Source: Candidatus Heimdallarchaeota archaeon (GTDB lineage: Archaea > Asgardarchaeota > Heimdallarchaeia > Heimdallarchaeales > Heimdallarchaeaceae). From it: a DNA stretch of 64,000 nt. The stretch is from positions 280,976 to 344,975 of the forward strand of contig JAUVXV010000004.1 in the NCBI GenBank assembly GCA_030603365.1. The letters are read 5' to 3'. The notes beneath the pieces were generated by a model, which saw only the letters and a list, made by a program, of their open reading frames with translations, ran no database searches and was not told where the DNA came from. The position numbers were made by a program, and so were the translations under genes. The first letter of the stretch is position 1, and the number at the start of each line of letters is the position of its first letter. Of this stretch, positions 1-64,000 are shown one piece after another.

Positions 1-99
1 CCAATATTCCAAGCAATATCTCTAACTATCTTAGCAGTTGTAATATTACTACTAGGATTTTGGCCAGACCTTATTCTACAACCAATAATTGGAATTTAA
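1..99 (+). CDS. 3' end (partial) of a probable proton-conducting antiporter-like membrane subunit (NuoM/N/MrpD-like)
   Basis: Frame 1 reads PIFQAISLTILAVVILLLGFWPDLILQPIIGI*. The final TM helix with a G-x-x-P-x-x-L ending is typical of antiporter-like subunits. Followed by a T-rich tract; lies next to hydrogenase genes. Confidence 0.55.
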   Translation, partial: PIFQAISLTILAVVILLLGFWPDLILQPIIGI

Positions 100-210
100 T
101 CATTCCAACCTTTTCTTTTTCTTTTTCTTTTCTTGTTAAACACAGAAATATAAAATGCACATCAGAGATTTTTTCAATAGATTTTTTAAGCAGTCAAATT
201 CTTTACATGT

Positions 211-579
211 ATGATCTTGGAGATAATTGATGGGGTATTTGTTATCTGCGCAGGAATAATCACTGCTATGTTGTGGGTTGTTGTGTTAGTAAAGAAATTA
301 GAACACAAATTCATAGAAAAGAAATTTGAAAGGGTTTTTCATATTGCAGCAGAATTTCTGATGTCTTCTATAGCAATTATTGCAGGAATTATATTGCTGT
401 TAAAGCATTTCTTAGGTGTGCCATTGTTTTATCTTGCTATGGGATTAATTCTTTATGCATTAGTTAATGCTATTGGAATATATTGGGAGAAAAGATACAG
501 GTTACTGGTCTTAATACTAATAATATCTACTTTGATTACCATAGTGCTAATAGCTGTCTCTCTTGCTTTACTAGTTTAA
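211..579 (+). CDS. Hypothetical 4-TM membrane protein
   Basis: 122 aa with four hydrophobic segments; FHIAAE motif. Confidence 0.7.
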   Translation: MILEIIDGVFVICAGIITAMLWVVVLVKKLEHKFIEKKFERVFHIAAEFLMSSIAIIAGIILLLKHFLGVPLFYLAMGLILYALVNAIGIYWEKRYRLLVLILIISTLITIVLIAVSLALLV

Positions 580-632
580 CATGAAACATAGAAACAAAAA
601 TAGAATAAACAAAAAATAAAAAGAAAAGGAAA

Positions 633-1115
633 TTATTCCTCTTGAGGAATTTCTTTCTTCTCTACACCAATAAGATCTTCTTTTAATTTTCCTAGAAGTG
701 TAGCTATTGCATGAACAATATTCTCTGGTCTTGGTGGGCATCCATATACCCAAGCATCAATTGGGAGAACATGATCAATACCACCTAAAACAAATGGACA
801 TTCTTGGAATACACCGCCTGATGTACAACAATTGCCAACTGCTACCACAAATTTTGGTAAGGGCATCTGCTCATATACTCGTTTTACTCGTTCTGCTACT
901 TGAACAGTAACTGGACCAGTGATAACTAGAACATCTGCTTGTCTTGGAGTTCCTCTAAGAGTTATACCATATTGCTCAAGATCATGCCGGGGAGTTAAAG
1001 CATCAACAATTTCAATGTCACAACCATTACATCCTCCAGCATTCATGTGAATAATCCATGGGGATTTTAATGCACAGAATACACCAAATTTCTTTAGCCA
1101 ACCCATTTTAATCAA
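633..1115 (-). CDS. Group 4 [NiFe]-hydrogenase small subunit (NuoB/EchC-like)
   Basis: GGCNGCDIE, PRQADVLVITGPVT, GNC and GCPPRP motifs. Confidence 0.93.
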   Translation of the reverse strand: MIKMGWLKKFGVFCALKSPWIIHMNAGGCNGCDIEIVDALTPRHDLEQYGITLRGTPRQADVLVITGPVTVQVAERVKRVYEQMPLPKFVVAVGNCCTSGGVFQECPFVLGGIDHVLPIDAWVYGCPPRPENIVHAIATLLGKLKEDLIGVEKKEIPQEE

Positions 1116-1585
1116 CCTCTAAACTCCTCTATTTCTTTAATCTTCTTGCCACCTTCTTCAATAAGTTCCTGCAATTTCTTGTCAGCAGTATCTCCTTTGT
1201 AACTACCTTTGGCAACTAACATATCATAGTCTTGTCGAACATTGAAGGAGAATAGTGAATTGGATAAGCTGGGTTCTCTGTCTATGTGGATAGCATCCTT
1301 TGGACAGTATGTTTGGCAATGACCGCACCACATACATTGAGGACGTAGAATCCAAATCATTCCATTATCTTTGTTTTCTTTATCCATCCCTAAACAGTGT
1401 GAAGGGCAGACATTGACACATGTTCCACACATGATACATCTATCCTCGATAATAGCGGGGATAGTTCTGATATCTTCAGGAGGAGGATTCTCTGCAATTC
1501 TCTTAAGAACATGTTTTGTTACAGGTCCTTTAGCTTGATTTTTGAGAGCTTCTCCACCCATTACTAATACTTTCTTCATCTTCAT
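1112..1585 (-). CDS. 2x[4Fe-4S] ferredoxin-like hydrogenase subunit (NuoI/EchF-like)
   Basis: CIMCGTCVNVCP and CMWCGHCQTYCP. Confidence 0.9.
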   Translation of the reverse strand: MKMKKVLVMGGEALKNQAKGPVTKHVLKRIAENPPPEDIRTIPAIIEDRCIMCGTCVNVCPSHCLGMDKENKDNGMIWILRPQCMWCGHCQTYCPKDAIHIDREPSLSNSLFSFNVRQDYDMLVAKGSYKGDTADKKLQELIEEGGKKIKEIEEFRG

Positions 1586-1591
1586 TTCACC

Positions 1592-2845
1592 TCAGAAAAA
1601 TGGCCGATTATACTTCTTAGCTTTGATAGCTTTACGAGCAAATTCGTCCTGATTTAGTATCATTTTTTCACCAGTATTTTCGTTAATTAACATAACCCTA
1701 TTTGTACAAGAGAAACAAGGGTCATAGCTTCGTAGAATAACTGGCATATCAGCAATATATTCTCCATCCATTCTCTTTAAAGTCGCATCAATGTTTCCTA
1801 ACGATGGTGCTCTTATTTTATATCTATCTGGCTTATCAGTACCATTTGCAATTGCATAATGGACATCTTCTCCTCTTGGAGCTTCTGCTCTAGCCATATA
1901 TGTTCCTTCTGGAATTCTTTGTTTAACTCTTACAAGTAGCTCTCCTTGTGTAGATTCTAGTTGATCTAAAATCTGTTTGCACATTTGCAATGATTCTAGT
2001 GTTTCATCAACTCTTACAAGTGTAGTTGCTAATACATCCCCTTCAGGATAACAAACTAAATTCCAGTCTATTTTATCATATAGCTCATAGGGAGTTGATT
2101 TTCGAACATCGAAAGGTAATCCAGAAGCTCTTGCTGTTGGGCCATTAGGTGTTGTTTTCTTGGCTTCATCCTTTGTTAATACACCAACATCTTTCAAACG
2201 ATTTGTAATTGAAGCTTCTTCAACGAATACTTTTCTATGATATTGTACTTTCTTTATTAATTCATCAAGAAGAGGTCTAGCCCAGTCAGCTTTCTCTTTA
2301 GGAATATCTCTTTTTACTCCACCTGGAAGCATTAAAGCAGGATTAACTCTGTTGCCACTCAATTTCTCTACAATATCCATTATTATCTCACGATCTCTCC
2401 ATGAGATGTGCAGCAATGTATCGAATCCAGCATCATGTGCAAGAATTCCATACCAAAGAATATGGGAATGAATACGTTCTGCTTCACAACTGAACATACG
2501 AATCAACCTTGCTCTTTCAGAAATCTGATCTTCAACACCAGCTAACCTATCCACAACACGCACATACACGTTTTGATGAACAGCACTGCAAATTCCACAA
2601 GCTCTGGGTATTAACATGGTGTTTTGTCTCCATGTTCTGTTTTCCATAGCTTTTTCAATACCTCTCAAATTGAACCCAATTCGTATATCAGCTTCAACTA
2701 CCCTTTCACCTTTAAGATGAATGATAAAGTGTGCTGGTTCTTCACACCAAGGGTGTTGGGGTCCTATAAAGATATGATGATCAGCATCTTCAGGGCCATC
2801 ACTACCATCTGTTAGTGTTCTAAATCTTGATCTGTATTCAGTCAT
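1592..2845 (-). CDS. Group 4 [NiFe]-hydrogenase large subunit (NuoD/EchE/HycE-like)
   Basis: GPQHP, RACGIC (L1) and DPCFSCTNR (L2), followed by a C-terminal extension that is probably cleaved. Confidence 0.95.
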   Translation of the reverse strand: MTEYRSRFRTLTDGSDGPEDADHHIFIGPQHPWCEEPAHFIIHLKGERVVEADIRIGFNLRGIEKAMENRTWRQNTMLIPRACGICSAVHQNVYVRVVDRLAGVEDQISERARLIRMFSCEAERIHSHILWYGILAHDAGFDTLLHISWRDREIIMDIVEKLSGNRVNPALMLPGGVKRDIPKEKADWARPLLDELIKKVQYHRKVFVEEASITNRLKDVGVLTKDEAKKTTPNGPTARASGLPFDVRKSTPYELYDKIDWNLVCYPEGDVLATTLVRVDETLESLQMCKQILDQLESTQGELLVRVKQRIPEGTYMARAEAPRGEDVHYAIANGTDKPDRYKIRAPSLGNIDATLKRMDGEYIADMPVILRSYDPCFSCTNRVMLINENTGEKMILNQDEFARKAIKAKKYNRPFF

Positions 2846-2846
2846 T

Positions 2847-3368
2847 TTATTTCTCCTCCAAACTCTCTTTGGCTATTTTCATGGTTATCTCTTTAATTTG
2901 TTCCCATGAATATTCTTTGCGCATTGGTTTGACATCATCTGGCCATTTTTCAGGTAGAATTATTCTCTGAAGGAATGGATGATTCTCGAAGTAAACTCCA
3001 TAGAAATCATAGATCTCTCTTTCATAGTAGTCAGCTGCAACAAAAAAGTCCACCATACTTGGAGACTTTGGATTTTTCTTATCAACTTTTGTAATAATGA
3101 AGTTTATTGGAACTTCTCTAAACTCCTCCTCTATTCTATGTTGAATATGGTAACAAATGTTGAATCCGTCTTCCTTTTCAAAACCACTTACGGTTGAAAG
3201 GTGATAAATACCGGCCTCTTCATGAAGAATTTTCATAAGGTTATAGGCATTTTTTGTGTTAACCAAGAGGTCAAAATGACCCTCTTCAACCTTAACTGTT
3301 TCTTCAACAAGATTTTCTGGTAAAGTTACGTTTAAAATACTTTCTAGTTCTTTGAGTTCATCACTCAT
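2847..3368 (-). CDS. NuoC/EchD-like 30-kDa subunit
   Basis: YYEREIYDFYGVYFENHP and PMRK motifs. Confidence 0.9.
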   Translation of the reverse strand: MSDELKELESILNVTLPENLVEETVKVEEGHFDLLVNTKNAYNLMKILHEEAGIYHLSTVSGFEKEDGFNICYHIQHRIEEEFREVPINFIITKVDKKNPKSPSMVDFFVAADYYEREIYDFYGVYFENHPFLQRIILPEKWPDDVKPMRKEYSWEQIKEITMKIAKESLEEK

Positions 3369-3484
3369 AAGAAGTCCTCACATAGCATTTTATTTAATCT
3401 TTATACAGTAATAAAAAAAGGTTGTGCTGTATAGATGTGAATTTTATAGAAGAATAGTTGTTTATATTACTCTTTACTGAAGTA

Positions 3485-4168
3485 TTAATTCTTGATAAAA
3501 ATATAATCATTGCCTTTGAATTTTTCTGGAATTTCTTGCAAATGCCATCCCCTAACCTGTAACGCTAAGAAATTACCTATCATCCAAGGTGTTATACTAC
3601 TGTCTCCATATCTGAAATTCTCTTCAGAAATCCAAGTGCCCTCCTTCTCCTTCAGTTCCAACCATTGATTAATAGAAAGAAAACGACCTGTGTATCTAAC
3701 GCCATAAGATCTCTCTAGTAATTCGGGGATTGACCTAATTAACGTTTGAGCTATCTCTACATTGTCTATATCTTGGCACTCAGCTATAGCATTCAGCACA
3801 GCAGTTTTTGTATTAAAATTGTCTGAAATTCTAGGTTTGGCAGGAGTAAAATACTCAAACGATGGATTGATTGCATTCTCTTCACAAAGAAAAACCCTTT
3901 CAGTGATTATTCTAAACTTATAGCCTCTAGTAGCAAGAGAAAGAAGGTAAGCTATATCTATATTGTTTAGTTTATATTTCCTTCTAAGAAGTTTTATTCC
4001 ATCAACAACCCCTACTTTGCTTTTTGCATCTCCCATACACTCATGGTCATCCAAAACATCAGGAATTGAACGCTTTAAATTAGTTAAGAAATACTGGTTT
4101 GGTTTATTAGAAAAGTCTATGAAATTTCTTAAAATTTGCGCATTAGCATCCTTTTCTCTGAGTACCAT
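3485..4168 (-). CDS. Hypothetical protein with an internal two-fold repeat
   Basis: 227-aa ORF; the halves share LxRSIP(D/E)(V/L)L and (I/M)xxxLxLxxRG(Y/W) blocks. Confidence 0.65.
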   Translation of the reverse strand: MVLREKDANAQILRNFIDFSNKPNQYFLTNLKRSIPDVLDDHECMGDAKSKVGVVDGIKLLRRKYKLNNIDIAYLLSLATRGYKFRIITERVFLCEENAINPSFEYFTPAKPRISDNFNTKTAVLNAIAECQDIDNVEIAQTLIRSIPELLERSYGVRYTGRFLSINQWLELKEKEGTWISEENFRYGDSSITPWMIGNFLALQVRGWHLQEIPEKFKGNDYIFIKN

Positions 4169-4245
4169 TCTGATATTATTTACTAGAATTAATCTATTTA
4201 ACTTATTCGATATTTCTCGATAAAATAAAAGAAAACTAAAGAGAT

Positions 4246-4467
4246 TTATGAACTCAGAATCTCATCCCATAGTTTCAAATCTTCTTTTGCTTGTTCTGGG
4301 TCTAATTTAGAGATAATAAAACCTGTATGAACTAGAACATAGTCCCCTACTTCCAAAGGTTCTTCCAGTAATGAAGTGTCTGCTTCTCTTCTGACACCAG
4401 TAATGTCCACCATGACTCTTTTCTTACTTACAATTTCACAAATTAAACCTGGAATTGCTAAACACAT
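4246..4467 (-). CDS. hypC: Hydrogenase maturation chaperone HypC
   Basis: True start MCLAIPG at 4467; VGDYVLVHTGF motif. Confidence 0.95.
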   Translation of the reverse strand: MCLAIPGLICEIVSKKRVMVDITGVRREADTSLLEEPLEVGDYVLVHTGFIISKLDPEQAKEDLKLWDEILSS

Positions 4468-4520
4468 GTTGTTCACATCTACTTTTCTTATTAGATAATT
4501 AACTCTTTTTATTCGGCAAA

Positions 4521-5624
4521 TTATTCTTCCCACATTATCTCTTCGTATGTAGCTGCTACATTACAAGTTCCTTCATGACTAACCATACATGCACCAATTG
4601 GGTGATCAGGTCTACATGCTTTTTTAAAGAGCTTGCATTGGTGTGGTTTGGATTTACCAATTAGAATTTCATCACAGATGCAACCACCTTGGAGATCTGT
4701 AGATGGTAATTCCGGAATATTGTACTTCTTCTTTGCGTCAATGTAACTATACTTTGCACTAATTTCATGACCAGTATCCGGCCATACGCCTAATCCCCTC
4801 CATCTTGCCTCTGAAACTTGGTAAGCTTCCTCTAAAGTTCTAAGAGCTGCAACATTTCCTTCATATTTTACATATCGTTTGTAATCATTATCAACGCGTG
4901 CTGTGCCTTCTTTGATTTGCTTTAATAGCGAATAGATACCCATTAGTATATCTACGGGTTCAAAACCAGCAATAGATACTGGAAAGTTGTATTTTTCTGC
5001 AATAAAGCCATAGGGCTTAGCTCCAATAATTGTAGAAACATGTCCTGGGGCAAGAAAACCTTGGAACTCTAAATCATCACGTTGAACCAATAATTCCATC
5101 GCTGGAGGGACAAGCTTGTGAGAAGAATAGATGCTGAAATTTGGTAATTTAGTTCGAATAACTTCTGCAGCTGTTACACAAGATGTAGTTTCAAATCCAA
5201 CACTGAAGAAAAGAAAATCTCTATCCGGTGTTTGTTCAGCTAGTTTTAATGCATCAGACACACTATAAACAACACGAACATCCACACCTCTTCCTTGAGC
5301 TTGATAGAGTGACTCTTTTGAACCTGGGACGCGCATCATATCACCAAAAGTGGTGATAATAACATTATGATTATCAGCAACCCAAAGAACTTCATCTACA
5401 TCTCGGGCAGAACTCACGCACACTGGACAGCCAGGACCTGCAATCAAATCAATCTCTTTCGGTAACAACGAACGTAATCCAGCTTTTACTAAATCATGTT
5501 CATGAGTTCCACAAACATGCATAATACGTATTTTTTCACCTATTTCTTCTGTTAACTGTGTAATTTTTTTAATCAGAGCATCAACTATTTTTTTATCTCT
5601 GTATTTTTGTGTAGGTTCTGACAT
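4521..5624 (-). CDS. hypD: Hydrogenase maturation protein HypD
   Basis: VCGTH, GPGCPVC, GFETT, PGHVS, GACMVSHEGTC. Confidence 0.97.
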   Translation of the reverse strand: MSEPTQKYRDKKIVDALIKKITQLTEEIGEKIRIMHVCGTHEHDLVKAGLRSLLPKEIDLIAGPGCPVCVSSARDVDEVLWVADNHNVIITTFGDMMRVPGSKESLYQAQGRGVDVRVVYSVSDALKLAEQTPDRDFLFFSVGFETTSCVTAAEVIRTKLPNFSIYSSHKLVPPAMELLVQRDDLEFQGFLAPGHVSTIIGAKPYGFIAEKYNFPVSIAGFEPVDILMGIYSLLKQIKEGTARVDNDYKRYVKYEGNVAALRTLEEAYQVSEARWRGLGVWPDTGHEISAKYSYIDAKKKYNIPELPSTDLQGGCICDEILIGKSKPHQCKLFKKACRPDHPIGACMVSHEGTCNVAATYEEIMWEE

Positions 5625-5831
5625 TTAAATGACACCTTAATGCTCTTTGAGGATGCACAAATAGTATAAATAAATAACTTCTTCTCTTGGACAAAATGTC
5701 CTTTACATATACAATAAATTTCTAATAGAATTGAAATTCTTCTGAAAATGATTTATTTTTAGATATTATCTCATCTAGCAATTCTTCTGAAAAGCATTTC
5801 ATTAGTTTTAAATAATATTTAATGAAGGGTA

Positions 5832-6386
5832 GTGCATATGAAGATTCTTGTAACTTACTTCAGTCAAACAGGAAACACAAAGAAAATTGCAGAAGCAATT
5901 CATGAAACTATATCACAAAATCATGATTCATTTTTAAAAGATTTTAATGAAATAACTATAGATGAGTTGGACCTTTATGATCTAGTTTTTCTAGGGTCTG
6001 CTTGTCATCATGCTAATCTAGCACCACCAGTTCTGAAGTTTATTGAAAATATACCTAAATCACCAAAATTCAAACTTGCTGGTTTTGTAACACACTCTAC
6101 ATATCCTCCTGAAGGTTCAGAAAGACATGCTGAAATGTTCGAGCAATGGGGGAGTAAATGCGCTAAAACCTATGAACGACTTCAGAATGAGAAAGGCATA
6201 GATTACAAAGGTTACTTCCGATGCATGGGGATACCTTCGAAACCAATTGAACAATTCATAAATAAACAAATCATTCCTGATGAGGATGAATGGGCTGAAT
6301 ACATAGATGTAATTGTTAAACATCTTGATGAATCAGATATAGAAAATGCGAAAAAGTTTGCAAAAGAAGTTCTTGACAAATGCTAG
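5832..6386 (+). CDS. Flavodoxin-family protein
   Basis: YFSQTGNTKKIAEAI FMN-phosphate loop. Confidence 0.85.
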   Translation: MHMKILVTYFSQTGNTKKIAEAIHETISQNHDSFLKDFNEITIDELDLYDLVFLGSACHHANLAPPVLKFIENIPKSPKFKLAGFVTHSTYPPEGSERHAEMFEQWGSKCAKTYERLQNEKGIDYKGYFRCMGIPSKPIEQFINKQIIPDEDEWAEYIDVIVKHLDESDIENAKKFAKEVLDKC

Positions 6387-6536
6387 ATTACTCAATAAAA
6401 CTTTTCATGATTATAAACAGTTTATTATTTCCTTGGCACCTTAAAGGATGAATCGTAAATAGTTTATAGATTACTTTGTATACGTTTATTAATGTGAAAA
6501 TGTATTTTTATTTTTGAGATTAAAAGGTTTATATCA

Positions 6537-7043
6537 ATGAAATTAAAGGATTATCTTCTAGTAACAATAACTTGGATATCTATATTGATACAGATTATTC
6601 TAACATTTGTTCTATGGGATAACTACTATGATATTTATGGTTTGGTTATCGTGGGATACATTTTTTGGTGCTTATCAATTGTTTTTGGTGTTTTACCAAT
6701 CATCTCATTTCGAAGGAAGGGGAGAGTTCCAAAAAAAACTAGCTATATACATACTACTCAAATGGTTGATACTGGAATATATGCAATTGTTAGACATCCG
6801 CAATTTCTTGCTGGAATCCTGTGGAGTATTGCTTTAGCGCTAATCTCACAGCATTGGGTTGTCGATGTTTTGCTAATTCCTGTTATAATTACTACATATT
6901 TTGATACCCTTGAAGCAAATAAAAAACTTATTGAAAAGTTTGGAGAGGATTATATCGAATATATGAAGAGAGTACCAAATCTAAATGCACTTTGGGGAAT
7001 TATTCTGTTGTTTTATCAGAAGATTAAAAGAATAAAAAACTGA
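6537..7043 (+). CDS. Isoprenylcysteine carboxylmethyltransferase/PEMT family membrane protein
   Basis: TGIYAIVRHPQ and KFGEDYIEYMKRVP motifs. Confidence 0.85.
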   Translation: MKLKDYLLVTITWISILIQIILTFVLWDNYYDIYGLVIVGYIFWCLSIVFGVLPIISFRRKGRVPKKTSYIHTTQMVDTGIYAIVRHPQFLAGILWSIALALISQHWVVDVLLIPVIITTYFDTLEANKKLIEKFGEDYIEYMKRVPNLNALWGIILLFYQKIKRIKN

Positions 7044-7066
7044 ATAATTGAAAAGAATAGACCATT

Positions 7067-8064
7067 CTATTTCAGAAACTCTTTAGGAATATATATAGCA
7101 AACTTACATTCCAGAGCACCAGTAAGAGGTGTTTCTAGAGGTTTAACCTTAACTGATTGATCAAAGATTATATCCCAGTATTGTTTAAAGAATCCTGCAC
7201 TGCAATTACAGAAGTTGGATGAGATATCTTTTTCTTCTCCTTTTTTAATGGCCCCTCGTACCCATGCACAGTAGCAGCTAAAGTATCTTTTCATTTTTCT
7301 ATCTTCAGCACTTAGAAATTTTTCCATCTGATAAGGTATTTTTGTGACTATGATTTTGTTCCCTTCTCTTATTCCTGGAGTTATAGTTTTACTATTCTTT
7401 ACATAATTGATAACTTCAGCATTGATATATTGAGCATATTCTAATGTTCCTTCTTTTGCATGTTTTTCAAGTCTCTCAACAAATTCTTGTTTCTTTATTT
7501 TCAGAAATTCATCTATATCATTTATGTTCAAGAAATCTTCTCTGTCTTTTTTGATGGGTTCAATTGGACGACCATGCAAACAAGGAGCTAATAACTCAAT
7601 TGTTTTTTCTTCTCCTATTGCTTCTTCAAGTCTTTTCATTACTATCTTAGTTACTTCTGGCTTATTATCTGGATTTGAACCTAAAGGAGGAATAACTATA
7701 TTTTCAAAAATTCTCTCACGAATGTCTTCACCATGTTTTTCTGCAATTCGGACAGAGAGATTATCCATAGCATTATAGGCTTCCACAATATCAATTAGTT
7801 CAACTACAAAATCATACTTTTTTACAAAATTAGCATAGTTAAACAAGGCACGAATAAAATCTAAAACTGTTCTTGATCTTCATTAACAAGATGTTGTGTA
7901 TAATCTAAGATTATTCCTTTTGGTATTGAATTTAGTTTTAAATTCTTTTTTTCAAGAAATTTTCTGAATTCATCTAAACTTGTTGAGAAGATAAGAACTT
8001 GGTCTTTTTGTATGCCTTTCTGTTTGAGATGCTTTTCAAATGTTTCATCAATCAAGATTATCAC
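7067..8064 (-). pseudogene. Cys-rich DUF6144-like protein split by a frameshift near 7870 (pseudogene or assembly indel)
   Basis: The 3' ORF has CYCAWVR and FCNCSAGF. Its frame extends upstream as TVLDFIRALFNY and overlaps the end of ORF 7861-8064; adding one base at GAA^CA joins them. Confidence 0.6.
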
Positions 8065-8189
8065 ATTTTGACTTTTTTTTCAAATGAGGTTATTTGCTTG
8101 ATTCTTGTTTCTTAGACAGTTATATATTCTCTGTCTAGATATTAAAATAGAAATAGAAAATGAAAACAAGACCGAGTTGGTCTTCTTTC

Positions 8190-8949
8190 TTATTTTCTTT
8201 TGCTCTTGAACTTAGCTTTTGATACAATAAATCCTAGAACAAATATTCCTGATAAAACACCAATTGTTGATATTGGTAGCCCTGTTGTATCAGTATTGTC
8301 GTCTGGTAACTCGCATTCATTGTCGAATTCATCGACCCAGCCAGAATTGGGGGCTATGTCTTCTAGTGTACTTAATGTGCTTGCTCTGGCCACTCCTTGA
8401 ACAACATAACCTGTTCCAAGTGGTTGTTCTCTGTAAATTGCACCATTTATATCGAAAGTTATATTATAATCTGAAACAACTGCAATATCCAAATCTGGGA
8501 TTACATCTTCCCAACTGTTGCCATCCCAGTAAAATGTTCCTTCTACTTTGTCACTTCCATCAGATGTGAGATAATAGCGATATGCTAGGATATAAGAAGT
8601 ATTTAGCCATTGATCACCATTCCATCTACAATCGAAATGAGCTCTATATTCGAATACTTCTTCACTCCAATTTGTTGTATCTGGATAAGTATCATGCATA
8701 CTTGTGTCAATCAAGATGTTGTAATGTCTCCAAATGTTTGCTCCACTATCATTGAAATATGGATTTTCGTTCAAAGTAATCGTTAAAGATGTTTTAGAGA
8801 TTGATAGTTTTGTGATATCAAAATAGGTTGCAGAAGCATCTCCAACGGTATCATTTTCCCAACCAGCATAAATTGAATTTGTATTAATTATTGTTACAAA
8901 CAATAACACTATTGTTAAAATGGAAATAATAATACTTCGTCTTCTTATA
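8190..8949 (-). CDS. Secreted/surface protein with signal peptide and C-terminal membrane anchor; probable ATA start
   Basis: The frame stays open upstream of GTG 8909 as IRRRSIIISILTIV, completing a signal peptide. C-terminal TM helix plus KAKFKSKRK. Confidence 0.7.
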
Positions 8950-9005
8950 CTATAATATCAATTTAATTTGTTAAAAACCTAACTTAAATTGCAAGTTAAT
9001 ACTTC

Positions 9006-9557
9006 TTACACAGTTGTATCGCTTTTCTTTGTATTGGTTAGGTTTATTCTTTCAACAAGTAATTCTGCAAATTCATCTCCCGCTTCCTTACATTCTCTTG
9101 ATAAAGGAATTTGGAAAAACAGTTGTTTAGGTTGAATACCTACATACAACGTTACCAAATCTGGAATTTCTGGTTTCAGAAATTCTTCTAACATTGTCAA
9201 AGATAATGAATGAGTGGACAAATGAAACCCACTAGAAACTGCTTCTTTTGGGAATATTCCAATTGCTCCTGGAATTTCTTTCATATCTGCTGCATCTAAT
9301 AAAATAATACGATTTGGACCAAATTTTCTTATTTTTCCAAGAAAATGTTCAGGTACTTTTTCACAATAAAAATTAGTAACCCATTCTGGTAGATTTTCTT
9401 CTTGAAGGATTTTGAGAATATACAAACCTACTGCATCATCACCGTTATCTTCATTTCCAATGCCTAGAATTGCCAGTTTGTTTGCATTAACTAAAAAATC
9501 ATCTATTGCTTTGATGAACTCTTCTGTAAAAGGTTCCTTAGCCTCTTTACTATTCAT
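9006..9557 (-). CDS. hycI: Hydrogenase maturation protease (HycI-like)
   Basis: GIGNEDNGDDAVG, DAAD, STHSLSL, GIQP. Confidence 0.9.
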   Translation of the reverse strand: MNSKEAKEPFTEEFIKAIDDFLVNANKLAILGIGNEDNGDDAVGLYILKILQEENLPEWVTNFYCEKVPEHFLGKIRKFGPNRIILLDAADMKEIPGAIGIFPKEAVSSGFHLSTHSLSLTMLEEFLKPEIPDLVTLYVGIQPKQLFFQIPLSRECKEAGDEFAELLVERINLTNTKKSDTTV

Positions 9558-9621
9558 TGGTTGAAAATTAATAGTCTCTTGATAAGTTCTTCTTTTGAAG
9601 TAAAAATAAGGATATAATAGT

Positions 9622-10500
9622 TTAGTTTTTAATATCCTTTAGAAACTCAAGAACAACTTTGCTACACTCTTCCGGAAAGAACAGCCACACATGTGCATGC
9701 TTCCCTCCTTTGATGTGAACAATCTTACTTTCAGAGAGTAAAGATCTGAAGTATTTCAGTGCATTTCTGAATTTTTCGTTTTTCCAATTTTCTTCCCTTG
9801 GAAGAAAAAGTACAGGAATTTTGATGCTTTGATAGTATTCTTCAAATTTTGTTGTCCAATAATTCTGCATATAACTTTCACTTACCCAAAGAGGTACTGT
9901 TCCAGTATACTTCCCTTCAGGGGTTTTGTATATCTCATACTCTGCCATTGTCTTGACATGTTCATTCCAAAAACCACGGGGTTCATACGTGTCCTTTAGT
10001 TTTTTAAGTAATTCCTCTGGCGAATCATAAAAAACTTGAGATGCTCTAATTCTCTCAAGCATTTGCTCACTTTCTTTCTTCTTATCTTCTTCTGAAGGAT
10101 TACTTAATCCATAGTGACCATAAACATTGTTCATTGCGCTGCCTTCAACAACCACAGAAAGCACTTTATCAGCATATCTTGCTGCAATACTTACAGATAG
10201 TTCAGCACCAAGAGAACTCCCAACAAAGTGGGCATGATTTATACCAAGTTTCTCCATTAGTACAATAATATCATCTGCCATTTCATCAATATGATAGTTT
10301 GTTTTTGGTTTATCTGAAAGACCATGACCTCGGTAATCGATTAATATTAACCTGTATTTATCTTTGAAATAAGGTATTACTCCATTCCACATTGCAAGCG
10401 ATGAAAACCCAAAGTGCAAGAAAATAACGGTCTCTTTTTCACAAGGATATTCGTTATAATGTATTTTTATTTTATTAACTTCTATATACTTATCAATCAT
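9622..10500 (-). CDS. Alpha/beta hydrolase
   Basis: FLHFG, DYRGHGLS, GSSLGA nucleophile elbow, C-terminal His. Confidence 0.9.
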   Translation of the reverse strand: MIDKYIEVNKIKIHYNEYPCEKETVIFLHFGFSSLAMWNGVIPYFKDKYRLILIDYRGHGLSDKPKTNYHIDEMADDIIVLMEKLGINHAHFVGSSLGAELSVSIAARYADKVLSVVVEGSAMNNVYGHYGLSNPSEEDKKKESEQMLERIRASQVFYDSPEELLKKLKDTYEPRGFWNEHVKTMAEYEIYKTPEGKYTGTVPLWVSESYMQNYWTTKFEEYYQSIKIPVLFLPREENWKNEKFRNALKYFRSLLSESKIVHIKGGKHAHVWLFFPEECSKVVLEFLKDIKN

Positions 10501-10621
10501 ACTGAGTCTCCTCTTTGTTTTTTACTAAGCAAAATTTCACAAATTTACTCTGTTATATATCTGCAGTTTAAATGACCTAAAATAGCAATGTTTAAAATAG
10601 TCTGACTCCTTTTTGCAATTA

Positions 10622-10959
10622 CGAAACTGAGTCGATAGCAACGACTAGCCGGGGACCTAGGGCGTCCTTGTACCAGAAGCGCTCTATATGCTGGGGTGAA
10701 ATCTGTTGCTGAGGCTTCGTTGAAGTTGATACGCCTTATCCGGAAAGTGTCGAAGCGTCGACCCGCAGGACTGTGTATTTCAGAGGCGATTTCAGAGGAA
10801 ATCGTTAGAAAGGATAAGATCAAAATGGGCCAGGCACGGAAGTGAGAAGCTCTAAGATCGATATGTGGTGCTTACGGTCATCGGCGTGGAGCTTATGGGT
10901 AAGAAACGGCTTCTGATGCGATGTCGAACTTCAGGTCGCTATGTTCGGCTCAGTTGTCG
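10622..10959 (+). ncRNA. ffs: Archaeal signal recognition particle (7S/SRP) RNA
   Basis: GC-rich island. 5' AACTGAGTCGA pairs with 3' TTCGGCTCAGTT. Alu-like GCCGGGGACCTAGGGCGTCCTTGTACC, helix 6 with a GGAA loop, helix 8 GGCCAGGCACGGAAGTGAG, and a T-run after the 3' end. Confidence 0.9.
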
Positions 10960-11029
10960 ACCATTTTTTCCAAAAACTCTATTAATAACCAAATTTTACT
11001 TAACTTCCTTAAGAATTCAATGTGAGACA

Positions 11030-12984
11030 ATGAAACATATCTTAAATTCTGAACTAAAAAGTATTGAGAAGTTAGTAATTCAAGGTGAATATAAGCAGGC
11101 CCATGAATTGATAGATCAATACTTAGATAATGTAGGTCTTTCCATTGAGGATCATATAAACTGTAAAATCCTCAAAACCAGAATTTACTACCTCACACAA
11201 CCCTACTCTTTAAGTTTAGAATTTGGTGAAGATGCTCTTGAGAAAAGTAAGGAAATTAGTAATAATTACTTGATTTTTGATTCCGCAATCCGGATTTGTA
11301 ATATTCTTATGATTACAGGAAGAATTGATGAGATGCGGAAAAAACTTGAAATTGTTGAACAAGCTCTGAATTCTATCGAAAATAAAGATGATATCGAATA
11401 TCTTAGAAGAAAATCACTCTTTCTCAGATCTAGACACGGTTATAGCTCAGGGTTTGATGTTATATTTGAAAGTTTGAGTCAAAGTATGAAAATAGCAGAA
11501 CAAATTAATGATGATTATGAAAAAGCAAGGGTTTTATTTGATCTAGGTAATCTACACAGCTTCTTTGATAAGAAGTCAGAGGCTCTCACATTTTATGAAC
11601 AATGCTTAACTGTTGCTGAAAAGACTGGTGATATTGAACTAATGATGGGATCACAAACTAATACTGCAGACATATATATGTTAAAAGGAGAACTAGAAGA
11701 AGCATTTAAACTTCATAAGAACGCACTAGTATTAGCAAAAAAAATGAACTCGCCTTTCATTGTAGCTATTCTTCTTGGAGACATTGGTTTTCATTATTGG
11801 CATAAAGGAGATATAATATCAATGTACAGTTATTATGAACAAAGTATAGCTTCTTTCGAACAAGCTAAAAATACTACTCATTGGCATTATCCAACATCTA
11901 TTTTTAATTTAGCTCTGATCTCGTTAGAATTGGAAGATGTGAAAAGAGCTGTAGAAATTCAAGATAAAATTGAATCTATTAAAAACCAACATGAAGATAC
12001 ACACCTCAGTCACAGACTATTCACTCTTTTAAAGGTAATAATTCTTAAACATCAATTATTTCAAGGGAAGGAAACAGATACAAAAACACGTTTACAAATA
12101 GAAAGAATATTGGAAGACGTATCTTTTGCTAAATTTGTATATGCCGATCTTAATAAAATTGCTTTGTTTCATCTTTGTGATTTTTATGTTAATGAGTATC
12201 ATTCTTCGAAGGATGATTCAATATATGAAAAGCTAAAAACAACTATTTCTAGATTTACACAAAGAGCTGACAAGCAAAAATCCTACGTCTTACTCGCTGA
12301 AGCTTATTTGTTTGAATCCCAGATGAAGTTAATAGATTTCAATACAAATGAAGCTAAAAACCTATTGAATAAAGCCCAGAAAATAGCCGATGAAAAAGGC
12401 ATTTACAAGCTTGGGACTTTAATCTCAAACACGCATGATAAACTTATTGAGCAACACGATTTGTGGGAAAACGCTACACATCAGTTACCAGATATTATTG
12501 AAAGGATGGGTTGTCTCATCTAGAGGATTTATTAGACAAACTTGTACACAACAAAATCTCCTATGCGGATGTTATTCAAGAAGCAGAGAAACCAAGTGTT
12601 TTTGTAATAATTAACAAAGAAGGTTATGTTTCTTTTGTTGAGAATTTCGAAACTCAACATTTAGAAGACGAGTTATTGAATGAGATTACAGGAGTTATAC
12701 TGAACTCAAAAATCATGGAGGATGGTTCAGATAATTTCATTGAACGAGCAAGAATCAGGGGGTACAATATAATTTTTCGTGATCTTGAAGGAATCAGACT
12801 TTGCTATGCGTTTATAGGAAAATCCTATTCTGCAATCAATAAATTTAGAGTTCTAATTAAAGAATTTCATGAATTAAGTAATATATGGTTTGACTTGAAT
12901 GAGAAAATATCCATTCAACGAAAAATTGAGCTAAATGATCGTATTCGGCTTTCTAAATATTTGCAAACTATTTTCGTAGAATAA
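11030..12984 (+). pseudogene. Asgard-type TPR-repeat protein with a C-terminal longin-like domain, frameshifted at ~12510
   Basis: TPR helices start at ATG 11030. ORF1 ends ERMGCLI and ORF2 begins (L)SHLEDLL; one missing base in ATG GG TTG joins them. Confidence 0.7.
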
Positions 12985-13007
12985 AAAAAAGAGTGAATTT
13001 GTGAAGA

Positions 13008-13607
13008 CTAGTAAGTTTCACAAAGTAGTTCGAAATAATTATGTGGATGACTGCAACTTGGACAGGTATGTGGTGGTTCCTCACCTTCGTGGACATATCC
13101 ACATTTTCGACAAACCCATTTCATCTTTTGATCTTTTTTAAAGACTGTACCTGCTTCTACCTGTTCAAGAAGTTTCTTGTAACGATCTTCATGGTGCACT
13201 TCAGCTTGTCCGATTGCTCTTAACCTTGTAGCGATTTTAGAGTGACCCTCCTTCTCTGCAATATCTGCAAACTCTGGATACATTATTGTGTGTTCATAAT
13301 TTTCTCCTGCGATTGCAGCTTTAAGATTTGTAATTGTATCATCTAAAATTAATGGTGCTTCTGCATCAACATGAATTGCTTCCTCTTTGAACTTTAGTTT
13401 CTTCCTTAATTGGTTGAGCATTTGAAAGTTCCATTTTGCATGTTCTCTTTCATTATCAGCTGTGATGAGAAAGATGTCAGCAATTTGTTCGTATCCCGCT
13501 TTTTTAGCAACCTTGGAGTACATCTGGTAGCGATTTCGTGCTTGACTTTCACCGATGAATGCTTTGGCTAGATTTTTCATTGTTTCACTCATTATTATAC
13601 TCTCCAT
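13008..13607 (-). CDS. rbr: Rubrerythrin
   Basis: GESQARNRY, two ExxH di-iron motifs, C-terminal WVCRKCG...CPSC rubredoxin domain. Confidence 0.95.
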   Translation of the reverse strand: MESIIMSETMKNLAKAFIGESQARNRYQMYSKVAKKAGYEQIADIFLITADNEREHAKWNFQMLNQLRKKLKFKEEAIHVDAEAPLILDDTITNLKAAIAGENYEHTIMYPEFADIAEKEGHSKIATRLRAIGQAEVHHEDRYKKLLEQVEAGTVFKKDQKMKWVCRKCGYVHEGEEPPHTCPSCSHPHNYFELLCETY

Positions 13608-13690
13608 TGAGTTAAATTTTGTGTGTTTGGTACCAAAAAAATTGCTACTTTAAATTTGTTTTGCTATAAAACATAGCATTAAATTAACCT

Positions 13691-14632
13691 TTAATTTCGA
13701 GATGAACTTAATTGATTTTTTAACCAACAACCTTTGCAGAACTCACCAGTAGTGGCCTCTCCACAAATGGTACAGTCTTTCAATTCTTTTTTGGATGGGG
13801 TCTGTTGAATCATTTTTAGGAGTTTTTCATTTCCTCGTAAGATATTAAAAGAAAGCATAGGTTGTTTTTCTTGTGTGTTAAATATAAACTCCCTAACTTC
13901 ACCACGATATGCTTCAACTGCATAAGGACATTGAATCTCTTGATATTCAAGATCATTAAGATAACAATACATTACTATCTCAGCTTGAGGTGTATTTCGG
14001 AAAGGTTTTGCTCTTGGAACTAAGTTTTTGTGAATTTTCCTTGGGGTTGGGTTTAGCCTTGCTAATCTCTGTATATCTCCTCTGATGATATTTAGAAGAA
14101 TAGTTTCAGCTTCATCTTCAAGATTGTGACCGGTGAGTACTACATCTGCACCTATTTCCAAAGCAGCTTGGTTCAAAATTTTTCTTCTTAGAATTCCACA
14201 ATAAGAACATGCACCAAACTCTCTGCCTTCTCCTCTTTCCCCTAATTTTTTTATAATCTCATCAAGTTCATAGCCGAAATCGTTCTTAAACGAATAAACA
14301 TGGTGTTCAATATCAAGTTTTTTGACAATCTTTTGAGCATACAGCATACCTTCATCTCTGTATTCTGCAATTCCTTCATCTATTGTAATGGCAACTATTT
14401 CGCTTTCTGGAAAATCGGATTCTATTTTAGCTAAAATATCTAAAAGTGCTATGCTGTCCTTTCCGCCTGAAACACCAACTGCAACCTTATCATCTCTTTT
14501 CAGCATTTTGTGTTTGGTAATGGTACGCTGCACTCTTTTAATCATCTGTTCATTAAAGTGCTTTGAACAAACCGCTAATTTGTCATACTGACGAACATAT
14601 ACGACTTGTTTTTCACAGAAAGCGCATTTCAT
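13691..14632 (-). CDS. tRNA 2-thiolation protein (TtuA/Ncs6/NcsA family)
   Basis: SGGKDS PP-loop, CSYCGILRR, GHNLED, Zn fingers at both termini. Confidence 0.92.
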   Translation of the reverse strand: MKCAFCEKQVVYVRQYDKLAVCSKHFNEQMIKRVQRTITKHKMLKRDDKVAVGVSGGKDSIALLDILAKIESDFPESEIVAITIDEGIAEYRDEGMLYAQKIVKKLDIEHHVYSFKNDFGYELDEIIKKLGERGEGREFGACSYCGILRRKILNQAALEIGADVVLTGHNLEDEAETILLNIIRGDIQRLARLNPTPRKIHKNLVPRAKPFRNTPQAEIVMYCYLNDLEYQEIQCPYAVEAYRGEVREFIFNTQEKQPMLSFNILRGNEKLLKMIQQTPSKKELKDCTICGEATTGEFCKGCWLKNQLSSSRN

Positions 14633-14641
14633 TTTTTAACC

Positions 14642-15832
14642 TCATAATATCATTGGCAATATGATGTTGATAACTAGAATTAGGAGTGATACGATTCTAA
14701 TCCCATTTAGTATTCGTTTGTATTTATTTTCTTCTGGAACTTTGTTCTTTAAATAAATTTGGAGTATCTTGTCACCATCAGTCATAACTAATGGTAGCAT
14801 ATTTAGAAAGACAGCCATAATACTGATATTCAAAGTATAAGTTATCTGTAAATCCCAATAATACGGAAACCAGATTGTTTGCCATTCTGCTTTTGGTGGA
14901 TAATAGTTGTAAATATTTACGCCCAGATAAATTTTTGAAGAACTGGTTTCATTTGAACTTGGGTTAATTTTAGTTGGCACTAATGTAATATTCGTATCAT
15001 CTAAGAGTGTGATATAGAATGTATCAGCATCTAGATTTGCTAACATGATTGAACTATAGTCATTTATGTTTGAAACTGGTTCATATAATATTCCGCTTAA
15101 AGAATCATTATACTTTCCAATACTAACAATAACATCCCCCACTTCAATTCCTACAATATCTGCTGGATAACTTTCATAGATGTTCGTTATTAACACTCCA
15201 CTAGAAGGACCATATCCAATAGATGTGATTGCAGGAGTTAAGAAATAAAGAGCTACAAAAAATATGGATAAAACTGCATTGACAGCTGATCCATTCAGAA
15301 GAACCTTGATTCTGCTTTTTGAATCTGCTTTTTCCATAGATTCTCTTACAAGCTCCACAAACCCCCCAAAAAAGACAAGAACAAGAAAAATACCTGATGT
15401 TTTAATTTCAATACCTTCTCTTCTTGCCATTACAGCATGAGCAATTTCATGCGGAATCAGTACAACTAAAATTGGAAAGATAAAGAGAAGAGCCATCTTA
15501 AAATCAATTGTCACACCTGGAATAATTAGTTGTAATCCCAACCCAGCTGGAGAATTGAACAGAACTAGAAAAGGATTCACAAGAAAGAATCCCAATAGAC
15601 CTATTGTTATGATTCCCGTAAGAATTTTACCTAAATTATAAATAAATTTCCAGAATCTTTTCCCCTTGTCTCCCATTTTTTCTAGTATTTTATTAAAGTA
15701 CTTTGTTCGAAAAATTATACCAACTGGTATGATGTAAATTCCATATTTTTTAAGGTTCAACAAATTGGCGATGTAAGATAAAACTAGTAACCCTATTAGC
15801 ACAATTAGTATAATCTGGAAAGTTGTTAGCAT
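14642..15832 (-). CDS. Site-2 intramembrane metalloprotease (M50) with PDZ-like insert
   Basis: HEIAH, NMLPLVMTDG, PADIVGIEVGDVIVSI. Confidence 0.9.
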   Translation of the reverse strand: MLTTFQIILIVLIGLLVLSYIANLLNLKKYGIYIIPVGIIFRTKYFNKILEKMGDKGKRFWKFIYNLGKILTGIITIGLLGFFLVNPFLVLFNSPAGLGLQLIIPGVTIDFKMALLFIFPILVVLIPHEIAHAVMARREGIEIKTSGIFLVLVFFGGFVELVRESMEKADSKSRIKVLLNGSAVNAVLSIFFVALYFLTPAITSIGYGPSSGVLITNIYESYPADIVGIEVGDVIVSIGKYNDSLSGILYEPVSNINDYSSIMLANLDADTFYITLLDDTNITLVPTKINPSSNETSSSKIYLGVNIYNYYPPKAEWQTIWFPYYWDLQITYTLNISIMAVFLNMLPLVMTDGDKILQIYLKNKVPEENKYKRILNGIRIVSLLILVINIILPMIL

Positions 15833-15950
15833 CAGTAACTCTGTTGCCTATTTTGTTATATGTCTTTAAAAAACTGCTTTTCTGATTAATTTCTTACTAG
15901 TATATCAGAAAACTGATTCTTTTTAATACCTAGAAGCTATCTTTTGAAAA

Positions 15951-17051
15951 ATGAATAAAATCTCACAATGGCATGGTAATCTTGTTGTCGGAAACCCAAG
16001 TGAAGGTTGTAGATTATGCTCACTAGGTTCAAAAATGGTTTTATTCATTACTGGAAAGTGTGATTCCAATTGTTTTTATTGTCCAATTACTAAAGAAAAA
16101 AGACATGATATTATTTTTGCTAATGAACAGCAAATTGATACTATTGATCAAGCAATTAATGAAGCTCATATGATTTCTGCTTTAGGGGTCGGGATAACGG
16201 GTGGAGATCCCTCTCTTACACTAGGCAGGGTTATAGAGTATATTTCTGCATTCAAAAAAGAGTTTGGACAGAAGTTTCATTGTCACCTTTACACATCCCA
16301 TGCATTAACAAAAGTTCATCTAAATCAGTTGCATACAGCTGGTTTAGATGAGATAAGATTTCATCCTCCAGTACTAAACCTAACAGATAACATTAAGGAA
16401 TCAATTAGGATTGCACAATCTCTTGATTGGCAAGTTGGAATTGAAATACCTGTGATTCCTGATAAACGTGATAAAATAATCAGAATAATCAATTTTGCAA
16501 TCGAGTTAAATCTGAGTTTTGTGAATCTTAATGAGTTTGAAATCACAGAAGCCAATGTAGAAAAATTGCATAATTTCGGTTATAAAGTGAAAAATGAAAT
16601 AAGTGCAGCTGTGGAAGGAAGTGATACTTTAGCAGAAGAACTTCTTAATCAATTCAAAAAATCTCCTGTTACTATTCATTTCTGCTCAGCTGGATATAAA
16701 GATGGAGTGCAGTTGAAGAACCGTTTGATTAGAAGAGCAAAGAATTATAGCCAGAAATTTGATGAAATAACCAATGAAGGTTTACTTGTTAGAGGTAGGA
16801 TAATTCTTCGAGAAAAAAGTATAATCTCACAAATTGTTCTAGACCTTCAAACTACTTTTAATATCCAACAAAGTGACTTAGAAGTGAATGAAGGTAAAAA
16901 ATGTATTTTTGTTAATTGGAAAACTGCAAGAAAAATAGGAGATTATTTAGTCGGAAAGTATTCAGATAAGATTGATAGCATAGAAATTATTCATCAATAC
17001 CCCTATCAAAATGGTATTATCACATATCTTGAACCTTTATACGAATCTTAA
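15951..17051 (+). CDS. Archaeal radical SAM protein (COG2108-like)
   Basis: GCRLCSLGSKMVLFITG, CDSNCFYC, GLDEIRFHP. Confidence 0.88.
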   Translation: MNKISQWHGNLVVGNPSEGCRLCSLGSKMVLFITGKCDSNCFYCPITKEKRHDIIFANEQQIDTIDQAINEAHMISALGVGITGGDPSLTLGRVIEYISAFKKEFGQKFHCHLYTSHALTKVHLNQLHTAGLDEIRFHPPVLNLTDNIKESIRIAQSLDWQVGIEIPVIPDKRDKIIRIINFAIELNLSFVNLNEFEITEANVEKLHNFGYKVKNEISAAVEGSDTLAEELLNQFKKSPVTIHFCSAGYKDGVQLKNRLIRRAKNYSQKFDEITNEGLLVRGRIILREKSIISQIVLDLQTTFNIQQSDLEVNEGKKCIFVNWKTARKIGDYLVGKYSDKIDSIEIIHQYPYQNGIITYLEPLYES

Positions 17052-18139
17052 CTATCAGGAAGGGGGAAACGAAGAAGTGCAGCTATTCCGCCTAAACTAG
17101 CTAATTGCTCTCCCGATTCATGATGAATTGACATGATAACTGTTTTTCCTCTCATTTTTGCATTTACATCTACCATTTCGTCAATCATTTGTCGTTTTTC
17201 TAAATCCTCAATACTTATTTGATTGTCACTGATTAGTAAAACATCGATAGCTCCTATTTCTAGTGCTTTTTTTACATTATCCAAACCATATGTTACTGTA
17301 CCTGTTTCCTGACCTATTCTTTTGAAAATTTCATCAACTAACCTAGTTTCATATACAACTCTTTGCTCACTAGCTATCTTCTCTGGTAATTTCTTTGATA
17401 GAACTTCTTTTAGTCCTACCCTACCTCCTGTACTCACATGAACTCTGTTAATTTTTTCAGCTAGTGTTGGGTCTCGATTTTTTATAAATTCATGAAAATT
17501 TTCAGGAGTAAACCCTGGTCCAGCAAGTATGATAACCTCTGAAGAGTGCTTTTGTACGGTGTCTTGTATCAACTGTAATACTTCAGTAAAGAAATTTCCC
17601 ATCTCACTGGAATGTTGCTTAATATCACTGAATTTCCGTGTTACTGATGAGCTGAATTCGGAAATAATTTTTGTTGTAAATTGAGTTACTATTGCTATGC
17701 AAATACTATTATCTTCAATTGTTACAACTAGTATCTGTGCAAGCATTGAAGCTTTTTCGACATCTTCAATAACTTTTTTCTCCATAGATGTCCAATTGAC
17801 TTTTTGAATTCTGATTTTTTCCATTAAAGACAAAGAAATGGTGTGATATGAACCTAGTGAAACTAAATCTTCTTGTCCCGCTATGACTTTCCCCTTAAAT
17901 CTCAGATTATCCCCAAATCCATGAAAAGCAAGTTCTTCTATCTCTACTTCTAGAACCATTTTGACTCTCTCCCCTGAATCGGCTCTCCCATCTTCATTAT
18001 TTCTTCTAATTCGTCTTGATGTAGTGGCTCTAACTTTATCTCCTGCTTTAAGAATTCGATAAATTGCGTACAGATCATCAATATTTTCAGGGATGAGTTC
18101 AAGTATTCCATGTTTGTAATCTTTCTTAAGAATCTTCAT
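17048..18139 (-). CDS. pelA: mRNA surveillance protein Pelota (aDom34)
   Basis: PENIDDLY, LGSYHT, AGPGF, LGGIAALLRF. Confidence 0.95.
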   Translation of the reverse strand: MKILKKDYKHGILELIPENIDDLYAIYRILKAGDKVRATTSRRIRRNNEDGRADSGERVKMVLEVEIEELAFHGFGDNLRFKGKVIAGQEDLVSLGSYHTISLSLMEKIRIQKVNWTSMEKKVIEDVEKASMLAQILVVTIEDNSICIAIVTQFTTKIISEFSSSVTRKFSDIKQHSSEMGNFFTEVLQLIQDTVQKHSSEVIILAGPGFTPENFHEFIKNRDPTLAEKINRVHVSTGGRVGLKEVLSKKLPEKIASEQRVVYETRLVDEIFKRIGQETGTVTYGLDNVKKALEIGAIDVLLISDNQISIEDLEKRQMIDEMVDVNAKMRGKTVIMSIHHESGEQLASLGGIAALLRFPLPDS

Positions 18140-18184
18140 TTCTATATCAGCTTCTGTACATATATTGGTAAATTTATTAATTTA

Positions 18185-18622
18185 CTACTTTTGATCTTCA
18201 TGTTTTTCTTCATTTATCAGCGTATAGAAGTCCGTGCCTTGATTTTTAAGATCATCAATAGCTACTCTATAGCTTCCCCCCTTGCTTTGAGTTAAGTCAT
18301 CGGGTACAGAGAGGAATAAATAATCCATGCGTTTTCCTACGAACTTAACAGCAATGTAGGATTGTGCTCCTATTCGATCAGCAAATAGTTGTAATCCTTC
18401 TATTTGTTCTTTCTGTATGTAGAAAACGTTTTGACGACTAGTTTTTATTTCTATAGCCAATAACATTCCTTTTTTTGCAGAACCTGCTAGAACATCAGGT
18501 CTAGGCATTTTACTTGTCCCTGAAGAGGAAGGAGCTCTCATGACGGCGAACCCATAGTCCCAAAAACGGTTAACCAATGTTCTTTCATAGTCTGTTGCTC
18601 TTTTTTTACTCAAACTAGCCAT
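18185..18622 (-). CDS. hjc: Holliday junction resolvase Hjc
   Basis: ERTLV, GFAVMRAPSS, PDVLAG, IEIKT. Confidence 0.92.
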   Translation of the reverse strand: MASLSKKRATDYERTLVNRFWDYGFAVMRAPSSSGTSKMPRPDVLAGSAKKGMLLAIEIKTSRQNVFYIQKEQIEGLQLFADRIGAQSYIAVKFVGKRMDYLFLSVPDDLTQSKGGSYRVAIDDLKNQGTDFYTLINEEKHEDQK

Positions 18623-18789
18623 CTCGAACTATTTTAGACTATTTGAATAGAACTTTGTGTGCTTTAAAAAGTTGTTTTTCATTAGAAGGTTATTCAGAAA
18701 AGTAGAAATACAAAACTGAAATTAAGGGATTAAAGTTATAGAAAATGGCACACGCAAAATGAAGTAATTCTGGTATTTAAATTTACAAA

Positions 18790-19248
18790 GTGAGTTTTAT
18801 GAAATCTGAAAATCCTGAAATAAAGCCTATGAATGAAGAAGATATTACCAAAGTTTTTGATATAGAAAGGAAAAGCTTTCCATACCCTTTTGGTGAGATT
18901 TTAATAGGTAATATTTTTTTTGGAGCCCCTGAACTATGCTTTGTGATGGAATCTCAGAATGAGATTATTGGATTTGTTTTAGGGGGATATACTACCGTCC
19001 AAGGTCAAACCCACATTCTTTCAATAGCTTTACTAGAAGAATATAGAAACAAAGGATGGGGTAGAGATTTATTGATTCATTTCATAAAGAGAACTGAAAT
19101 TCTAGGTTATAAGAGTATTAAACTTGAAGTTCAGGTAGATAATGATAAAGCAATTCAGCTTTATGATACATTAGGATTCGATATTATTTCCAGAATTCGA
19201 AAATATTACCAAGATGATTCTGATGCTTTTTTGATGGTAAGGTCATAA
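18790..19248 (+). CDS. rimI: RimI/Ard1-like N-acetyltransferase
   Basis: HILSIA, YRNKGWG, LEV...N..A..LY..LGF...KYY. Confidence 0.88.
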   Translation: MSFMKSENPEIKPMNEEDITKVFDIERKSFPYPFGEILIGNIFFGAPELCFVMESQNEIIGFVLGGYTTVQGQTHILSIALLEEYRNKGWGRDLLIHFIKRTEILGYKSIKLEVQVDNDKAIQLYDTLGFDIISRIRKYYQDDSDAFLMVRS

Positions 19249-19252
19249 TTGC

Positions 19253-20494
19253 TTATTTCATTACTTCCCTCAAGAATTCTGTTGCATATGACCCTCGTTT
19301 TAACTCAAAAGAAATCTTGGCTATACTTTTTCCTTCATTTAGTTCATCAGGCTCTGTTTCAATCAATTTCAGTTTTTCTGGTTTCATTCTAATTGATCTA
19401 AAGGTACCAGTTCCCCCTAGTTTTTTTGATAATGGTTTTGAGAAGTCGTTAAATGAAACTGTTTCTTTATCTAAAATCTTATCGTAAATTTCTTCTACTG
19501 CTCCAGTTAGTTCAATCTTGCTTCCAATCATAGGCGCATATACTATATTATCAGATATTTTTTCTCCATCTATTGGTATAGCTAGATTTTTACTGTATTC
19601 CATATATCTTCTAGTAAGATATTTGTTGAAGAGATATGATTGATATGCATGAATGAATAATTTTTGGAGTTGAGCAGGTAATGAAAATAATACTTGCTTA
19701 TAGTCATTATTTGTTTTTTGAAGTCCTTTTAACAATTTCCTTTCAATTTGTAGATGATTAGGTAAATGTTCAAGTGTTTCCTGTATGTCTCCTGTTTCCC
19801 AATAGATTTTTCTTGAGCGTTGGGAGTTTTTTGATTCTTCTTTGAAGGTTCTTCCAATGTATTCTTTAATTGCAGCTTTAATGTCTCCAAGAAGAAGTTG
19901 TTCTCCGACCCTATGAGTTATTGGTCTTACATCTCCAAATCGTTGTTGACCAAATCCATTGAGTATCCCACCCATAATCTCAATCTCCTTGAAAGTTTCT
20001 CTAAGTCTGGATTTTATTGTGGGTTCATCTAGAGGAATATTTCTAATTATAACTTCAAAAAAGTTACCCCAAAGGTTTCCTAGTCGTAGTTCTTTTATTC
20101 TTAGGCACATAGACCTCGTTTTTATCTTTGGTAGATCAAGTTGGTGCACTTTACCCTCATCTAGACGTTCTTTTATACCCCAAACTGAAACTCTTTGAGC
20201 AGTTAGGGCTTTCTTATCCTTTGATCCAGCTATTCCTATGTTGTTTCTAGGGATTTTCCAAATCTTAGATAACCAATCAAGGGCATCAGATGTGTCAATA
20301 TTATTCTTAATTAGAACAAAATGAACAAAAAGTCCTTTTTTCCCTTCAAGTTTGAAGGTTTTATTTCTTGGATCTAGAACCTCTAAGTCTTGTGTAATTT
20401 CTCCCACAATGAAGTCTTCTGATTTCTGTTTAATGTCTCCTCCAATTCCTTCTGTTTTAGTAATAGCAGGAGTTAATAAGAAAGATGAAGACAA
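19253..20494 (-). CDS. truD: tRNA pseudouridine(13) synthase TruD/Pus7
   Basis: AGSKDKKALTAQ, LGNLWGNFF, FGQQRFG, GSYATEFLRE. Confidence 0.95.
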   Translation of the reverse strand: MSSSFLLTPAITKTEGIGGDIKQKSEDFIVGEITQDLEVLDPRNKTFKLEGKKGLFVHFVLIKNNIDTSDALDWLSKIWKIPRNNIGIAGSKDKKALTAQRVSVWGIKERLDEGKVHQLDLPKIKTRSMCLRIKELRLGNLWGNFFEVIIRNIPLDEPTIKSRLRETFKEIEIMGGILNGFGQQRFGDVRPITHRVGEQLLLGDIKAAIKEYIGRTFKEESKNSQRSRKIYWETGDIQETLEHLPNHLQIERKLLKGLQKTNNDYKQVLFSLPAQLQKLFIHAYQSYLFNKYLTRRYMEYSKNLAIPIDGEKISDNIVYAPMIGSKIELTGAVEEIYDKILDKETVSFNDFSKPLSKKLGGTGTFRSIRMKPEKLKLIETEPDELNEGKSIAKISFELKRGSYATEFLREVMK

Positions 20495-20513
20495 TTTATT
20501 TCCCTACTTTTGA

Positions 20514-20873
20514 TTATAATAGTGTCAGGTCTTCTGAAATTTTATTTATGAGTTCTTCACGTGAGGGACCTATTCCAATTACTGTAGTTGTACCTGGTGG
20601 AAGTTGTGTTAAACCTGCATCGTTAATAACTGCATAAGGAATGTTTGCTTTTCTTGCTACTTCTGCAAGTTTATGTATTTCCTCTTCAGAACTGATTTTA
20701 ACGGTAATTTTTTTCTGTCCTTCAGACAACCAATTATCTGCCCAATCTGGATAGCGTTTCTTGGTTTTTACATATGCTGATACAGAACCGTGCGCTGTTT
20801 GTACAGCAATTTTACCTTTTGACATTTTTAAGTCTGTACGAACTGCAATCACTTGTTTATACTTGAAACTCAT
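20514..20873 (-). CDS. pth2: Peptidyl-tRNA hydrolase 2
   Basis: RTDLKMSKGKIAVQTAH, GQKKI, DAGLTQ, GIGP. Confidence 0.95.
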   Translation of the reverse strand: MSFKYKQVIAVRTDLKMSKGKIAVQTAHGSVSAYVKTKKRYPDWADNWLSEGQKKITVKISSEEEIHKLAEVARKANIPYAVINDAGLTQLPPGTTTVIGIGPSREELINKISEDLTLL

Positions 20874-21004
20874 ACGGACATATCTCAAATTTTAGCTATA
20901 AAATCATAGCGATAAGTTGTAACATATTCTAAAAAGAAATTACAGTAAGAACGATTCTTCCTAATGTCCTCTATTAACATGAACTCATGGGTTCGAAGTA
21001 TGTT

Positions 21005-21508
21005 TTAGACAAACTCGATGTAAGCATGTGTGTTGAGAACTGATGTAACAGTTTGTACTACAATTTCTTCCGGTATTGGAAGATCATTTTTGTAATTTTT
21101 AGAAATTTCAATTTTGTACTCTTTATCACTGAATGGTGGTATATAAAGAGTAGTTACATTCAGAACAGGTATCGGATCTACTAGACTTTCAACTAGTTTT
21201 TTTGGATCATTTGTTTTTTCAAGAAAACGTACTTGCTTTTGAGTATATTCCTTTATTTTGTCAATTATCTCTGGAGAAGACAAAATAGGTACATCCTGTT
21301 TTCTTGTAATTATCATAACAACATCAGATAATTCATACGATGAATAAAATGTGATATTCTTTAGGTCTTTATTAGATTTAGACATATCAATTAGCAATTT
21401 AGAAAGTTCGATATCTGCGTCTGAAATTCTACCTTCTCTGTGAAGTTGCTTACATTTTCTGCAGAGTGTATTGGTTTGAGCATCAATTGTACAAATAGGT
21501 AGTTTCAA
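21005..21508 (-). CDS. Archaeal NusA-like protein with N-terminal Zn-binding motif
   Basis: MKLPICxxDxxxxxLCxxC N-terminus typical of this archaeal family. Confidence 0.75.
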   Translation of the reverse strand: MKLPICTIDAQTNTLCRKCKQLHREGRISDADIELSKLLIDMSKSNKDLKNITFYSSYELSDVVMIITRKQDVPILSSPEIIDKIKEYTQKQVRFLEKTNDPKKLVESLVDPIPVLNVTTLYIPPFSDKEYKIEISKNYKNDLPIPEEIVVQTVTSVLNTHAYIEFV

Positions 21509-21628
21509 TAAGTAAACACCAATAATTATTTCTGTTATAGTGTTTAGTGTATAGTTTTAAGAATTGTGAATACTGTGTGTAAATTATTACTAAATAATAG
21601 TGAATTCAAAGAGGAATTCTTTGATTTT

Positions 21629-22528
21629 CTAAATCAATCCTCTTTCCATAAGTATTTTGAATTCATCGAGAGTTAATTTTGCTCCGTCTTTATATCTTAC
21701 CAGAATTTCTTCAGCTTTACCATCAAGTCTTTGCTCTCTAACTTTCTTAGCTTCCACCTTTCTAGCTTTACGGGCGGCATATACTTGTTCTCCAAGTTCA
21801 CTTGAGACTTTCTTAACTGCTTGAGTAAGTCCATCTAATTCTTTACGAATACCACTTATAGTTGAGCTCAAAGCTATGATCTCTGCATGAGATTCATCAG
21901 CTTCTTCTTTGATTTTCTTAGCTTCTTTTGTTGCTGCAATCATTTTTTCTTGATGAATCTGAGATTCTTGTGCTAATGTAGTAACACTTGTATGATATGT
22001 TTTGATTTCTGTTTGCATATGACGAAGTTTGGTTTGTATGTCTCTAAATTCACTTCTCAGATCTTTAAATTGTTCTAATTTTTCAAATTCTGAACTTAGT
22101 TCTTCAAGTTGTTGTAAAGTTTGTTTTTCCATTTCCTTCGTTAAAAAGGGTGTAGTTTCCAATTGTCTTTCAAGACGACGAATTCTGTCCCCCACTCTTC
22201 TATTCTTAGGAACACTTATGTTTTTCAGCTGTGAACCAAGCTCAATGATTCTTTTTCCTATTTTATCTGCATCCTCACGAAGAATGTCTCGCATTTGCTT
22301 TCGAATTTGAACTTCCTCATTGATTTGGTCTCGTTTATCCTTAGAATTTCTAGCTCCCTCAAAAAGTTCTCTAGATAATTGATTGTTTTTATCTCTTATA
22401 CTTCGTAATCCGTCTCTTTTAGAGTTGCATGATCTGAGCTTGTCAATTAATTTTTTTCGTCTTAGTCGAATCTCAGTAAGATATTCTCTCTTCTCGTCCA
22501 AGCTCATTTCTTCTGTTTCCGTACTCAT
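21629..22528 (-). CDS. Archaeal long coiled-coil protein (COG1340-like), paralog 1
   Basis: Heptad-rich; LETT motif; C-terminal GAKLTLDEFKILMERGLI. Confidence 0.8.
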   Translation of the reverse strand: MSTETEEMSLDEKREYLTEIRLRRKKLIDKLRSCNSKRDGLRSIRDKNNQLSRELFEGARNSKDKRDQINEEVQIRKQMRDILREDADKIGKRIIELGSQLKNISVPKNRRVGDRIRRLERQLETTPFLTKEMEKQTLQQLEELSSEFEKLEQFKDLRSEFRDIQTKLRHMQTEIKTYHTSVTTLAQESQIHQEKMIAATKEAKKIKEEADESHAEIIALSSTISGIRKELDGLTQAVKKVSSELGEQVYAARKARKVEAKKVREQRLDGKAEEILVRYKDGAKLTLDEFKILMERGLI

Positions 22529-22661
22529 CGTTAGTTCACATTGGGTGGAATTACATGTACCGTATCGGTTAAACCTATCTACGAAGAAGATAAATTCAAT
22601 TTAAATTTTTTGACAACATACTGTGTCTTTTTTTTCAGAAAATTGAGTGCCCTTTTTGCAT

Positions 22662-22820
22662 TTATTTTTTGTTTGATCTTTTCATTCTCAGTTGTTTAGA
22701 TCGGCATTTACGACATTTAGTTGCTGTTAATGGATTTGTAGCATAACATTTACGACAAACTTTTTTTTCCATGATATGTGATCTTGCTATAGCTCTATAT
22801 TCTGGGTTTGTTACTGGCAC
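22662..22820 (-). CDS. rpl40e: 50S ribosomal protein eL40 (absent from the ORF track, <60 aa)
   Basis: GTG-started 52-aa ORF MPVTNPEYRAIARSHIMEKKVCRKCYATNPLTATKCRKCRSKQLRMKRSNKK. Confidence 0.93.
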   Translation of the reverse strand: MPVTNPEYRAIARSHIMEKKVCRKCYATNPLTATKCRKCRSKQLRMKRSNKK

Positions 22821-22931
22821 TAAGGCTCACCTCAATTGTTCTGTTTGTTTGCAATTAACAGTCTAATAAAAGCATTTCTATTAATAGCAAAAGTTATATA
22901 ATTTTGAAGATTACTAGTTGAATTTAAGAGT

Positions 22932-23378
22932 TTAAATATACCTGTATTGAAACTTCTCTTTAACAAAATCAAGCAACTCTTCAAGCTTTACCCAGTCTTT
23001 TTCCCCCTTCATAGCTAGGACGGTCTCTATTTCTTCTTTGTAATCACGTAAATCCTTGATATCTGCAATAAAAGTATTAATCTCTTCTTTATTTGTATTA
23101 ATTTTTTCTGGGATATCATCAAAAGATATGCTTATGTCTAAAACCGTTAAATCTTCATTTTCTTTTGCAATGAGCAATGCCGTAACTTCAGTGTCGAGTT
23201 TCTGTATTCGTGAATTTAATGATAGAATTCTTTGATTAATCATTACCAACAAATCTTCAGCGCGAGATGATAGGGGATTTTTATCTTCTTTCTTACGTTT
23301 AACTATGAAGACTATTATTGCTATTATCAATAATAATCCCAAACTAACCCCCAGTGCTATGTAAAAAGCAATATTCAT
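22932..23378 (-). CDS. Membrane-anchored coiled-coil hypothetical protein
   Basis: N-terminal TM helix plus KRKK, then heptads. Confidence 0.7.
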   Translation of the reverse strand: MNIAFYIALGVSLGLLLIIAIIVFIVKRKKEDKNPLSSRAEDLLVMINQRILSLNSRIQKLDTEVTALLIAKENEDLTVLDISISFDDIPEKINTNKEEINTFIADIKDLRDYKEEIETVLAMKGEKDWVKLEELLDFVKEKFQYRYI

Positions 23379-23808
23379 TTTATCAAGTAAAATTTAGTAC
23401 GAGGCTATTTAAACTTAAGCAAATCATTTCATTTCTTGAAATTACTACTCAACTTTTTGACCTAACAATTTGAATTTGTGTAATATGGGAACTTTTTTAT
23501 TTCATACTTTGTTATAGAATATAGAACTGAATAATATAGTTCGACATATTAAACAGCCAGGTAAAGAATACCTGAAACGTTAATGTGAGTTTACAAAATA
23601 AAATGATGGATAAAACTCACCCTATCACGATTACAATCAAATTACTTTACATTACCTATACAAACAAGTGTGATAAATGAAAAAAAGTATAATTTAGTTT
23701 TAACTAAATTTTATTAAAGTTAAAGTAGGGTAGGAGTTTATAGGTTTTCCATCGTTTTGTTGTAAGCTAAAGTTACCAAAATACAAAGCAACACATAAGG
23801 TGAAATAA

Positions 23809-25428
23809 ATGGGTGTTAAAACAGATAACTCAACAACAAAATACGAAATACGTGCATCTTTTGATATTGATGGTATTGTAGAAAAACCAGATATTATCGG
23901 AGGAATTTATGGACAAACGGATGGATTACTTAGTGAAAATCTAGATATCCGTGAGCTCCAAAAAACAGGCAGAATAGGAAGGATTAATGTTGAGCTTAGT
24001 AGTAGAGGAGGAAAAACTTCAGGGAGAATTTTTATTCCTACAAGTTTATCTCGTATGGAAACTGCCATATTAGCTGCAACTCTTGAGACAGTTGATCGCG
24101 TAGGACCATGCAATTGTGCGATAAAACTCGAAGAAATAGTAGATGTGAGAATTAGTAAGCGTCAGAGCATTGTTGATCGTGCATCTGAAATTATTAGACA
24201 ATGGGACCAAAATGTTAGTCCATTTTCTACAAACATTAGTTCAGCAGTAGAAAAATCAGCTAAAGCAAGTCATGTAGTAAGTATCAGTGATGAAGGATTT
24301 TCTGCAGGACCTGGTTTTGAGAAACAAAAGAAGATTATTCTCGTTGAAGGTAGAGCTGATGTTGTTAATCTCCTCAAATATGGGGTTGATAACACAGTAG
24401 CAGTAAATGGAACTAGTATTCCTCCAAAATTGATTAAGTTAATCTCAAAGAAAACAGTAACTGCATTTTTAGATGGGGACAGAGGTGGAGATCTTATACT
24501 CAAAGAACTTCTACAAGTTTCCCACGTAGAATATGTAGCTCGAGCTCCTCTTGGAAAAGAAGTAGAAGATTTGAATAAGAAAGAAGTTAGTAAAGCTTTA
24601 GGTGACGCTGTTCAATTAGATAAAGCTATATTCCTTACTGGAACAGATGAGGGACTTACAGTTCAAGAATTTCTTGAAAAATCAAAACCTCAGAAAAAGA
24701 AACTTCGATTAGGATCTAAATCTAAAAAAGCAGCTTTATTTAAGAAAGATAAGGCAAAACTAAAAGAAGCAACTGTAAAGGTTATAAAATCAACTCCAGT
24801 ATCTCGTAAAACAGAAATTAAATCAACAAAACCTGTACCAAAAGATACTAGACCTAAAACAGATCGTGAAGTAGAACGTCCTACTAGAAAACCTGTTTCA
24901 GAGAAACCAGCTATTCCAAGAAAGCCAATAACAACAAGACGTACTCCTACTCAAACACGAGGACCTGGAAGACCTCCAGTACGATCTTCGAGTCATTCCT
25001 CTTCAACTAGGTCTTATAGTAGACCTCCAAGTAGATCTTCAAGCAGACCTCAAAGTAGGTCCTCCGGTAGACCCTCTGGACGTCCCAGCTCTCGAACTGG
25101 ATCATCATCAAGACCCCCAAGAAGGGAAATAAGAAAGGTCGAATTACCCGAATATCTCTCAAAAGCTGTTAAGGAAATCAAAACTAAGCTTGAAGCAGTT
25201 ATTTTTGATGAATCAGATAAAGAGATTCTACGAAGTTCAGCTGCAGAAGTTTTTGATAATTTAGGCAAAATCGAGAAGGGTAAAGTACTAGTTATAGATG
25301 GTGTGATTACCCAAAGATTACTTGAAAGATCTAAGGAAAAAGGGATTTCAACAGTAATTGGAGCTCGACAAGGTGAGATTTCAAAGAAACCAACAAACGT
25401 GAAACTTATTGAATTTAAGCACGTTTAA
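23809..25428 (+). CDS. dnaG: Archaeal DnaG (TOPRIM; exosome-associated) with a long low-complexity insert
   Basis: ELQKTGRIGRI, VEGRADVVNLL, DGDRGG, DGVITQRL. Confidence 0.95.
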   Translation: MGVKTDNSTTKYEIRASFDIDGIVEKPDIIGGIYGQTDGLLSENLDIRELQKTGRIGRINVELSSRGGKTSGRIFIPTSLSRMETAILAATLETVDRVGPCNCAIKLEEIVDVRISKRQSIVDRASEIIRQWDQNVSPFSTNISSAVEKSAKASHVVSISDEGFSAGPGFEKQKKIILVEGRADVVNLLKYGVDNTVAVNGTSIPPKLIKLISKKTVTAFLDGDRGGDLILKELLQVSHVEYVARAPLGKEVEDLNKKEVSKALGDAVQLDKAIFLTGTDEGLTVQEFLEKSKPQKKKLRLGSKSKKAALFKKDKAKLKEATVKVIKSTPVSRKTEIKSTKPVPKDTRPKTDREVERPTRKPVSEKPAIPRKPITTRRTPTQTRGPGRPPVRSSSHSSSTRSYSRPPSRSSSRPQSRSSGRPSGRPSSRTGSSSRPPRREIRKVELPEYLSKAVKEIKTKLEAVIFDESDKEILRSSAAEVFDNLGKIEKGKVLVIDGVITQRLLERSKEKGISTVIGARQGEISKKPTNVKLIEFKHV

Positions 25429-25585
25429 TCCTTTCTTTTTTTTTCTCCATAATATTTATGAATTGGTTTTAAATATTAAATATGAGATGATGCCCTTGGA
25501 ATATCAATAACTCTAAACACGAATTCTTTTACTTATGTTATGATAAAATTGGCGTCCTCTGATTCTATTCTAAAAATTCAGGTGA

Positions 25586-26659
25586 TTGTGTATGACCATT
25601 GAGGATAAGGTAAAATTAGTTGTTAAAAATACTGAAGAAGTAATTCTTGAGTCTGAAATACAAGAAATGCTAGAAAGAAAGAAAACACCTAAAACATATA
25701 TTGGCTTTGAATTATCTGGTTTAGTTCACCTAGGAACTGGAATTGTGTGTGGCAATAAGCTTAAGGATCTTATTAAAGCAGGTTTTGAAACAATTGTGTT
25801 TTTAGCTGATTGGCATAGCTGGATAAACAACAAACTTGGTGCTGATATGGAAAAAATCCAGCTCGCTGGGGAATATTTCAAAAAAGCTTTCGAGTCTGTT
25901 GGTGTTAAAGGTTCAAATGTGAAATATATCTGGGGTTCAGAGTTAGTAGAAAAGATTACTTATTGGGAGAAAGTAGTAAGAGTAGCTAAGTCTAATTCAT
26001 TAACTAGGATGCTTCGTACTCTCCCAATTATGGGTAGAAAGTCTGAAGGCGAACTTGAATCAGCATTCCTGTACTATCCTGCAATGCAAGTGGCAGATAT
26101 TTTTGATATGGAGATTGATTTAGCATATGGAGGTATGGATCAAAGGAAAGCTCATATGCTTGCTCGTGATACTGCAGAGAAATTAGGAATACCTAAGCCG
26201 ACGTGCATACACACTCCACTTCTAACTGGATTGCAGGGATATGGTAAGAAAATGGATGCTGAAATATTGCCGGATTTATCTGATCAAATTGATGTCAAGA
26301 TGTCCAAATCAAGACCGGAAACCTGTATATTTATCCATGATTCCGAAGAAAAAATTAAGGAAAAGCTAAAGAAAGCAAACTGTCCTCCTAAACAGGTAGT
26401 AGCTAATCCTGTAACAGAAATAGTTCAATATATTTTCTTCGATGCACTTGACGAATTTAAGATAGAGAGAGAAGAAAAATTTGGAGGAGACATGTCCTAT
26501 CAATCATTTGATTCTTTTAGACAAGATTATGTTGAAGGGAAAATTCATCCTCAAGACCTCAAGACCAATGTTGCTAGAACACTTAATCAACTCTTAAAAC
26601 CTTCAAGAAGTTATTTTGATAACCATGAGGATATTATTGAGGAAGTGAAAAAGCTTTAA
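25586..26659 (+). CDS. tyrS: Tyrosine--tRNA ligase (archaeal/eukaryal type)
   Basis: YIGFELSGLVHLG, ADWH, YPAMQVAD, GGMDQRK, KMSKS. Confidence 0.95.
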   Translation: MCMTIEDKVKLVVKNTEEVILESEIQEMLERKKTPKTYIGFELSGLVHLGTGIVCGNKLKDLIKAGFETIVFLADWHSWINNKLGADMEKIQLAGEYFKKAFESVGVKGSNVKYIWGSELVEKITYWEKVVRVAKSNSLTRMLRTLPIMGRKSEGELESAFLYYPAMQVADIFDMEIDLAYGGMDQRKAHMLARDTAEKLGIPKPTCIHTPLLTGLQGYGKKMDAEILPDLSDQIDVKMSKSRPETCIFIHDSEEKIKEKLKKANCPPKQVVANPVTEIVQYIFFDALDEFKIEREEKFGGDMSYQSFDSFRQDYVEGKIHPQDLKTNVARTLNQLLKPSRSYFDNHEDIIEEVKKL

Positions 26660-26723
26660 CTTGTTTTCTTGTGCATGAAATAGTAAATGACAAAAAAGTT
26701 CAATACAGAAGTAAACAGATGGA

Positions 26724-26950
26724 ATATGCCTTTATCGAGGACTTTCTAGAGATGGCGTTTGCTAACAAGGAAAGAAAGTGCAAATAAAAGGCAAAAGACT
26801 GCCAACGGGCTCCTATGGAGTAGAGTGGAACTCTACACAATGAAGTAAGGGCAACCCTGGTGGACAACAGTTGCTCCTGAGGAGCTCAACTAACTGATAT
26901 GGGAACATCCCTAAAAATGATGTTTAGAGTTAACCTCAGGGGCATTATAT
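26724..26950 (+). ncRNA. Candidate structured non-coding RNA of unknown family
   Basis: GC-enriched intergenic island. Terminal stem ATGCCTTT..GAGG / CCTC.AGGGGCAT plus several internal hairpins; the G-U pairs favour the + strand. Confidence 0.6.
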
Positions 26951-27010
26951 CTCATTTTTAAGCGCAATCAGAAAAAATAAATAACAATTCAATAAATATC
27001 CAGTGTTTAT

Positions 27011-27088
27011 GGGGCAGTGATCTAGCCTGGTTATGATGTCTCGCTCACACCGAGAAAATCCGCGGTTCAAGTCCGCGCTGCCCCACCA
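27011..27088 (+). tRNA. tRNA-Val(CAC)
   Basis: GGGGCAG acceptor stem, anticodon loop CT-CAC-AC, GGTTCAAGTCC T-arm, encoded CCA. Confidence 0.95.
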
Positions 27089-27117
27089 TTCTAATACTAA
27101 GATTAAAGGATGATAAT

Positions 27118-28098
27118 ATGCAAGATAATCCTCCCCTAGAACCTTATACATTCGTTGATTTATTTTCAGGAGCAGGAGGATTTAGTCTTGGTTTTGTCCA
27201 AATGAAATTCAAGGATATGTTAGCTTTAGAAAAAGATGAAACAGTAGCCAAAACGTACAAAATGAATTTTCCAAATTCTAAAGTCCTTGTTACAGATATA
27301 AGAAAGATTCACAGCCTTGAGATAATAAATAAAATTGGAAGTAATGTTGATGTGCTCTTAGCATCACCTCCCTGTGAACCTTTTACTTCAGCTAATCCCA
27401 GAAGAAAAAAAACACCATGGGAACGATTTTATGAAGATCCACAAGGTGATTTAATATTCCACGCAATTAGACTCATAGGTGACTTGACGCCTAAATTCTT
27501 TGTTATAGAAAATGTTTTTCCGATTGCGGAACAGAATGCAAGAAATATCCTTCAAGAAGAATTTAATTCTGTTGGTTACGATAAAGTTTTTTTTAATTAT
27601 GTATCTGCAGAAGAACATGGCTGCCCCAGTATAAGAAGGAGAGTTTTCATATCAAATTTAAAATTTCAACTACCATCTCAAAAGAAAATCTCTGTTAGGA
27701 GGGCAATTTTTGATTTACCACCACCTAATCTTCCTAACGATTATGAACATCATTTTACATTCCCTTTTGCTAAACAAGCAGAACGCAAAGCATTCAAAAT
27801 ACAGAAAGGAGATGCAGCAGTCCATTTCAAAAGCGCAAAAGGGGAAAAGAGAAACTGGATAAAACTTGATGAAGATAATATCGCCCCAACAGTAATGGGA
27901 AAATCTAGATTTATTCACCCTACAGAAAATCGTCCATTAACAATTCGAGAACAAGCAAGATTATTGAGTTTTCCGGATGATTTCCATTTCTCAGGGTCTG
28001 TTGAAGAGATGTTTAATCAAATTGGAGAATCAGTTCCACCTGTAATCTCCCGAAAAATAGCTGAGATAATTAGAAATAAGATTCAAAACAAAAAATGA
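27118..28098 (+). CDS. Orphan C5-cytosine DNA methyltransferase
   Basis: DLFSGAGG (I), SPPCEPF (IV), ENV (VI), RRRVF (VIII), REQARL and QIGESVPP (IX/X). Confidence 0.92.
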   Translation: MQDNPPLEPYTFVDLFSGAGGFSLGFVQMKFKDMLALEKDETVAKTYKMNFPNSKVLVTDIRKIHSLEIINKIGSNVDVLLASPPCEPFTSANPRRKKTPWERFYEDPQGDLIFHAIRLIGDLTPKFFVIENVFPIAEQNARNILQEEFNSVGYDKVFFNYVSAEEHGCPSIRRRVFISNLKFQLPSQKKISVRRAIFDLPPPNLPNDYEHHFTFPFAKQAERKAFKIQKGDAAVHFKSAKGEKRNWIKLDEDNIAPTVMGKSRFIHPTENRPLTIREQARLLSFPDDFHFSGSVEEMFNQIGESVPPVISRKIAEIIRNKIQNKK

Positions 28099-28103
28099 TA
28101 ATT

Positions 28104-28775
28104 CTAGATGGAAGTAAAGACATCACCCAAACTTGAAAAAACTAATGCAAGGGGTACATCTAGAATTTTGTGGAAAGTTTTTCGAGCTTTTTTAATTGAA
28201 AATAGATCTGTTGTCGAGTGAATTTTTCCTGTACGATTTACTGTTGTAAAAGAATCTTTTGCAACCCAAATTAATCGATTTTCTCCTCTTCGGGCAATAA
28301 TTTCCTCTGTTCCTACAAGGAATGTGGATTCATTATTGATGAACCATAGAGAAGCTGGATTATATGTTTGTATCATAATTCCTTTTTTCTCTTCGTATGT
28401 TATATAATCCTCTCTTTTGATTTGAAGCCTATATTTGTTTATTACTTCTTCATAATGATATATTTCTTCTAATGGTGGGATCTCTTTCACCTGATCTCTT
28501 GTAAGAAAAGGGAGCTGGACAGGGAAGAGAAGAGCAGTAGAATACGTTTCTTCTATAATCTCCCCCACCGCTCCTTCTTTTGTATGAACAAGTAAATCAG
28601 CGATTATCCCTATGGGACCATCAAGTAGAAAACCTATTTGTCGGTTTTTCTTTTCATCAAATATTGGTAAAAGGATGGAATTTTTAGATATTGAAACTTT
28701 GACATGTTTATTATTAAATGTGTATTCGAAGCTATGTGTTGTCTTCAAAGGTCGATTTTTTACAGTTAATTTCAT
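28104..28775 (-). CDS. Hypothetical protein
   Basis: 223-aa ORF, co-oriented with and 17 bp from the ArsR-domain gene. Confidence 0.7.
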   Translation of the reverse strand: MKLTVKNRPLKTTHSFEYTFNNKHVKVSISKNSILLPIFDEKKNRQIGFLLDGPIGIIADLLVHTKEGAVGEIIEETYSTALLFPVQLPFLTRDQVKEIPPLEEIYHYEEVINKYRLQIKREDYITYEEKKGIMIQTYNPASLWFINNESTFLVGTEEIIARRGENRLIWVAKDSFTTVNRTGKIHSTTDLFSIKKARKTFHKILDVPLALVFSSLGDVFTSI

Positions 28776-28792
28776 TTTGGTTCCTCCAAAAC

Positions 28793-30130
28793 TTATTCAA
28801 TATCTATATCTATGTCCTCGTTTTCTTTATCAAATTCTTCTTCTAATCGTTTTTTTCTTAAATAAATTATCTCAGAAAGTTTTAGAGCTTCTAGCCCCAA
28901 TTGTGTTATTAGATATCGTCCTCTAATTGCCTCTCTTGTGATGAAATTTTCATCTTGAAGGATATCGGTATGGTGTTTAAAAGTTCCACCTCTCAATCCT
29001 GTGTCTTCTGAGAGCTCTTTCTGATATTGAGGAGAAAGTTCTAGAATTTTAAGAATCGTTAAACGTTTTTTATCTCCAAGAGCTGAAAGTAAATCAGATG
29101 CTTCTTCATAAAACTCTTCTAGTGAGTGGGTTGCCACTCTTCCATTAGAGTGTAGTAATGTGGGGATATCATCATTATCTCCAACTTTGATTACTCTTCT
29201 AGTTACTTTCTTTCCTTCTCCCCAAGCATTCCTTAGTGTTGATTCGAGATTCTTTCCTACTGAATTGGCTACTTTGCTAATATATTCAGCTATTGTTCCA
29301 TCAACATCAAAATCAACGGGACCAACAACTCTGACCCCCTTATGTTTATGAGCAGTATGTGTCTTTGTTGCTCTTCTTTGCAATCTAGCAAATTCTCTTT
29401 TTATTTGAGCTAACATAGATCTAGTATCACTTAGATTTTTCATGGCATCTCTGAGGTTTCGATCATTCTCTTTTAATTCTCTCTCTATTTCCACTTGTTG
29501 TTCAAGATTATTCTCCCTGTAGGCTCTCTCAAGACGACGACGAATACCAGAAGCTGTTCTTCTGACTGTTTCCACATTTCTTCTTTCTTCTTCTACATCT
29601 CTTTGTGCTTCGTCAATGTCTTTTCTAGAGTGCTTAATGTCTCTACTCATTTCCTTGTATTCTTCGTCAGTTATTTCTACAGCTCTAGTTATTTTGTCTG
29701 TTTCAGTCTCTAAGAATTTATTGAACTCTTTTTTCATTTTCTCAGAGATTTTGTCTGCAGTCTTCATACCTTCCCGTGTTGCTTTCTCAACCTTTTTCTT
29801 CAAGTCTTTGAGTTTTTCTTTAAATTCTTCTGAATCAAAATGAAAATCTTCTCCAAAAAATGGCTGTGGTTCTGGCCGTGGTTCAGGCCTTGGTCCCATT
29901 GGAGGTCTGGGTTCCTCCAGACTATCTCGATGAAGAGAGTCTTTTTGCATTCTGCGTTTTTCTCTATTCAGTCTCTTAATGTCTTGTAACAATCTCTTTT
30001 TTGTTTGTTCTTGTTCTTCAGCATCCAAATCTTTGTATGCTTCTTTTTGAGATTTAGATAAATTTTTGATTAAATCTTTTAGTTCATCTATTTCTTCTCT
30101 CAATTCATTTATTTCTTCATCTTTTGTCAT
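28793..30130 (-). CDS. Coiled-coil protein with C-terminal ArsR-family winged-helix domain
   Basis: LSALGDKKRLTILKIL...GGTFKHH...L...I...RGRYLIT; long heptad region; PRPE repeats. Confidence 0.85.
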   Translation of the reverse strand: MTKDEEINELREEIDELKDLIKNLSKSQKEAYKDLDAEEQEQTKKRLLQDIKRLNREKRRMQKDSLHRDSLEEPRPPMGPRPEPRPEPQPFFGEDFHFDSEEFKEKLKDLKKKVEKATREGMKTADKISEKMKKEFNKFLETETDKITRAVEITDEEYKEMSRDIKHSRKDIDEAQRDVEEERRNVETVRRTASGIRRRLERAYRENNLEQQVEIERELKENDRNLRDAMKNLSDTRSMLAQIKREFARLQRRATKTHTAHKHKGVRVVGPVDFDVDGTIAEYISKVANSVGKNLESTLRNAWGEGKKVTRRVIKVGDNDDIPTLLHSNGRVATHSLEEFYEEASDLLSALGDKKRLTILKILELSPQYQKELSEDTGLRGGTFKHHTDILQDENFITREAIRGRYLITQLGLEALKLSEIIYLRKKRLEEEFDKENEDIDIDIE

Positions 30131-30141
30131 AATTTATCACC

Positions 30142-30511
30142 TTAGTAATTAGAAATACTCCCCCCATGGGTTGAATCAAAATTGGATTCAAATGTTTCTC
30201 TCAAGCCTTCGCGGAGCTCTGAAAGATTTTCGTTTAAATCTGCTAACATTTCTTTTATGGATTTCTTCAAATCTTTAGAAAGAAACTTCATTGATTCTTT
30301 TATTTCTTCAACCATATCTTCAAGAGTACTATCTACAAATTCTTCATAGTTATCTTTTCTCATTTTAGTATCACCAAACAACTTCATAGCTTGTTTGTTT
30401 TCTTTTTACAACCCTTCTTGCTTTTTCTAACTGGTTCATTTCATCTTTTAATCTGCGGATCTCCTGATCCAAATTTTTCAGCGTTTCTTCCTGGTTCATA
30501 TCTAACACCAT
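30142..30511 (-). pseudogene. Small coiled-coil protein split by a frameshift in an A-run (~30405)
   Basis: Upstream 46-codon ORF MVLDMNQEETLKNLDQEIRRLKDEMNQLEKARRVVK... joins ORF 30142-30387 (…KENKQAMKLFG) if one A is removed. Confidence 0.55.
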
Positions 30512-30864
30512 TCTTATGACTTACATCATTCTGCTCTAAATTACAGTTTCTTGTAAGTATTCATGTTGTTGTTTATAAATATTACTATTCTGTATGTAAA
30601 GTACACAAATATGTAAATAATCTGAATGCGCTCTTTTAGAGGCTGAAAGCACTACATTGGGACACCACATGTGATTATAATGCGCAAAATATCATTGACA
30701 ATAGTAAATAACCTATTTGTAGATATTGCGTAGATGATACTTATTCATTTTATTGAAAGTTGTATTTTAAAGCTAAAGAGTGAATATAATTTAGGTATAT
30801 TAACCAAAATAAAGATAGAATTACAAGAATATATCTGATACTAAATGCTCAATGAGGTAATTAT

Positions 30865-31557
30865 TTGAACAATCTAAAAACAGAGCGCCAGGCAATTTCT
30901 TCAAGTTTTGAAGAGATAGATATTACAAAAAGCTATCTGGAAGCCTTTGATTCTGTAATGGGTAATGGTCAAAACCATCTTTCACCTAATTTAAAAGAGA
31001 AAATATATCCAAATGGTGTTAAGAAAATAACATATAGTCCTCAAACTGAATCTATTTATTATTTTGCAACAGAGAAAACAACTGATGCGCCTGTAAAAAA
31101 TACTTGGGAACTTTTTGAAGATAGAGGGGCATTTGTAGAAAGTAGATTAATAGAGCAGCTTTCTGAAGTAGATGAAATAAAACAAGATTTCAAATTAATT
31201 AGTAAAGAGGAAGCTGAAATAGAAGAAATGAAAAATGGTGAATTAGTCGTTGCTGTAGTTGAACATTTGAATAATTATGGTGAAAAGGCATTCCGTTACC
31301 GTATAGATAAAGGAACCAAAGAGAAATGTATGATTTTTAAATTTCAACGAACATCAATGACTGAGGAAATTGTTGTTTTTGGATCAGATGGTCATTTAGT
31401 TTTGAACCGAGAAGAAGAAAATGATACTGTTCATCAAAGAGTAATGAAGTATATGAATAGAACTGTAATTAGTTGGTATTATGAAGGTTTATTGAGAATC
31501 AAACGATTAGAAACTAAACAGAAAAAATACATTCAGAAACTCTCTCGGTATTCCTAA
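30865..31557 (+). CDS. Hypothetical protein
   Basis: 230-aa ORF with GAGGT upstream of the TTG start. Confidence 0.7.
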   Translation: MNNLKTERQAISSSFEEIDITKSYLEAFDSVMGNGQNHLSPNLKEKIYPNGVKKITYSPQTESIYYFATEKTTDAPVKNTWELFEDRGAFVESRLIEQLSEVDEIKQDFKLISKEEAEIEEMKNGELVVAVVEHLNNYGEKAFRYRIDKGTKEKCMIFKFQRTSMTEEIVVFGSDGHLVLNREEENDTVHQRVMKYMNRTVISWYYEGLLRIKRLETKQKKYIQKLSRYS

Positions 31558-31692
31558 AATGTTGATTGTTTTTAAGTAATTTATAAATAATCAATATTCC
31601 CTACATATTTCTCCATATAATACCCTCTCTTAAAATCGATTGTGATTATTTTTCTCTAGGAAATCAATTCATAAAATAAAGAAGGTGATAAA

Positions 31693-31959
31693 ATGCTTTA
31701 TGATCTTAACTCAATTTATTGTTCAAGATGTAAAGAGTTTACATCTATTTTTGATGCAGTAAACTATGATTTTTCAGCTACTGAAATCATTTGCAGTAAC
31801 TGTGGCAAGATTCTTCTTATAATGAAAACCAAATATCAAACTGGTTCAGATTTGAATTTTAATTCAGATAAAATAGAAGGTCATATGCGAAAAGAGAATC
31901 AAAAAACTGCTAAACAAGCAAAAATTCAAAGAATCTTAACTGGAGTAAACACTGCCTAA
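31693..31959 (+). CDS. Small Zn-ribbon protein
   Basis: CSRC...CSNCG; AGGTGA SD-like site. Confidence 0.7.
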   Translation: MLYDLNSIYCSRCKEFTSIFDAVNYDFSATEIICSNCGKILLIMKTKYQTGSDLNFNSDKIEGHMRKENQKTAKQAKIQRILTGVNTA

Positions 31960-31975
31960 TTATCTCTAACGAGAT

Positions 31976-33247
31976 GTGCACACTAACCATACAGTTTTTC
32001 AATGTAATTCTATTTTGTCAAATGTGAATGCTAACGAAACCGAAATAGTTGTGGTTGGTGGAGGACCTGCTGGATTGATTTCAGCAAAAACGGCAGCTGC
32101 AAAAGGACGTAGCGTTATTTTATTTGATTCTAAAGATAAGATAGGTTTCCACGAACACTGTGCTGGTTTATTAAGTATTCAGGGATTAAAGGATCTAAAC
32201 CTAGAGAAGTTGCCTTCTGGTATTATCCAAAATAATTCAATTAAAGGTGCAATAATTTTTTCACCCTCAGGCAAGTCTATTACTGTTGAAAAAGAACAAC
32301 CAACTGCATATGTAGTTAATCGTGAGAAGTTTAATATCCATCTTTACAATTTAGCAACAGAAGTAGGTGTTAATACAGAGACTTCATCAAGAGTTCTTAA
32401 GGTAGAAAGAGAAAATAAATCCTTAATATTAAAACTTGGAAAGAAGAACGCATACAGGAAAGTTGTTAGCCGAATTGCTATTCTTGCTGAAGGAAGATTT
32501 CCTCAGATCAATAAACAAATTGGTCTTCCTATACCATCTAGAAACAGCATCGTTTTTTCATCAATGTATATGATGAAAAATCTGAAAGACATCAATCCTA
32601 ATTTTGTTGAAATATATCAAGATCAAAGGTTTGCTCCTGGATTCTTTACTTGGATAATCCCTACAAGTGATACGACAGCTAAAGTTGGTCTTGCATCCAC
32701 AAATGTACCTGCTAGGAATTTTCTGAACCTTTTTATCCAAAAACATCCAATCGCACGAAAAAAACTTGAGAATGCGGTAATTGAAAAACGAACTAACGGT
32801 GCTATTCCTCTTGGTTCTTTTATTCGAAAGACTTTTACAGACAATATTATGGTAGTTGGTGATGCTGCAGGTCAAACAAAACCAACAACAGGCGGCGGTG
32901 TTATTTTTGGAGGAGTTGCAGCACAGTTTGCCGGACAAATAGCTAGTGACGCTATTATACAGGAACGATATGATGCTCGATTTTTATCTCAGTACTCTAA
33001 ATTATGGAAAAGAAAATTCAGTTCTAATTTGACGATTATGCGACTTGTGCGTAATTATTTGAATAGCCTTAATGAAAAAGAGATAAACAGATTGTTACTA
33101 ATATTAAACAACCCCAAAGTGAAACATAAAATTTCTGAGAAAGGAGATGTAGATAACCAAAAAAAGATTGTTATGAATTTACTAACAGAAATGCGTTTAT
33201 GGCCTTTTATTATTAAAACAGGTTTCAAATTCTTATTAAATTTGTAA
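31976..33247 (+). CDS. Geranylgeranyl reductase-family FAD oxidoreductase
   Basis: VVGGGPAG, HCAG, PGFFTWIIP, VGDAAGQTKPTTGGG. True start probably a little downstream. Confidence 0.9.
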   Translation: MHTNHTVFQCNSILSNVNANETEIVVVGGGPAGLISAKTAAAKGRSVILFDSKDKIGFHEHCAGLLSIQGLKDLNLEKLPSGIIQNNSIKGAIIFSPSGKSITVEKEQPTAYVVNREKFNIHLYNLATEVGVNTETSSRVLKVERENKSLILKLGKKNAYRKVVSRIAILAEGRFPQINKQIGLPIPSRNSIVFSSMYMMKNLKDINPNFVEIYQDQRFAPGFFTWIIPTSDTTAKVGLASTNVPARNFLNLFIQKHPIARKKLENAVIEKRTNGAIPLGSFIRKTFTDNIMVVGDAAGQTKPTTGGGVIFGGVAAQFAGQIASDAIIQERYDARFLSQYSKLWKRKFSSNLTIMRLVRNYLNSLNEKEINRLLLILNNPKVKHKISEKGDVDNQKKIVMNLLTEMRLWPFIIKTGFKFLLNL

Positions 33248-33276
33248 AAAAAAAGATTTGTAGTATTGTTTTGTAT

Positions 33277-33741
33277 TTAATACCTTGTTCTTAAAGCAGA
33301 AAGTTTTAACTTGACTTTAATTGAATTTTGAGTTATCACTTTATAATCAGAAGATCCTAAAGGAACTGATAATTCATGATCTATTATGATATCATCATTC
33401 TTTCCTGGATCTCTCTCAAAAACATGGAAGGGTACTTGAACCGCTCCTCCCTTAGGCGCATCCCTAAATTCAGTATAGAGAGTTAATCCATTAAGTGGTT
33501 GATAAATCTCATTTTTCTCAAGATTCATAGTTCCTCTATTGGGGATTCTTGTACTATAATTTGGTCTTTTTCCAACTCTAAAGTATAATTCAGATTCATT
33601 TCCAAATAAATCTCGATCTTCTAAAACTTTTATCGAAATGAGTTCTACTTTTACCTGAAATCTGTCTTTGAATTCCTTAGTATCCCTTTGCCCTCTTGCA
33701 TATGTGTCCTTATAGACTTTTTTTACTACTCGTCGTCCCAT
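33277..33741 (-). CDS. Standalone C2-domain-like protein
   Basis: VELISIKVLEDRDLFGNESELYFRV and VFERDPGKNDDII resemble the acidic Ca2+-binding loops of C2 domains. Confidence 0.55.
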   Translation of the reverse strand: MGRRVVKKVYKDTYARGQRDTKEFKDRFQVKVELISIKVLEDRDLFGNESELYFRVGKRPNYSTRIPNRGTMNLEKNEIYQPLNGLTLYTEFRDAPKGGAVQVPFHVFERDPGKNDDIIIDHELSVPLGSSDYKVITQNSIKVKLKLSALRTRY

Positions 33742-33792
33742 GATACACCACTTTAAAGATATTTGGGAGTTTGAGCTTAAAACCTTTTTTCA

Positions 33793-34947
33793 TCAACCAT
33801 TTTTTAAGAACTCTACTAAACAGAAGTTTCCTCTACGTGTTGCTGGGATTCTTTCTCCAACATTGAATTCCATTTCAGGTAGTAAAATCTGTAACATTCC
33901 TCCCCAGAGATATATTATGAAGTCACATAAATCGCGTTTTCCCTCAACACACTTTTCTCCGGGTGCGTATGTACAATATCCTCTTGCTGGAAATTCCACA
34001 TATGCTACTCTTCTCGAAACACTAGAAGTTAGGTCTGGTGGGAGATAGTTCTTTAAATCTTCTGAAGTTTTTTCTAGGAGTGCTTTTGTTACATATTGAC
34101 CTATCATAGATGAAATTTCTTTCATATTTTGTTCTGAATCTCTGATATTAATTAGCAGAAATTCTATCAAAAAGAGTACATGAGTGTCATTAAATTCACT
34201 TTTTGCCTTTTTAACACTCGCATCCTCAATGTCGCTGAAGAATGTACTTGTTATCTCTCCTAGAACCTTATGAAAAATCGGTAAAATCATAGTTGTGGGA
34301 AATTCTTTCAATATTGGAGAGAAAACTATTTCCAAATCAAGCTCTATACTAGCTTTGATCTCTTCCTCCTCTGATGATAAACTTGGTTGAGCTGTTGAGG
34401 TTCGACTTGATTGAATTGTTTGAGTTTGATTTGCTGTAATAGTTGGTAGAACCTCACTTGTTATTATATTACTAGAGGGAATACCTTGATCCATTTTTTG
34501 AACAATTATTTGTAATTGTTGAGATTCAAATTGGCTAGGAATTTGTTCCACTCTAACGTCTGAATCGAATAGGAAATAACCAAGGGCTTTCATCATTCCT
34601 GAAACAATCAGTAAATAAGGAGCTGAACCAGCGCTGGAGGATATAAAACGGTTTGCTCCTAATTGTATAATCGCATTATCTTCCTTCATTTTAATATTAA
34701 TGTTCTTCCAACCTAAAGACTCAACGAGTAAGTCAAATTGCTCTTCGATAGAAAGGTCTCTGTGAGGAGTAAAGTAAGTGTGAAAAACGTCTGCAATAGC
34801 AGATACCATTACTTGTTCTGTTTCCTTATTAGTAATATCTAACGAGGCTATTATTTTCTCTAATGAATTCATTAGTATCTTTATGGTTTGAAGTGCTCTT
34901 AATTTGTCACTTCCTTTGTTTGTCCATGTTGGTGAAAATCCGCTCAT
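33793..34947 (-). CDS. Protein with two V4R/Bet3-like domains
   Basis: N-terminal LGW...SGMMKAL and C-terminal C...C....GGML...G..C.VEF blocks, separated by an S/T/Q-rich linker; ATG at 34947. Confidence 0.6.
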   Translation of the reverse strand: MSGFSPTWTNKGSDKLRALQTIKILMNSLEKIIASLDITNKETEQVMVSAIADVFHTYFTPHRDLSIEEQFDLLVESLGWKNINIKMKEDNAIIQLGANRFISSSAGSAPYLLIVSGMMKALGYFLFDSDVRVEQIPSQFESQQLQIIVQKMDQGIPSSNIITSEVLPTITANQTQTIQSSRTSTAQPSLSSEEEEIKASIELDLEIVFSPILKEFPTTMILPIFHKVLGEITSTFFSDIEDASVKKAKSEFNDTHVLFLIEFLLINIRDSEQNMKEISSMIGQYVTKALLEKTSEDLKNYLPPDLTSSVSRRVAYVEFPARGYCTYAPGEKCVEGKRDLCDFIIYLWGGMLQILLPEMEFNVGERIPATRRGNFCLVEFLKNG

Positions 34948-35181
34948 GTAAATCTTCCTGTAAATGATGAAAGAACTATAAATGCTCTTACTTAAGATGT
35001 TCAAATATCAAATATAACTTTTATGTTATTTTCGTTCAATAAGACTTCGAAATTTCATATTATTTAATTTCTATAAGTATCTTAGCTTGTTCGAATTCCT
35101 TTTTTACGAAATCCAGAAAATAGGTTAATTCAAAAAGCTTAAAACACCGACTATGACGTAACTGTATAGATATTCATTTAC

Positions 35182-35373
35182 GTGGTTATAATGAGTAAAA
35201 CGATAAACATGCCTCGATGCACAAGTTGCAATAAGGTTATCAGTCCTAGTGAAGACGGAAATACACGCTTTTCTTGTCCTAATTGCAATGATGTAATGAT
35301 CATTCGTTGTAAGAAATGTAGATTGTTTGGCAATGAATACGTGTGTCCTAAATGCAACTTTCATGGTCCTTAA
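35182..35373 (+). CDS. Small zinc-finger protein (DUF1610/HVO_2753-like)
   Basis: CTSC, FSCPNC, RCKKCR, YVCPKCNFHGP; conserved position before aEF1-beta. Confidence 0.9.
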   Translation: MVIMSKTINMPRCTSCNKVISPSEDGNTRFSCPNCNDVMIIRCKKCRLFGNEYVCPKCNFHGP

Positions 35374-35386
35374 GTGGGTGAAATAA

Positions 35387-35656
35387 TTGGGTGAAGTCTT
35401 ACTAGTATATGAAATAAGACCTGAATCTGCAGAAGTTACTCCAGATAAGTTAGAACAGCTATTAAGGAGTAATCTTCCTGAAGCAATTCAAATGCAAAAT
35501 GATCCTGAACACAAACCATTATTCTTCGGATTAATAGGGATAGTTGGCCAGTTTATTATTCCTGAAGTAGATGGAGCACAGGATCAATTGGAAGAATATT
35601 TTGAATCTATAGAAGAAATTTCTTCATTTCAAATGGATTTTGTAACAAGATTGTAG
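35387..35656 (+). CDS. ef1b: Translation elongation factor aEF-1beta
   Basis: MGEVLLVYEIRPES...PLFFGL...VTRL. Confidence 0.88.
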   Translation: MGEVLLVYEIRPESAEVTPDKLEQLLRSNLPEAIQMQNDPEHKPLFFGLIGIVGQFIIPEVDGAQDQLEEYFESIEEISSFQMDFVTRL

Positions 35657-35664
35657 TCTTCCCA

Positions 35665-37761
35665 CTACTTTAATTCTTCTTTTTCTATTTCTACTGATTT
35701 TTGCATAGTAATTTTAATTACAAATCCTTCTGTCCAATCGTTAATATCTATATCTTCGATTTTTAAGCTGTAAGAGTATTTTTTAGCGATTTCTTTAACA
35801 ATCATGAACCCGAGATGTTTTCTTAATGTTTCATCAAAAGGTGATTGTTCAATAGCTCTGTAGATTTCTTCTCTTAATTCAGGGGGAACGCCTTTTCTAT
35901 CAATTATACTAATTTCAAAAAATTCTTCTTCCTCTGTTTTTTCCATTCCAGTGATCTCAATAGTAACTTCCGTATCACTGGTTTTTTGTGCAAGGCTAAC
36001 CAGCACATAATAGAACATATCGTATAGATGAACTCCACCAAGTATTTTGATGATGCTTGGTATATTGACAGTAACATTGAATGTGGTCTCTGTAAATTCT
36101 TCTTTTGCTTTTTCTAAAACTCTTAATATTGTCATTTTAAGAGGAACAAAATGTAATTCATCTCCACTTGAAACATCTAAAACATTGGATAACAATCTTA
36201 TATCTTGAACTATTGAGGTTCCTCTCTTAACAAGAGTATTAACACGTTCTAAAACTCCATCTTCTTCTTTTGGAATGCTATCCTTCAATAATTCATAATA
36301 TCCCGATATTCCAAAAAAGATATTGTAAATATCGTGAGTAAGAACATTGAGATACATTCTTGAACGATTTGAATATTCCTCAGCAATTGATTGAAGTTTA
36401 GTTGCTTCAGATATATCAACCAGAGATAAAACAACACAGTATTCTCCAGTTAGATTATTTATTGTTGGGGACATTTGAACGAAGAAAGTTCTAGTATCAT
36501 AATTTCCTACTTGAAAGATTTCTATATCAAGCTTCATGGTATCTTTAGCAATATTGGCAATAACATCTCTAATTTTTTGTAGCATTAGCTTAGCTTTATC
36601 TACATCCAGACTAAATAATTGATCTAGTTTTATTCCACTAGTTTCATCATGACTTAAATTGAATGTTTTTTCTGCTTGTTTGTTAAGATAAATCATTTCG
36701 AATCTGCTGTTTACTAGCACTACAGGAAAAGATGAGAATTCAGAGGTTTGAGTGATTTGTTGTATATCATCAAGCAGTCTTTTTCTTTGAAGAGTCAAGA
36801 ATAACTGATTTGCCATTATTCTGAGGAAGTGGATATTAGATTCTGATAACTTCTCATGGGAACTTGAGATTACAAATAAAAATCCGAGCATCAAATTTGT
36901 TGAACCAATAGGAAGAATTAAACCATATTGAACATCAAAATTAGCAAAATTAATTTCCTCAATTTTGTTAGATGTGTTATAATACTGGAGACTTGAAACA
37001 TCAAGATTTGGAGAACTATAGTACTGAGTTATTTCTTCATTCAACCCTATATGTTGAATTAGTGAAACCTCATTAATATCCTTTATAAAAACCCCCATAT
37101 GTTCTATACCAGTTTCTGATTTGATTCGAGGTAAAATTCTATTGAGAATTAATTGAATTTCTGTTGTTTCAAGTGTTAAATTTGACATTTCTACAATCAA
37201 GTCAGTTTGATGTTGCTTTAATGTAGCAAGATATTCATCGACCCAAGAAGTTAATGTGTCGGAGATTAGAGATGTGGATTCTTTTATGATCTTTAGATAT
37301 CTTTCTTTATTATATTTGACAGTATCAGCAAATAGTAGAACATTTACAGCTCCTATATTACGAGCATTGGAAACTAAAGGAGAAATAATGATATCAACTA
37401 CTCCCATCTCATGGAAAACACGTTTATAGTCAAAATTGTCAGAGATTTGTTCCAGAGTTGCCCAAGTAAGCTCTGAACTACTAAATGCTTCAGCAAATGG
37501 ATCCTTACTATCATCAAAAAAGTCTATTTCTATTTCCAGATTATCAAATTTTGTTTGTTCATCAGTAACACAAAAAGGAACAAGACTTAGGTTTTCTGAA
37601 TTATAATAACTGATAATTATTATAGCTGGGTCTAAAGTGTTTTTCAATGACTTTGCAATCTTTAGAAGCATATTATTCCTCTTCCTACTATCTGCTATTT
37701 CGTTGTTTTTTAGTAGTAACAAGAATTCTTCTAAAGTATCTGATACAAGGTTATCTTCCAT
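35665..37761 (-). CDS. GAF-GAF-PAS-HisKA sensor histidine-kinase-like protein with degenerate ATPase domain
   Basis: PAS (IYLNKQAEKTF), H-box LTHDIYN; N and G boxes degenerate. Confidence 0.82.
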   Translation of the reverse strand: MEDNLVSDTLEEFLLLLKNNEIADSRKRNNMLLKIAKSLKNTLDPAIIIISYYNSENLSLVPFCVTDEQTKFDNLEIEIDFFDDSKDPFAEAFSSSELTWATLEQISDNFDYKRVFHEMGVVDIIISPLVSNARNIGAVNVLLFADTVKYNKERYLKIIKESTSLISDTLTSWVDEYLATLKQHQTDLIVEMSNLTLETTEIQLILNRILPRIKSETGIEHMGVFIKDINEVSLIQHIGLNEEITQYYSSPNLDVSSLQYYNTSNKIEEINFANFDVQYGLILPIGSTNLMLGFLFVISSSHEKLSESNIHFLRIMANQLFLTLQRKRLLDDIQQITQTSEFSSFPVVLVNSRFEMIYLNKQAEKTFNLSHDETSGIKLDQLFSLDVDKAKLMLQKIRDVIANIAKDTMKLDIEIFQVGNYDTRTFFVQMSPTINNLTGEYCVVLSLVDISEATKLQSIAEEYSNRSRMYLNVLTHDIYNIFFGISGYYELLKDSIPKEEDGVLERVNTLVKRGTSIVQDIRLLSNVLDVSSGDELHFVPLKMTILRVLEKAKEEFTETTFNVTVNIPSIIKILGGVHLYDMFYYVLVSLAQKTSDTEVTIEITGMEKTEEEEFFEISIIDRKGVPPELREEIYRAIEQSPFDETLRKHLGFMIVKEIAKKYSYSLKIEDIDINDWTEGFVIKITMQKSVEIEKEELK

Positions 37762-37984
37762 TTGTATCCCAGGTATAACATGTTGAATATATTGTATTAG
37801 ATGATGAGTTGTTGATTATATTCTATGAATTGGTAAAAAGGCTTACTTATATTCATTTTGTAAGATGTAATGCATATTGCTTTTGTATTATCATCTTAGG
37901 GGTATAGAAATGAATAACATTATTGTTGCTTCTTCTATTTTCAGATATAATAATCAATAAAAAGAGATTAACTATATATCATAA

Positions 37985-39001
37985 ATAGAGGAGATTAAGA
38001 CGACAAACAAAGCTGTTCAACTTGTAGCTGAAAATGCTTCAGATATTTATGGATTCTTCTTAGGAAATAAAGATGGGATAATCTACAAAGAGAGCATCTT
38101 TAAGGAAGAAAAGTGCCCCCTTGATATTCTAACTAATGTTGTCAAAGCAATCTGCTCTTTTGCTGAAGATACAAAGATTTCTGATTATGGGACAATTGAA
38201 TTATCAAAATCAAAAATTTCTTTTCGTAAAATCCAAGACATAACATATGTATTAAGTCATGGAATTGAAAAAAGGAAAGTAGCTAATAGAGTTCTTGGGT
38301 TCCTGGCTAATGAATTTGAAGATAGATCAAGAGCTAAATTCCATAGCTCAAATCCTGAACAAGTATTTTCAGGAGCCTCTGCAGTTTACAATCAAACTGT
38401 AGAAAGTTTATTTGAACCAATTTTTAAAGCACCTCAAAATAAATCCCCCGAGAAAACAAAAAGAAAACAGTATGCAAAGCTAGATTTTGATCTCGATTTT
38501 GTTGACATTCCTATAAGTTTTGATGATTTAATGTTAGATACAAAACAATCAGGACACAAAGAACAAGAAAAAGCTACAATTACAAAAAAAGAGGGAAAGA
38601 GTGAAGAACCTCTTACTAAGGATCAAATGCTCAGTGCCGTTTCTTTTAATATCCTTACTAGTATCTCAGGAATTGATCATTTAGTATTTGTAGAACACAA
38701 TCAAGAAGAAGCTCAGATCTTCTTTCAAAGTGGTCACTTAGAAGAGGATTTCATTCAAAAAACTTTGAAGATTTGCGACAAATATCTGGAAAATATAATT
38801 GAGATTATGAATGATGAAGACATAGAAAATTCAATAGAAATAACTGATAAGTATCAGATTATATTCGTTCCTCTCAATGAAAGCAATTTCATATACGCGG
38901 TTGCAACAAAGGAAGTAGATGCTGTCTTGATGGCACCTGTTTTTGAGCGACTAGCTACAAGAATCAAAAATGTTGTTCTAGATTATAAAGAAACAGAATA
39001 G
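37985..39001 (+). CDS. Tandem roadblock/longin-like domain protein; probable non-canonical (ATA 37985 or ATT 37994) start
   Basis: The frame of ORF 38531-39001 stays open for 182 more codons upstream, to TAA 37982, with no ATG/GTG/TTG. The extra part reads as a roadblock-like domain (IYGFFLGNKDGIIY...). Confidence 0.75.
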   Translation: MEEIKTTNKAVQLVAENASDIYGFFLGNKDGIIYKESIFKEEKCPLDILTNVVKAICSFAEDTKISDYGTIELSKSKISFRKIQDITYVLSHGIEKRKVANRVLGFLANEFEDRSRAKFHSSNPEQVFSGASAVYNQTVESLFEPIFKAPQNKSPEKTKRKQYAKLDFDLDFVDIPISFDDLMLDTKQSGHKEQEKATITKKEGKSEEPLTKDQMLSAVSFNILTSISGIDHLVFVEHNQEEAQIFFQSGHLEEDFIQKTLKICDKYLENIIEIMNDEDIENSIEITDKYQIIFVPLNESNFIYAVATKEVDAVLMAPVFERLATRIKNVVLDYKETE

Positions 39002-39025
39002 ATTACTAACAAAAATCAATCTCTT

Positions 39026-40090
39026 CTAATATTTGTTCAACATCTCAGAGTTAGATATTTTTTCACTGAACAGAAAACCCTTCCATTCAGTTTTGCAGGA
39101 GCACTTAATTTCTTCATCTAATATGTCACTGTCCTGAGTTACAGTAAATTCTTTTAGAATAGCGATAATGTCCTTATCACACGTACCACAGTTGTGTGCT
39201 CCTCTTTCGCTCCCTCCTGCAACAATATCACAGATTAATCTTAAATCTGGATATTGTTCTTTAATTTCCCTACATAAGTGCAATAAAGACCATAACCAAG
39301 GAGTTCTATACATTTGTTTTTCGAATAATTGTGAAAGAAATGTTCCCCTATGAATACTAATTGCATTAATTGATACTGTATCAACCCCCAATTCAACAAT
39401 TTTGGAAACACTTTCAAGAATATCTTGAATTGAATCATATTCAGAGAGAAATGGTGGTTTGAACAACAGATACGCTTTGATTTTCGCTCCTTTTTCTCTT
39501 GTTTTCTCTGCTGCCTTTACGAAATCATCCCAAAAGAATCCTTTATTTATAGAATTTTGAAGTATATCATCATTAGCACTTTCTAATCCAATGGCAATTT
39601 CAATTTTACTTATTTCTGTATTTTCTGCAATATTTTGTAAGACTGCATCAGTTACATATTCAGGTCTTGATTCTAGGACTATCTCTTTGATTTGGTCGTA
39701 TTTCGAAGATTCTTTCAGGATTTTTTTCTGGATTTCCAAAGGCAATTCTTTTTTATCCAAAAAACTCCCACTTGTAAATAGCTTCAAAGAATATTCCCAT
39801 TCACTCTCAATAGTATCTTCAAGAATCTTTTGAAATGATTCAAGCATTATATCAAAATCAGGTTGTTGTGGATTATCATAGATATAACCACAAATTGAAC
39901 ATCCCCCACTTTTTGAAAGAGCCCAAGAACATCCTCGAGTTGGAAGAATAAATACTAAAGCTTTTCCTGCACCTGAACGTAAGCGGTGATCTTCTACCCA
40001 ATGAACAATTCTTCTTGAATGTTCTCTATCCTTAAGAGAATTTTCTCTTATCTCTCTAATCATCGAGGAAAATGTAGGGTTAATTTTCAT
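39026..40090 (-). CDS. Archaeosine biosynthesis radical SAM protein RaSEA
   Basis: TRGCSWA...GGCSICGY, FTSGSFLD, ESRPEY, YLLFKPP, RGAHNCGTCD; adjacent to arcS. Confidence 0.92.
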   Translation of the reverse strand: MKINPTFSSMIREIRENSLKDREHSRRIVHWVEDHRLRSGAGKALVFILPTRGCSWALSKSGGCSICGYIYDNPQQPDFDIMLESFQKILEDTIESEWEYSLKLFTSGSFLDKKELPLEIQKKILKESSKYDQIKEIVLESRPEYVTDAVLQNIAENTEISKIEIAIGLESANDDILQNSINKGFFWDDFVKAAEKTREKGAKIKAYLLFKPPFLSEYDSIQDILESVSKIVELGVDTVSINAISIHRGTFLSQLFEKQMYRTPWLWSLLHLCREIKEQYPDLRLICDIVAGGSERGAHNCGTCDKDIIAILKEFTVTQDSDILDEEIKCSCKTEWKGFLFSEKISNSEMLNKY

Positions 40091-41988
40091 TTTCTCACCT
40101 TCAATTTCTTCCTGACTTCTGCTAGACTACCAGAAGTCATCTTATTCATATCTATACCCGAAACTAGGGCTTTAGCAGTCGCAATGACCTTGTTTTCATG
40201 AACGATAAAAATCTCATCATTTGGAAGAATGGTTGTATCTGCATTTATGCATCCGGGAGCATAGATGTTGCTTCCTAATACTTGGTCAACTCCAAATTCT
40301 AGTTTATTTAGAGTTTTATCAAGAATTTCTTGAGCTATTTTTGGCAGAATAGAAAGGTATCCTGTTTCAGATGAAAGACTAGCAATTTGTTCTCCTCCTC
40401 TAAATATTTGCAAATGTCTGGGATACTTACCTTTAACCTTAATGTCTTTTGAAAAAAGAATACTTCCTGTACCTTGACCATACTGAAAATCAGCTGTAAA
40501 CTGTAGTCTTCTAATTTTGGAAGACAGAATTTTATCCTTTTCTATTGTCTGATTTTCAATAAGATTGTAAAGAGTATCAGTTAGATTGTTTAAGGAATTT
40601 GGATTAGTTGGCGGATTCTCTGAGGAAGTGTCTATAATCTCAAATGAAGTTTCTTTTCTTACGATGTCAACAATATGCTGATAGCCATGCCCATGCATAT
40701 GATTTACTATCTTTATATCCTTAGGATAATGAGATAAAACATCCAACAGTAATCTTGAAGTAAGTTCTATTTCTTCATCCGACCAAACACCAGCTACGGG
40801 TATATCATAAAATCTTGCAGGATAAATACTCTCAAGTTCTCTTGGAACAACAGATAAAGGAGAAGTTACTATAATTTCAGATAATGTGTGGAAAACTTGT
40901 TTTCCAGCTTTCTTAATAGCACCACGAAATAACATGTGAGAACGTGAAAAAGAATAGGGTTTTTTTGCTGAACAAGGTAACAATAAAATAATTTTATCTT
41001 TTAAACTTGGCTTATATCTAGTTCTTATTCTCTCCCTATATTCTGAAATTACTGGATTATGGAGTGATTCTTCACCTATACATTTTATCTTTGTTGAAGA
41101 GATGATTGGCGTTCTATTTCTGAATACTTTGCTATATTTCTTATCAAGGTGCTTTAATGAGGCGGCAAAAGTTACTGATTTATGTATATCCTGTTCTACT
41201 AATTCCCTTAATGTCCCTTCTTCTAGAGCATACTTTACTTTAGCAATTTCATTCTTCATCATTAACTCATTATGACCTTGTATATCCTTTGGATCTTGGG
41301 AACAATACTGGCAGTAACATTTAGGATACTTGTCTAGGGGATATAACCTGTCTCCCAGAATGAAATATCCATTTTCAGATGTATAATAGGAAAGAGAGTT
41401 ATCAAAAAAATCAATCCCCATGTAAATTAGAAAAGAATAATTTGAAGGAGCTATGGGACCTGGGAGATAAATAGCAATATCTGGAGAGATTTTTTCCTTA
41501 AGATTAACCAATACTTCTGATAGTTTTCGTTGGTTGTTGAATATTTTATCTAACCCAATTAAAGCAATAAGAGACATATCGGTTTTTAGAACCGAGTCAA
41601 AAGATTCTGATTCAATGAAATCTATAGGTAAAAAGTAGATTTGTTTATGTATATCTTGTAAAGACAGAAAATTCTCAACATAAGTATTGTAATCTGCTTT
41701 AGACAGTTCATCATCAATAGATGAAGAATAAAAAGGTTGTAAGGAGTAAAGGAAAGAAGTAGCTAAAGCTCTTTCTTTCTTCTCTTCAGGAATATTCCAA
41801 TGCAAATTCAAGATTTTGTCAGTATTAGAATAGCTGGGGGGTAGAGAGATATCAAAGAAAGCAGCATAATCATCTGAATTACTTGACTTTTCGATGTCAA
41901 TAATACCTGGTGACAAATGAGTTCTGGTTCTTGTCTCAGCTAATATTCTAGCTAGACCATACTGTGATAGTGGTTGGAAGAATCTCAA
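40087..41988 (-). CDS. arcS: Archaeosine synthase subunit alpha (ArcS) with PUA domain
   Basis: LRELVE, LLPCSAKKPYSFSRSH, TSPLSVVPRELE, YDIPVAGVW, C-terminal PUA. Confidence 0.9.
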   Translation of the reverse strand: MRFFQPLSQYGLARILAETRTRTHLSPGIIDIEKSSNSDDYAAFFDISLPPSYSNTDKILNLHWNIPEEKKERALATSFLYSLQPFYSSSIDDELSKADYNTYVENFLSLQDIHKQIYFLPIDFIESESFDSVLKTDMSLIALIGLDKIFNNQRKLSEVLVNLKEKISPDIAIYLPGPIAPSNYSFLIYMGIDFFDNSLSYYTSENGYFILGDRLYPLDKYPKCYCQYCSQDPKDIQGHNELMMKNEIAKVKYALEEGTLRELVEQDIHKSVTFAASLKHLDKKYSKVFRNRTPIISSTKIKCIGEESLHNPVISEYRERIRTRYKPSLKDKIILLLPCSAKKPYSFSRSHMLFRGAIKKAGKQVFHTLSEIIVTSPLSVVPRELESIYPARFYDIPVAGVWSDEEIELTSRLLLDVLSHYPKDIKIVNHMHGHGYQHIVDIVRKETSFEIIDTSSENPPTNPNSLNNLTDTLYNLIENQTIEKDKILSSKIRRLQFTADFQYGQGTGSILFSKDIKVKGKYPRHLQIFRGGEQIASLSSETGYLSILPKIAQEILDKTLNKLEFGVDQVLGSNIYAPGCINADTTILPNDEIFIVHENKVIATAKALVSGIDMNKMTSGSLAEVRKKLKVRK

Positions 41989-42175
41989 TTTTACACCAGT
42001 TTAGTTTGTATGCAAGGATAAAAAAATAGAATAAAAAGAATCTGGTACATAAGAAAAATAACAGTTTGTTTAAGATAAGGTGAGAAGAATTTTGTAGATT
42101 TTAGCTAGCGGTACTTTCAGGAATTGGAAAGAGATAAACTAAAAAAGAGATTAAAGGTCGTTAGAATGACTGCAA

Positions 42176-43324
42176 ATGATTGATTATATGCTTCAAGAAA
42201 TAAACGAACAACCAGTTTACTTGCAGAATTTAATAAAAGAAAGCAAGGATCAAATACATGAAAAAGTAAACAATCTGAGAGAAAAAAAAGATATCCAAAG
42301 AATAGTATTAACTGGGTGTGGAGATTCATTGTGTGCAGCTCTGACCAGTGAAGCAGCATTTAACAAGAATGGTTATTCCACGTTTGCTTTTCCTCCTATG
42401 GAACTTTCTAGATATAGATATAAATTTCATGATTTACTTGATGAAAAAACATTACTGGTTCCCATTTCAGTAAGTGGAAAAACACCAAGGATAATTGAAG
42501 CAATAAATGCAGCGAGGAGTAAAAATAGTTCAATACTTTCGATAACAAATAATCCTGAAAGCAAAGTAGCCCTTATTTCAGATGATTTTGTTTATGCAAA
42601 GTCGTCACAGGTTGAATCTTTGAAAACAAGTTCATATGATGGAGAAATAAGTAGTAAGTATGTGGGATATGAGCATGATGTACCTCAAACAAAGAGTTAT
42701 ACAGCTGTGCAAATGGCTTTGTTATTATTAGCAAAAAGTTTTGAAAAAGACCCAGATTATTCAGAATTATTAGCTATTCCTGATTCGATTAGAAAAATAG
42801 TAAGTAACTCACTAATAAAAGAACTAGGGATAGAATCTTGTGATGCTTCAAGACATATTTTTTCAGCATCTGGACCTAATTATGGAAATGCTCTTTTCGG
42901 AGAATTCAAGATGTATGAATTCTCTCTTCCTGGCTTTAGTAAAGAAATAGAGGAATACTGTCATACTGCTTATTTCATAACAGAAGAAAATACTCCAGTT
43001 ATGTTCATAGCACCAGAAGGTGAATCTCTTTTAAGGGTATCAGAAATAGCCCCAGTACTTCACACTATTATCAAAGCAAATTCAATTGTTTTATCAAATA
43101 AGTCCCCAACCTTTGAACATGGGATGTGGATTGACATACCATATTATGGGTCAGAGGAATATTCAATAATTCCATATGGTGTGGTTGCGCCACTATTTGC
43201 TTATTGGGTTGCGAAAAAAAAGGGTTTGAATGTAAATACATTCAGGGGAGGAATAGAACAAGAAAAATATACAGAAGGCGCATATTATACAATAAGAAGA
43301 AGCAAAATAAAAGAAGATTATTAG
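42176..43324 (+). CDS. Double-SIS-domain sugar-phosphate isomerase/deglycase (GlmS C-terminal/FrlB-like)
   Basis: EINEQP, TGCGDS, ISVSGKT, QTKSY, KMYE, EEYCH; no amidotransferase domain. Confidence 0.85.
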   Translation: MIDYMLQEINEQPVYLQNLIKESKDQIHEKVNNLREKKDIQRIVLTGCGDSLCAALTSEAAFNKNGYSTFAFPPMELSRYRYKFHDLLDEKTLLVPISVSGKTPRIIEAINAARSKNSSILSITNNPESKVALISDDFVYAKSSQVESLKTSSYDGEISSKYVGYEHDVPQTKSYTAVQMALLLLAKSFEKDPDYSELLAIPDSIRKIVSNSLIKELGIESCDASRHIFSASGPNYGNALFGEFKMYEFSLPGFSKEIEEYCHTAYFITEENTPVMFIAPEGESLLRVSEIAPVLHTIIKANSIVLSNKSPTFEHGMWIDIPYYGSEEYSIIPYGVVAPLFAYWVAKKKGLNVNTFRGGIEQEKYTEGAYYTIRRSKIKEDY

Positions 43325-44082
43325 GGATTGTTAAATTCTATACTTTCAACTTTAAATCTCACATATTCGAAATCTTCCTCAGGGAGATACCATATGCCAA
43401 CAAAATATGTTGGAACTCTAAAGCTTCCAAAATCCTGATAATTCTCATAATAGCCTCCCCATTTGTCAATAGATGATTCCGATCTAGTTAATCTAGCTCT
43501 CTCAGCTTCAAAACTAATAATTTCTCCTTTTTCATTGAAAGTGAAAATTCCCTCTGCTTTTAGTCCTTCATCTTCAATGAAGATTCGAGCAGAAGTAGAA
43601 TCAATTTCCTCCCATCTAATGTAATTAGCCGTAAGAAAAACAGAGGGGAATAATGGCATTTCAGAGATGAATCTAAGAAGAGATGCTTTATCCATATCAG
43701 GACCTGTATCTTTCCCCATTGGAATAATTTTGTTGAGTCTAATCTTGACTTCTCCTTTCCCTTTATAATAGAAATCTCTAGCAGTTATTACTAAAATAGG
43801 TAAAGGTTTGATTTTTCCTTTCCAGAAGAACGCAGGTTTTTCGGATAAATAATGATAAAAACCCTTGATGGAAAACCAAGGTTGTTTTGGATCTGTTCGA
43901 AATTCACCACTATGTAATAACCTAGCGTAATATATTGGTTCAATACCTTCTTTCAGAACAAGACGAAGATATTTTTGAACAATCTCAGGAAAAGTATCTA
44001 ATTTTTCAAAAGAAGTTGGTTCTCTCTCTTTTTGAGAGGAGATTAAAGCATCATTAAGGATTTCTTTCTTCATTGATATCAA
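43321..44082 (-). CDS. DUF6544/DUF6920-like protein
   Basis: PEIVQKYL, RFISEMPLFPS, FRVPT...W pattern. Confidence 0.7.
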   Translation of the reverse strand: MISMKKEILNDALISSQKEREPTSFEKLDTFPEIVQKYLRLVLKEGIEPIYYARLLHSGEFRTDPKQPWFSIKGFYHYLSEKPAFFWKGKIKPLPILVITARDFYYKGKGEVKIRLNKIIPMGKDTGPDMDKASLLRFISEMPLFPSVFLTANYIRWEEIDSTSARIFIEDEGLKAEGIFTFNEKGEIISFEAERARLTRSESSIDKWGGYYENYQDFGSFRVPTYFVGIWYLPEEDFEYVRFKVESIEFNNP

Positions 44083-44123
44083 GTCTGAATCTAGTGAAAT
44101 AGATTTTTCACGAGAATATAGAT

Positions 44124-44200
44124 TGGCGGGCTTGGCCGGATTTGAACCGGCGACCCTCAGGTTAAAAGCCTGCTGCTCTGCCTAGCTGAGCTACAAGCCC
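44124..44200 (-). tRNA. tRNA-Lys(UUU)
   Basis: Reverse complement GGGCTTGTAGCTCAG...CAGG CTTTTAA CCTG...GGTTCAAATCC...CCA. Confidence 0.95.
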
Positions 44201-44294
44201 GTTACGTTTCCTCTGTTTCTGCTCTTTTAATAAAACTTTCGTTTTACATCAAATTATTACAAAGTTATTACTTGTTTATGTTGTTATCGAAAAT

Positions 44295-44870
44295 TCAGAT
44301 GAATTGTATCATCTTTGCTTTTGTTAGTATAACTCTTTTCCTCGTACCTGGCGCATTCAATAGATGCCAAACTGTGTATTGTTCTTCATACGGATAGGTA
44401 GCAGAAATACCGTCAACAGGAACAATTATTTCTAATTTTCTTTTAGCTGCTCCAGTAGCTGTATGTAGAACTGCTCCGTTTGCAGAAGTTCCAACAATTA
44501 TTACCGTTTTAATCTTATGCTCTTTCAAGAGATCCTCTAAATTTGTTTGATAAAATTTATCCACACCAGCTTTTACAATCTGTTCATCTCTTCGCGGAAG
44601 TACCTCTCTTCTCACGTCAGCTTTAGAAGCTGCACTTGTCAAAGTGTAAATAACTAGCATCTCACTTTTTCTCGATTTTTCTAACAACATCTGAACATTA
44701 TGTAATGTTTTGACACATCTAGGTCTTCTATCTTGATTGCAATTTTGATTCTGAATATCAAGAACAAGTAAAGCTGTTTCCCTTAGTTTCAGTTTTACTT
44801 CCGTCAATTCTGGAACAGCTGGAGCCTTAACTCTCTCCCATTGTTCGATGATGGTCTCTTCTTTAGCCAT
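44295..44870 (-). CDS. Isochorismatase/cysteine-hydrolase family protein
   Basis: ALLVLDIQ, DKFYQTNLE..L, VIIVG; the usual catalytic Cys appears replaced (ANGAV). Confidence 0.85.
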   Translation of the reverse strand: MAKEETIIEQWERVKAPAVPELTEVKLKLRETALLVLDIQNQNCNQDRRPRCVKTLHNVQMLLEKSRKSEMLVIYTLTSAASKADVRREVLPRRDEQIVKAGVDKFYQTNLEDLLKEHKIKTVIIVGTSANGAVLHTATGAAKRKLEIIVPVDGISATYPYEEQYTVWHLLNAPGTRKRVILTKAKMIQFI

Positions 44871-44986
44871 AACTTTGGTTTCGCATAGCAATATAAAATA
44901 GTATCTAATTGCTTTGACGCCCTACCTCTCGATGTCTTATTGAAAAGCTTAAGTAGCTTCCCTTTTTTATGTAGGGTAACGCAAAA

Positions 44987-45691
44987 TTGGTGCTAACAAT
45001 GGATATATTTAGCCTCTCAAGTCGAGAAATCTCTCTTTTAATATACCTTGCTCAGAATAGAGCAGCTGAGAAAGAAATAGAGATAACTACAACTCAACTT
45101 GCAAATTTCTTTAAGATTTCACAGCAAACCGCATCACGTTGTCTTCTGAAATTGAATGAAATGCGAATTGTAACTTGGAAATCTTCACCAAAAGGATCCT
45201 TAGTTATGTTAACTTCTCAAGGAACACACATTTTAGATCAACTTCGTTTTGAATTAGAAAAAGCCTTACATCCTGACTTAACATTTATTGAACTGAAAGG
45301 AACTGTTTTTTCAGGTAGAGGAGAGGGAAAATACTATGTATCAAGGCCAGCTTATATGAAATCCTTTCAATCCCAGTTGGGATATAAACCATATCATGGA
45401 ACTTTAAATGTTAGAATTGGAAATAATTACATTGATCATCTGGATTTAATTAGAGGTTCATGGCCAGTAATAATCCCTGGTTTTGAGAGTGAAGAAAGGC
45501 CTTTCGATGATGTTTTGTGTTATCCTCTGAAAGTCATAGGTCTTGAAGACAAAGTTGCTGGTATAATTCCGCGCAGAACGCATTATGGTGCAAATGTTCT
45601 GGAATTGATTAGCAAAGTTTGTATAAGAGATATACTGAATCTAGCAGATGGTGATGAAATAGTAATTGAATTCCCTTTAACACATGATTAA
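44987..45691 (+). CDS. ribK: CTP-dependent riboflavin kinase with N-terminal wHTH (RbkR-like)
   Basis: SQQTASR HTH; GTVFSGRGEGKYY, PYHGTLN, RTHY, LELIS. Confidence 0.92.
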   Translation: MVLTMDIFSLSSREISLLIYLAQNRAAEKEIEITTTQLANFFKISQQTASRCLLKLNEMRIVTWKSSPKGSLVMLTSQGTHILDQLRFELEKALHPDLTFIELKGTVFSGRGEGKYYVSRPAYMKSFQSQLGYKPYHGTLNVRIGNNYIDHLDLIRGSWPVIIPGFESEERPFDDVLCYPLKVIGLEDKVAGIIPRRTHYGANVLELISKVCIRDILNLADGDEIVIEFPLTHD

Positions 45692-45705
45692 GGAAATGAG
45701 TAACC

Positions 45706-46344
45706 ATGGTAGGAATTGAAGAGAAAAGGATAATTAGACAAATTTATGTTAATAATCTTACAGGACTTACATCTGATCTCTCAGTTCTAACTAGGCAATT
45801 AGAAATGTCTGCAAATCTTCTAGAATCATTCATTTCTTCTTTAATAACAAAGGATTCCTTGACTATTGATTCAGAAAAAAAAATCCTTTTGACTCAATTG
45901 GGGAGAAAACAAATTTCTGTAGTACTGACTGGTGGAACGTATGATATAATCCACATAGGTCATCTGTTTACATTAGAACAAGCGAGATTCTTAGGTGATG
46001 CACTAGTTGTTATTTTAGCTACCGATAAGAATGTAGAGCGACTAAAGAAACACCCACCTAACAATTCTTTAGATGATAGAGCTAAAGTTCTAGAAAATGT
46101 GAAAAGTGTGGATGCTGTAGTAAAAGGGAGTGAAACAGATTTTATAAGCACTGTTGATCTTATCCATCCAGATATTATTGCACTTGGTTATGATCAAGCT
46201 GAAGAAGAAAAAACATTGTATAGCAGCATCTCAACTAGAGGACATTCTCATGTTAAAATCATTAGATTGAAGAAGTATGTCCCAGGAAAATCTACCTCTA
46301 AAATCGTGCAAGATATAATTAATCATAATTATCGTAAGAAATGA
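45706..46344 (+). CDS. ribL: FAD synthetase (RibL-like cytidylyltransferase) with N-terminal extension
   Basis: GGTYDIIHIGH, PDIIALGYDQ, STSKI; adjacent to ribK. Confidence 0.85.
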   Translation: MVGIEEKRIIRQIYVNNLTGLTSDLSVLTRQLEMSANLLESFISSLITKDSLTIDSEKKILLTQLGRKQISVVLTGGTYDIIHIGHLFTLEQARFLGDALVVILATDKNVERLKKHPPNNSLDDRAKVLENVKSVDAVVKGSETDFISTVDLIHPDIIALGYDQAEEEKTLYSSISTRGHSHVKIIRLKKYVPGKSTSKIVQDIINHNYRKK

Positions 46345-46408
46345 ATTTTCTTGTATTTCGAATCAATTTTGAGAAACTTTCTTATTCTTTCTGGATTATC
46401 TTCCTTGT

Positions 46409-47806
46409 ATGTTCGTCAAAAACAAGTCTTTACTATTGGACTTGGGAAGAAATGAAAAAGAGAAAGCAAATATTAGCACTATTGTCAATCTTACTGATTT
46501 CATTCTGAATGAGGCTCAACCAGCAAAAATGTTGTCATCATCAGTTTCTATTTCAGATGCTAAAATAAAAATCAATAATAAAGAATATACTATAAACCAA
46601 TACAAGAATTTCTACCTTATTTCTTTCGGAAAAGCTTCTCAAAAGATGGCTAAATGGGTTATTGAAAGATTCCCTAAGAACTTTTCTCGTATTATTATCG
46701 TATCCCCAGACGACTGTGATCAATATTTTAAAGCATATGATGATTTGATCTTCTTCAAGGGAGGGCATCCAAAACCAACAGAACAAAGTGTGCAAGCTGC
46801 TAGAGAGGTTATCTCTCTTTTAGAAAAAACAACCAAAGAAGATTTGTGCATATTTCTTATTTCTGGAGGAGGAAGTGCATTATTGGAACAACCGGATTAT
46901 GATATTCTTTTTTCAGATTACGAGAAACTTGTAGATTTGTTATTGTCCAGTAATGTCTCTATTCAAGAATTTAATACCGTTCGAAAACATTTTTCTAGAA
47001 TTAAAGGAGGAAAACTTGCTCAAAAAACTGAAGCTTTCATTGTTAGTTTGATAATCTCTGATGTTATTGGAAATGATATCTCTAGTATAGCATCTGGTCC
47101 TACAGCACCAGATGAAACAAATTGGATAGACTGCGAAAGAATATTTACTAATTATTCTTTAATGCCTTTAATTCCAGATAGTATCTCCAGCATATTAGCC
47201 AAAGGATTGAATTCAGTTCTTCCAGATACTCCATCAGAAACTGAGTTATTTAATCATGTTCAAAATCACATCATTGGAGATAATACCACATTACTTCAAC
47301 GTATCAATGAACATCTTAACACTAAAGGAGTATCAGAGATTATTGACGAATCAGTTACAGGAGAATCAAGAGAAGTAGGAGAAAAATTGGCTCAAAAAAT
47401 AACACAGAAGATTGCTAGTTTTGTGGAAGAAGGATTTAAAGAGCCCAAATCAGCTTTGAATTTGATTTTTGGAGGTGAAACCACAGTTACTCTTAGGTCT
47501 CTAGAAGGTAAAGGTGGTAGAAACCAAGAACTAGCTCTATCTTTTGCTCTTTCATTGACAACAAACAATTCTGTATATCTTTTGTCTTTGGGAACCGATG
47601 GTATGGATGGTAATTCCGAAGCTGCAGGAGCCTTGATAGGACCTTTCACTATAGATAAAACAAAAAGAATACAAGAAGCTCGTTTAGCTTTAAAGAAGAA
47701 CGATACAAATTCCTTTTTCAAAAAGTATGGTGGTGAATTAATTACTGGTTATACTGGAACCAATCTTATGGACATAGGGGTAATTATTCACTTTCCTGAA
47801 GATTGA
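46409..47806 (+). CDS. Glycerate 2-kinase (MOFRL family)
   Basis: GHPKP, LISGGGSAL, RKHFSRIKGG, SDVIG, GGETTV, GGRNQE, TGTN. Confidence 0.93.
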   Translation: MFVKNKSLLLDLGRNEKEKANISTIVNLTDFILNEAQPAKMLSSSVSISDAKIKINNKEYTINQYKNFYLISFGKASQKMAKWVIERFPKNFSRIIIVSPDDCDQYFKAYDDLIFFKGGHPKPTEQSVQAAREVISLLEKTTKEDLCIFLISGGGSALLEQPDYDILFSDYEKLVDLLLSSNVSIQEFNTVRKHFSRIKGGKLAQKTEAFIVSLIISDVIGNDISSIASGPTAPDETNWIDCERIFTNYSLMPLIPDSISSILAKGLNSVLPDTPSETELFNHVQNHIIGDNTTLLQRINEHLNTKGVSEIIDESVTGESREVGEKLAQKITQKIASFVEEGFKEPKSALNLIFGGETTVTLRSLEGKGGRNQELALSFALSLTTNNSVYLLSLGTDGMDGNSEAAGALIGPFTIDKTKRIQEARLALKKNDTNSFFKKYGGELITGYTGTNLMDIGVIIHFPED

Positions 47807-47808
47807 AG

Positions 47809-48450
47809 TTAGTTTTTATTCATTTCTTGAAGCTTTTCTTCTAGATTTTTACTTTGTTGCGCTACAAATAAATCAGATAGTGTGCGTTCAACTAATACTC
47901 TTGCTGTATCTTTTTTTCTGCGAAGATCGGGAATAAGATTTTTTCCAAAATCGATTTGTAGAAAGGTTCCATAAAGTTCTTTCATAATATTGTAGAAATA
48001 TTTAGCTTTAGTAACATCTCCTTCAACAAGTCTTTCTAACGAATACCTTCTTAGTTCTCCAATTAAATCAGCTATGCCTAGAAGATAAGCTTGATCCGTT
48101 ACCTCTAATTCTTCTACATTTGACAAATTTCTATCTTCTATCACATCAAGAAATAATCTAGCTTCAACATACTCTTGCATTGCAACTCCAACAATTCCAA
48201 GATTGAAAGTTTTTTGGTCCTCTTTTAGAAAACTATTGATTTTACCTATTGCAGTTTTTGCTTCACTAAGTTTTGTTTTTGCTTCTTCTATGTTATTTCT
48301 ATGAAAGCTTTCAATACTTTGCCCTGCAAATTTAATGGTTTGTCTGGAAAGCTTTAGCAAATCATCTCTTATACCATCTTTCTTCAAGAGTCTTCCTTCA
48401 ATCTCTGAAGCTGAATTTTGAAAGTTTGTCGAATTAACCATTTTACTCAC
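47809..48450 (-). CDS. Translin/Trax-family protein
   Basis: QEYVEA, YLLGIADLIGELRR, LRRKKD. Confidence 0.9.
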   Translation of the reverse strand: MSKMVNSTNFQNSASEIEGRLLKKDGIRDDLLKLSRQTIKFAGQSIESFHRNNIEEAKTKLSEAKTAIGKINSFLKEDQKTFNLGIVGVAMQEYVEARLFLDVIEDRNLSNVEELEVTDQAYLLGIADLIGELRRYSLERLVEGDVTKAKYFYNIMKELYGTFLQIDFGKNLIPDLRRKKDTARVLVERTLSDLFVAQQSKNLEEKLQEMNKN

Positions 48451-48568
48451 TTAATTTCTATAAAGCTATTTCAAATATCTTGTGCTTTGTGAATAATTTA
48501 GTAAACAATCAATAAATGTTTAATAGTACGATTCTTTTCGTAAGCCGACTAAGCTTAGGACGATAATT

Positions 48569-49642
48569 ATGTTTCTTACACAGTATGATAACATCCTTAA
48601 GAAAGTGGACAAAACACTGAAAGAATTTCTACAAGAAAAATCAGAAACTTTCTATGATAATCCCTTTTTAAAATACTTCTATAAAGAAATTGAGAAATTC
48701 CTTTTTTCTGGAGGTAAACGAATAAGACCAGTTTTAATGTTCTTTTCAAGTATAGCAATTGATCCTAATGTTAATGAAGACGGAATCATAAAGGCATCTC
48801 TCTCTCTAGAATTACTTCATAATGCTAGTCTTATACATGATGATATAATGGATAATGCAGAAACAAGAAGAGGAATGAGTGCTTTTCATAAAACACTGGC
48901 AGGTTATTCTTCACTTAACTATGAAGAAAGTACTCAAAATCCTGAAGATTTTGGAATCGCAATGGGTATCCTCGGTGGTGATTTTTTGTATAATCTCGCA
49001 TATAATGCGATTCATGTCAATGACTTTTCACCAGACAAAGTACTCCAAGCATCACTAGAATTCAATCAAGGATTTTTCAAGGTAGTAAGAGGAGTAATTA
49101 TCGAAACAGACTTGATGGGCAAATTTGCTATTTCTGAAGATAAATATATAGAAATGGTGATAGGAAAAACAGCTGCTTTATTTGAATCAGCAGCCAAAAT
49201 GGGGGCGATTTTAGCAGGAGCTGATAATTCGCAGATAGAGATTTTGGGTGATTTTGCTCGCACAGCAGGAATAGCTTTCCAAATTGTAGATGATATTATA
49301 GGAACATTTGGTGATTCTAAAAAAACTGGTAAGCCTACAGATAGTGATCTAAAAGAAGGGAAGAAGACTTTACTTCTTATCAAAGCAATAGAAACAGCTG
49401 ATGACGATCAAAGAAAAACTATTGAAAAAGTTGTAGGCAATAGAAATTCAACTCCTGACGAAATAGAACAAGTCAGAAACATAATTGTAGAGACAGGATC
49501 TTTGGAATATTCAAGAAAACAAGCAGAGCAATTATATCACGAATGTACTATGTATTTGGATAAGATTCAACCTCCAATAAATGAAAAATATAAGAAATTC
49601 TTACTTGAAATAGCAAAGATGGGGATTGAAAGGGAAAAATAA
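48569..49642 (+). CDS. Geranylgeranyl diphosphate synthase (polyprenyl synthetase)
   Basis: GGKRIRP, LIHDDIMD..RRG, KTAALF, FQIVDD, GKKT. Confidence 0.93.
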   Translation: MFLTQYDNILKKVDKTLKEFLQEKSETFYDNPFLKYFYKEIEKFLFSGGKRIRPVLMFFSSIAIDPNVNEDGIIKASLSLELLHNASLIHDDIMDNAETRRGMSAFHKTLAGYSSLNYEESTQNPEDFGIAMGILGGDFLYNLAYNAIHVNDFSPDKVLQASLEFNQGFFKVVRGVIIETDLMGKFAISEDKYIEMVIGKTAALFESAAKMGAILAGADNSQIEILGDFARTAGIAFQIVDDIIGTFGDSKKTGKPTDSDLKEGKKTLLLIKAIETADDDQRKTIEKVVGNRNSTPDEIEQVRNIIVETGSLEYSRKQAEQLYHECTMYLDKIQPPINEKYKKFLLEIAKMGIEREK

Positions 49643-49654
49643 AGGGGTTATACG

Positions 49655-50446
49655 ATGGACATACCAACAGCTGAGATTGTTTGTTTGGGTAATGAGTTAT
49701 TGATTGGTTTTACGATTAATACCAATGCTACATATCTAGGTGAGCAATTAACAAAACTGGGGTTTGAAGTTAGACGTGTGACTTGTATAAGAGATGATTT
49801 GACATTAGCTGTAGAGTTCTTTCAAGAAGTATTTGAAAGAAAACCCGATTTGCTTCTAATATCAGGCGGGTTGGGGCCAACCTATGATGATATACAATTA
49901 GAAGTAGTGTCCAAAGCAACCGGAATTGATCTAATAGAGAACAAAGAAGCTCTTAATCAAATTCGAGAATTTTATAGTCGTAAGAATGCGGATCTTACCA
50001 AAGAAAGACGGAAGATGGCATTTTTACCAATAAAATCTGAAGTTCTAAGGAACTATGTAGGCGGTGCTCCAAGTTGTTACTTAAATTACTTGGGAACAGA
50101 AATTTACTGCTTACCAGGTGTTCCTACTGAGATGAAAGATATTTTCTCGAGGCATATTATACCACGTCTGAAGGAAGATAATGATAGAGTGTTATATGAG
50201 AAAAAATTTCAAATTTTCAGAAGTATTGAAAGTCAGTTGGCACCATTTATCTTATCCGTGAAAGATAAATTTAATGAATTATATATCAAATCTCATCCAG
50301 CTTACAAGGATAAAGAAGGCATAATAATTCACATTTCGGGTTTAGGAGAAAAAGCTAAATCTGAAGTAGATGCAGCTGTAGAAGAACTTCAAACATTAAT
50401 CTTTGAGAATATTCCAGATATTAAAATTGAAACATTAGTTGAATAA
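49655..50446 (+). CDS. CinA-like molybdopterin-binding-domain protein
   Basis: GNELLIG..INTNA, SGGLGPTYDD, LPGVPTEM, YIKSHP. Confidence 0.9.
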   Translation: MDIPTAEIVCLGNELLIGFTINTNATYLGEQLTKLGFEVRRVTCIRDDLTLAVEFFQEVFERKPDLLLISGGLGPTYDDIQLEVVSKATGIDLIENKEALNQIREFYSRKNADLTKERRKMAFLPIKSEVLRNYVGGAPSCYLNYLGTEIYCLPGVPTEMKDIFSRHIIPRLKEDNDRVLYEKKFQIFRSIESQLAPFILSVKDKFNELYIKSHPAYKDKEGIIIHISGLGEKAKSEVDAAVEELQTLIFENIPDIKIETLVE

Positions 50447-50448
50447 AA

Positions 50449-51228
50449 ATGGCAAAAAGATATTATCCTATTTTCATGCTAGGTACCGCTGGTAGCGGTA
50501 AAACAGTATTAACTAGAACACTTCTTGATTGGTTTAATGAGAAGAAACTAAATGTAGCAACTCTAAATTTAGACGCTGGAGTTAGACGTTTACCTTACAA
50601 CCCCGATATTGATGTCAGAGACATTGTTAATATTGATTATTTAACAGATAAATTGGAACTTGGGCCTAATGGGGCCATGATTGCTAGCATGGATCTCATT
50701 GCTACAAAAATTGATCACATACAATCAGAAATTGAGTATATCGAACCTGAATATCTATTAATCGATACTCCTGGACAGATAGAATTGTTTGCTTATCGAA
50801 GTAGTGGCCGTTTGATTTCATCCGTTTTAGCTGAAGGAGGACAACCAGCATCTATATTTCTAATTGACCCTTCTTTAGTTCTTAGACCAGAAGGATTTTC
50901 AAGCATAGTATTATTGAGTATGTCTGTGAATTTCCAATTATCACTCCCTCAAATCACAACAATTTCTAAAGCAGATATTATAGAAAAAGAACAGATGGAA
51001 TCTCTTGAATCATGGATTGATTCACCAGAAACATTGGTCTCTTCTATTCAAAGTTATGGGCAAATAAATATGTCTCAACAGCTAGGTATTAGCATGATTG
51101 AGATTTTAGACCAGTTCAAATCTACAGGGAATCTTGTCCCTATAAGTGCAAATACGGGACATAATATCGATACTCTTATAGCTTTATTAGAAAGAGAATG
51201 GGGTCAAAGAGACGACTTCTATGAATAA
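50449..51228 (+). CDS. GPN-loop GTPase
   Basis: GTAGSGKT, LGPNGA, DTPGQIELF, SKAD. Confidence 0.95.
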   Translation: MAKRYYPIFMLGTAGSGKTVLTRTLLDWFNEKKLNVATLNLDAGVRRLPYNPDIDVRDIVNIDYLTDKLELGPNGAMIASMDLIATKIDHIQSEIEYIEPEYLLIDTPGQIELFAYRSSGRLISSVLAEGGQPASIFLIDPSLVLRPEGFSSIVLLSMSVNFQLSLPQITTISKADIIEKEQMESLESWIDSPETLVSSIQSYGQINMSQQLGISMIEILDQFKSTGNLVPISANTGHNIDTLIALLEREWGQRDDFYE

Positions 51229-51245
51229 TATTATGTTAGAATAAG

Positions 51246-52025
51246 TTATTGTCCATATCTTCTTTCTCTTCTTTGATAAGTTCTGATAGCTCTCCAGAGG
51301 TCAATCTTTCTGAATAAAGGCCAATGAACATCAGTAAAATAATATTCCGAAAATGCAGATTGCCATAAAAGAAAACCAGAAAGTCTTTCTTCACCTGAAG
51401 TTCGAATAATTAAATCAGGATCAGGAATGTTATCTGTATAAAGGTGATTACTGATAAGCTTCTCATCAACATCATCTAGGATTATTTTCTTCTCTTGTGC
51501 TTTTTTGAGAATTTCCTTTAATGCATCAACTATTTCAGCTCTTCCCCCATAAGCCATGCAGAGATTTAGATCATATTTATCATGATCTTTTGTTGCTTCT
51601 TCAGTTAATTTGATTTCTTCTTGGACCTCTTCTGGAAGCATATTGCGCCTTCCTAGTACTCTGATTCTTACCTTATTTTTGATAATTCTTTTATCATTCC
51701 TAATTTTTTGAAAGTATTTGACAGCTAAGTTCATTATACTGTCCACTTGATCTTTTGGACGTGAAAAATTTTCTGTTGAAAAAATCCAACAAGTGATTAC
51801 CTTTACTTCTAGTTCCCAGCACCAGTCTAATACTTCTTCCAACTTTTCAGCACCTAGCTGATATCCCTTTATATAATTTATACCTAGTATTTTGCTTCCT
51901 CTTCTATTCCCATCTAAAATTATACCTATATGTTCTGGGATGGGTCTATTTTTAATTTCAGAAGAAAGTTTTTTTTCATATAATTTGTAGATAAATCTTG
52001 GTGTTGTCAGTTTCATAATTGACAC
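51246..52025 (-). CDS. uppS: cis-prenyltransferase (UppS-like)
   Basis: HIGIILDGNRR, FSTENFSR, YGGRAEI, IRTSGEERLSGFLLWQ. Confidence 0.95.
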   Translation of the reverse strand: MSIMKLTTPRFIYKLYEKKLSSEIKNRPIPEHIGIILDGNRRGSKILGINYIKGYQLGAEKLEEVLDWCWELEVKVITCWIFSTENFSRPKDQVDSIMNLAVKYFQKIRNDKRIIKNKVRIRVLGRRNMLPEEVQEEIKLTEEATKDHDKYDLNLCMAYGGRAEIVDALKEILKKAQEKKIILDDVDEKLISNHLYTDNIPDPDLIIRTSGEERLSGFLLWQSAFSEYYFTDVHWPLFRKIDLWRAIRTYQRRERRYGQ

Positions 52026-52177
52026 CGGTGTCCAGTTAAACAGATGAGATAGGATATCAGTTCAAGAAATTCAGATTTTTCCTCTTTTAATTTCTTTTTA
52101 TATCAACTATTTTCAGGTTTTAGTATATTTTAGAAAAGAACTTATTTATAGATGTTTAATTGTATACTTTTTGAGAT

Positions 52178-52642
52178 ATGACAGAAAGAGTCCTGAATAT
52201 TCTAAAAAAACATGGGAAAAACATTAGTTGTATTTTTACAGGTAAACTAATTGAAACGCTTTCTGAAGACCAAATAAATAAAATTCTTAATCAAGTAAAG
52301 GAAATTGGAAGCATTCGAAAATCCGTTGCAATATTTGATCACCAACTTAAACCTGCGGAATATGGAATCTTAATTAAACTAGGTATATCTCCAATAATTG
52401 TCCCTTCTGACGAGGATATTCATATTGCACTTGAAGGGATGGATGCTGTTTTCACCCAACAAATAGATGTTTTATGTTTGGGGATTGTTGATGAGGTACT
52501 GTTGCCTCTGATAGCATCTGCAAGAGAATCCACTGAAATTCTACTAATAACAACTTCTAAAGATGCCATTCAAAACTGTTTAATTTATGCTGATTATTTG
52601 CTATCAATTGAAGATTTCCAAGATTGGATGATTTTTAGATAG
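52178..52642 (+). CDS. Degenerate NYN-domain-like protein
   Basis: DEDIHIALEGMD and final YADY resemble TIGR00288/NYN; catalytic Asp residues appear mostly lost. Confidence 0.5.
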   Translation: MTERVLNILKKHGKNISCIFTGKLIETLSEDQINKILNQVKEIGSIRKSVAIFDHQLKPAEYGILIKLGISPIIVPSDEDIHIALEGMDAVFTQQIDVLCLGIVDEVLLPLIASARESTEILLITTSKDAIQNCLIYADYLLSIEDFQDWMIFR

Positions 52643-53551
52643 CTAAATCATACCATTCTCAACTAATAACCTAAATTCGTCTAGTGAGAGATTATCTCCA
52701 GCTTGATATTTATCATAGGCTTTCTTAACATTCTTTTCTATACTGCTTTTTATCCTTTCTTTTATTTTCTTCCTGTGTTCTTGTTGAGCGCTCTTGAGTT
52801 GTTTTCTTAATTCATTCTTTTTTGTAACTTTGGATAGAAAATCTTTATGATAACCATCAGCTGCTTTTTTGTTTGTGATAAAATTCTTATGAAAGTCGTT
52901 TGCAGTTTTTCTCAAATTATTGACTTCATGAAAATGTTGATTCATTAAATTATGATAGATTTGTGATTCTTTTGCAGAATCAACAATCTGAACGTGTAAC
53001 ACATTTATTTCTTTTTGAGCTGAAGAGATTCTTTTCCACAATTCTGTTTGTTTTGTAGTTATGTGGACTTCTTCTGCTAATTTATTTGCTTGTTCTGAAA
53101 GTTTTTCTAAAATTTGTATCATTTCTTTTTCTTGTTCAGGTTTCAAAACACTTGTTTGTAACTCCCACTCTATTTTATCTATTCGTTTGCTTAAACCTAT
53201 CATAGCTCCTCTTTTCTTGCGAATACTCCCTTTGTCTATTATTTTTTCTTTTTCCACAATTTCTTCTAGTGTGTTTTTATCTTGTAGCAATTTTTCTTGA
53301 AGATTTTTACGTCCCTGTTTCTTATCCTTAACATTTTGATTTAGACCATCTCTTTTCTTCATACAGTCTTTAGCCTTATCTAGAAGCTCTTGAATCTCTT
53401 TGTTAACCTCATTTCTCTTACTCAAAACCTCTTTTGTAAGTAGGTTATGTTCATTCCTATTGCTTCTAAGTTTTTTAATGTCTTCTTCGAGTTTTCCCAA
53501 AGTAACAACTAAATCTACAGTTGCATCTTTGTCTTCAATTGCATTGCTCAT
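52643..53551 (-). CDS. Archaeal long coiled-coil protein (COG1340-like), paralog 2
   Basis: IEWELQTSVL..EQEKE; C-terminal GDNLSLDEFRLLVENGMI. Confidence 0.8.
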   Translation of the reverse strand: MSNAIEDKDATVDLVVTLGKLEEDIKKLRSNRNEHNLLTKEVLSKRNEVNKEIQELLDKAKDCMKKRDGLNQNVKDKKQGRKNLQEKLLQDKNTLEEIVEKEKIIDKGSIRKKRGAMIGLSKRIDKIEWELQTSVLKPEQEKEMIQILEKLSEQANKLAEEVHITTKQTELWKRISSAQKEINVLHVQIVDSAKESQIYHNLMNQHFHEVNNLRKTANDFHKNFITNKKAADGYHKDFLSKVTKKNELRKQLKSAQQEHRKKIKERIKSSIEKNVKKAYDKYQAGDNLSLDEFRLLVENGMI

Positions 53552-53688
53552 TTATTCAGCTCAAACTTTGAAATGATATAGTTTTTATTTATTTTTCGTA
53601 TTATGACATTATCTTAGTGTTTGGGTTTTACTATATACTTACATAGTACTAAAGGAATGGAAAATATTTTTAGAAAAAGAGAATTACC

Positions 53689-54078
53689 TTAATTTAGTTG
53701 TCGCTCTACTTCTTGAGCTGCTCGAGCCATATCAAGAAAGACTAAACCAAGTTTTGCTTCCTTTCTTGCTGAAACTGTTAACACTGCGTTCTGACCTGCA
53801 GCTGTTGTTATAATATACCCGTAAGCACCTTCAATGAAGATTTTTTCCAATTCTCCCCTTTGCATCTCTTGTGCTACTCTCTCACCCAAAGATAACATAG
53901 CAGCTGTCATAGCAGCTAATCTGGCTTCCTCAATTTCTTGAGGTAGAACTGATGCTATTGGTAATCCTTCGATTGATACAATTGCAGCACTCTCAATTTC
54001 AGGTACTTTAATCTTCAAATCACTAAGAGTTGTTTTCAACTCATTTGTTTTATTCTCGAATGTTAAACCAAAAGCCAT
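53689..54078 (-). CDS. Roadblock/LC7 (MglB-like) protein
   Basis: Start MAFGLTF at 54078; AIVSIEGLPIAS, AAMTAAMLSLGER, KLGLVFLDM. Confidence 0.93.
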   Translation of the reverse strand: MAFGLTFENKTNELKTTLSDLKIKVPEIESAAIVSIEGLPIASVLPQEIEEARLAAMTAAMLSLGERVAQEMQRGELEKIFIEGAYGYIITTAAGQNAVLTVSARKEAKLGLVFLDMARAAQEVERQLN

Positions 54079-54190
54079 CTGGATTACCTTCGTTATAATA
54101 GCCCTATTTAATATTATAAATACAGCTATTGCTTGTTCTTTTTTCTCAACATTACTTTTAAACTTATTTGGTGGGGCAACAAAATTTATT

Positions 54191-55396
54191 CTACTGCATC
54201 TCTTCTTCGTTATTTCTCTGGTTTTGAATATGTTGTTGAATCTCTTTTTCAGTAGGTAAAATTGTAATAAGTTCACCATTTTCAATAAATTTCTCAAGCA
54301 TTTTAGTCATTTCAAACTTACATGATGGACAAAGAATTTTTTCTTCTTCAAATTGTGCACATAAATAAATGTCACAGCTCTCACAGTAACCCACTTGTTT
54401 TCTTCCAGCAAATTTTCCTCGTTTTGCAATAGCTTTTCCCTCAATATTAACTATGTCAAATGCAAAATCTATGGTTGGGCTATTTGCAACATAGGTCCCA
54501 ATTCCGAACCCGTCGACTATATCTCGAAATTCAAGAATTGAAGATTCTGTTAATCCTCCACTGAGAAAAATCTTAATATCTTCCCTTTCTCTTAATTTTA
54601 ATTCCCATTTAATTTCCTGAATTATCTCTCGCATATTTCCTTTCCTTGATCCCGGTGTATCTAATCTTACTCCACTAAGTTTTTCTCCAATTGCTTCAAG
54701 TGCATCTAAGACTTCAACTCTTTCATCGTTAAATGTATCAGCTAATGCGATTCTTGTTACGGAAGGGTCTATATTTCTATCAAAGGAGATTACAGCTGCT
54801 TTGATTCCTCCTTCAATCATTATTAGAGAATGAGGAATTGTTCCAGTTGCAGACATATTCAGTTTTTCCGCACTTAGAACACATGAAATACCATCAAATC
54901 CTGCTACATAACATGCCCTATCAATTGTTGGTGCTATAGCTGGAGGCATCCTTCTATTTCCAAAAGAGAGTAATGTCTTGTCTTTTGCAGCTATTCTAAG
55001 TCTTAGTGCAGATGTGCCAACTCCTGATTGAAAACACATAAATCCCAGCATTGGAGTTTCATATATTGCGAAGTCTCTATAAACACCCTCAACAATGAGA
55101 AATGGGATTTTAACACCATTATAGTCTTTGTTTGGTAAGACTGTACCCTCTTTTATGGCATATATATTAACAGGTAATTTTGCCTCTATAAACAGATTCA
55201 GGACATCTTGTAATCCAAGAAAAACTAATTTTTTCCCATTTCTTGGAATTCCCCCTGTTGTAACTTCCGCCCAAACTTTAATTTTATCTAGTCCATCATC
55301 TTCCAAACACTGTACAGTTCTAAGAAAATAAACATCAGTTGTTTTTCCTTCAATAATCTCATCAGGTGTTGCAGTCCATTTGTGCATCTGATTCAT
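54191..55396 (-). CDS. pncB: Nicotinate phosphoribosyltransferase
   Basis: TDVYF, SFGNRR, GTIPHS, VRLDTPGSR, SGGL, FGIGT, AKRGK. Confidence 0.93.
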   Translation of the reverse strand: MNQMHKWTATPDEIIEGKTTDVYFLRTVQCLEDDGLDKIKVWAEVTTGGIPRNGKKLVFLGLQDVLNLFIEAKLPVNIYAIKEGTVLPNKDYNGVKIPFLIVEGVYRDFAIYETPMLGFMCFQSGVGTSALRLRIAAKDKTLLSFGNRRMPPAIAPTIDRACYVAGFDGISCVLSAEKLNMSATGTIPHSLIMIEGGIKAAVISFDRNIDPSVTRIALADTFNDERVEVLDALEAIGEKLSGVRLDTPGSRKGNMREIIQEIKWELKLREREDIKIFLSGGLTESSILEFRDIVDGFGIGTYVANSPTIDFAFDIVNIEGKAIAKRGKFAGRKQVGYCESCDIYLCAQFEEEKILCPSCKFEMTKMLEKFIENGELITILPTEKEIQQHIQNQRNNEEEMQ

Positions 55397-55507
55397 CTGA
55401 TTATTATGAGACTGCGTTGGATTTAAGGTTTATTTTGTTTAGGTCATTTTTGCAATAATCTTACAAAATCAAATAAATTTTCCAATATGTTATTTTTCTA
55501 ATATTCA

Positions 55508-56737
55508 TTAAAAAATGAGTTTGATAGAGCGTTTCGTGAATTCTTCTGTATGCTCTTCTACCGATTTGTTTAGGGTTTGAATTTCCTCTTCTATGTCCTT
55601 TTTTTCTCTTCTGAGAGAAAGAGTTATTCTATTTCGATCAATCTTTAGATTATCTATTTCCTGTTTGAATTTCTTCATCTTCAAGTCTAATTGCATATCT
55701 TGAAACTTGTCTTCTATTGCTTCACTTTGTTTAATAAGAAACTTAGCATTCTTTTGGTATTCTAGTAATTCGTCATTCTGAATTTCATCTATATTTTCAT
55801 AAGCTCGCTGCAATTTTTCCTTTTTCATTTGAATAGCAGGATCAGAACTAATCTCTTTTAACGCATTTAGTGTAGATTTAATCCCTCGATATCCTTCTGG
55901 TTCTTTTACAAAAGCAGTTAGTGGATCTTTAATCATGCTTTTTAGAACTTCTTTATCATAATTGTCGATTTCTATTCTTCTGTTATCTGAAGCTCTTAGA
56001 ACCTTGCTCGATAGTTTCTTTATTTCTGATAGTTTGTTAGAAATAGTAATCTCAATACGTTCCAGTTCTTTCCTATTATTCTGTAATTGAACAAAACCTG
56101 GATGGTTCTCTAATTCACTCAAGGCTTCTTGATTTTTGTCAATTTCCTTTGTTATTTTACCAATAGCATCAGCATGCGATTCAATTTCTTCGTCAAGCTC
56201 ATGATTTCGTTCAACGAGATGAGTTAATCTTTCTATGTCATCAAGTACTTTTTCATATTTTACAATCCCAGAATAAGAAATCATTGTCTTATTTTCAAAA
56301 TTTTGAACTTCTTCCTTCAATCTAGATAGTGTTCTGTCTAGACTTCTGACCTTATCTTTATATGATCTATCTCTTTTCAACCAAGCTAGATACTTAGAAA
56401 GCATGTTCATACAAGTGGTAATTTTGTTTTTCGTGCTTGTTAAAAAGTCTTCAAGATTTTTATATGTAATCTCTTCTGGTGTAGCAAATTCATCAAAAAT
56501 CTCATTTATTTGGTTATAAATTGTTGTTGCATAATTCTGATAGACATCTGGATCTTTAATATCAGAATAATCAAATCTATGCGCGGCACTTTTTACTTCT
56601 TCTATTTTATCCTTTATAGAACGTAATTGTTTTGCTGCACTATTTCTATAACTTGACATATTAGATATAACACGACTATTGAACCAGTCATAAGCTTCCT
56701 TTAAGGGTAAATCTTGAGACATTGATGAAACTACCAA
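55508..56737 (-). CDS. Coiled-coil hypothetical protein
   Basis: 409 aa, heptad-rich. Confidence 0.75.
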   Translation of the reverse strand: MVVSSMSQDLPLKEAYDWFNSRVISNMSSYRNSAAKQLRSIKDKIEEVKSAAHRFDYSDIKDPDVYQNYATTIYNQINEIFDEFATPEEITYKNLEDFLTSTKNKITTCMNMLSKYLAWLKRDRSYKDKVRSLDRTLSRLKEEVQNFENKTMISYSGIVKYEKVLDDIERLTHLVERNHELDEEIESHADAIGKITKEIDKNQEALSELENHPGFVQLQNNRKELERIEITISNKLSEIKKLSSKVLRASDNRRIEIDNYDKEVLKSMIKDPLTAFVKEPEGYRGIKSTLNALKEISSDPAIQMKKEKLQRAYENIDEIQNDELLEYQKNAKFLIKQSEAIEDKFQDMQLDLKMKKFKQEIDNLKIDRNRITLSLRREKKDIEEEIQTLNKSVEEHTEEFTKRSIKLIF

Positions 56738-56876
56738 ACCTATTTTTCATTACGATAATATAATGGTTTCTAATTTAAAGTTAATTAATTTAAATAATTT
56801 GCCGAAACGTATATTTTTCTCCAATGAAAATATCAAACAACGAAATTTAGTTAAATCAACTTAAAATTTTAAGTTA

Positions 56877-57326
56877 ATGATTTCATTTTCTTTCAAGTGC
56901 TATGGTCATCCAAATATTGCTTCAAAGCACAGATCAACAATTGAATTTACCACCGATTCTAATTTAACACCTAGAGGAGACTGTATTCTAGGTGTAAAAA
57001 CAACAACTAATCTGAAACAACTTCCAACTGAGATTAAAGATTTAATTAGGAAAAAAAACAGTAAAATAAAAGTGATAATGAAAATAGATGAATTTTTAGA
57101 AGAAATTGAAGGTGAAGGTCACGCTGAACTTTCTTTAACAGATGAAACTGCAATAATTATTAGGACAAGTAACTATGTCTGCCCCAAAACATTAGTGATA
57201 AATGCAAACAAAGCTGCAAAAGATATTTCGTCAGAAATGCGTGAATTAATGAGAAATCCATCTACTATAATGGAAATAACTATTCAAGTAGAATCTGGTA
57301 AAATTGAAACTTCTAAGCATGCATGA
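56877..57326 (+). CDS. DUF371 family protein
   Basis: GHPNI...H..TIEFT.D..LTPRGDCILGV, NKAAKD. Confidence 0.9.
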   Translation: MISFSFKCYGHPNIASKHRSTIEFTTDSNLTPRGDCILGVKTTTNLKQLPTEIKDLIRKKNSKIKVIMKIDEFLEEIEGEGHAELSLTDETAIIIRTSNYVCPKTLVINANKAAKDISSEMRELMRNPSTIMEITIQVESGKIETSKHA

Positions 57327-58354
57327 ATCTCTCGAGGAGCACTTTCTCTAATCTTTTGAAAACTTATAATTTCCTTGATAGAATATTTTTGTTCTTTTAG
57401 TTTTTTCTCAAGTATTTGTATCATCTTCTCCTCTGGATTATCATCTGGAACAAATTGATAGAAGTATAGAATACCTCCAGGTTTTATTATCTGACACGCA
57501 ACATCCAAATATTCATGAGCTTCAGAAGGTAGGTTCATTATAACCTTATCAGCTTCAAGAAGCGATTCAGTTACATTTCTGCAATCCCCATAGATAAGAG
57601 CAATACTCCCCTTAAGTTTATTCAAGTCTATTGATTTTTCTAAACAACTGAGAGCTGCTTTGTTTATATCAACTGCATAAATGATAGCATCTTTATTTTT
57701 TGCAATATGAAGAGGAAATGGTCCCACACCTGTAAACAAATCAACAATAGTTTCTTTATTTTTCACTTTATCTGCCACTCTGTTATGCTCATGTCCTAGA
57801 CGGGGACTGAAATAGGCTTTACAAACATCTGTGAAGATTTTAATTGTATGTTCAACATGTACAGTTTCACACTTTTCTTCTCCAGCAAGTAATTCTAATT
57901 TCCTTACTCTGATTTTACCTATAACAGCTGAAGCTTTACGATAGACTGTATTTATAGAAGGAAAGAGAGATAGTAATGCCTTTCCAATTGTGTCTTTATA
58001 GTCTAACATCTCATCATGGATCTCAACAACAACAATATCACCAATCATATCATATGACTTGGGTATATAGTCGTGTAATTCTGTAGGAATTTCATTTTCT
58101 AATGCTTCAAACAGATTTTTTGGAGTGTTTTCTTTCTGAATGAAATTAAATGTACTAACCTCAAATTTACTCTGATAATTTTCTAGAATTGACAAAACAT
58201 TCTCATTAGGCAAAATAATGGGGATTATTAAGTGCTCGCTGTCTCTAATAAGCTCCAAAGATAGATTTATAGCTTTATATTTACGTAATATCTTTAGAAT
58301 TGTTTCAGCAAATTTATAGGTGACTCGCACCCCAGAGGAATGTTGTTTCATCAT
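57284..58354 (-). CDS. Trm5/Met-10+-family tRNA methyltransferase
   Basis: SYDMIGDI, YFSPRL, DLFTGVGPF, VDIN, IMNLP. Confidence 0.9.
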   Translation of the reverse strand: MMKQHSSGVRVTYKFAETILKILRKYKAINLSLELIRDSEHLIIPIILPNENVLSILENYQSKFEVSTFNFIQKENTPKNLFEALENEIPTELHDYIPKSYDMIGDIVVVEIHDEMLDYKDTIGKALLSLFPSINTVYRKASAVIGKIRVRKLELLAGEEKCETVHVEHTIKIFTDVCKAYFSPRLGHEHNRVADKVKNKETIVDLFTGVGPFPLHIAKNKDAIIYAVDINKAALSCLEKSIDLNKLKGSIALIYGDCRNVTESLLEADKVIMNLPSEAHEYLDVACQIIKPGGILYFYQFVPDDNPEEKMIQILEKKLKEQKYSIKEIISFQKIRESAPREIHACLEVSILPDST

Positions 58355-58436
58355 GATTTCCCTTAAAGAAAGGTTTTAAGAGTTATTTTTATCTATTAAG
58401 GTATACTTTGCTTAAAATATATTGGTTTAGTGGGTT

Positions 58437-59375
58437 TTGAAATTGATAAAAGCAGTTCTTGTACTGAAAACTTCCGGTTCCTGTAGATACTATAGAATCT
58501 ACGATGAAACATGGGGAACAGAGGAGAAGAATGTAGAAGTGATTAGTTACATAACTGCAGTAACTTCAATTATAGGGGAATTCGGAGAAAGCTCTCCTAA
58601 ATTAATTGAGTTTGGTAATAATGAAATTGTATGTGAAACTAAAGGAGATTATATTCTTACTCTTGTTAAAGAAAAGGGTACTTATGAATCGTTAGTAGGT
58701 AGAGTCAAGAAGAATTTCAAAGATAATTTTCAACCTTTAGAAATAATAAAAGAAAGTAATCCATGGATTGAAGATGAAGAATTTCTTGTAAAAGAAAGAG
58801 AAGGAATCTACCATTTTATGAGAAATTTAAATCTAATAATCAATAGAAAAACAATTCTTTCTGGTAAGAAGATAATTAAGAAAGATGATGATGATTCATT
58901 AGAAAGACCTCTTGTCATTCAAGATGTAGATTTGCTTATTGTATTGGAAACTGGACAGCCTGTATTTTTAATGCTAACCCTTTCTTTGCCTTATGATGCT
59001 ACTCTTATCACTGCTTTTATGTCAGCTGTGTTGGATTTGGGTAAATCCATAGGGTTAGGAGAGTTGAAGACACTTGAGAGCGAAAATATAATTGTTTATG
59101 TACAAAAAATCGAGAAAGCATTTACAGTAGTTATAACACAGAAAAAAGAGCATAGGGCAGCTTATAAAAGATTTGCAAGTTTTGTAGCAGACTTGTGTAA
59201 TAATTGGTTATATAGAGAAGGAATAGAAATAGATGAAGCTTTTCAGATCTTTGAAGAAAGAAAGCATTTTGAAGAAATCCTTAAACTATTGATAGATACT
59301 GATACTTGGGAGAAACATCTTATCAAAGAATGGGAGAGAGAATATGCTGAAGAGATGAGCATAGAAAATAGTTAA
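58437..59375 (+). CDS. Tandem longin-like domain protein
   Basis: Two repeats of hydrophobic strand-(S/T)G ... (L/V)Ixx(Y/F)xxAV ... (L/P)KxIE pattern. Confidence 0.65.
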   Translation: MKLIKAVLVLKTSGSCRYYRIYDETWGTEEKNVEVISYITAVTSIIGEFGESSPKLIEFGNNEIVCETKGDYILTLVKEKGTYESLVGRVKKNFKDNFQPLEIIKESNPWIEDEEFLVKEREGIYHFMRNLNLIINRKTILSGKKIIKKDDDDSLERPLVIQDVDLLIVLETGQPVFLMLTLSLPYDATLITAFMSAVLDLGKSIGLGELKTLESENIIVYVQKIEKAFTVVITQKKEHRAAYKRFASFVADLCNNWLYREGIEIDEAFQIFEERKHFEEILKLLIDTDTWEKHLIKEWEREYAEEMSIENS

Positions 59376-59425
59376 CATTAAATATGCATTCTAGCAATTA
59401 TGTAATTGTTAGAGGGAACATACTG

Positions 59426-59840
59426 ATGGTAAAACTAAGGTTTGCTTTTCTAGTTTCATTATTATTTGTGATAAATCCAAATATAAACAGTGTTGTACAA
59501 TCTGAATTGGTTAAAAGTTCAGTTATAAAAAATCCAGAACTTAATCCAATTGTACACGCTCCTTCTTTTAATACTTCAATAGAGATCTTTAACGATAATG
59601 ATTTTCTAAATTATAGTCTAGAGGGGAACGGAACATCAATTGCACCATATGTAATTGATAATTTCAGTATTGAAACAACTAATATAACTGGTATATATAT
59701 AACAAATACAACTAAGTATTTCATAATCAGAGACGGATATGTAGAAGCTCATGAGTATGGTATAAGAATTTCCGATGTTCTAGAAAACACTTCACAAATT
59801 GTGAATGTAACATGTTTTAGCAATTATAATGGGGCAACAG
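59426..59840 (+). pseudogene. N-terminal part of a secreted right-handed beta-helix (NosD/PbH1-like) protein interrupted by the IS607 element
   Basis: Signal peptide; GNGTSIAPYVI...GIYITNTTKYFII pattern; breaks into higher-GC sequence after NYNGAT. Confidence 0.8.
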
Positions 59841-59907
59841 GAAACGCACGTTATGAAACTTGGTTAAACTTGCCAGAGGGCGTCTAACCGTCGTTTAAGT
59901 GGGCCCC

Positions 59908-61836
59908 CTACACGTGCGATGAGGGGAAGGAATCAGAAGGAAGGAGAGTACCTGGAAGGGAAGCAATATTTTGGGCAGCATTATCATGAGTGTTGACCTG
60001 TTGACCACACTTCTTGCAGGAAGCAACATCATACTGACCAGGACCACGAGCGAGGACACCTCCACACCCAGAATGAAGGGTACTAGTATGATAGGGGAGA
60101 ACAGTTTCTAACTGGACATCATACCCTAATTCCAGAGAAGCTAACCAGACAGCCTTCTTGTAAATGAGCAAACTATCGGGCATGGTGTAAATAGCTTTAG
60201 CTAAGGCGCCTTTAGTACCAGTAGGATCTGTTGTTAAGCGTTCAATCTTCAGTACTTGGCACTGTTTTTTCACCAGTACTGCAGCTAGAAAGTGAGGGAG
60301 AAGACGAGTAATCTCTCGAAGAATCCTGCTACGACGAGTATAGACTCTATTGAGCTCCCCTTTGAGTTTGCAACACCCATGAGCATCATATGCTTTTCTC
60401 TTACGAAGTAAGCCTTGAGTAAGTTCAGGGAGAACTGTATCTGTGAGGTGGGTATAGTGGTCTACTAAGTGGAGCAAATCCTGAGGGAGAGGTACAGAGG
60501 TGTTGAATGCCACCATATACTCCCCTAACCGATTAATATCTACTCCAAGAATCAAACTCTTGTTTCTAGGTATTCTGGGCAGATAGCTGTGGAGAAGAGT
60601 AGAGGAATGGAAACAACCATGTGTTCCTTCTAGTACTACATCCACTCGAGGTTTGTAACTAGGAGCTTGTCCACTACTTACTTGGAAGAGTTTGATGCGA
60701 GCACCATTGTGTAGATACTCTCCTACTTTCTTTGGAACATGAACTTGAGCAGTCACTCTTTTCTTACCTTGCTTTGGAAAACCTAGCTCGGTCCATCCTT
60801 GGTTCTTTACTTGGTCAGTCAATTCTTGTGCATTCCCTTGACGGGTGATAACATAGTTTTTTTTCATGAGTAATTTTATTGGTAATCTTCCTTGCTTTTT
60901 TCGTTTAAATGGTGGGGGAACAACTTTTTCTGGGGAGAGACCTTTGACTAACTGAGGGACACTCTGCATGTAATGATCAAAGAGTGTGAAAACTAGTAAC
61001 TGTCTAACAGCTGAAAAGAGTTTTCGTGAAGGCTTTCCTATCAATTTTGCTAGTTGTTCTGAGAGATTCTTGAGACTTTTCCACCGAGAAGGGTGAGAGC
61101 TGTTGATCCACGAAGTAAGGTAAGGGACAACAGTAGTTTGTTCTTTCTTTAAGAGCTTGAGCTTCTTTAGAAATGTCTGTTGATTCTTTGTAAGGTTAGG
61201 GATAAGAGAAAATTCGTTAGTATAGTAAAATATTGTGTCGTCTAGAGCTTGGAGGACCTCATGTTGTGTAGTAGAAGGGAGAGCGGCATTAAATTGTAAG
61301 AAACCTGTGAAATAGGTGGTCTTGTACTTTTTTCTCCAATAAGAGTCTGCTTGCCATCTCGTATGTGTAAGAAGATTGATGATATATCTTCGTTTTAGTT
61401 TCCAATAGTTTTCTAGACTTCGTTCGGTATAAGGCGAGCGACCAAATATCATCCATTCTAGCAGTTGTTGAGGGTTCTTCAAGAGAAAGTTGAACAACCC
61501 TTGCACTTTCTGCTCTTTGTCGATTTTTCCCTTGACAGCTATATACAACCAATGAAACGCACTTTCAGCTATATTTGGACTTTGTCCCACCTTCTTGCAA
61601 AGTTGGCGGACGAAGAACCCTTCTTTAGGGTTTGTTCTATAAAGATCCACTGCTTGTTGGATCACTTTGGGGGTGAGTAGCAGTTCTTGCTGTTCTTCTA
61701 GCGTTCTTATTCTCTCATTGATTTCTTCTCGTTGGGGTTGGTCTACACACTTAAATACCACTTGATAACTCCTCATCACCGTTCTTGAACTAAGAAGAGG
61801 GGGGACTTGTGGTTTACTTGATGTTTGTGTGCCCAA
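59908..61836 (-). CDS. tnpB: Large TnpB RNA-guided RuvC nuclease (642 aa)
   Basis: RuvC-I ILGVDIN, RuvC-II KIERL, TSTLHSGCG...CKKCG Zn finger, RuvC-III HDNAAQNI. Confidence 0.85.
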   Translation of the reverse strand: MGTQTSSKPQVPPLLSSRTVMRSYQVVFKCVDQPQREEINERIRTLEEQQELLLTPKVIQQAVDLYRTNPKEGFFVRQLCKKVGQSPNIAESAFHWLYIAVKGKIDKEQKVQGLFNFLLKNPQQLLEWMIFGRSPYTERSLENYWKLKRRYIINLLTHTRWQADSYWRKKYKTTYFTGFLQFNAALPSTTQHEVLQALDDTIFYYTNEFSLIPNLTKNQQTFLKKLKLLKKEQTTVVPYLTSWINSSHPSRWKSLKNLSEQLAKLIGKPSRKLFSAVRQLLVFTLFDHYMQSVPQLVKGLSPEKVVPPPFKRKKQGRLPIKLLMKKNYVITRQGNAQELTDQVKNQGWTELGFPKQGKKRVTAQVHVPKKVGEYLHNGARIKLFQVSSGQAPSYKPRVDVVLEGTHGCFHSSTLLHSYLPRIPRNKSLILGVDINRLGEYMVAFNTSVPLPQDLLHLVDHYTHLTDTVLPELTQGLLRKRKAYDAHGCCKLKGELNRVYTRRSRILREITRLLPHFLAAVLVKKQCQVLKIERLTTDPTGTKGALAKAIYTMPDSLLIYKKAVWLASLELGYDVQLETVLPYHTSTLHSGCGGVLARGPGQYDVASCKKCGQQVNTHDNAAQNIASLPGTLLPSDSFPSSHV

Positions 61837-61865
61837 TGTATCTCAGTATATAATCCGCAAAATGC

Positions 61866-61873
61866 TATTTAAA
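61866..61873 (-). promoter_or_regulatory. Putative archaeal TATA box for tnpB
   Basis: TTTAAATA on the minus strand, ~30 nt upstream of the tnpB TTG, in the tnpA-tnpB gap. Confidence 0.35.
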
Positions 61874-61884
61874 CGCGTAGAAAA

Positions 61885-62478
61885 TCACCCGGAAGGAGGA
61901 GGCTTTTTCCCTCTCCGTTGTCGATGGAGCCTTTCCGCAAACGAGGTGACGAGAGCAATCATATCTTCTACCAATTTTCTTTCATCTGAATTATGCTCTG
62001 TTTGGTGGATCGAAACAATTTCCGTTTCAAATGTTTGGCAATAGTGACGTATCACTTTTGTTCCAAATCTTGCTAATCTATCTTCATACGTACACAGGAT
62101 GGCAAAGGGATGACTAGAAGCTACTTCTTTCAAGAGTAGGTGTAAACCTTTTCGCTGTTCATTCATCCCTGAAGCAATGTCTGAAAAAATGTTCTTAAGT
62201 ACCCACCCTTGCTGGTGAGCAAAGGTTCTCAGTTGTTCTTGTTGTCTTAGTAGTTCGTTCTTTTGTTTGGTTGCACTCACCCGAGCATACCCTATCACCA
62301 TCTTCGCAGGTTGTTGTCTTCCTTGTTCCTTCTTTCCCACTAGGTGAGCTAGTGTATACCTTCTGTGTCCTCCCAATGTTCTCCTCGCCGTTTCTACCTT
62401 CTGTTCCTTTTCCCATCTCCTCAAGGTGCTAGTCGAGACTCCTTTCAGTTTTGCAGCAATTCCAATTCTTACCAACAT
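61885..62478 (-). CDS. tnpA: IS607 serine recombinase TnpA (MerR-like HTH + resolvase)
   Basis: GVSTSTLRRWE, GGHRRY, YARVS, DIASG, EDRLARFG, LVEDMIALVTSF. Confidence 0.95.
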   Translation of the reverse strand: MLVRIGIAAKLKGVSTSTLRRWEKEQKVETARRTLGGHRRYTLAHLVGKKEQGRQQPAKMVIGYARVSATKQKNELLRQQEQLRTFAHQQGWVLKNIFSDIASGMNEQRKGLHLLLKEVASSHPFAILCTYEDRLARFGTKVIRHYCQTFETEIVSIHQTEHNSDERKLVEDMIALVTSFAERLHRQRRGKKPPPSG

Positions 62479-62564
62479 GTTTTTCTTCCTATCTTTTCTC
62501 TGATAAGTTTTTCTTGTCTGCTCTATCCTCTTCTGGCAAGATTGGGTAACTTTTCATCCCTCAG

Positions 62565-63073
62565 TGGACGACGGTTGGGGTAATGTGACATATAACTTAT
62601 TTCAAAATAATACCTACTATGCTATAATAGTTGATAATGGTGATTATCTAAACATACATCATAATAGGTTCATTGATAATAATCTAAGTAAGCTTTTTGG
62701 AGATTCTCAAGCAGTTGATAGAGAATCAGACAATAACTTGTGGTATGACCCCATTTCAAAGGAGGGGAATCATTGGAGCGATCATCAATCAGGAAAACCA
62801 TATAAGATAGGTGAGGGAAGTGCAGTTGATAGGTATCCGCTTGATTCAAATATGGTTAGAATACCTAGAAATTGGACAGAGTTAATTATTGGAATTGTTT
62901 TAGGAACATCATTGGTGGCGGTGCTTGCTTGGATGGCTTACCCTAAAATTGAAGCAAGAAGACAAATAGCTAAGAAAAGGCAGCAACGAAGAAAAAGAGC
63001 TGCCATTCAACTAGATTATGATAAAATGGTTGATGAAGAAATTCAAAAAGCAAGAGAAAAAATATTACTTTGA
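62565..63073 (+). pseudogene. C-terminal part of the interrupted beta-helix membrane-anchored protein
   Basis: IHHNRFIDNN...SQAVD...GNHWSD...DRYPL, then a TM helix and basic tail; same frame as the N-terminal part. Confidence 0.8.
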
Positions 63074-63091
63074 AAAGTAGAAAATTGAAAA

Positions 63092-63221
63092 TGGTGAGCC
63101 TGGCCGGATTTGAACCGGCGACCGACAGATTGCTCCACGAGAAATACTCGTATAAGAGTCTGCTGCTTTAGGCGTTTGCTGATACCTCAGTTCAAACTCT
63201 ACCTAACTGAGCCACAGGCCC
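63092..63221 (-). tRNA. tRNA-Lys(CUU) with two introns (31 nt in the D-arm at 22/23; 22 nt canonical at 37/38)
   Basis: Exons 63221-63199, 63167-63153 and 63130-63092 give a 77-nt cloverleaf with CCA; both junctions form bulge-helix-bulge motifs. Confidence 0.92.
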
Positions 63222-63289
63222 ACCTTTTATTGTTCTCAGCTGTTCTTACCTAATAATTCTTTCATATAAAACTTTCTTTTATAACCTAA

Positions 63290-64000
63290 GATTTTAAGTT
63301 GAGTTTAAAAGAGTTAAAGCTTGATTAATTCTTGAAGATATCGTTTGATTAATTGTATCATATCTATATTTACTTTTTCGTAAGTTTCACATTACCTCAA
63401 GAATTATACTTTTCTTCTTTTCATTTTGAGGATGTCTTGCAATTCCATTTGTTAAAATATCTTCAAGGTGAACGAATTTGTTATTTTTAGAGTCATACCA
63501 AAGAAAAGAATTAATATTGAAAATAAATCGTTCATTATTGTAGATCAGTTCTTCAAATGCAATGTATTCTTTTGAAATATCTCTTAATTTTCTACTTAGA
63601 AATCTAATTCATTCATTAGTAGATTGTGTATGGCTTATAGGAAGAATCATATAAAACTTCGAGAAAAACTTGTTCTCAGAATCTTGGTTAGTTTAAGTTG
63701 GCTAGTTTTTAGATAGATTATTTACAAAATGAAGAATAATCTGAGTAACTATCTTTTTTTTTGCAAAATAGTGGAGCTAGCTCAATTCTTTAATCTTTTC
63801 ATTGAGAGATGATCGAAATGAAGAACATCACTAGCTCCTGACGATTCTACCAAGTACTTATATTAAAATTTTATTTCAAATATTGAGCCACTCAAAGTAT
63901 TTGTTTTCAAATTTTCTCAAACTTGGCAATATATATTCTGGTTCTTTTTATAGCTATTTCTCACTGTATACTTGGCTACTTCTAGTAGCACAATAATTGA
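63290..64000 (-). pseudogene. Possible decayed gene remnant
   Basis: Protein-like stretches (NERFIFNINSFLWYDSKNNKFVHLEDILTNGIARHPQ) broken by many stops; no ORF of 60 aa or more. Confidence 0.3.

Follow-up and report, generated by a model that had tools for sequence, protein, structure and literature searches.

Between tyrS and a tRNA-Val gene, within the 64,000-nucleotide stretch of Heimdallarchaeota DNA that we analysed (the window), lies an island (26724-26950) that holds trivial ORFs only. Its GC content is modestly raised, as a first-pass annotation, made from the sequence alone, had noted: we measure 0.435 in 26700-26899 against 0.31-0.38 in the flanks. The gene order tyrS - RNA - tRNA - methyltransferase runs along one strand, and is kept in the genus and partly beyond it. 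The supposed Asgard origin of the DNA is borne out by the nearest named TyrRS relatives (67-84% identity), which come from Ca. Heimdallarchaeota/Heimdallarchaeaceae.

Folded as a single sequence, the + strand of the island reaches -67.1 kcal/mol (z -2.44 against shuffles), and the - strand folds more weakly (z -1.72). The choice of the + strand is further supported by conserved pairs that alternate between U-A, U-G and C-G, and by a promoter-like motif, boxes and a T-run which all fit that strand. The island is thus a real, structured, non-coding one, and its description as an unannotated structured RNA gene holds, the RNA being both conserved and covarying. Searching the whole 64-kb window with Rfam at gathering score returned three tRNAs only.

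Conservation and anatomy of three hairpins

Of 24 genomes from the same genus, 23 gave a single blastn match to the island, with identities of 74-91%. A covariance model (R1), built from 21 genus sequences on RNAalifold's own consensus, scores the RNA of this genome at 273.7 bits. Applied to 30 other genomes of the family, it recovers full-length copies from 29, representing all five genera, at 127-293 bits. Among 16 genomes from the order's other families, blastn gave no match and the model, under strict filters, one weak match; a phylum-wide sample added weaker matches (21-36 bits) in three other Asgard families. Read by eye, the matches in other Asgard families retain the hairpin 1 guides UCGAGG / GCAA followed by ACA, and the hairpin 2 guides GGGCUC / GUCAACCC, again followed by ACA. 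One of these families apparently carries a two-hairpin form.

Unprompted, RNAalifold drew three separate hairpins and no closing helix. In an alignment of 27 sequences, which is model-based and leans toward the structure of the model, 96.5% of cells are paired, and both partners vary in 21 of the 50 pairs. On each of five pairing and covariation measures all 500 shuffles fell short of the real alignment, and control structures in which the partners were slid by 1-3 columns gave 40-55% pairing and 2-8 covarying pairs. The conservation and covariation for which the first-pass annotation had called are therefore both present, and in every hairpin it is the lower, upper and apical stems that covary. 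No covariation is seen in two short helices that RNAalifold placed within the pockets, as would be expected of guide strands.

Each of the three hairpins has a lower stem, a pocket with invariant strands and an upper stem, as in an H/ACA motif (Table 1). The rules for archaeal H/ACA motifs, established from experiment, call for an H2 helix of 5-6 bp, a distance of 14-15 nt from the ANA box to the target U, and the ANA box itself (Muller et al. 2008, PMC2377435). The upper stems found here (6, 6 and 5 bp) and the box distances (14, 15 and 15 nt) fit these rules, the exception being the box after hairpin 3.

Table 1. Features at the locus, numbered by position in the window
Feature	Position	Strand	Remarks
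tyrS	25586-26659		upstream flank of the island
BRE/TATA-like promoter, ACAAAAAA + GUUCAAUAC	about 26690..26706	+	21 nt before first conserved RNA base
Triple-hairpin H/ACA sRNA, predicted primary transcript of ~230 nt	26727..26957	+	sharp conservation edges; ends predicted
Hairpin 1	26728..26792	+	covariation in lower, upper and apical stems
Hairpin 1 lower stem, GCCUUU/AAAGGC
Hairpin 1 5' guide, AUCGAGG	26734-26740		identical in 26/27 sequences
Hairpin 1 upper stem	26742-26747 with 26773-26778		6 bp
Hairpin 1 K-turn	26748-26751; 26766-26772		A-GA-G; C-AAG-GA-A
Hairpin 1 3' guide, GCAA(AUA)	26780-26786
ANA box of hairpin 1	26794..26796	+	AAA here; 14 nt after first 3'-guide base
Hairpin 2	26797..26865	+	covariation; 3' guide and 3' UGA kept in 27/27
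Hairpin 2 lower stem, GACUGCCA/UGGUGGAC
Hairpin 2 5' guide, ACGGGC	26805-26810
Hairpin 2 upper stem	26811-26816 with 26845-26850		irregular, 6 positions
Hairpin 2 K-turn	26817-26821; 26837-26844		G-GA-GU; AC-AAU-GA-A
Hairpin 2 apical stem			AGAGU/ACUCU above 2-nt bulge, or GUAGAG/CUCUAC (alternative registers)
Hairpin 2 3' guide, GCAACCC	26851-26857		(G/U)CAACCC in 27/27
ACA box of hairpin 2	26867..26869	+	15 nt after guide base C26852
Hairpin 3	26872..26944	+	covariation; invariant K-turn
Hairpin 3 lower stem, UGCUCCUGAGG/CCUCAGGGGCA			10-11 bp
Hairpin 3 5' guide, AGCUCA(A)	26883-26889
Hairpin 3 upper stem, CUAAC/G-U-U-(U)-A-G	26890-26894 with 26922-26927		5 bp and one bulge
Hairpin 3 K-turn	26895-26898; 26915-26921		U-GA-U; A-AAU-GA-U
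Hairpin 3 3' guide, (A)GUUAA	26928-26933
Degenerate 3' box region, AUU AUA	26944..26949	+	no clean ANA in this genome
Oligo-T run, likely terminator	26955..26959	+	T-run in most homologues
Separate BRE/TATA-like promoter of tRNA-Val, outside the sRNA	26968..26984	+	conserved motif
tRNA-Val	27011-27088		downstream flank of the island

Above each upper stem of 5-6 bp sits a K-turn, with tandem G.A/A.G pairs and a 3-nt bulge on its 3' strand, which is the predicted binding site of L7Ae. Of the 12 G and A positions in the three K-turns, 11 vary little or not at all, and the first C-stem pair is retained by 26-27 of the 27 sequences. In hairpin 1 the 3' GA and the 5' A are present in all 27 sequences and the 5' G in 24; in hairpin 2 the 3' GA (as UGA) is likewise universal and the 5' A is found in 26; in hairpin 3 all four GA positions are invariant (27/27). 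The only K-turn position that varies widely is the 5' G of hairpin 2 (G in 18, U in 6 and A in 3 sequences). The 2b.2n position tolerates G/U/A variation in some K-turns.

Pairing support differs in detail between the hairpins. In hairpin 2 the covarying positions of the upper stem are offsets 2, 3, 6 and 7, with a conserved weak middle, and the apical stem has four covarying pairs; hairpin 3 has five covarying pairs in its lower stem and three of three in its upper stem, with guide cores GCUC and GUUA that are invariant in 27/27 sequences from five genera. Every sequence has A-N-A as the box after hairpin 1 (ACA in 12, AUA in 8, AAA in 7), and the box after hairpin 2 is ACA in 26 and AUA in the remaining one. 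The H/ACA anatomy is least convincing at the box after hairpin 3: the triplet directly after the stem reads AUU in 13 sequences, AUA in 7, ACU in 3 and ACC in 2, one genus has U-ACA, and in another genus the box region is base-paired inside a longer stem. The distance from this box to the guide is 15-16 nt.

When the Rfam models were run in E-value mode over 26600-27100, RF00064 (HgcG/Pab40) matched 26675-26952 of the + strand at 40.0 bits (E 1.2e-9), and did so along its entire length (model positions 1-276). Four other genera of the family are also matched at full length, at 36-50.5 bits. Membership of RF00064 takes at least 77 bits, the gathering threshold of the family, which the 40 bits of the sRNA do not reach, and so we file it as a divergent relative or orthologue candidate and not as a member. 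The match is seen only with this more permissive local scan; in whole-genome mode, RF00064 found nothing at E <= 1 in the same genome, which places the match below what routine annotation reports. In the alignment the CGAGG, AACCCU and GUUA pocket strands face those of Pab40, with AUCGAGG / GCAA, GGGCAACCCU and GUUA lying opposite the conserved Pab40 pocket strands.

We propose that the island is very probably (a probability of roughly 0.88) the gene of a three-hairpin archaeal box H/ACA guide sRNA, the Heimdallarchaeaceae counterpart of Pab40/Pf7/Afu4 (Rfam HgcG), whose predicted function would be to guide pseudouridylation. The RNA class is already known; the sRNA itself was previously unlisted, and is a divergent relative of Pab40. 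Genes for Cbf5 (415 bits, the cut-off being 238), Nop10, Gar1 and two L7Ae-family proteins are present in the genome, all scoring above curated cut-offs. If the sRNA works as its family does, it would be transcribed from its own BRE/TATA promoter up to the oligo-T run; L7Ae would bind the K-turn of each hairpin, and Cbf5-Nop10-Gar1 the lower stem and ANA box of each. The two strands of each internal loop, as computed, could then base-pair with 23S rRNA so as to flank an unpaired U, the base that Cbf5 would isomerise to pseudouridine.

Predicted targets in 23S rRNA

The 23S gene of this genome is cut at a contig end just 5' of helix 69 (H69), and all three targets were read from the 23S of relatives, using twelve sequences from the family. 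Numbering was checked on E. coli 23S, in which the coordinates of the record run +2 from the conventional ones. The best complementarities of the guides fall in H69, the PTC region and the A-loop. The sites of hairpins 1 and 3 (H69) are identical in all twelve relatives where assembled, and the A-loop site is identical apart from a U/A difference at 2555.

The guides of hairpin 1 pair with UUGC-UA-CCUCGAU over 4+7 contiguous bp, and the predicted target is the U at the position of E. coli C2496; shuffled guides equalled this pairing in 20 of 1000 trials. Those of hairpin 2 pair with GGGGUUG-UUC-GCCC in the A-loop (7-8+4 bp, contiguous; equalled in 7-33 of 1000 trials), where the predicted target is most likely U2554, or else U2555 (E. 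coli numbering). U2554 is favoured by the 15-nt rule, with U2554 lying in the unpaired UUC, and by the most 5' unpaired U being the one that is modified (PMC7075261). One other genus and the two closest relatives have an A at position 2555, and their hairpin 2 guide is unchanged. U2586 is a weaker candidate for hairpin 2, the pairing being 5 + 1 + 4-6 bp with a mismatch, of which the contiguous part is not significant.

The guides of hairpin 3 match UAAC-UA-UGAGCU, in the loop of helix 69, over 4+6 contiguous bp, provided that the variable top base of each pocket strand is left unpaired, and the predicted target is U1915 (E. coli numbering). With a strict, full-length pocket-pairing pattern no site for this hairpin was found in 16S or 23S. 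Shuffled guides equalled the H69 pairing in 97 of 1000 trials, such that this match, taken alone, is only marginally better than chance. More flexible scans with hairpin 3, which included the flanks of the locus, gave inconsistent matches and were set aside. For all three hairpins, then, the computed complementarity to the relatives' 23S is bipartite.

In P. abyssi, motif 1 of Pab40 is assigned by experiment to psi2588 in domain V and motif 3 to position 2016 in stem-loop 69; the equivalents of 2016 and 2588 are pseudouridines which are highly conserved in eukaryal large rRNA (Muller et al., PMC2377435). From sequence context, and from the spacing to other conserved pseudouridines, we infer that P. 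abyssi 2588 corresponds to E. coli 2496 and P. abyssi 2016 to E. coli U1915. Given those equivalences, hairpins 1 and 3 fit the specificities of motifs 1 and 3 of RF00064.

A bolder reading, which we consider improbable, is that the three-guide module (2496, A-loop, H69) is ancient, inherited by Euryarchaeota and by the Asgard lineage closest to eukaryotes, and ancestral to the eukaryotic snoRNAs for the same sites, and that within Heimdallarchaeaceae it is evolving away from the canonical rules. Hairpin 3 would then be working without an ACA box (its position being, in one genus, buried in a 14-bp stem), and the keeping of the hairpin 2 guide where A-loop position 2555 is an A would reflect a shifted or 'UNN' mode of target selection.

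We think it rather less probable still that hairpins 1 and 2 are the sole active guides, with hairpin 3 an orphan that has a structural or chaperone role or a target other than rRNA. The degenerate 3' box (AUU), the weakness of the hairpin 3 target match on its own and the seeming existence of a two-hairpin form in another Asgard family would all agree with such a reading. Against it stand the GCUC and GUUA cores and the K-turn, held invariant throughout the 27 sequences and five genera, the covariation of both the upper and the lower stem, and a best rRNA match that falls on the H69 loop U, the same site as that of Pab40 motif 3. A passage in Majumder et al., by which a degenerate last box may be tolerable, we also count against it.

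The earlier fold and the proposed transcription unit

The first-pass annotation had drawn the island differently, as a candidate novel RNA closed by a long terminal helix and containing overlapping hairpins that hinted at a switch. An Asgard-specific RNA of this kind, resembling a riboswitch or ribozyme, would account for the single-sequence MFE fold, which does contain that terminal helix and is more stable than shuffles (z -2.44), and for the lack of any Rfam family at gathering score. However, the covariation backs three independent hairpins and not a closing helix. The terminal helix AUGCCUUU/AGGGGCAU is paired in 82% of cases, and its strands form the better-supported lower stems of hairpins 1 and 3; the strands of the terminal and alternative helices are, in general, those of the lower stems and guides of the H/ACA motifs. 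The other helices proposed fare worse among the 27 homologues (UCUAGA/UUUAGA 78% paired, GGGCAAC/GUUGCUC 70%, UGGC/GCCA 67%, GCUCC/GGAGU 63%, GUUUGC/GCAAAU 58% and AACAUC/GAUGUU 53%). Only GUAGAG/CUCUAC, which forms the apical stem of hairpin 2, survives, at 94% paired with three covarying pairs. In the supposed switch hairpin GCUCC-UGA-GGAGC no pair covaries, and a U.C mismatch breaks it in 8 of the 27, with no compensation. Nothing in the analysis pointed to conformational switching or to self-cleavage.

As to novelty, the annotation had held that a significant hit to a known Rfam family would speak against it. That hit exists, in so far as RF00064 matches significantly and at full length; it falls short in that its score lies below the gathering threshold. 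Together with the H/ACA anatomy, it removes the case for a novel RNA class, and we regard the riboswitch- or ribozyme-like alternative as largely refuted here and highly improbable.

Several features suggest that the guide sRNA is an independent transcription unit. Conservation begins abruptly at UGCCUUU and stops at GGGGCAUUAUA, which is followed by the T-run. The promoter-like motif upstream reads GACAAAAAAGUUCAAUAC at 26689-26706, and in each of the five genera a GACAAAAAA(G/C)UUCAA(U/G)A(C/U) motif, or a related A-rich + UUAAAUA form, is found at this distance, amid sequence that is not conserved. Its function as a promoter is suggested by the known archaeal BRE/TATA layout, just as known archaeal oligo-T termination suggests a terminator function for the T-run, which is 4-8 long and lies 8-15 nt past hairpin 3 in most homologues. 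The tRNA has a conserved motif of its own, (A)ACAGAAAAAAUAAAUA, some 27 nt upstream in relatives. In other genera the upstream neighbour is not tyrS, yet the RNA and its promoter motif are retained.

That the RNA is instead a processed element of the tyrS 3'-UTR or a co-transcribed leader of tRNA-Val, which the conserved one-strand order of tyrS, RNA, tRNA and methyltransferase genes would allow, is the least credible of the alternatives, given the BRE/TATA-like motif before the RNA, the T-run after it, the second promoter motif before the tRNA and the retention of RNA and promoter motif in those genera where tyrS does not lie upstream.

In one run of a sediment metatranscriptome, 5% of the sampled words of the sRNA stretch were present. 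The sole contig over 26300-27300 is 160 nt long, with an adapter-flanked 144-nt insert that corresponds to 26760-26903 with five differences; it lies inside the RNA, and the flanks are uncovered, an absence which is uninformative. This contig gives a weak hint at best that the RNA is expressed, and could derive from DNA, which may contaminate RNA libraries; nor do contigs reveal where a transcript ends.

Significance and comparison with known guide RNAs

Our analysis explains a conserved, unannotated island as an ordinary, previously unlisted H/ACA guide RNA. The Rfam HgcG model, built on sequences from hyperthermophiles, misses the AT-rich Asgard homologues at gathering score, and full-text literature searches found no description of H/ACA guide RNAs in Asgard archaea. 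The sequences reported here offer seeds for better annotation, and entail no new mechanism. They lead to a concrete prediction of pseudouridines in Heimdallarchaeial 23S rRNA, at the 2496 position, in the A-loop and in helix 69. Of the three predicted sites, at least two are pseudouridylated in eukaryotes too, which bears on how much of the eukaryotic snoRNA repertoire Asgard ancestors already possessed.

The closest known system is Pab40/HgcG/Pf7/Afu4 (RF00064; Thermococcales, Archaeoglobus), in which three H/ACA motifs, again each carrying a K-turn, follow one another in the same order. Pab40 motif 1 and our hairpin 1 have the guides CGAGG / GC.A in common, with the same predicted target (psi2588); motif 3 and hairpin 3 share the GUUA 3' guide and a predicted target in helix 69 (P. 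abyssi 2016); and motif 2 and hairpin 2 agree in the 3' guide AACCC and in an upper helix of low stability. In contrast to Pab40, the Heimdallarchaeaceae sRNA is AT-rich with much weaker stems, and its last box is AUU where that of Pab40 is ACA. The 5' guide of hairpin 3 is AGCUCA and not GGUUAG, a change that tracks the different H69 stem sequence of Heimdallarchaeaceae. Hairpin 2 is predicted to act at the A-loop, whereas Pab40 motif 2 acts at 1932; for motif 2 of Afu4/Pf7 the equivalent of U2586 was proposed as the target (Muller et al., PMC2377435).

Haloferax volcanii sR-h45 is a double-hairpin H/ACA RNA responsible for psi1940/1942 in the helix 69 loop and for psi2605, which is PTC-proximal (PMC7075261). 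Going by its description, we liken it to our sRNA as an archaeal multi-hairpin guide that includes a hairpin for the H69 loop. It differs in having two hairpins, in an H69 hairpin that uses an unpaired UNUN for two U's, and in having no counterpart of the 2496 guide.

Eukaryotic H/ACA snoRNAs guide the equivalent sites of 25S/28S rRNA. They differ from the Heimdallarchaeaceae sRNA in their two-hairpin H + ACA form, in their use of Nhp2 without a canonical K-turn, and in sharing no detectable sequence homology with it; in yeast, the guides of the equivalent sites are, we presume, snR191, snR46 and snR10.

Matches in other Asgard families

Beyond the family Heimdallarchaeaceae, the covariance model of the predicted H/ACA guide RNA found weak matches of 21-36 bits in other Asgard families (loci L074-L080), and these retain the guide sequences of hairpin 1 and hairpin 2, together with the ACA boxes. 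The 5′ strand of hairpin 2 is much longer in these matches, and one copy (L076) seems to consist of two hairpins only, followed by a T-run.

Surroundings of tRNA-Val and a tRNA with insertions

The A-rich motif that precedes tRNA-Val looks like this gene's own BRE/TATA promoter. Downstream, the methyltransferase-like ORF keeps its synteny with the guide RNA in four genera, at 52-71% identity. Elsewhere in the window, a tRNA match has a 34-nt and a 24-nt insertion, located in its D-loop and anticodon regions; it was not detected by ARAGORN, and is probably a tRNA with introns.

Features near tRNA-Val and elsewhere in the window
Feature	Position	Strand	Remark
A-rich + UAAAUAA motif	26968-26984	+	~27 nt 5′ of tRNA-Val; conserved among relatives
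DNA methyltransferase-like ORF	27118-28098	+	downstream of tRNA-Val
tRNA	63095-63221	-	Rfam match, 42 bits

23S rRNA genes and the A-loop base

In the genome under study the 23S gene (contig C8, outside the window) is truncated by the contig end immediately 5′ of helix 69, the predicted target of hairpin 3. The 16S gene lies on the same strand, and because ~8 kb separates the two they are unlinked. The 23S genes of two relatives, L033 (genome G016) and L034 (G020), are 4235 and 4428 nt long, versus 3382 nt in G003; their ~680-870 additional bases lie upstream of helix 69, and represent an intron or else an extensive expansion of the gene.

Within the A-loop, the predicted target of hairpin 2, an A stands at the position of E. 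coli U2555 (GUUGUACGCCC) in L033, L034 and L070 (G041). These three genomes belong to two genera of the family, and include the two closest relatives of the genome under study; the remaining eight family 23S sequences that are assembled across the site have U, which in E. coli is U2555, a highly conserved base.

Follow-up and report, generated by a model that had tools for sequence, protein, structure and literature searches.

An IS607-type element of a Heimdallarchaeon with a predicted omegaRNA scaffold at its right end and a predicted guide in the adjoining flank

In the present work, we examine an insertion element in a 64,000-nucleotide stretch of DNA from a Candidatus Heimdallarchaeota archaeon (this whole stretch is called the window, and all positions refer to it). 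The element carries a serine-recombinase gene and a large tnpB-like gene, and its family also includes many gene-less mini-copies (MITEs) that retain a promoter-like box and the scaffold described below. The main features are the following.

59844..62570, minus strand: IS607-type element, delimited by the homology limits among three copies of its own genome and dozens of the genus, and by empty sites in relatives
62571..62575, minus strand: ACCGT, host target motif and candidate TAM, adjoining the left end; from left-end junctions and uninserted orthologous sites
62532..62540, minus strand: left-end subterminal motif CTTGCCAGA, an inverted copy of right-end TCTGGCAAG (59877-59869); from a repeat search, conserved in left-end alignments
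61885..62478, minus strand: tnpA, 197-aa IS607-family serine recombinase; NCBIfam NF033518, 167.5 bits (cut-off 110), Pfam MerR and Resolvase
61864..61873, minus strand: TATA-like box TTTAAATAGC, conserved upstream of tnpB in an alignment of 14 copies; same motif in MITEs
59908..61836, minus strand: tnpB-like gene, 642 aa; from invariant residues, fold model and zinc finger
60947..60987, minus strand: module A, a hairpin (ACACUCU/AGAGUGU) and then CCCUCAGUUAGU, within tnpB; from third-codon identity and MITE copies
59824..59843, minus strand: predicted guide UUCCUGUUGCCCCAUUAUAA; flank divergence sets in directly behind ...GCGT in every copy

TnpA is the IS607 equivalog, and its matches to PF00376 and PF00239 correspond to the N-terminal MerR-type helix-turn-helix and the serine recombinase of that family. 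The tnpB gene ends at the stop codon TAG (59910-59908), while its start codon varies between TTG, ATG and GTG among the copies. The archaeal TATA-like box TTTAAATAGC is a putative promoter.

The 642-aa protein falls below the curated TnpB family thresholds, with 24.2 bits for PF07282 (cut-off 26.3), 19 for guided_TnpB (cut-off 100) and 14 for IS607_TnpB (cut-off 350). Its AlphaFold2 model (pLDDT 86.5) has a predicted TnpB/Cas12 fold that includes a split RuvC as well as a zinc finger, and the best Foldseek matches are Cas12f, the TnpB proteins of ISFba1 and ISDra2, and Fanzor2, with a probability of 1.0 and TM scores of only 0.3-0.44. The zinc finger consists of H588, C591, C607 and C610. The RuvC triad, D433-E532-H617, is invariant in 28 homologues, down to 42% identity. 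It is thus D-E-H and not D-E-D: H617 lines up with the catalytic Asp (NADYNAA) of Cas12f and TnpB, and the RuvC-III Asp is replaced across the whole family, which is Asgard-specific.

The ends of the element follow from the comparison of copies. At the right, homology among all of them breaks off at ...AACGTGCGT, and in 59 copies with unrelated flanks it stops exactly at ...GCGT. The right terminus is thus ...ACGUGCGU, at window position 59844. The left end begins with CGTCCACTG (62570-62562) and the right end closes with ACGTGCGT, a CGT shared by both junctions making the boundary ambiguous. At about 30 independent left-end junctions the flank reads ACCGT or ACTGT, and the uninserted orthologous sites of two relatives have ACCGT (genome G018) and ACCAT (genome G023), in both cases joined directly to the right flank. 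The target motif of the family is ACYGT, and the predicted empty allele of the present locus is ...CCAACCGT|TTCCTGTTGCCCC, the right side of which can also be written as TTCCTGTTGCCCCATTATAA. An empty site was also sought for the C1b mini-copy and was not found, the intergenic flank being too diverged.

The insertion splits a gene for a beta-helix surface protein, and the boundaries given here correct its annotation in this genome. The G023 orthologue of this host gene has about 170 additional amino acids between the two halves. The reading frame of the host gene was considered as a pointer to the empty site and was discarded, as both the join given here and that proposed in the first-pass annotation are in frame.

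The element has the IS607 hallmark of unrelated termini, with neither terminal inverted repeats nor a target-site duplication, and with subterminal repeats instead. The two junctions have only CGT in common, and the subterminal inverted motif measures 12 nt. The GG core dinucleotide of IS607 is absent from termini and target, the right end being ...GCGT and the target ACCGT or ACTGT. The core lies inside CGT, and the element is in this respect a variant of the IS607 type. The base at -3 agrees between the left-end flank and the right end, being C in both, or T in both in 11/11 GTGTGT copies, and these matches favour CG (-3,-2) as the putative crossover dinucleotide. It is important to point out that the type C copies, with the right end ...GCAT and the left-end flank ACTGT, break a simple shared-core rule, and that these copies, L030 and L013 fit neither CG nor GT. 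Subterminal repeats are known at IS607 ends, where they are bound by TnpA (PMC6188088), and CTTGCCAGA and TCTGGCAAG are probable TnpA binding sites. Another inverted motif, ATGAAA/TTTCAT, is likewise common to the two ends. Part of the conservation at the right end (TCTGGCAAG and TTTCAT) is thus mirrored at the left, and its role may be in TnpA binding, not in an RNA.

We now consider the RNA structure of the right end. Covariation was assessed with 59-63 copies drawn from 25 genomes within the genus; the final alignment (A2) leaves out L016:3563-3674, a false member of the first one (A1). The helices are as follows.

59913..59918, minus strand: P1 5' arm, CGCACG, in the loop of hairpin Pa; covariation
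59845..59850, minus strand: P1 3' arm, CGUGCG, scaffold positions -7 to -2, adjoining the guide; covariation
59905..59926, minus strand: hairpin Pa, CCCCUCA (59926-20) with UG(U)AGGGG (59912-05); RNAalifold, independently, and covariation
59862..59889, minus strand: P2, GGUUAGAC (59889-82) with GUUUAACC (59869-62), capped by P3; compensatory and G-U changes
within 59862..59889, minus strand: P3, GCC (59881-79) with GGC (59874-72); variants ACC/GGU, GCU/AGC, ACU/AGU and AUU/AAU
59856..59896, minus strand: closing helix P1b, AAAC (59896-93) with GUUU (59859-56); RNAalifold

The strongest covariation is that of P1, which is 99.2% paired across the copies, with four of the six pairs changed on both sides and at least five independent compensatory changes (CG to UA or AU, GC to AU, AU to UA, plus G-U intermediates). 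These values were reached in 0/500 shuffles, and slid controls were 13-36% paired. The helix had been recognised in the first-pass annotation as an outer stem, CGCACGU with ACGUGCG, and all sequence strings given there were found in place, CGCACGT (59918-59912) being the exact reverse complement of ACGTGCG (59851-59845). Judged from sequence, P1 is the predicted guide-adjacent pseudoknot helix that is typical of TnpB and Cas12 guide RNAs. Hairpin Pa extends across the stop codon of tnpB; it is 98% paired and shows a single A-U to G-C change. The homology of the MITEs starts at the 5' arm of Pa. RNAalifold recovers Pa, P1b and P2 independently. P1b is invariant, so that covariation speaks neither for nor against it, and for P3, whose register covariance-model realignment did not fix, the pairing was taken from the inner segments. 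The frequent G-U intermediates in P1 and P2 assign the structure to the tnpB-sense RNA, as the opposite strand would have A-C at these pairs.

The first-pass annotation had enclosed two further stems within the outer one, and these are displaced by other covarying helices. The second stem, AGGGGGC (59909-03) with GCCCTCT (59881-75), can pair with one G-U but is unsupported across copies: only five pairs (AGGGG with CYUYU) are still compatible, solely through C/U changes opposite an invariant G, the last two pairs are broken in 52/59 and 23/59 copies, and the 3' arm overlaps the covarying GCC/GGC hairpin. The three pairs of the inner hairpin UUAAAC-GACG-GUUAG are all invariant, and this hairpin is incompatible with GGUUAGAC/GUUUAACC, which covaries. 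The minimum-free-energy fold of the single sequence differs from that proposal too, and for the 151 nt of 59815-59965 it is no better than chance (z = -1.14, with 24/200 shuffles as good). Upstream of Pa, RNAalifold gave no convincing helix in 280 nt of the tnpB-linked copies, and an Rfam cmscan of 59000-63500, with E up to 1, returned only a tRNA and chance matches, with no omegaRNA or RAGATH-18 hit. The general proposal of an omegaRNA-type scaffold at an IS607-type right end, with a guide from the flank and a TAM in the opposite flank, is itself supported, by the covariation, by the sharp boundary between scaffold and flank, by the TnpB-fold protein and by the two empty sites. The conserved scaffold overlaps the 3' end of tnpB and stops at the right end, with a variable candidate guide after it.

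This predicted guide starts at 59843 (UUCCUGUUGCCCC..., or UUCCUGUUGCC...) and, by analogy, would be 16-20 nt long; its 20-mer sequence is unique to this site in the genome. At the sequence level, the candidate TAM lies in the left-end flank, and TAM and guide match are remade together at the empty site. We also considered an anti-TAM, as in this copy ACGACGGUU of the right end is exactly complementary to AACCGUCGU at the left-end junction. The idea is unproven: conservation across copies extends only to ACGGU/ACCGU, and variants with the G-to-A change do not follow the ACTGT targets (2/11 vs 1/16).

Module A lies 1.1 kb upstream of the right-end scaffold, within the tnpB frame. Its third-codon identity is 0.83-0.89 against a background of about 0.5-0.65, a synonymous-site constraint as strong as that at the right end. 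It takes the form of a 7-8 bp hairpin directly followed by CCCUCAGUWAGU, and the MITE families carry hairpin and motif with five different stem sequences. The gene-less mini-copies all place module A much nearer, with only about 75-95 nt between it and the right-end scaffold. The family might have a bipartite guide-RNA scaffold, made up of module A and the right end, a tentative reading that we consider rather doubtful. In that case the two modules of a full-length element would have to be brought together through long-range folding, through processing or, as with a tracrRNA, in trans, and the scaffold would be an intermediate between single omegaRNAs and the dual-RNA guides that Cas12 uses. 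Module A may otherwise be an independent cis-element with, for instance, a regulatory role or a role for TnpA.

Building on the boundaries, target motif, helices and protein fold and family described above, we propose that the element combines an omegaRNA scaffold at its right end, a guide from the flank, insertion at ACYGT and homing by TnpB. We regard this explanation as a whole as quite probable. The last ~100 nt (59844-~59945, minus strand) would encode the 3' scaffold of an omegaRNA (reRNA) for the element's own TnpB-like protein. By analogy, this RNA would be the 3' part of a tnpB transcript that starts from the TATA-like box at 61873-61864, and would then be processed. In this RNA, Pa would form and its loop would pair with the final nucleotides before the flank to give the pseudoknot P1, with the P2/P3 hairpin beside it. 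The RNA would continue into host DNA, so that the guide would read UUCCUGUUGCCCC... from 59843. TnpA would insert the element beside ACYGT, using a short core inside the CGT common to target and right end, and precise excision would rejoin ...ACCGT to the right flank, recreating TAM and guide match. The TnpB-RNA complex would recognise the rejoined site through its TAM and probably cut it, and repair would restore the element. The occupied site would be spared, as the guide match is there preceded by ...GUGCGU instead of the TAM. Cleavage by TnpB remains a prediction; in this protein, the canonical RuvC-III Asp is replaced by His.

That substitution, found in the whole family, also permits another reading, in which scaffold and guide are real but the D-E-H protein binds without cutting, as a repressor or targeting factor like TldR or Cas12m, so that the empty site would be marked or blocked. 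Inactivated TnpB derivatives are indeed known (PMC10691335). The invariance of D433, E532 and H617 down to 42% identity speaks against it, however, as do the mobility of the family, its multiple copies and its link to a transposase; moreover, conserved D-to-H branches are considered active by Altae-Tran et al. (PMC10691335). We therefore find a binding-only protein unlikely. Still less probable is that the right end contains only DNA sites for TnpA, the stems being by-products of repeated binding motifs with no functional RNA. The inverted motifs CTTGCCAGA/TCTGGCAAG and ATGAAA/TTTCAT at both ends, the binding of such subterminal repeats by IS607 TnpA (PMC6188088) and the need of MITEs for ends in their mobilisation would all fit. 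Against it, P1, P2 and P3 show compensatory changes with strand-specific G-U intermediates, P1 has no counterpart at the left end, and the MITEs also keep the promoter-like box and module A.

The junctions proposed in the first-pass annotation constitute a further alternative, with the element ending in ...UUUCCUG at 59838, the guide UUGCCCCAUUAUAAUUG, the TAM ...TCCACTG and the empty site CCACTG|TTGCCCC. A guide from the flank and a TAM in the opposite flank are retained in our explanation. The details are not: homology of all copies stops at 59844, the guide starts 6 nt before UUGCCCC, and TCCACTG lies inside the left end (CGTCCACTG...), which is conserved in MITEs and other copies, the motif being ACCGT at 62575-62571. 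CAG/CTG does occur near both junctions, and this join, too, leaves the host frame open. On the other hand, TTCCTG is found in no other copy, and the two empty sites connect ACC(G/A)T straight to the right flank, the predicted join being ...CCAACCGT|TTCCTGTTG... instead. In this exact form, the earlier model is almost certainly wrong. The locus offers a concrete construct, consisting of the 642-aa protein, a ~100-230 nt scaffold, a 16-20 nt guide and the candidate TAM ACCGT.

Cas12 and the eukaryotic Fanzor nucleases descend from TnpB-omegaRNA systems, whose characterised IS607-type examples are, to our knowledge, all bacterial. The Asgard system is a variant of the known TnpB-omegaRNA type that stands out by its oversized TnpB and D-E-H active site; ends, target ACYGT, a predicted guide start and a covariation-backed scaffold are now defined for an abundant, Asgard-restricted family. 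Gene-less, omegaRNA-bearing derivatives are known from IS200/IS605 as PATE-like mini-IS. As in those, the short non-autonomous copies here have retained both ends together with the scaffold, and every copy has a candidate guide from its own flank; the Asgard ones differ in coming from an IS607-type element and in carrying a TATA-like box and module A.

In the omegaRNA of ISDra2, positions -5 to -3 form a pseudoknot with -103 to -105 (PMC10097598; PDB 8H1J). There, too, the stretch immediately 5' of the guide pairs with a distal upstream segment and the scaffold overlaps the 3' end of tnpB. In the Asgard element, however, the partner sits in the loop of a hairpin spanning the stop codon, and ISDra2 is an IS200/IS605 element with a Y1 transposase, single-stranded DNA hairpin ends and the TAM TTGAT, without sequence similarity to the present one. 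With regard to the protein, the TnpB branches with a rearranged RuvC-III described by Altae-Tran et al. in 2023 (RIIIr-4, RIIIr-6 and the archaeal Ser-6) also have His for the catalytic RuvC-III Asp, and some, which are associated with serine recombinases, are nearly confined to archaea (PMC10691335). RIIIr-4 lacks the zinc finger, whereas the Asgard family keeps its H-C-C-C finger. The family could not be placed in any named branch of that study, which describes no guide RNA, TAM or ends for it (PMC10691335).

The closest comparison is with CboIStron (10.1101/2023.11.20.567912) and ISXfa1 (10.1101/2023.08.09.552727), IS607-family elements whose TnpB uses an omegaRNA or reRNA. Their target and TAM is (T)GGG with a GG core, in contrast to ACYGT with a core inside CGT, and their proteins have about 400 aa and a D-E-D triad, in contrast to 642 aa and D-E-H. 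The Asgard element is also far below the IS607_TnpB cut-off (14 vs 350 bits), has neither an Rfam/RAGATH-18 match nor a group I intron, and resides in an archaeal host. The overall architecture is nevertheless the same: a serine-recombinase TnpA is encoded upstream of tnpB; the scaffold overlaps the 3' end of tnpB and stops at the right end, with the predicted guide coming from the flank; the right end closes with bases that mimic the last ones of the TAM; and the candidate TAM is the TnpA target in the left-end flank, so that excision would recreate TAM and target together.

We find that the minus-strand IS607-type element (59844-62570), an Asgard variant of IS607 that has not been characterised before, has a real omegaRNA-type right end. 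The assembly carrying the window comprises 3.65 Mb in 17 contigs, the window lying on C14, and homologues of the window proteins are labelled Candidatus Heimdallarchaeota or Heimdallarchaeaceae. Together with a nearby tRNA that presumably has introns, these labels identify the organism as an Asgard archaeon. The features of the element and its junction are:

62575-62571, target motif ACCGT
62570, element left end, starting CGTCCACTG
62478-61885, minus strand, tnpA
61836-59908, minus strand, 642-aa ORF (tnpB-like)
60947-61030, minus strand, module A region inside tnpB (hairpin ACACUCU/AGAGUGU and CCCUCAGUUAGU), under strong synonymous-site constraint

TnpA has MerR-HTH and serine recombinase domains and scores 167.5 bits against the NCBIfam IS607 transposase (cut-off 110). 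For the 642-aa protein, sequence models match only the C-terminal zinc-ribbon/RuvC-III part, with scores below thresholds. Its AlphaFold2 model (pLDDT 86.5) matches, at probability 1.0, the structures of Cas12f, ISFba1 TnpB, ISDra2 TnpB, other Cas12 types and Fanzor2. The family is small (a search of 1.84 billion entries yields 277 representatives at E up to 0.001), and its named members are all Asgard. Invariant are D433 (GVDIN), E532 (KIE) and H617, the last aligned to the catalytic Asp of NADYNAA, while D618 varies; the zinc finger residues are H588-C591...C607-C610. Such D-to-H RuvC-III replacements are on record and presumed active; some belong to branches that are confined to archaea and linked to serine recombinases (PMC10691335). 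The TnpB-like region also occurs in four Asgard proteins of 1200-1800 aa (P0144, P0148, P0174, P0175; Thor-, Hod-, Odin- and Hermodarchaeota), one annotated with an AbrB/MazE-type antitoxin domain, which may be fused or exapted forms. The tnpB start codon varies between TTG, ATG and GTG among copies (window 61836-61880) and follows a conserved TTTAAATA box by ~28 nt, which suggests a short-leader or leaderless message.

The first-pass annotation had drawn three nested stems across the tnpB stop codon, and every string it quoted was located where it had placed it. The computed MFE structure of the 151-nt stretch differs from that drawing, and the stretch folds no better than shuffled sequence (z = -1.14). 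Support must therefore come from the comparison of copies, aligned with MAFFT (A2, 59 copies) and by model fitting (A3, 63 copies). Here the outer stem, as CGCACG/CGUGCG (P1), is well supported: 99.2% of cells are paired (CG:52-56, UA:5, AU:1; GC:44-48, AU:8, GU:6; AU:57-61, UA:1; GC:56-60, AU:2), both sides are altered in at least five lineages, the observed values are reached by 0/500 shuffles, and pairing is only 13-43% when the partner is slid. The 5' arm of P1 lies in the loop of a hairpin spanning the stop codon, Pa (CCCCUCA/UG(U)AGGGG), predicted independently by RNAalifold, so that Pa and P1 form an H-type pseudoknot with its 3' strand at scaffold -7 to -2. A further hairpin consists of P2, GGUUAGAC/GUUUAACC, with UA to CG and AU to GC changes, GU/AU/GC alternation and many wobbles, and P3, GCC/GGC, with variants ACC/GGU, GCU/AGC, ACU/AGU and AUU/AAU; the closing helix P1b, AAAC/GUUU, shows no variation. 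Read from the other strand, the frequent G-U pairs would become A-C, so the constraint acts on the tnpB-sense RNA.

These helices replace the two inner stems of the drawing. Of the second, only AGGGG opposite a pyrimidine run remains, its last two pairs being broken in 52/59 and 23/59 copies, and it competes with Pa and P3; the inner hairpin has three invariant pairs and is incompatible with P2. One copy (L044, G004:C43:475-855) has CACGTGCGTTG in place of CAACGCACGTG in the Pa loop, probably by inversion across the hairpin stem, and has lost the pseudoknot pairing.

Homology among 59 right ends halts at ...CATAACGTGCGT, beyond which the flanks differ in every copy. The last element base is thus 59844, and the additional TTCCTG of the previously proposed end, ...UUUCCUG, is flank. 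The predicted guide correspondingly begins at 59843 (UUCCUGUUGCCCCAUUAUAA); its 20-mer has no second match in the genome with up to two mismatches allowed.

At the left end, ~30 independent junctions read N-ACCGT (or ACTGT), then 5-6 variable bases, then ACTG...AATCTTGCC. Two uninserted orthologous sites in relatives identify ACCGT as target sequence. G018:C365 reads ...TTGGAACCGT|CCTAATAC..., and the C15 mini-element, a gene-less copy, sits between ...TTGGAACCGT and TCTAATAC...; G023:C132 reads ...GTACCAT|TTGAAGAACAATGAAACC..., and mini-element C1a sits between ...ACACCGT and GGTAAAGAGCAATGAAACC.... CGT is present at both junctions. The TAM suggested earlier, TCCACTG, is located within the element, and from the corrected boundaries the empty allele would read ...CATTACCCCAACCGT|TTCCTGTTGCCCC.... 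The base at -3 agrees between left flank and right terminus: ACCGT accompanies ...GCGT, and ACTGT is coupled to ...GTGT in 11/11 copies (L003, L096-L099, L104-L106, L108, L109; L110 at -3 only), the exceptions being ...GCAT copies (flank ACTGT) and one copy without a left end. Such a match would be expected if position -3 belonged to the recombination core (CG or TG), a candidate analogue of the IS607 GG core.

The element interrupts a plus-strand beta-helix protein gene (parts 59384-59887 and 62564-63073). Its frame is preserved by the predicted empty allele (..GATGNGWGNVTY..) but likewise by the join proposed earlier, and the 489-aa orthologue in G023 has ~170 extra repeat residues between the two halves; the frame was therefore dropped as an argument. 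The repeats were either lost in the window genome or gained in G023, and most relatives lack the gene at the corresponding locus. The product of the split gene (59384-59843 + 62577-63073, plus strand) is a secreted, membrane-anchored beta-helix repeat protein. Nearby, a 127-nt tRNA (63092-63221, minus strand) presumably contains introns, since Rfam detects it (42 bits) and ARAGORN does not.

The genome holds two further full copies (71-74% identity) and five short matches to the right end only (88-93%), with no tnpB upstream. The latter are mini-elements with both ends present:

Family 1, ~360 nt, mutual likeness 96-99%: C15:200737-201095, C7 end, C6 start, C3 end, C2 end
Family 2, ~300-400 nt: C1a and C1b (C1:432503-432900; C1:52010-52300)

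In both families the left end and the right-end scaffold are present, as are module A and a TATA-like box; the first 17 nt of C15-type left ends match those of the window element, and several contigs are broken at such copies. All 24 other genus genomes carry the family, as tnpA+tnpB copies, tnpA-deleted copies and many mini-elements. One orthologous copy (L111/L112 with L031/L055; G013:C102, G010:C133) has tnpB alone and no left end that can be recognised. A direct repeat of 9 bp, CGCTTAGTA, lies on either side of this copy, whose right end terminates in CGC and whose left flank is ACCGC.

Module A is marked by TGTCCCTCAGT(T/A)AGT, common to all mini-element families and the tnpB interior (60961-60946). 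A 7-bp hairpin, ACACUCU/AGAGUGU, abuts CCCUCAGU exactly in 14/14 full copies and is present with four other stem sequences in mini-elements; a second covarying hairpin lies near 61012-60995. Third-codon identity is 0.83-0.89 at module A and 0.88-0.90 at the right end, against ~0.5-0.65 elsewhere. In the window copy, right-end ACGACGGUU (59886-59894) is the exact complement of the left junction AACCGU|CGU (62568-62576), as is module A UCCCUCAGU (60951-60959) of left-end ACUGAGGGA (62557-62565); other copies keep only 5-nt cores (ACGGU/ACCGU; UCAGU/ACUGA).

Subterminal motifs of one end, CTTGCCAGA/TCTGGCAAG and ATGAAA/TTTCAT, recur inverted at the other, as in other IS607 elements, and right-end conservation probably serves TnpA in part. 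The general idea of the first-pass annotation and its outer stem stand, while its end, guide, TAM, empty site and two inner stems do not. In the proposed mechanism, excision would rejoin the TAM to the guide match, and the occupied site would be spared because right-end UGCGU differs from ACCGU at -5/-4. Given an anatomy as in CboIStron and ISXfa1, the region is taken, by analogy, to be the omegaRNA template of the element, and we infer expression, processing, TAM reading and cutting. The ISDra2 omegaRNA has a pseudoknot between nucleotides -103 to -105 and -5 to -3, which is common to Cas12 guide RNAs (PMC10097598); Pa/P1 follows the same logic, guide-adjacent bases pairing with a distal upstream segment. 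As in CboIStron (10.1101/2023.11.20.567912) and ISXfa1 (10.1101/2023.08.09.552727), the TnpA target next to the left end doubles as the candidate TAM, whose last bases recur at the terminus of the right end while the bases further upstream differ, and TAM and guide match would be rejoined by excision.

Follow-up and report, generated by a model that had tools for sequence, protein, structure and literature searches.

In the window (the whole 64,000-nt stretch of DNA analysed), positions 59844–62570 of the minus strand constitute a complete and intact insertion sequence of the IS607 family, 2.7 kb long, in a Heimdall (Asgard) archaeon. The element, which is probably autonomous, consists of a tnpA gene, a conserved archaeal TATA box, a gene encoding a 642-aa TnpB-like protein and a non-coding right end of 64 nt that hardly varies, and it splits a host gene for a beta-helix protein. 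The overall explanation that we propose, with a probability of about 0.7, is that of a complete IS607 element whose TnpB-like protein, probably an RNA-guided nuclease, would operate with an omega-RNA in a homing-type retention of the transposon. The boundaries of the element, its target motif, its promoter and the abundant ~0.4-kb mini-elements of the guide-RNA-only type are new.

Boundaries and gene content of the element

The limits of the element were derived from the alignment of multiple copies. They lie close to those given in the first-pass annotation (59841–62564), which had recognized here an IS607 element with a TnpA serine recombinase followed by an apparently intact RuvC protein; the two co-oriented minus-strand ORFs bear out this gene content, and the multi-copy alignment moves the ends to 59844 and 62570. 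The interrupted host gene and the left part of the element are organized as follows:

59384–59843, plus strand: 5' portion of the host gene split by the element, for a secreted or membrane right-handed beta-helix-like protein
62571–63073, plus strand: 3' portion of the same host gene, coding for a homologue of the last 165 aa of 410-aa proteins from related genomes (48–49% identity)
62571–62575, minus strand: ACCGT pentamer, host-derived target DNA adjoining the left end, putative TAM
62479–62570, minus strand: left end (LE), with 5 lineage-specific nt, then ACTG...AATCTTGCCAGA
61885–62478, minus strand: tnpA, 197-aa IS607-type serine recombinase with a MerR-like N-terminal HTH, then a resolvase catalytic domain (YARVS motif)
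61866–61873, minus strand: archaeal TATA box TTTAAATA, lying 30 nt before the TTG with which tnpB starts

TnpA displays the domain organization of the IS607 serine recombinases, with an N-terminal HTH (PF00376, residues 4–41) and a C-terminal catalytic domain (PF00239, residues 61–189), and it matches the NCBIfam IS607 transposase model NF033518 with 167.5 bits (E 2.2e-49; cut-off 110). Also in keeping with IS607 membership, the ends are dissimilar and devoid of terminal inverted repeats, the only inverted pair (I23, 59866–59877 with 62532–62543, 92% complementary) being a sub-terminal 12-nt motif shared by the left and right ends. The left-end copy of this motif (62532–62543) is likely a TnpA binding site, a role suggested by the IS607 literature (PMC6188088). 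The left end is conserved over 16 loci having tnpA. The TATA-like box noticed earlier in the tnpA–tnpB gap proves to be real: TTTAWATA is kept in 31 of 31 related loci, ~30 nt upstream of the tnpB start, including in copies without tnpA and in mini-elements.

The prediction that excision restores the host reading frame also holds, since joining position 59843 to position 62571 regains a single 320-codon frame, a result of arithmetic on coordinates for which the chance of an accidental fit is one in three. No close uninterrupted orthologue of the host gene was found; the best relatives, only 48–49% identical, have 90 extra aa in the repeat region, and the insertion junction is therefore unreadable from them. 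The comparison of an empty and an occupied site involving a related genome (L119/L120 versus L087) reveals one pentamer and no target-site duplication, again as in the IS607 family; this comparison, which was read on a mini-element relative of the window copy, confirms these boundaries for a miniature relative. In the search for an empty site of a second mini-element (L078), only one flank was found to be conserved.

There are three intact paralogues in this genome. The nearest one is only 75% identical at the protein level and, therefore, there is no sign of recent movement of the window copy. The TnpB-like gene sits within the transposon; no tandem repeats, hence no CRISPR array of the kind that goes with Cas12f, were detected in 55000–64000.

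Target motif and putative crossover core

The motif AC(C/T)GT is found at a fixed position in 23 of the ~28 full-length left ends and in 9 of the 11 mini-elements, the DNA upstream being unrelated. Its 3' (C)GT is common to the right-end terminus and would be the recombination core. Both ends were typed in 17 full-length elements, and in every one of them the pentamer has the same C/T as the right-end GYGT, the TG types occurring in at least two clades; the match is loose in mini-elements and decayed copies (one ACTGT with GCGT; ACCAT, ACCTT and ACAGT variants). Instead of the GG core dinucleotide at both junctions, typical of the characterised IS607 members, the junctions read ACCGT–LE and RE...GTGCGT–flank, with (C)GT as common bases; this is a variant IS607 core and no ground for excluding the element from the family. 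A CAG/CTG core was considered and rejected: the CTTGCCAGA and TCTGGCAAG motifs are sub-terminal, at 23–39 nt from the ends, and the sequence conserved in 27 or more loci extends as far as ...GTGCGT on one side and the base next to ACCGT on the other. The C. botulinum IStron has TGGG as its TAM, a scaffold ending in UCGG and a GG core (10.1101/2023.11.20.567912); by analogy, AC(C/T)GT would act here both as target and as TAM, and the system would ensure a homing-type retention of the transposon.

Predicted active site of the TnpB-like protein and conservation of the family

59908–61836, minus strand: tnpB-like gene, 642 aa, TTG start, with WED strand 19–29, helical REC-position lobe ~30–312, WED barrel 320–405 and RuvC/TNB 429–628
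60538–60540 (D433), 60241–60243 (E532) and 59986–59988 (H617), minus strand: predicted catalytic codons of the tnpB-like gene

In a family alignment of 32 sequences, 22–79% identical to the query, Asp433 of RuvC-I (GVDIN) and Glu532 of RuvC-II (KIERL) are invariant. So is His617, whereas residue 618, an Asp here, is F, K, N, S, A or still another residue elsewhere in the family; in a profile alignment, His617 falls on the canonical Asp of Cas12f (NADYNAA). By these alignments, the predicted catalytic triad is D433-E532-H617, i.e. D-E-H in place of D-E-D. Of the three catalytic residues put forward in the first-pass annotation, those of GVDIN and IERL are thus retained, and the Asp of HDNAA gives way to the invariant histidine. 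RuvC-I does start ~430 aa into the protein, with its Asp at residue 433, and there is indeed a zinc finger, HxxC...CxxC (H588, C591, C607, C610), invariant in the 32 sequences and of the HCCC rather than the C4 type.

By HMMER, the family is linked to canonical TnpB only tenuously. Only the last ~55 residues match the Pfam and NCBIfam TnpB models, with scores below the cut-offs (PF07282, TNB, 24.2 bits for a gathering score of 26.3; NF040570, TnpB, 19.1 bits for a cut-off of 100), and phmmer against 1.84 billion representatives returned only 159 matches at E ≤ 0.001, which is far below the number expected were canonical TnpB, a very large family, within reach. The family itself is conserved over its full length in more than 120 clusters and is present in 22 of 22 genomes of the genus and in 51 of 301 Asgard genomes; distant long relatives display a weak MazE-like match. 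The dN/dS values between copies (0.13–0.17 overall, 0.09–0.16 in the N-terminal lobe) point to purifying selection on the lobe as well as on the whole protein. Moreover, nearly all of 42 plus 20 loci retain an intact TnpB, including loci where tnpA is lost or reduced to a remnant.

The canonical RuvC-III Asp being replaced in every family member, the protein might be an RNA-guided DNA binder or nickase and not a double-strand nuclease, with cleavage lost or altered by the Asp-to-His change; its role would then be TnpA target-site choice or repression, as for the nuclease-dead TnpB derivatives TldR, Cas12k and Cas12m. However, histidine takes part in catalysis in other nucleases of the RNase H fold, among them Argonaute, with its DEDH tetrad, and Cas9, in its RuvC site. 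Furthermore, little or no variation is seen at Asp433, Glu532, His617 and Asn615 or in the RuvC/TNB fold as a whole, while inactivation of a lineage usually goes with the loss of several residues, and the element has kept the TAM-beside-guide geometry expected for homing. In the survey by Altae-Tran 2023 (PMC10691335), altered sites are said to be possibly changed in substrate specificity and many TnpB derivatives are described as inactivated, but conserved rearranged sites are argued to be active. Altogether, we regard the binder or nickase as rather improbable and keep to an RNA-guided nuclease that would cleave with a His in place of the Asp.

Predicted fold and the lobe in the REC position

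The AlphaFold model of the 642-aa protein (pLDDT 87.6, pTM 0.78) is a single model with interleaved N- and C-terminal WED strands, in which strand 19–29 packs in the WED barrel with residues 320–405. The predicted structure has the split RuvC and the TNB zinc ribbon of the TnpB/Cas12 architecture. The top Foldseek matches are all Cas12f/TnpB (E 2e-9 to 1e-7), and structure comparison (VIA) gives Z scores of 12–14 over ~340–360 superposed residues, namely 14.4 over 344 residues for ISFba1 TnpB (8iaz), 13.3 for AsCas12f (8dzj) and 12.1 for ISDra2 TnpB (8h1j). The order of the domains, WED–REC–WED–RuvC–TNB, is the same as in Cas12f and these compact TnpBs, but the lobe found in the REC position comprises ~280 aa compared to roughly 100. 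The suggestion that the extra helical N-terminal sequence is an expanded REC lobe agrees with the model, which places the following segment in that position:

60901–61749, minus strand: enlarged all-helical lobe, residues 30–312 (~280 aa), in the REC position; domain model pLDDT 92.8

No Foldseek match to this lobe was found in the PDB at E ≤ 1e-3, the best VIA hit having a Z score of 6.1 over ~90 residues; the ESM Atlas gave TM values of 0.34 at most and Pfam no family. A predicted lobe without a match above noise in these searches (Foldseek PDB, VIA, ESM Atlas, Pfam) does not by itself prove a new fold.

Fanzor2 proteins are found in eukaryotes and their viruses. Because the family is IS607-associated, belongs to Asgard archaea and has a size similar to that of Fanzors, it could be envisaged as the direct prokaryotic ancestor or a sister group of eukaryotic Fanzor2; the first-pass annotation had pointed to IS607-associated TnpBs as the proposed ancestors of Fanzor2. 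The Fanzor2 of Acanthamoeba polyphaga mimivirus (9b0l) does share the superfamily fold, and an IS607-like ancestry of Fanzor2 has been proposed in the literature. However, its Z score of 11.5 ranks it 22nd by structure, under bacterial TnpB and Cas12f (14.4 for ISFba1 TnpB, 13.3 for AsCas12f); a profile search of the PDB sequences returned no Fanzor chain at E ≤ 10, and no sequence-level link was detected; the lobe in the REC position has no match in the structure searches above, Fanzor included; and the paper on the origins of Fanzors derives them from a bacterial clade, archaea being unmentioned (PMC10711439). By its predicted fold, the family appears at least as close to bacterial TnpB and Cas12f as to Fanzor2. 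The direct kinship is thus very unlikely, and the present evidence gives no light on the origin of eukaryotic Fanzors.

Finally, a decaying or mis-joined gene, i.e. an unrelated N-terminal ORF and a TnpB remnant in an inert element, would fit the matching of only the last ~55 residues to the TnpB models and the public gene call, which begins 25 codons later (617 aa), but this possibility, already contemplated for the N-terminal region in the first-pass annotation, can practically be dismissed in view of the full-length conservation in more than 120 clusters, the low dN/dS of the lobe, the single high-confidence model interleaving the WED strands of both termini and the presence of ATG, GTG or TTG at the tnpB start position in all loci.

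Right end, candidate omega-RNA and mini-elements

59844–60010, minus strand: candidate omega-RNA scaffold, comprising the 3' end of tnpB and the 64-nt non-coding right-end tail (59844–59907)
59820–59843, minus strand: right-end flank, host DNA TTCCTGTTGCCCC..., putative guide segment, assigned by position

In the scaffold region, a hairpin UCCCCUC...GGGGG spans the stop codon, and the scaffold would end at ...CAUAACGUGCGU (59844). The 64-nt tail hardly varies among 27 loci whose proteins share only 60–80% identity, and similarity among right ends stops sharply after GYGT. The assignment of the flank as guide is made by analogy with the IS605/IS607 TnpB systems (10.1101/2023.11.20.567912).

The last ~90 nt of this scaffold region are common to the mini-elements, which are abundant, ~0.4 kb long and of the guide-RNA-only type, with a conserved TATA box; their predicted scaffold, ~250 nt in length, would begin ~25 nt past that box. 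In the mini-element RNA, 94.7% of the cells are paired, compared to 34–39% when the partners are slid, and 29 cells display double changes, compared to 10.8 ± 2.4 in shuffles; this covariation supports the presence of a structured RNA in the mini-elements. The 3' region of the full-length elements is too conserved to show covariation (double changes in 3 of 31 pairs), and the single-sequence fold of this 167-nt region is no more stable than shuffles (z +1.03). Rfam gave no match within 59600–62800.

A broader reading, which we consider possible though short of probable, is that the Heimdall/Asgard family represents a separate active OMEGA branch, with a His-containing RuvC, a REC lobe of new fold, an ACCGT TAM and guide-only mini-transposons of ~0.4 kb that, equipped with a promoter of their own and a 5' RNA module of different construction, would serve in trans. 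If true, nuclease and guide genes would here be naturally separated, in a state that resembles a halfway stage between the omega-RNA of a transposon and an independent guide locus.

Proposed mechanism

The element resides in a dispensable host surface-protein gene. In the scenario that we favor, TnpA would excise it as a circle and insert it at AC(C/T)GT without duplicating the target, the crossover taking place inside the (C)GT in which both the target pentamer and the right-end terminus GTG(C/T)GT end. Transcription of tnpB would start from its own TATA promoter, and the 3' end of the transcript, approximately its last 100–170 nt up to ...GUGCGU, would form the omega-RNA scaffold, to which read-through into the flank would add the guide. 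The 642-aa TnpB-like protein would bind this omega-RNA and, after excision, would recognise the rejoined donor site, in which ACCGT is followed by the guide match, and cut it by means of the RuvC site formed by Asp433, Glu532 and His617; sister-copy recombinational repair would then put the element back. The right-end junction TGCGT should be spared because of its mismatches to ACCGT at −4 and −5.

Comparison with known systems

Like the C. botulinum IStron (10.1101/2023.11.20.567912) and the H. pylori IS607, the element pairs a serine recombinase that bears an HTH at its N-terminus with a tnpB gene downstream on the same strand, has neither terminal inverted repeats nor target duplication, and carries at the left flank a short target motif ending in bases that are found again at the right-end terminus (TGGG/UCGG in the IStron, ACCGT/GUGCGU in the present case); the guide presumably comes from the right flank. 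Compared to these elements, it has a (C)GT instead of a GG core, a TnpB longer by ~240 aa, a RuvC-III His, an HCCC zinc finger, an archaeal host and a TATA promoter of its own for tnpB, and no group I intron.

TnpB branches with an Asp-to-His change in RuvC-III are catalogued by Altae-Tran 2023 (PMC10691335): RIIIr-4 (MazE-TnpB) and the archaeal Ser-6 and RIIIr-6. As in the present family, His replaces Asp across the whole lineage, and among them are archaeal branches, one of which is serine-recombinase-associated; the comparison covers the shared Asp-to-His trait. RIIIr-4 is reported there to lack the zinc finger, whereas the Asgard family keeps its HCCC finger, and the main text of that survey describes no ~640-aa Asgard IS607 group. 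The clade is distinct, as the first-pass annotation had suggested, but the kind of change is not new: the Asp-to-His change being already catalogued, the family is well defined rather than a surprise.

If active, the family would provide an experimentally untouched TnpB lineage with a RuvC histidine, a large recognition lobe of unfamiliar fold and a 5-nt TAM. Such a lineage would help to learn how much rebuilding a RuvC site tolerates and would supply starting material for compact genome editors. In addition, the mini-elements suggest that in this family guide RNAs can be encoded separately from the nuclease, which bears on the way guide loci separate from their effectors.

Gene content and ends of the element

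Two ORFs run in the same direction on the minus strand between 59.8 and 62.6 kb of the window, within a segment whose G+C content is 40–45% against a background of 30%.

Features of the element and its surroundings (window coordinates)
59384–59843 and 62571–63073, plus strand: two parts of a host gene encoding a beta-helix-like surface protein, split by the element
59908–61836, minus strand: tnpB-like ORF, 642 aa, TTG start, downstream of tnpA (ORF call)
61866–61873, minus strand: TATA box TTTAAATA, conserved in related loci
61885–62478, minus strand: tnpA, IS607-type serine recombinase, 197 aa (NCBIfam NF033518, E 2e-49)
62575–62571, minus strand: AC(C/T)GT pentamer, window copy (left-end alignment)

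The tnpA product matches the profiles of a MerR-like HTH (residues 4–41) followed by a resolvase domain (residues 61–189). At the right end, 27 or more aligned copies lying at differing sites are near-invariant across the whole 64-nt non-coding tail, which ends in ...TTTCATAACGTG(C/T)GT; their similarity halts abruptly after (C/T)GT, at window position 59844. At the left end, unrelated DNA is followed by the pentamer AC(C/T)GT, five lineage-specific nucleotides and then the conserved ACTG...AATCTTGCCAG. An empty site is provided by a ~400-bp mini-element (a relative carrying the ends without the tnpA and tnpB genes) in locus L087 of a related genome, whose flanks are joined in two relatives, loci L119 (88% identical flanks) and L120, with one pentamer, ACCAT or ACCAC, at the junction. 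The pentamer position is therefore part of the host, insertion causes no target duplication, and the element begins with the base that follows the pentamer and ends with ...GTGCGT. Excision of the window copy is predicted to give ...CCCCA-ACCGT-TTCCTG... and to regain a single 320-codon host frame. The IS607 element noticed in the first-pass annotation is real and intact, and it is now precisely delimited. The gene that it splits is one of a very large set of paralogues (64 matches in the same genome), which encode beta-helix-like proteins with a C-terminal membrane anchor; its nearest relatives (410 aa) carry ~90 extra repeat residues where the element sits.

Both ends could be typed in 17 full-length elements, and in every one of these the C/T base of the pentamer equals that of the right-end GYGT (12 CG and 5 TG, the latter in at least two clades). 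This match agrees with the C/T base lying within the recombination core, a reading that stays suggestive because the bases disagree in a few copies, both mini-elements and decayed ones. The Clostridium botulinum IStron has TGGG as its target/TAM and a scaffold ending in UCGG, and the one differing base spares that element from self-cleavage (10.1101/2023.11.20.567912); the present element mirrors this geometry, with ACCGT and TGCGT differing at positions -4 and -5. A sub-terminal 12-nt inverted motif, CTTGCCAGA / TCTGGCAAG (62532–62543 and 59866–59877), is a plausible candidate for the TnpA binding site. This same motif, AAACTTGCCAGA / TCTGGCAAGATT, lies 23–39 nt inside each end and is kept in related loci.

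The large ORF is one conserved gene

The 642-aa ORF is a single genuine gene and is conserved. A search of a word index with its sequence retrieved 129 proteins (E ≤ 0.001); among the 120 matches listed, identity ranges from 41 to 100%, nearly all are 608–685 aa long and every named one comes from Heimdallarchaeota. Exhaustive phmmer against 1.84 billion representatives gave just 159 matches at E ≤ 0.001; canonical TnpB, a huge family, is thus out of reach of sequence search. Matches to curated TnpB models are confined to the last ~55 residues and fall under the cut-offs (24.2 bits versus 26.3 for Pfam TNB; 19.1 versus 100 for NCBIfam guided_TnpB). In a phylum-wide sample, all 22 genomes from the window's genus carry the family, and 51 of the 301 Asgard genomes do; the genome under study has three intact paralogues (100, 75 and 70% identity). 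Among the loci compared (42 from Heimdall MAGs and 20 from metagenomes), tnpA is full-length in ~12, reduced to a ~45-aa remnant in ~10 and missing in the remainder, and the large gene is open in nearly all of them, whatever the state of tnpA. The dN/dS ratio between copies is 0.13–0.17 for the whole gene and 0.09–0.16 for the N-terminal lobe; this and the full-length conservation contradict the possibility that the N-terminal region is a mis-joined ORF.

TTTAWATA occurs in 31/31 loci ~30 nt upstream of the start position (ATG, GTG or TTG), which bears out the TATA-like box noticed earlier in the tnpA–tnpB gap. The start codon itself (61834–61836 and homologous positions in related loci L002–L041) varies by copy. 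Conservation is poor over the first ~20 residues of the product, which the model shows as disordered, and for the window copy the start in the public annotation lies 25 codons further downstream.

One contig of a Heimdall MAG bears two diverged tnpB copies that face each other across ~2 kb (L005:3995–5920, plus strand, and L005:7889–9811, minus strand; 80% and 72% identity to the window copy). Distant relatives of 1,200–1,800 aa (proteins P0153, P0157, P0172, P0181, P0183, P0185 and P0188) carry the TnpB-like part at their C-terminus; a weak MazE/AbrB-like match lies upstream of it in P0181 and in the Odinarchaeota MAG protein P0188 (E 1e-4 to 7e-4). These long proteins may be fusions related to the MazE–TnpB group of PMC10691335.

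Fold, enlarged lobe and catalytic site

The AlphaFold2 model of the 642-aa protein (32-sequence alignment; pLDDT 87.6, pTM 0.78) comprises a strand (19–29), helices (33–305), a beta-barrel (320–405) and a RuvC/TNB part from residue 429, i.e. the same WED–REC–WED–RuvC–TNB order as TnpB and Cas12f. The top Foldseek matches of the full model are all Cas12f or TnpB (E 2e-9 to 1e-7), and the best VIA-align match is ISFba1 TnpB (8iaz, Z 14.4 over 344 residues), with AsCas12f at 13.3 and ISDra2 TnpB at 12.1. Mimivirus Fanzor2 (9b0l) ranks 22nd (Z 11.5), and we found no evidence of a specific link to Fanzor2.

The REC position is taken up by a lobe made entirely of helices (residues ~30–312), which is modeled very confidently on its own (pLDDT 92.8). 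The lobe has no Foldseek match in the PDB at E ≤ 1e-3, and its best VIA Z there, 6.1 over ~90 residues, is below what helical proteins give as noise. The ESM Atlas (TM ≤ 0.34) and Pfam hold no match either. The suggestion of an expanded REC lobe is therefore upheld by topology and selection; it does not rest on resemblance to a known REC domain.

D433 (GxDxNR), E532, D603 and H617 (NTHxNAA) are invariant in the 32-sequence family alignment, as are the finger residues H588/C591/C607/C610. In a profile search of PDB sequences, the family motif VNTHxNAAxNI pairs with xNADYNAAxNI of Cas12f, placing His617 at the canonical RuvC-III Asp position; the Asp618 position is occupied by F, K, N, S, A and other residues in relatives. 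Thus, the triad is D-E-H: the first-pass assignment of three catalytic residues stands for D433 and E532, and the Asp of HDNAA (Asp618) gives way to His617. This kind of change is already known: conserved RuvC-III Asp-to-His substitutions are catalogued in several TnpB branches, some of them nearly restricted to archaea and one linked to a serine recombinase, and these branches are argued to keep activity (PMC10691335).

Mini-elements and the right-end RNA

The 3' region of full-length copies is too conserved to yield a covariation signal, and its predicted stability is unremarkable. Five short loci of the same genome, outside the window, match the right end over its last ~90 nt, three of them being complete miniature elements of 360–400 bp.

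Short loci in the same genome
L077:1501–1896 (G000, C1): mini-element
L078:1501–1858 (C15): mini-element
L081 (C1): mini-element
L079 and L080: fragments at contig ends

Each of the three complete mini-elements consists of the ACCGT pentamer, the left end, the promoter block of tnpB with its TATA box, an unrelated non-coding stretch of ~160 nt and the right-end tail. Mini-elements are plentiful in the genus (up to 27–28 matches per genome). They are frequently found at contig ends and are miniature non-autonomous IS607 derivatives with a predicted ~250-nt structured non-coding RNA containing covarying helices.

The consensus structure of 12 mini-element copies has 62 pairs, with 94.7% of cells paired versus 34–39% when the partners are slid, and 29 double-change cells versus 10.8 ± 2.4 in shuffles; the compensatory changes lie mostly in the 5' helices. 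In the mini-elements, an upstream GCRC is predicted to form a helix with the GYGC that closes the right end, and similar long-range pairing is predicted in full-length copies between upstream coding AAUGCUGC and the terminal GUGCGU. This mini-element structure is the best evidence in our analysis for a functional RNA encoded by the right end. It also suggests that the mini-elements are satellites that carry only a guide RNA and are served in trans.

Altogether, what is distinctive here is a 642-aa predicted nuclease with a large lobe without known fold match, an HCCC finger and a D-E-H site; the element most likely works in the same way as other IS607 TnpA/TnpB/omega-RNA systems.
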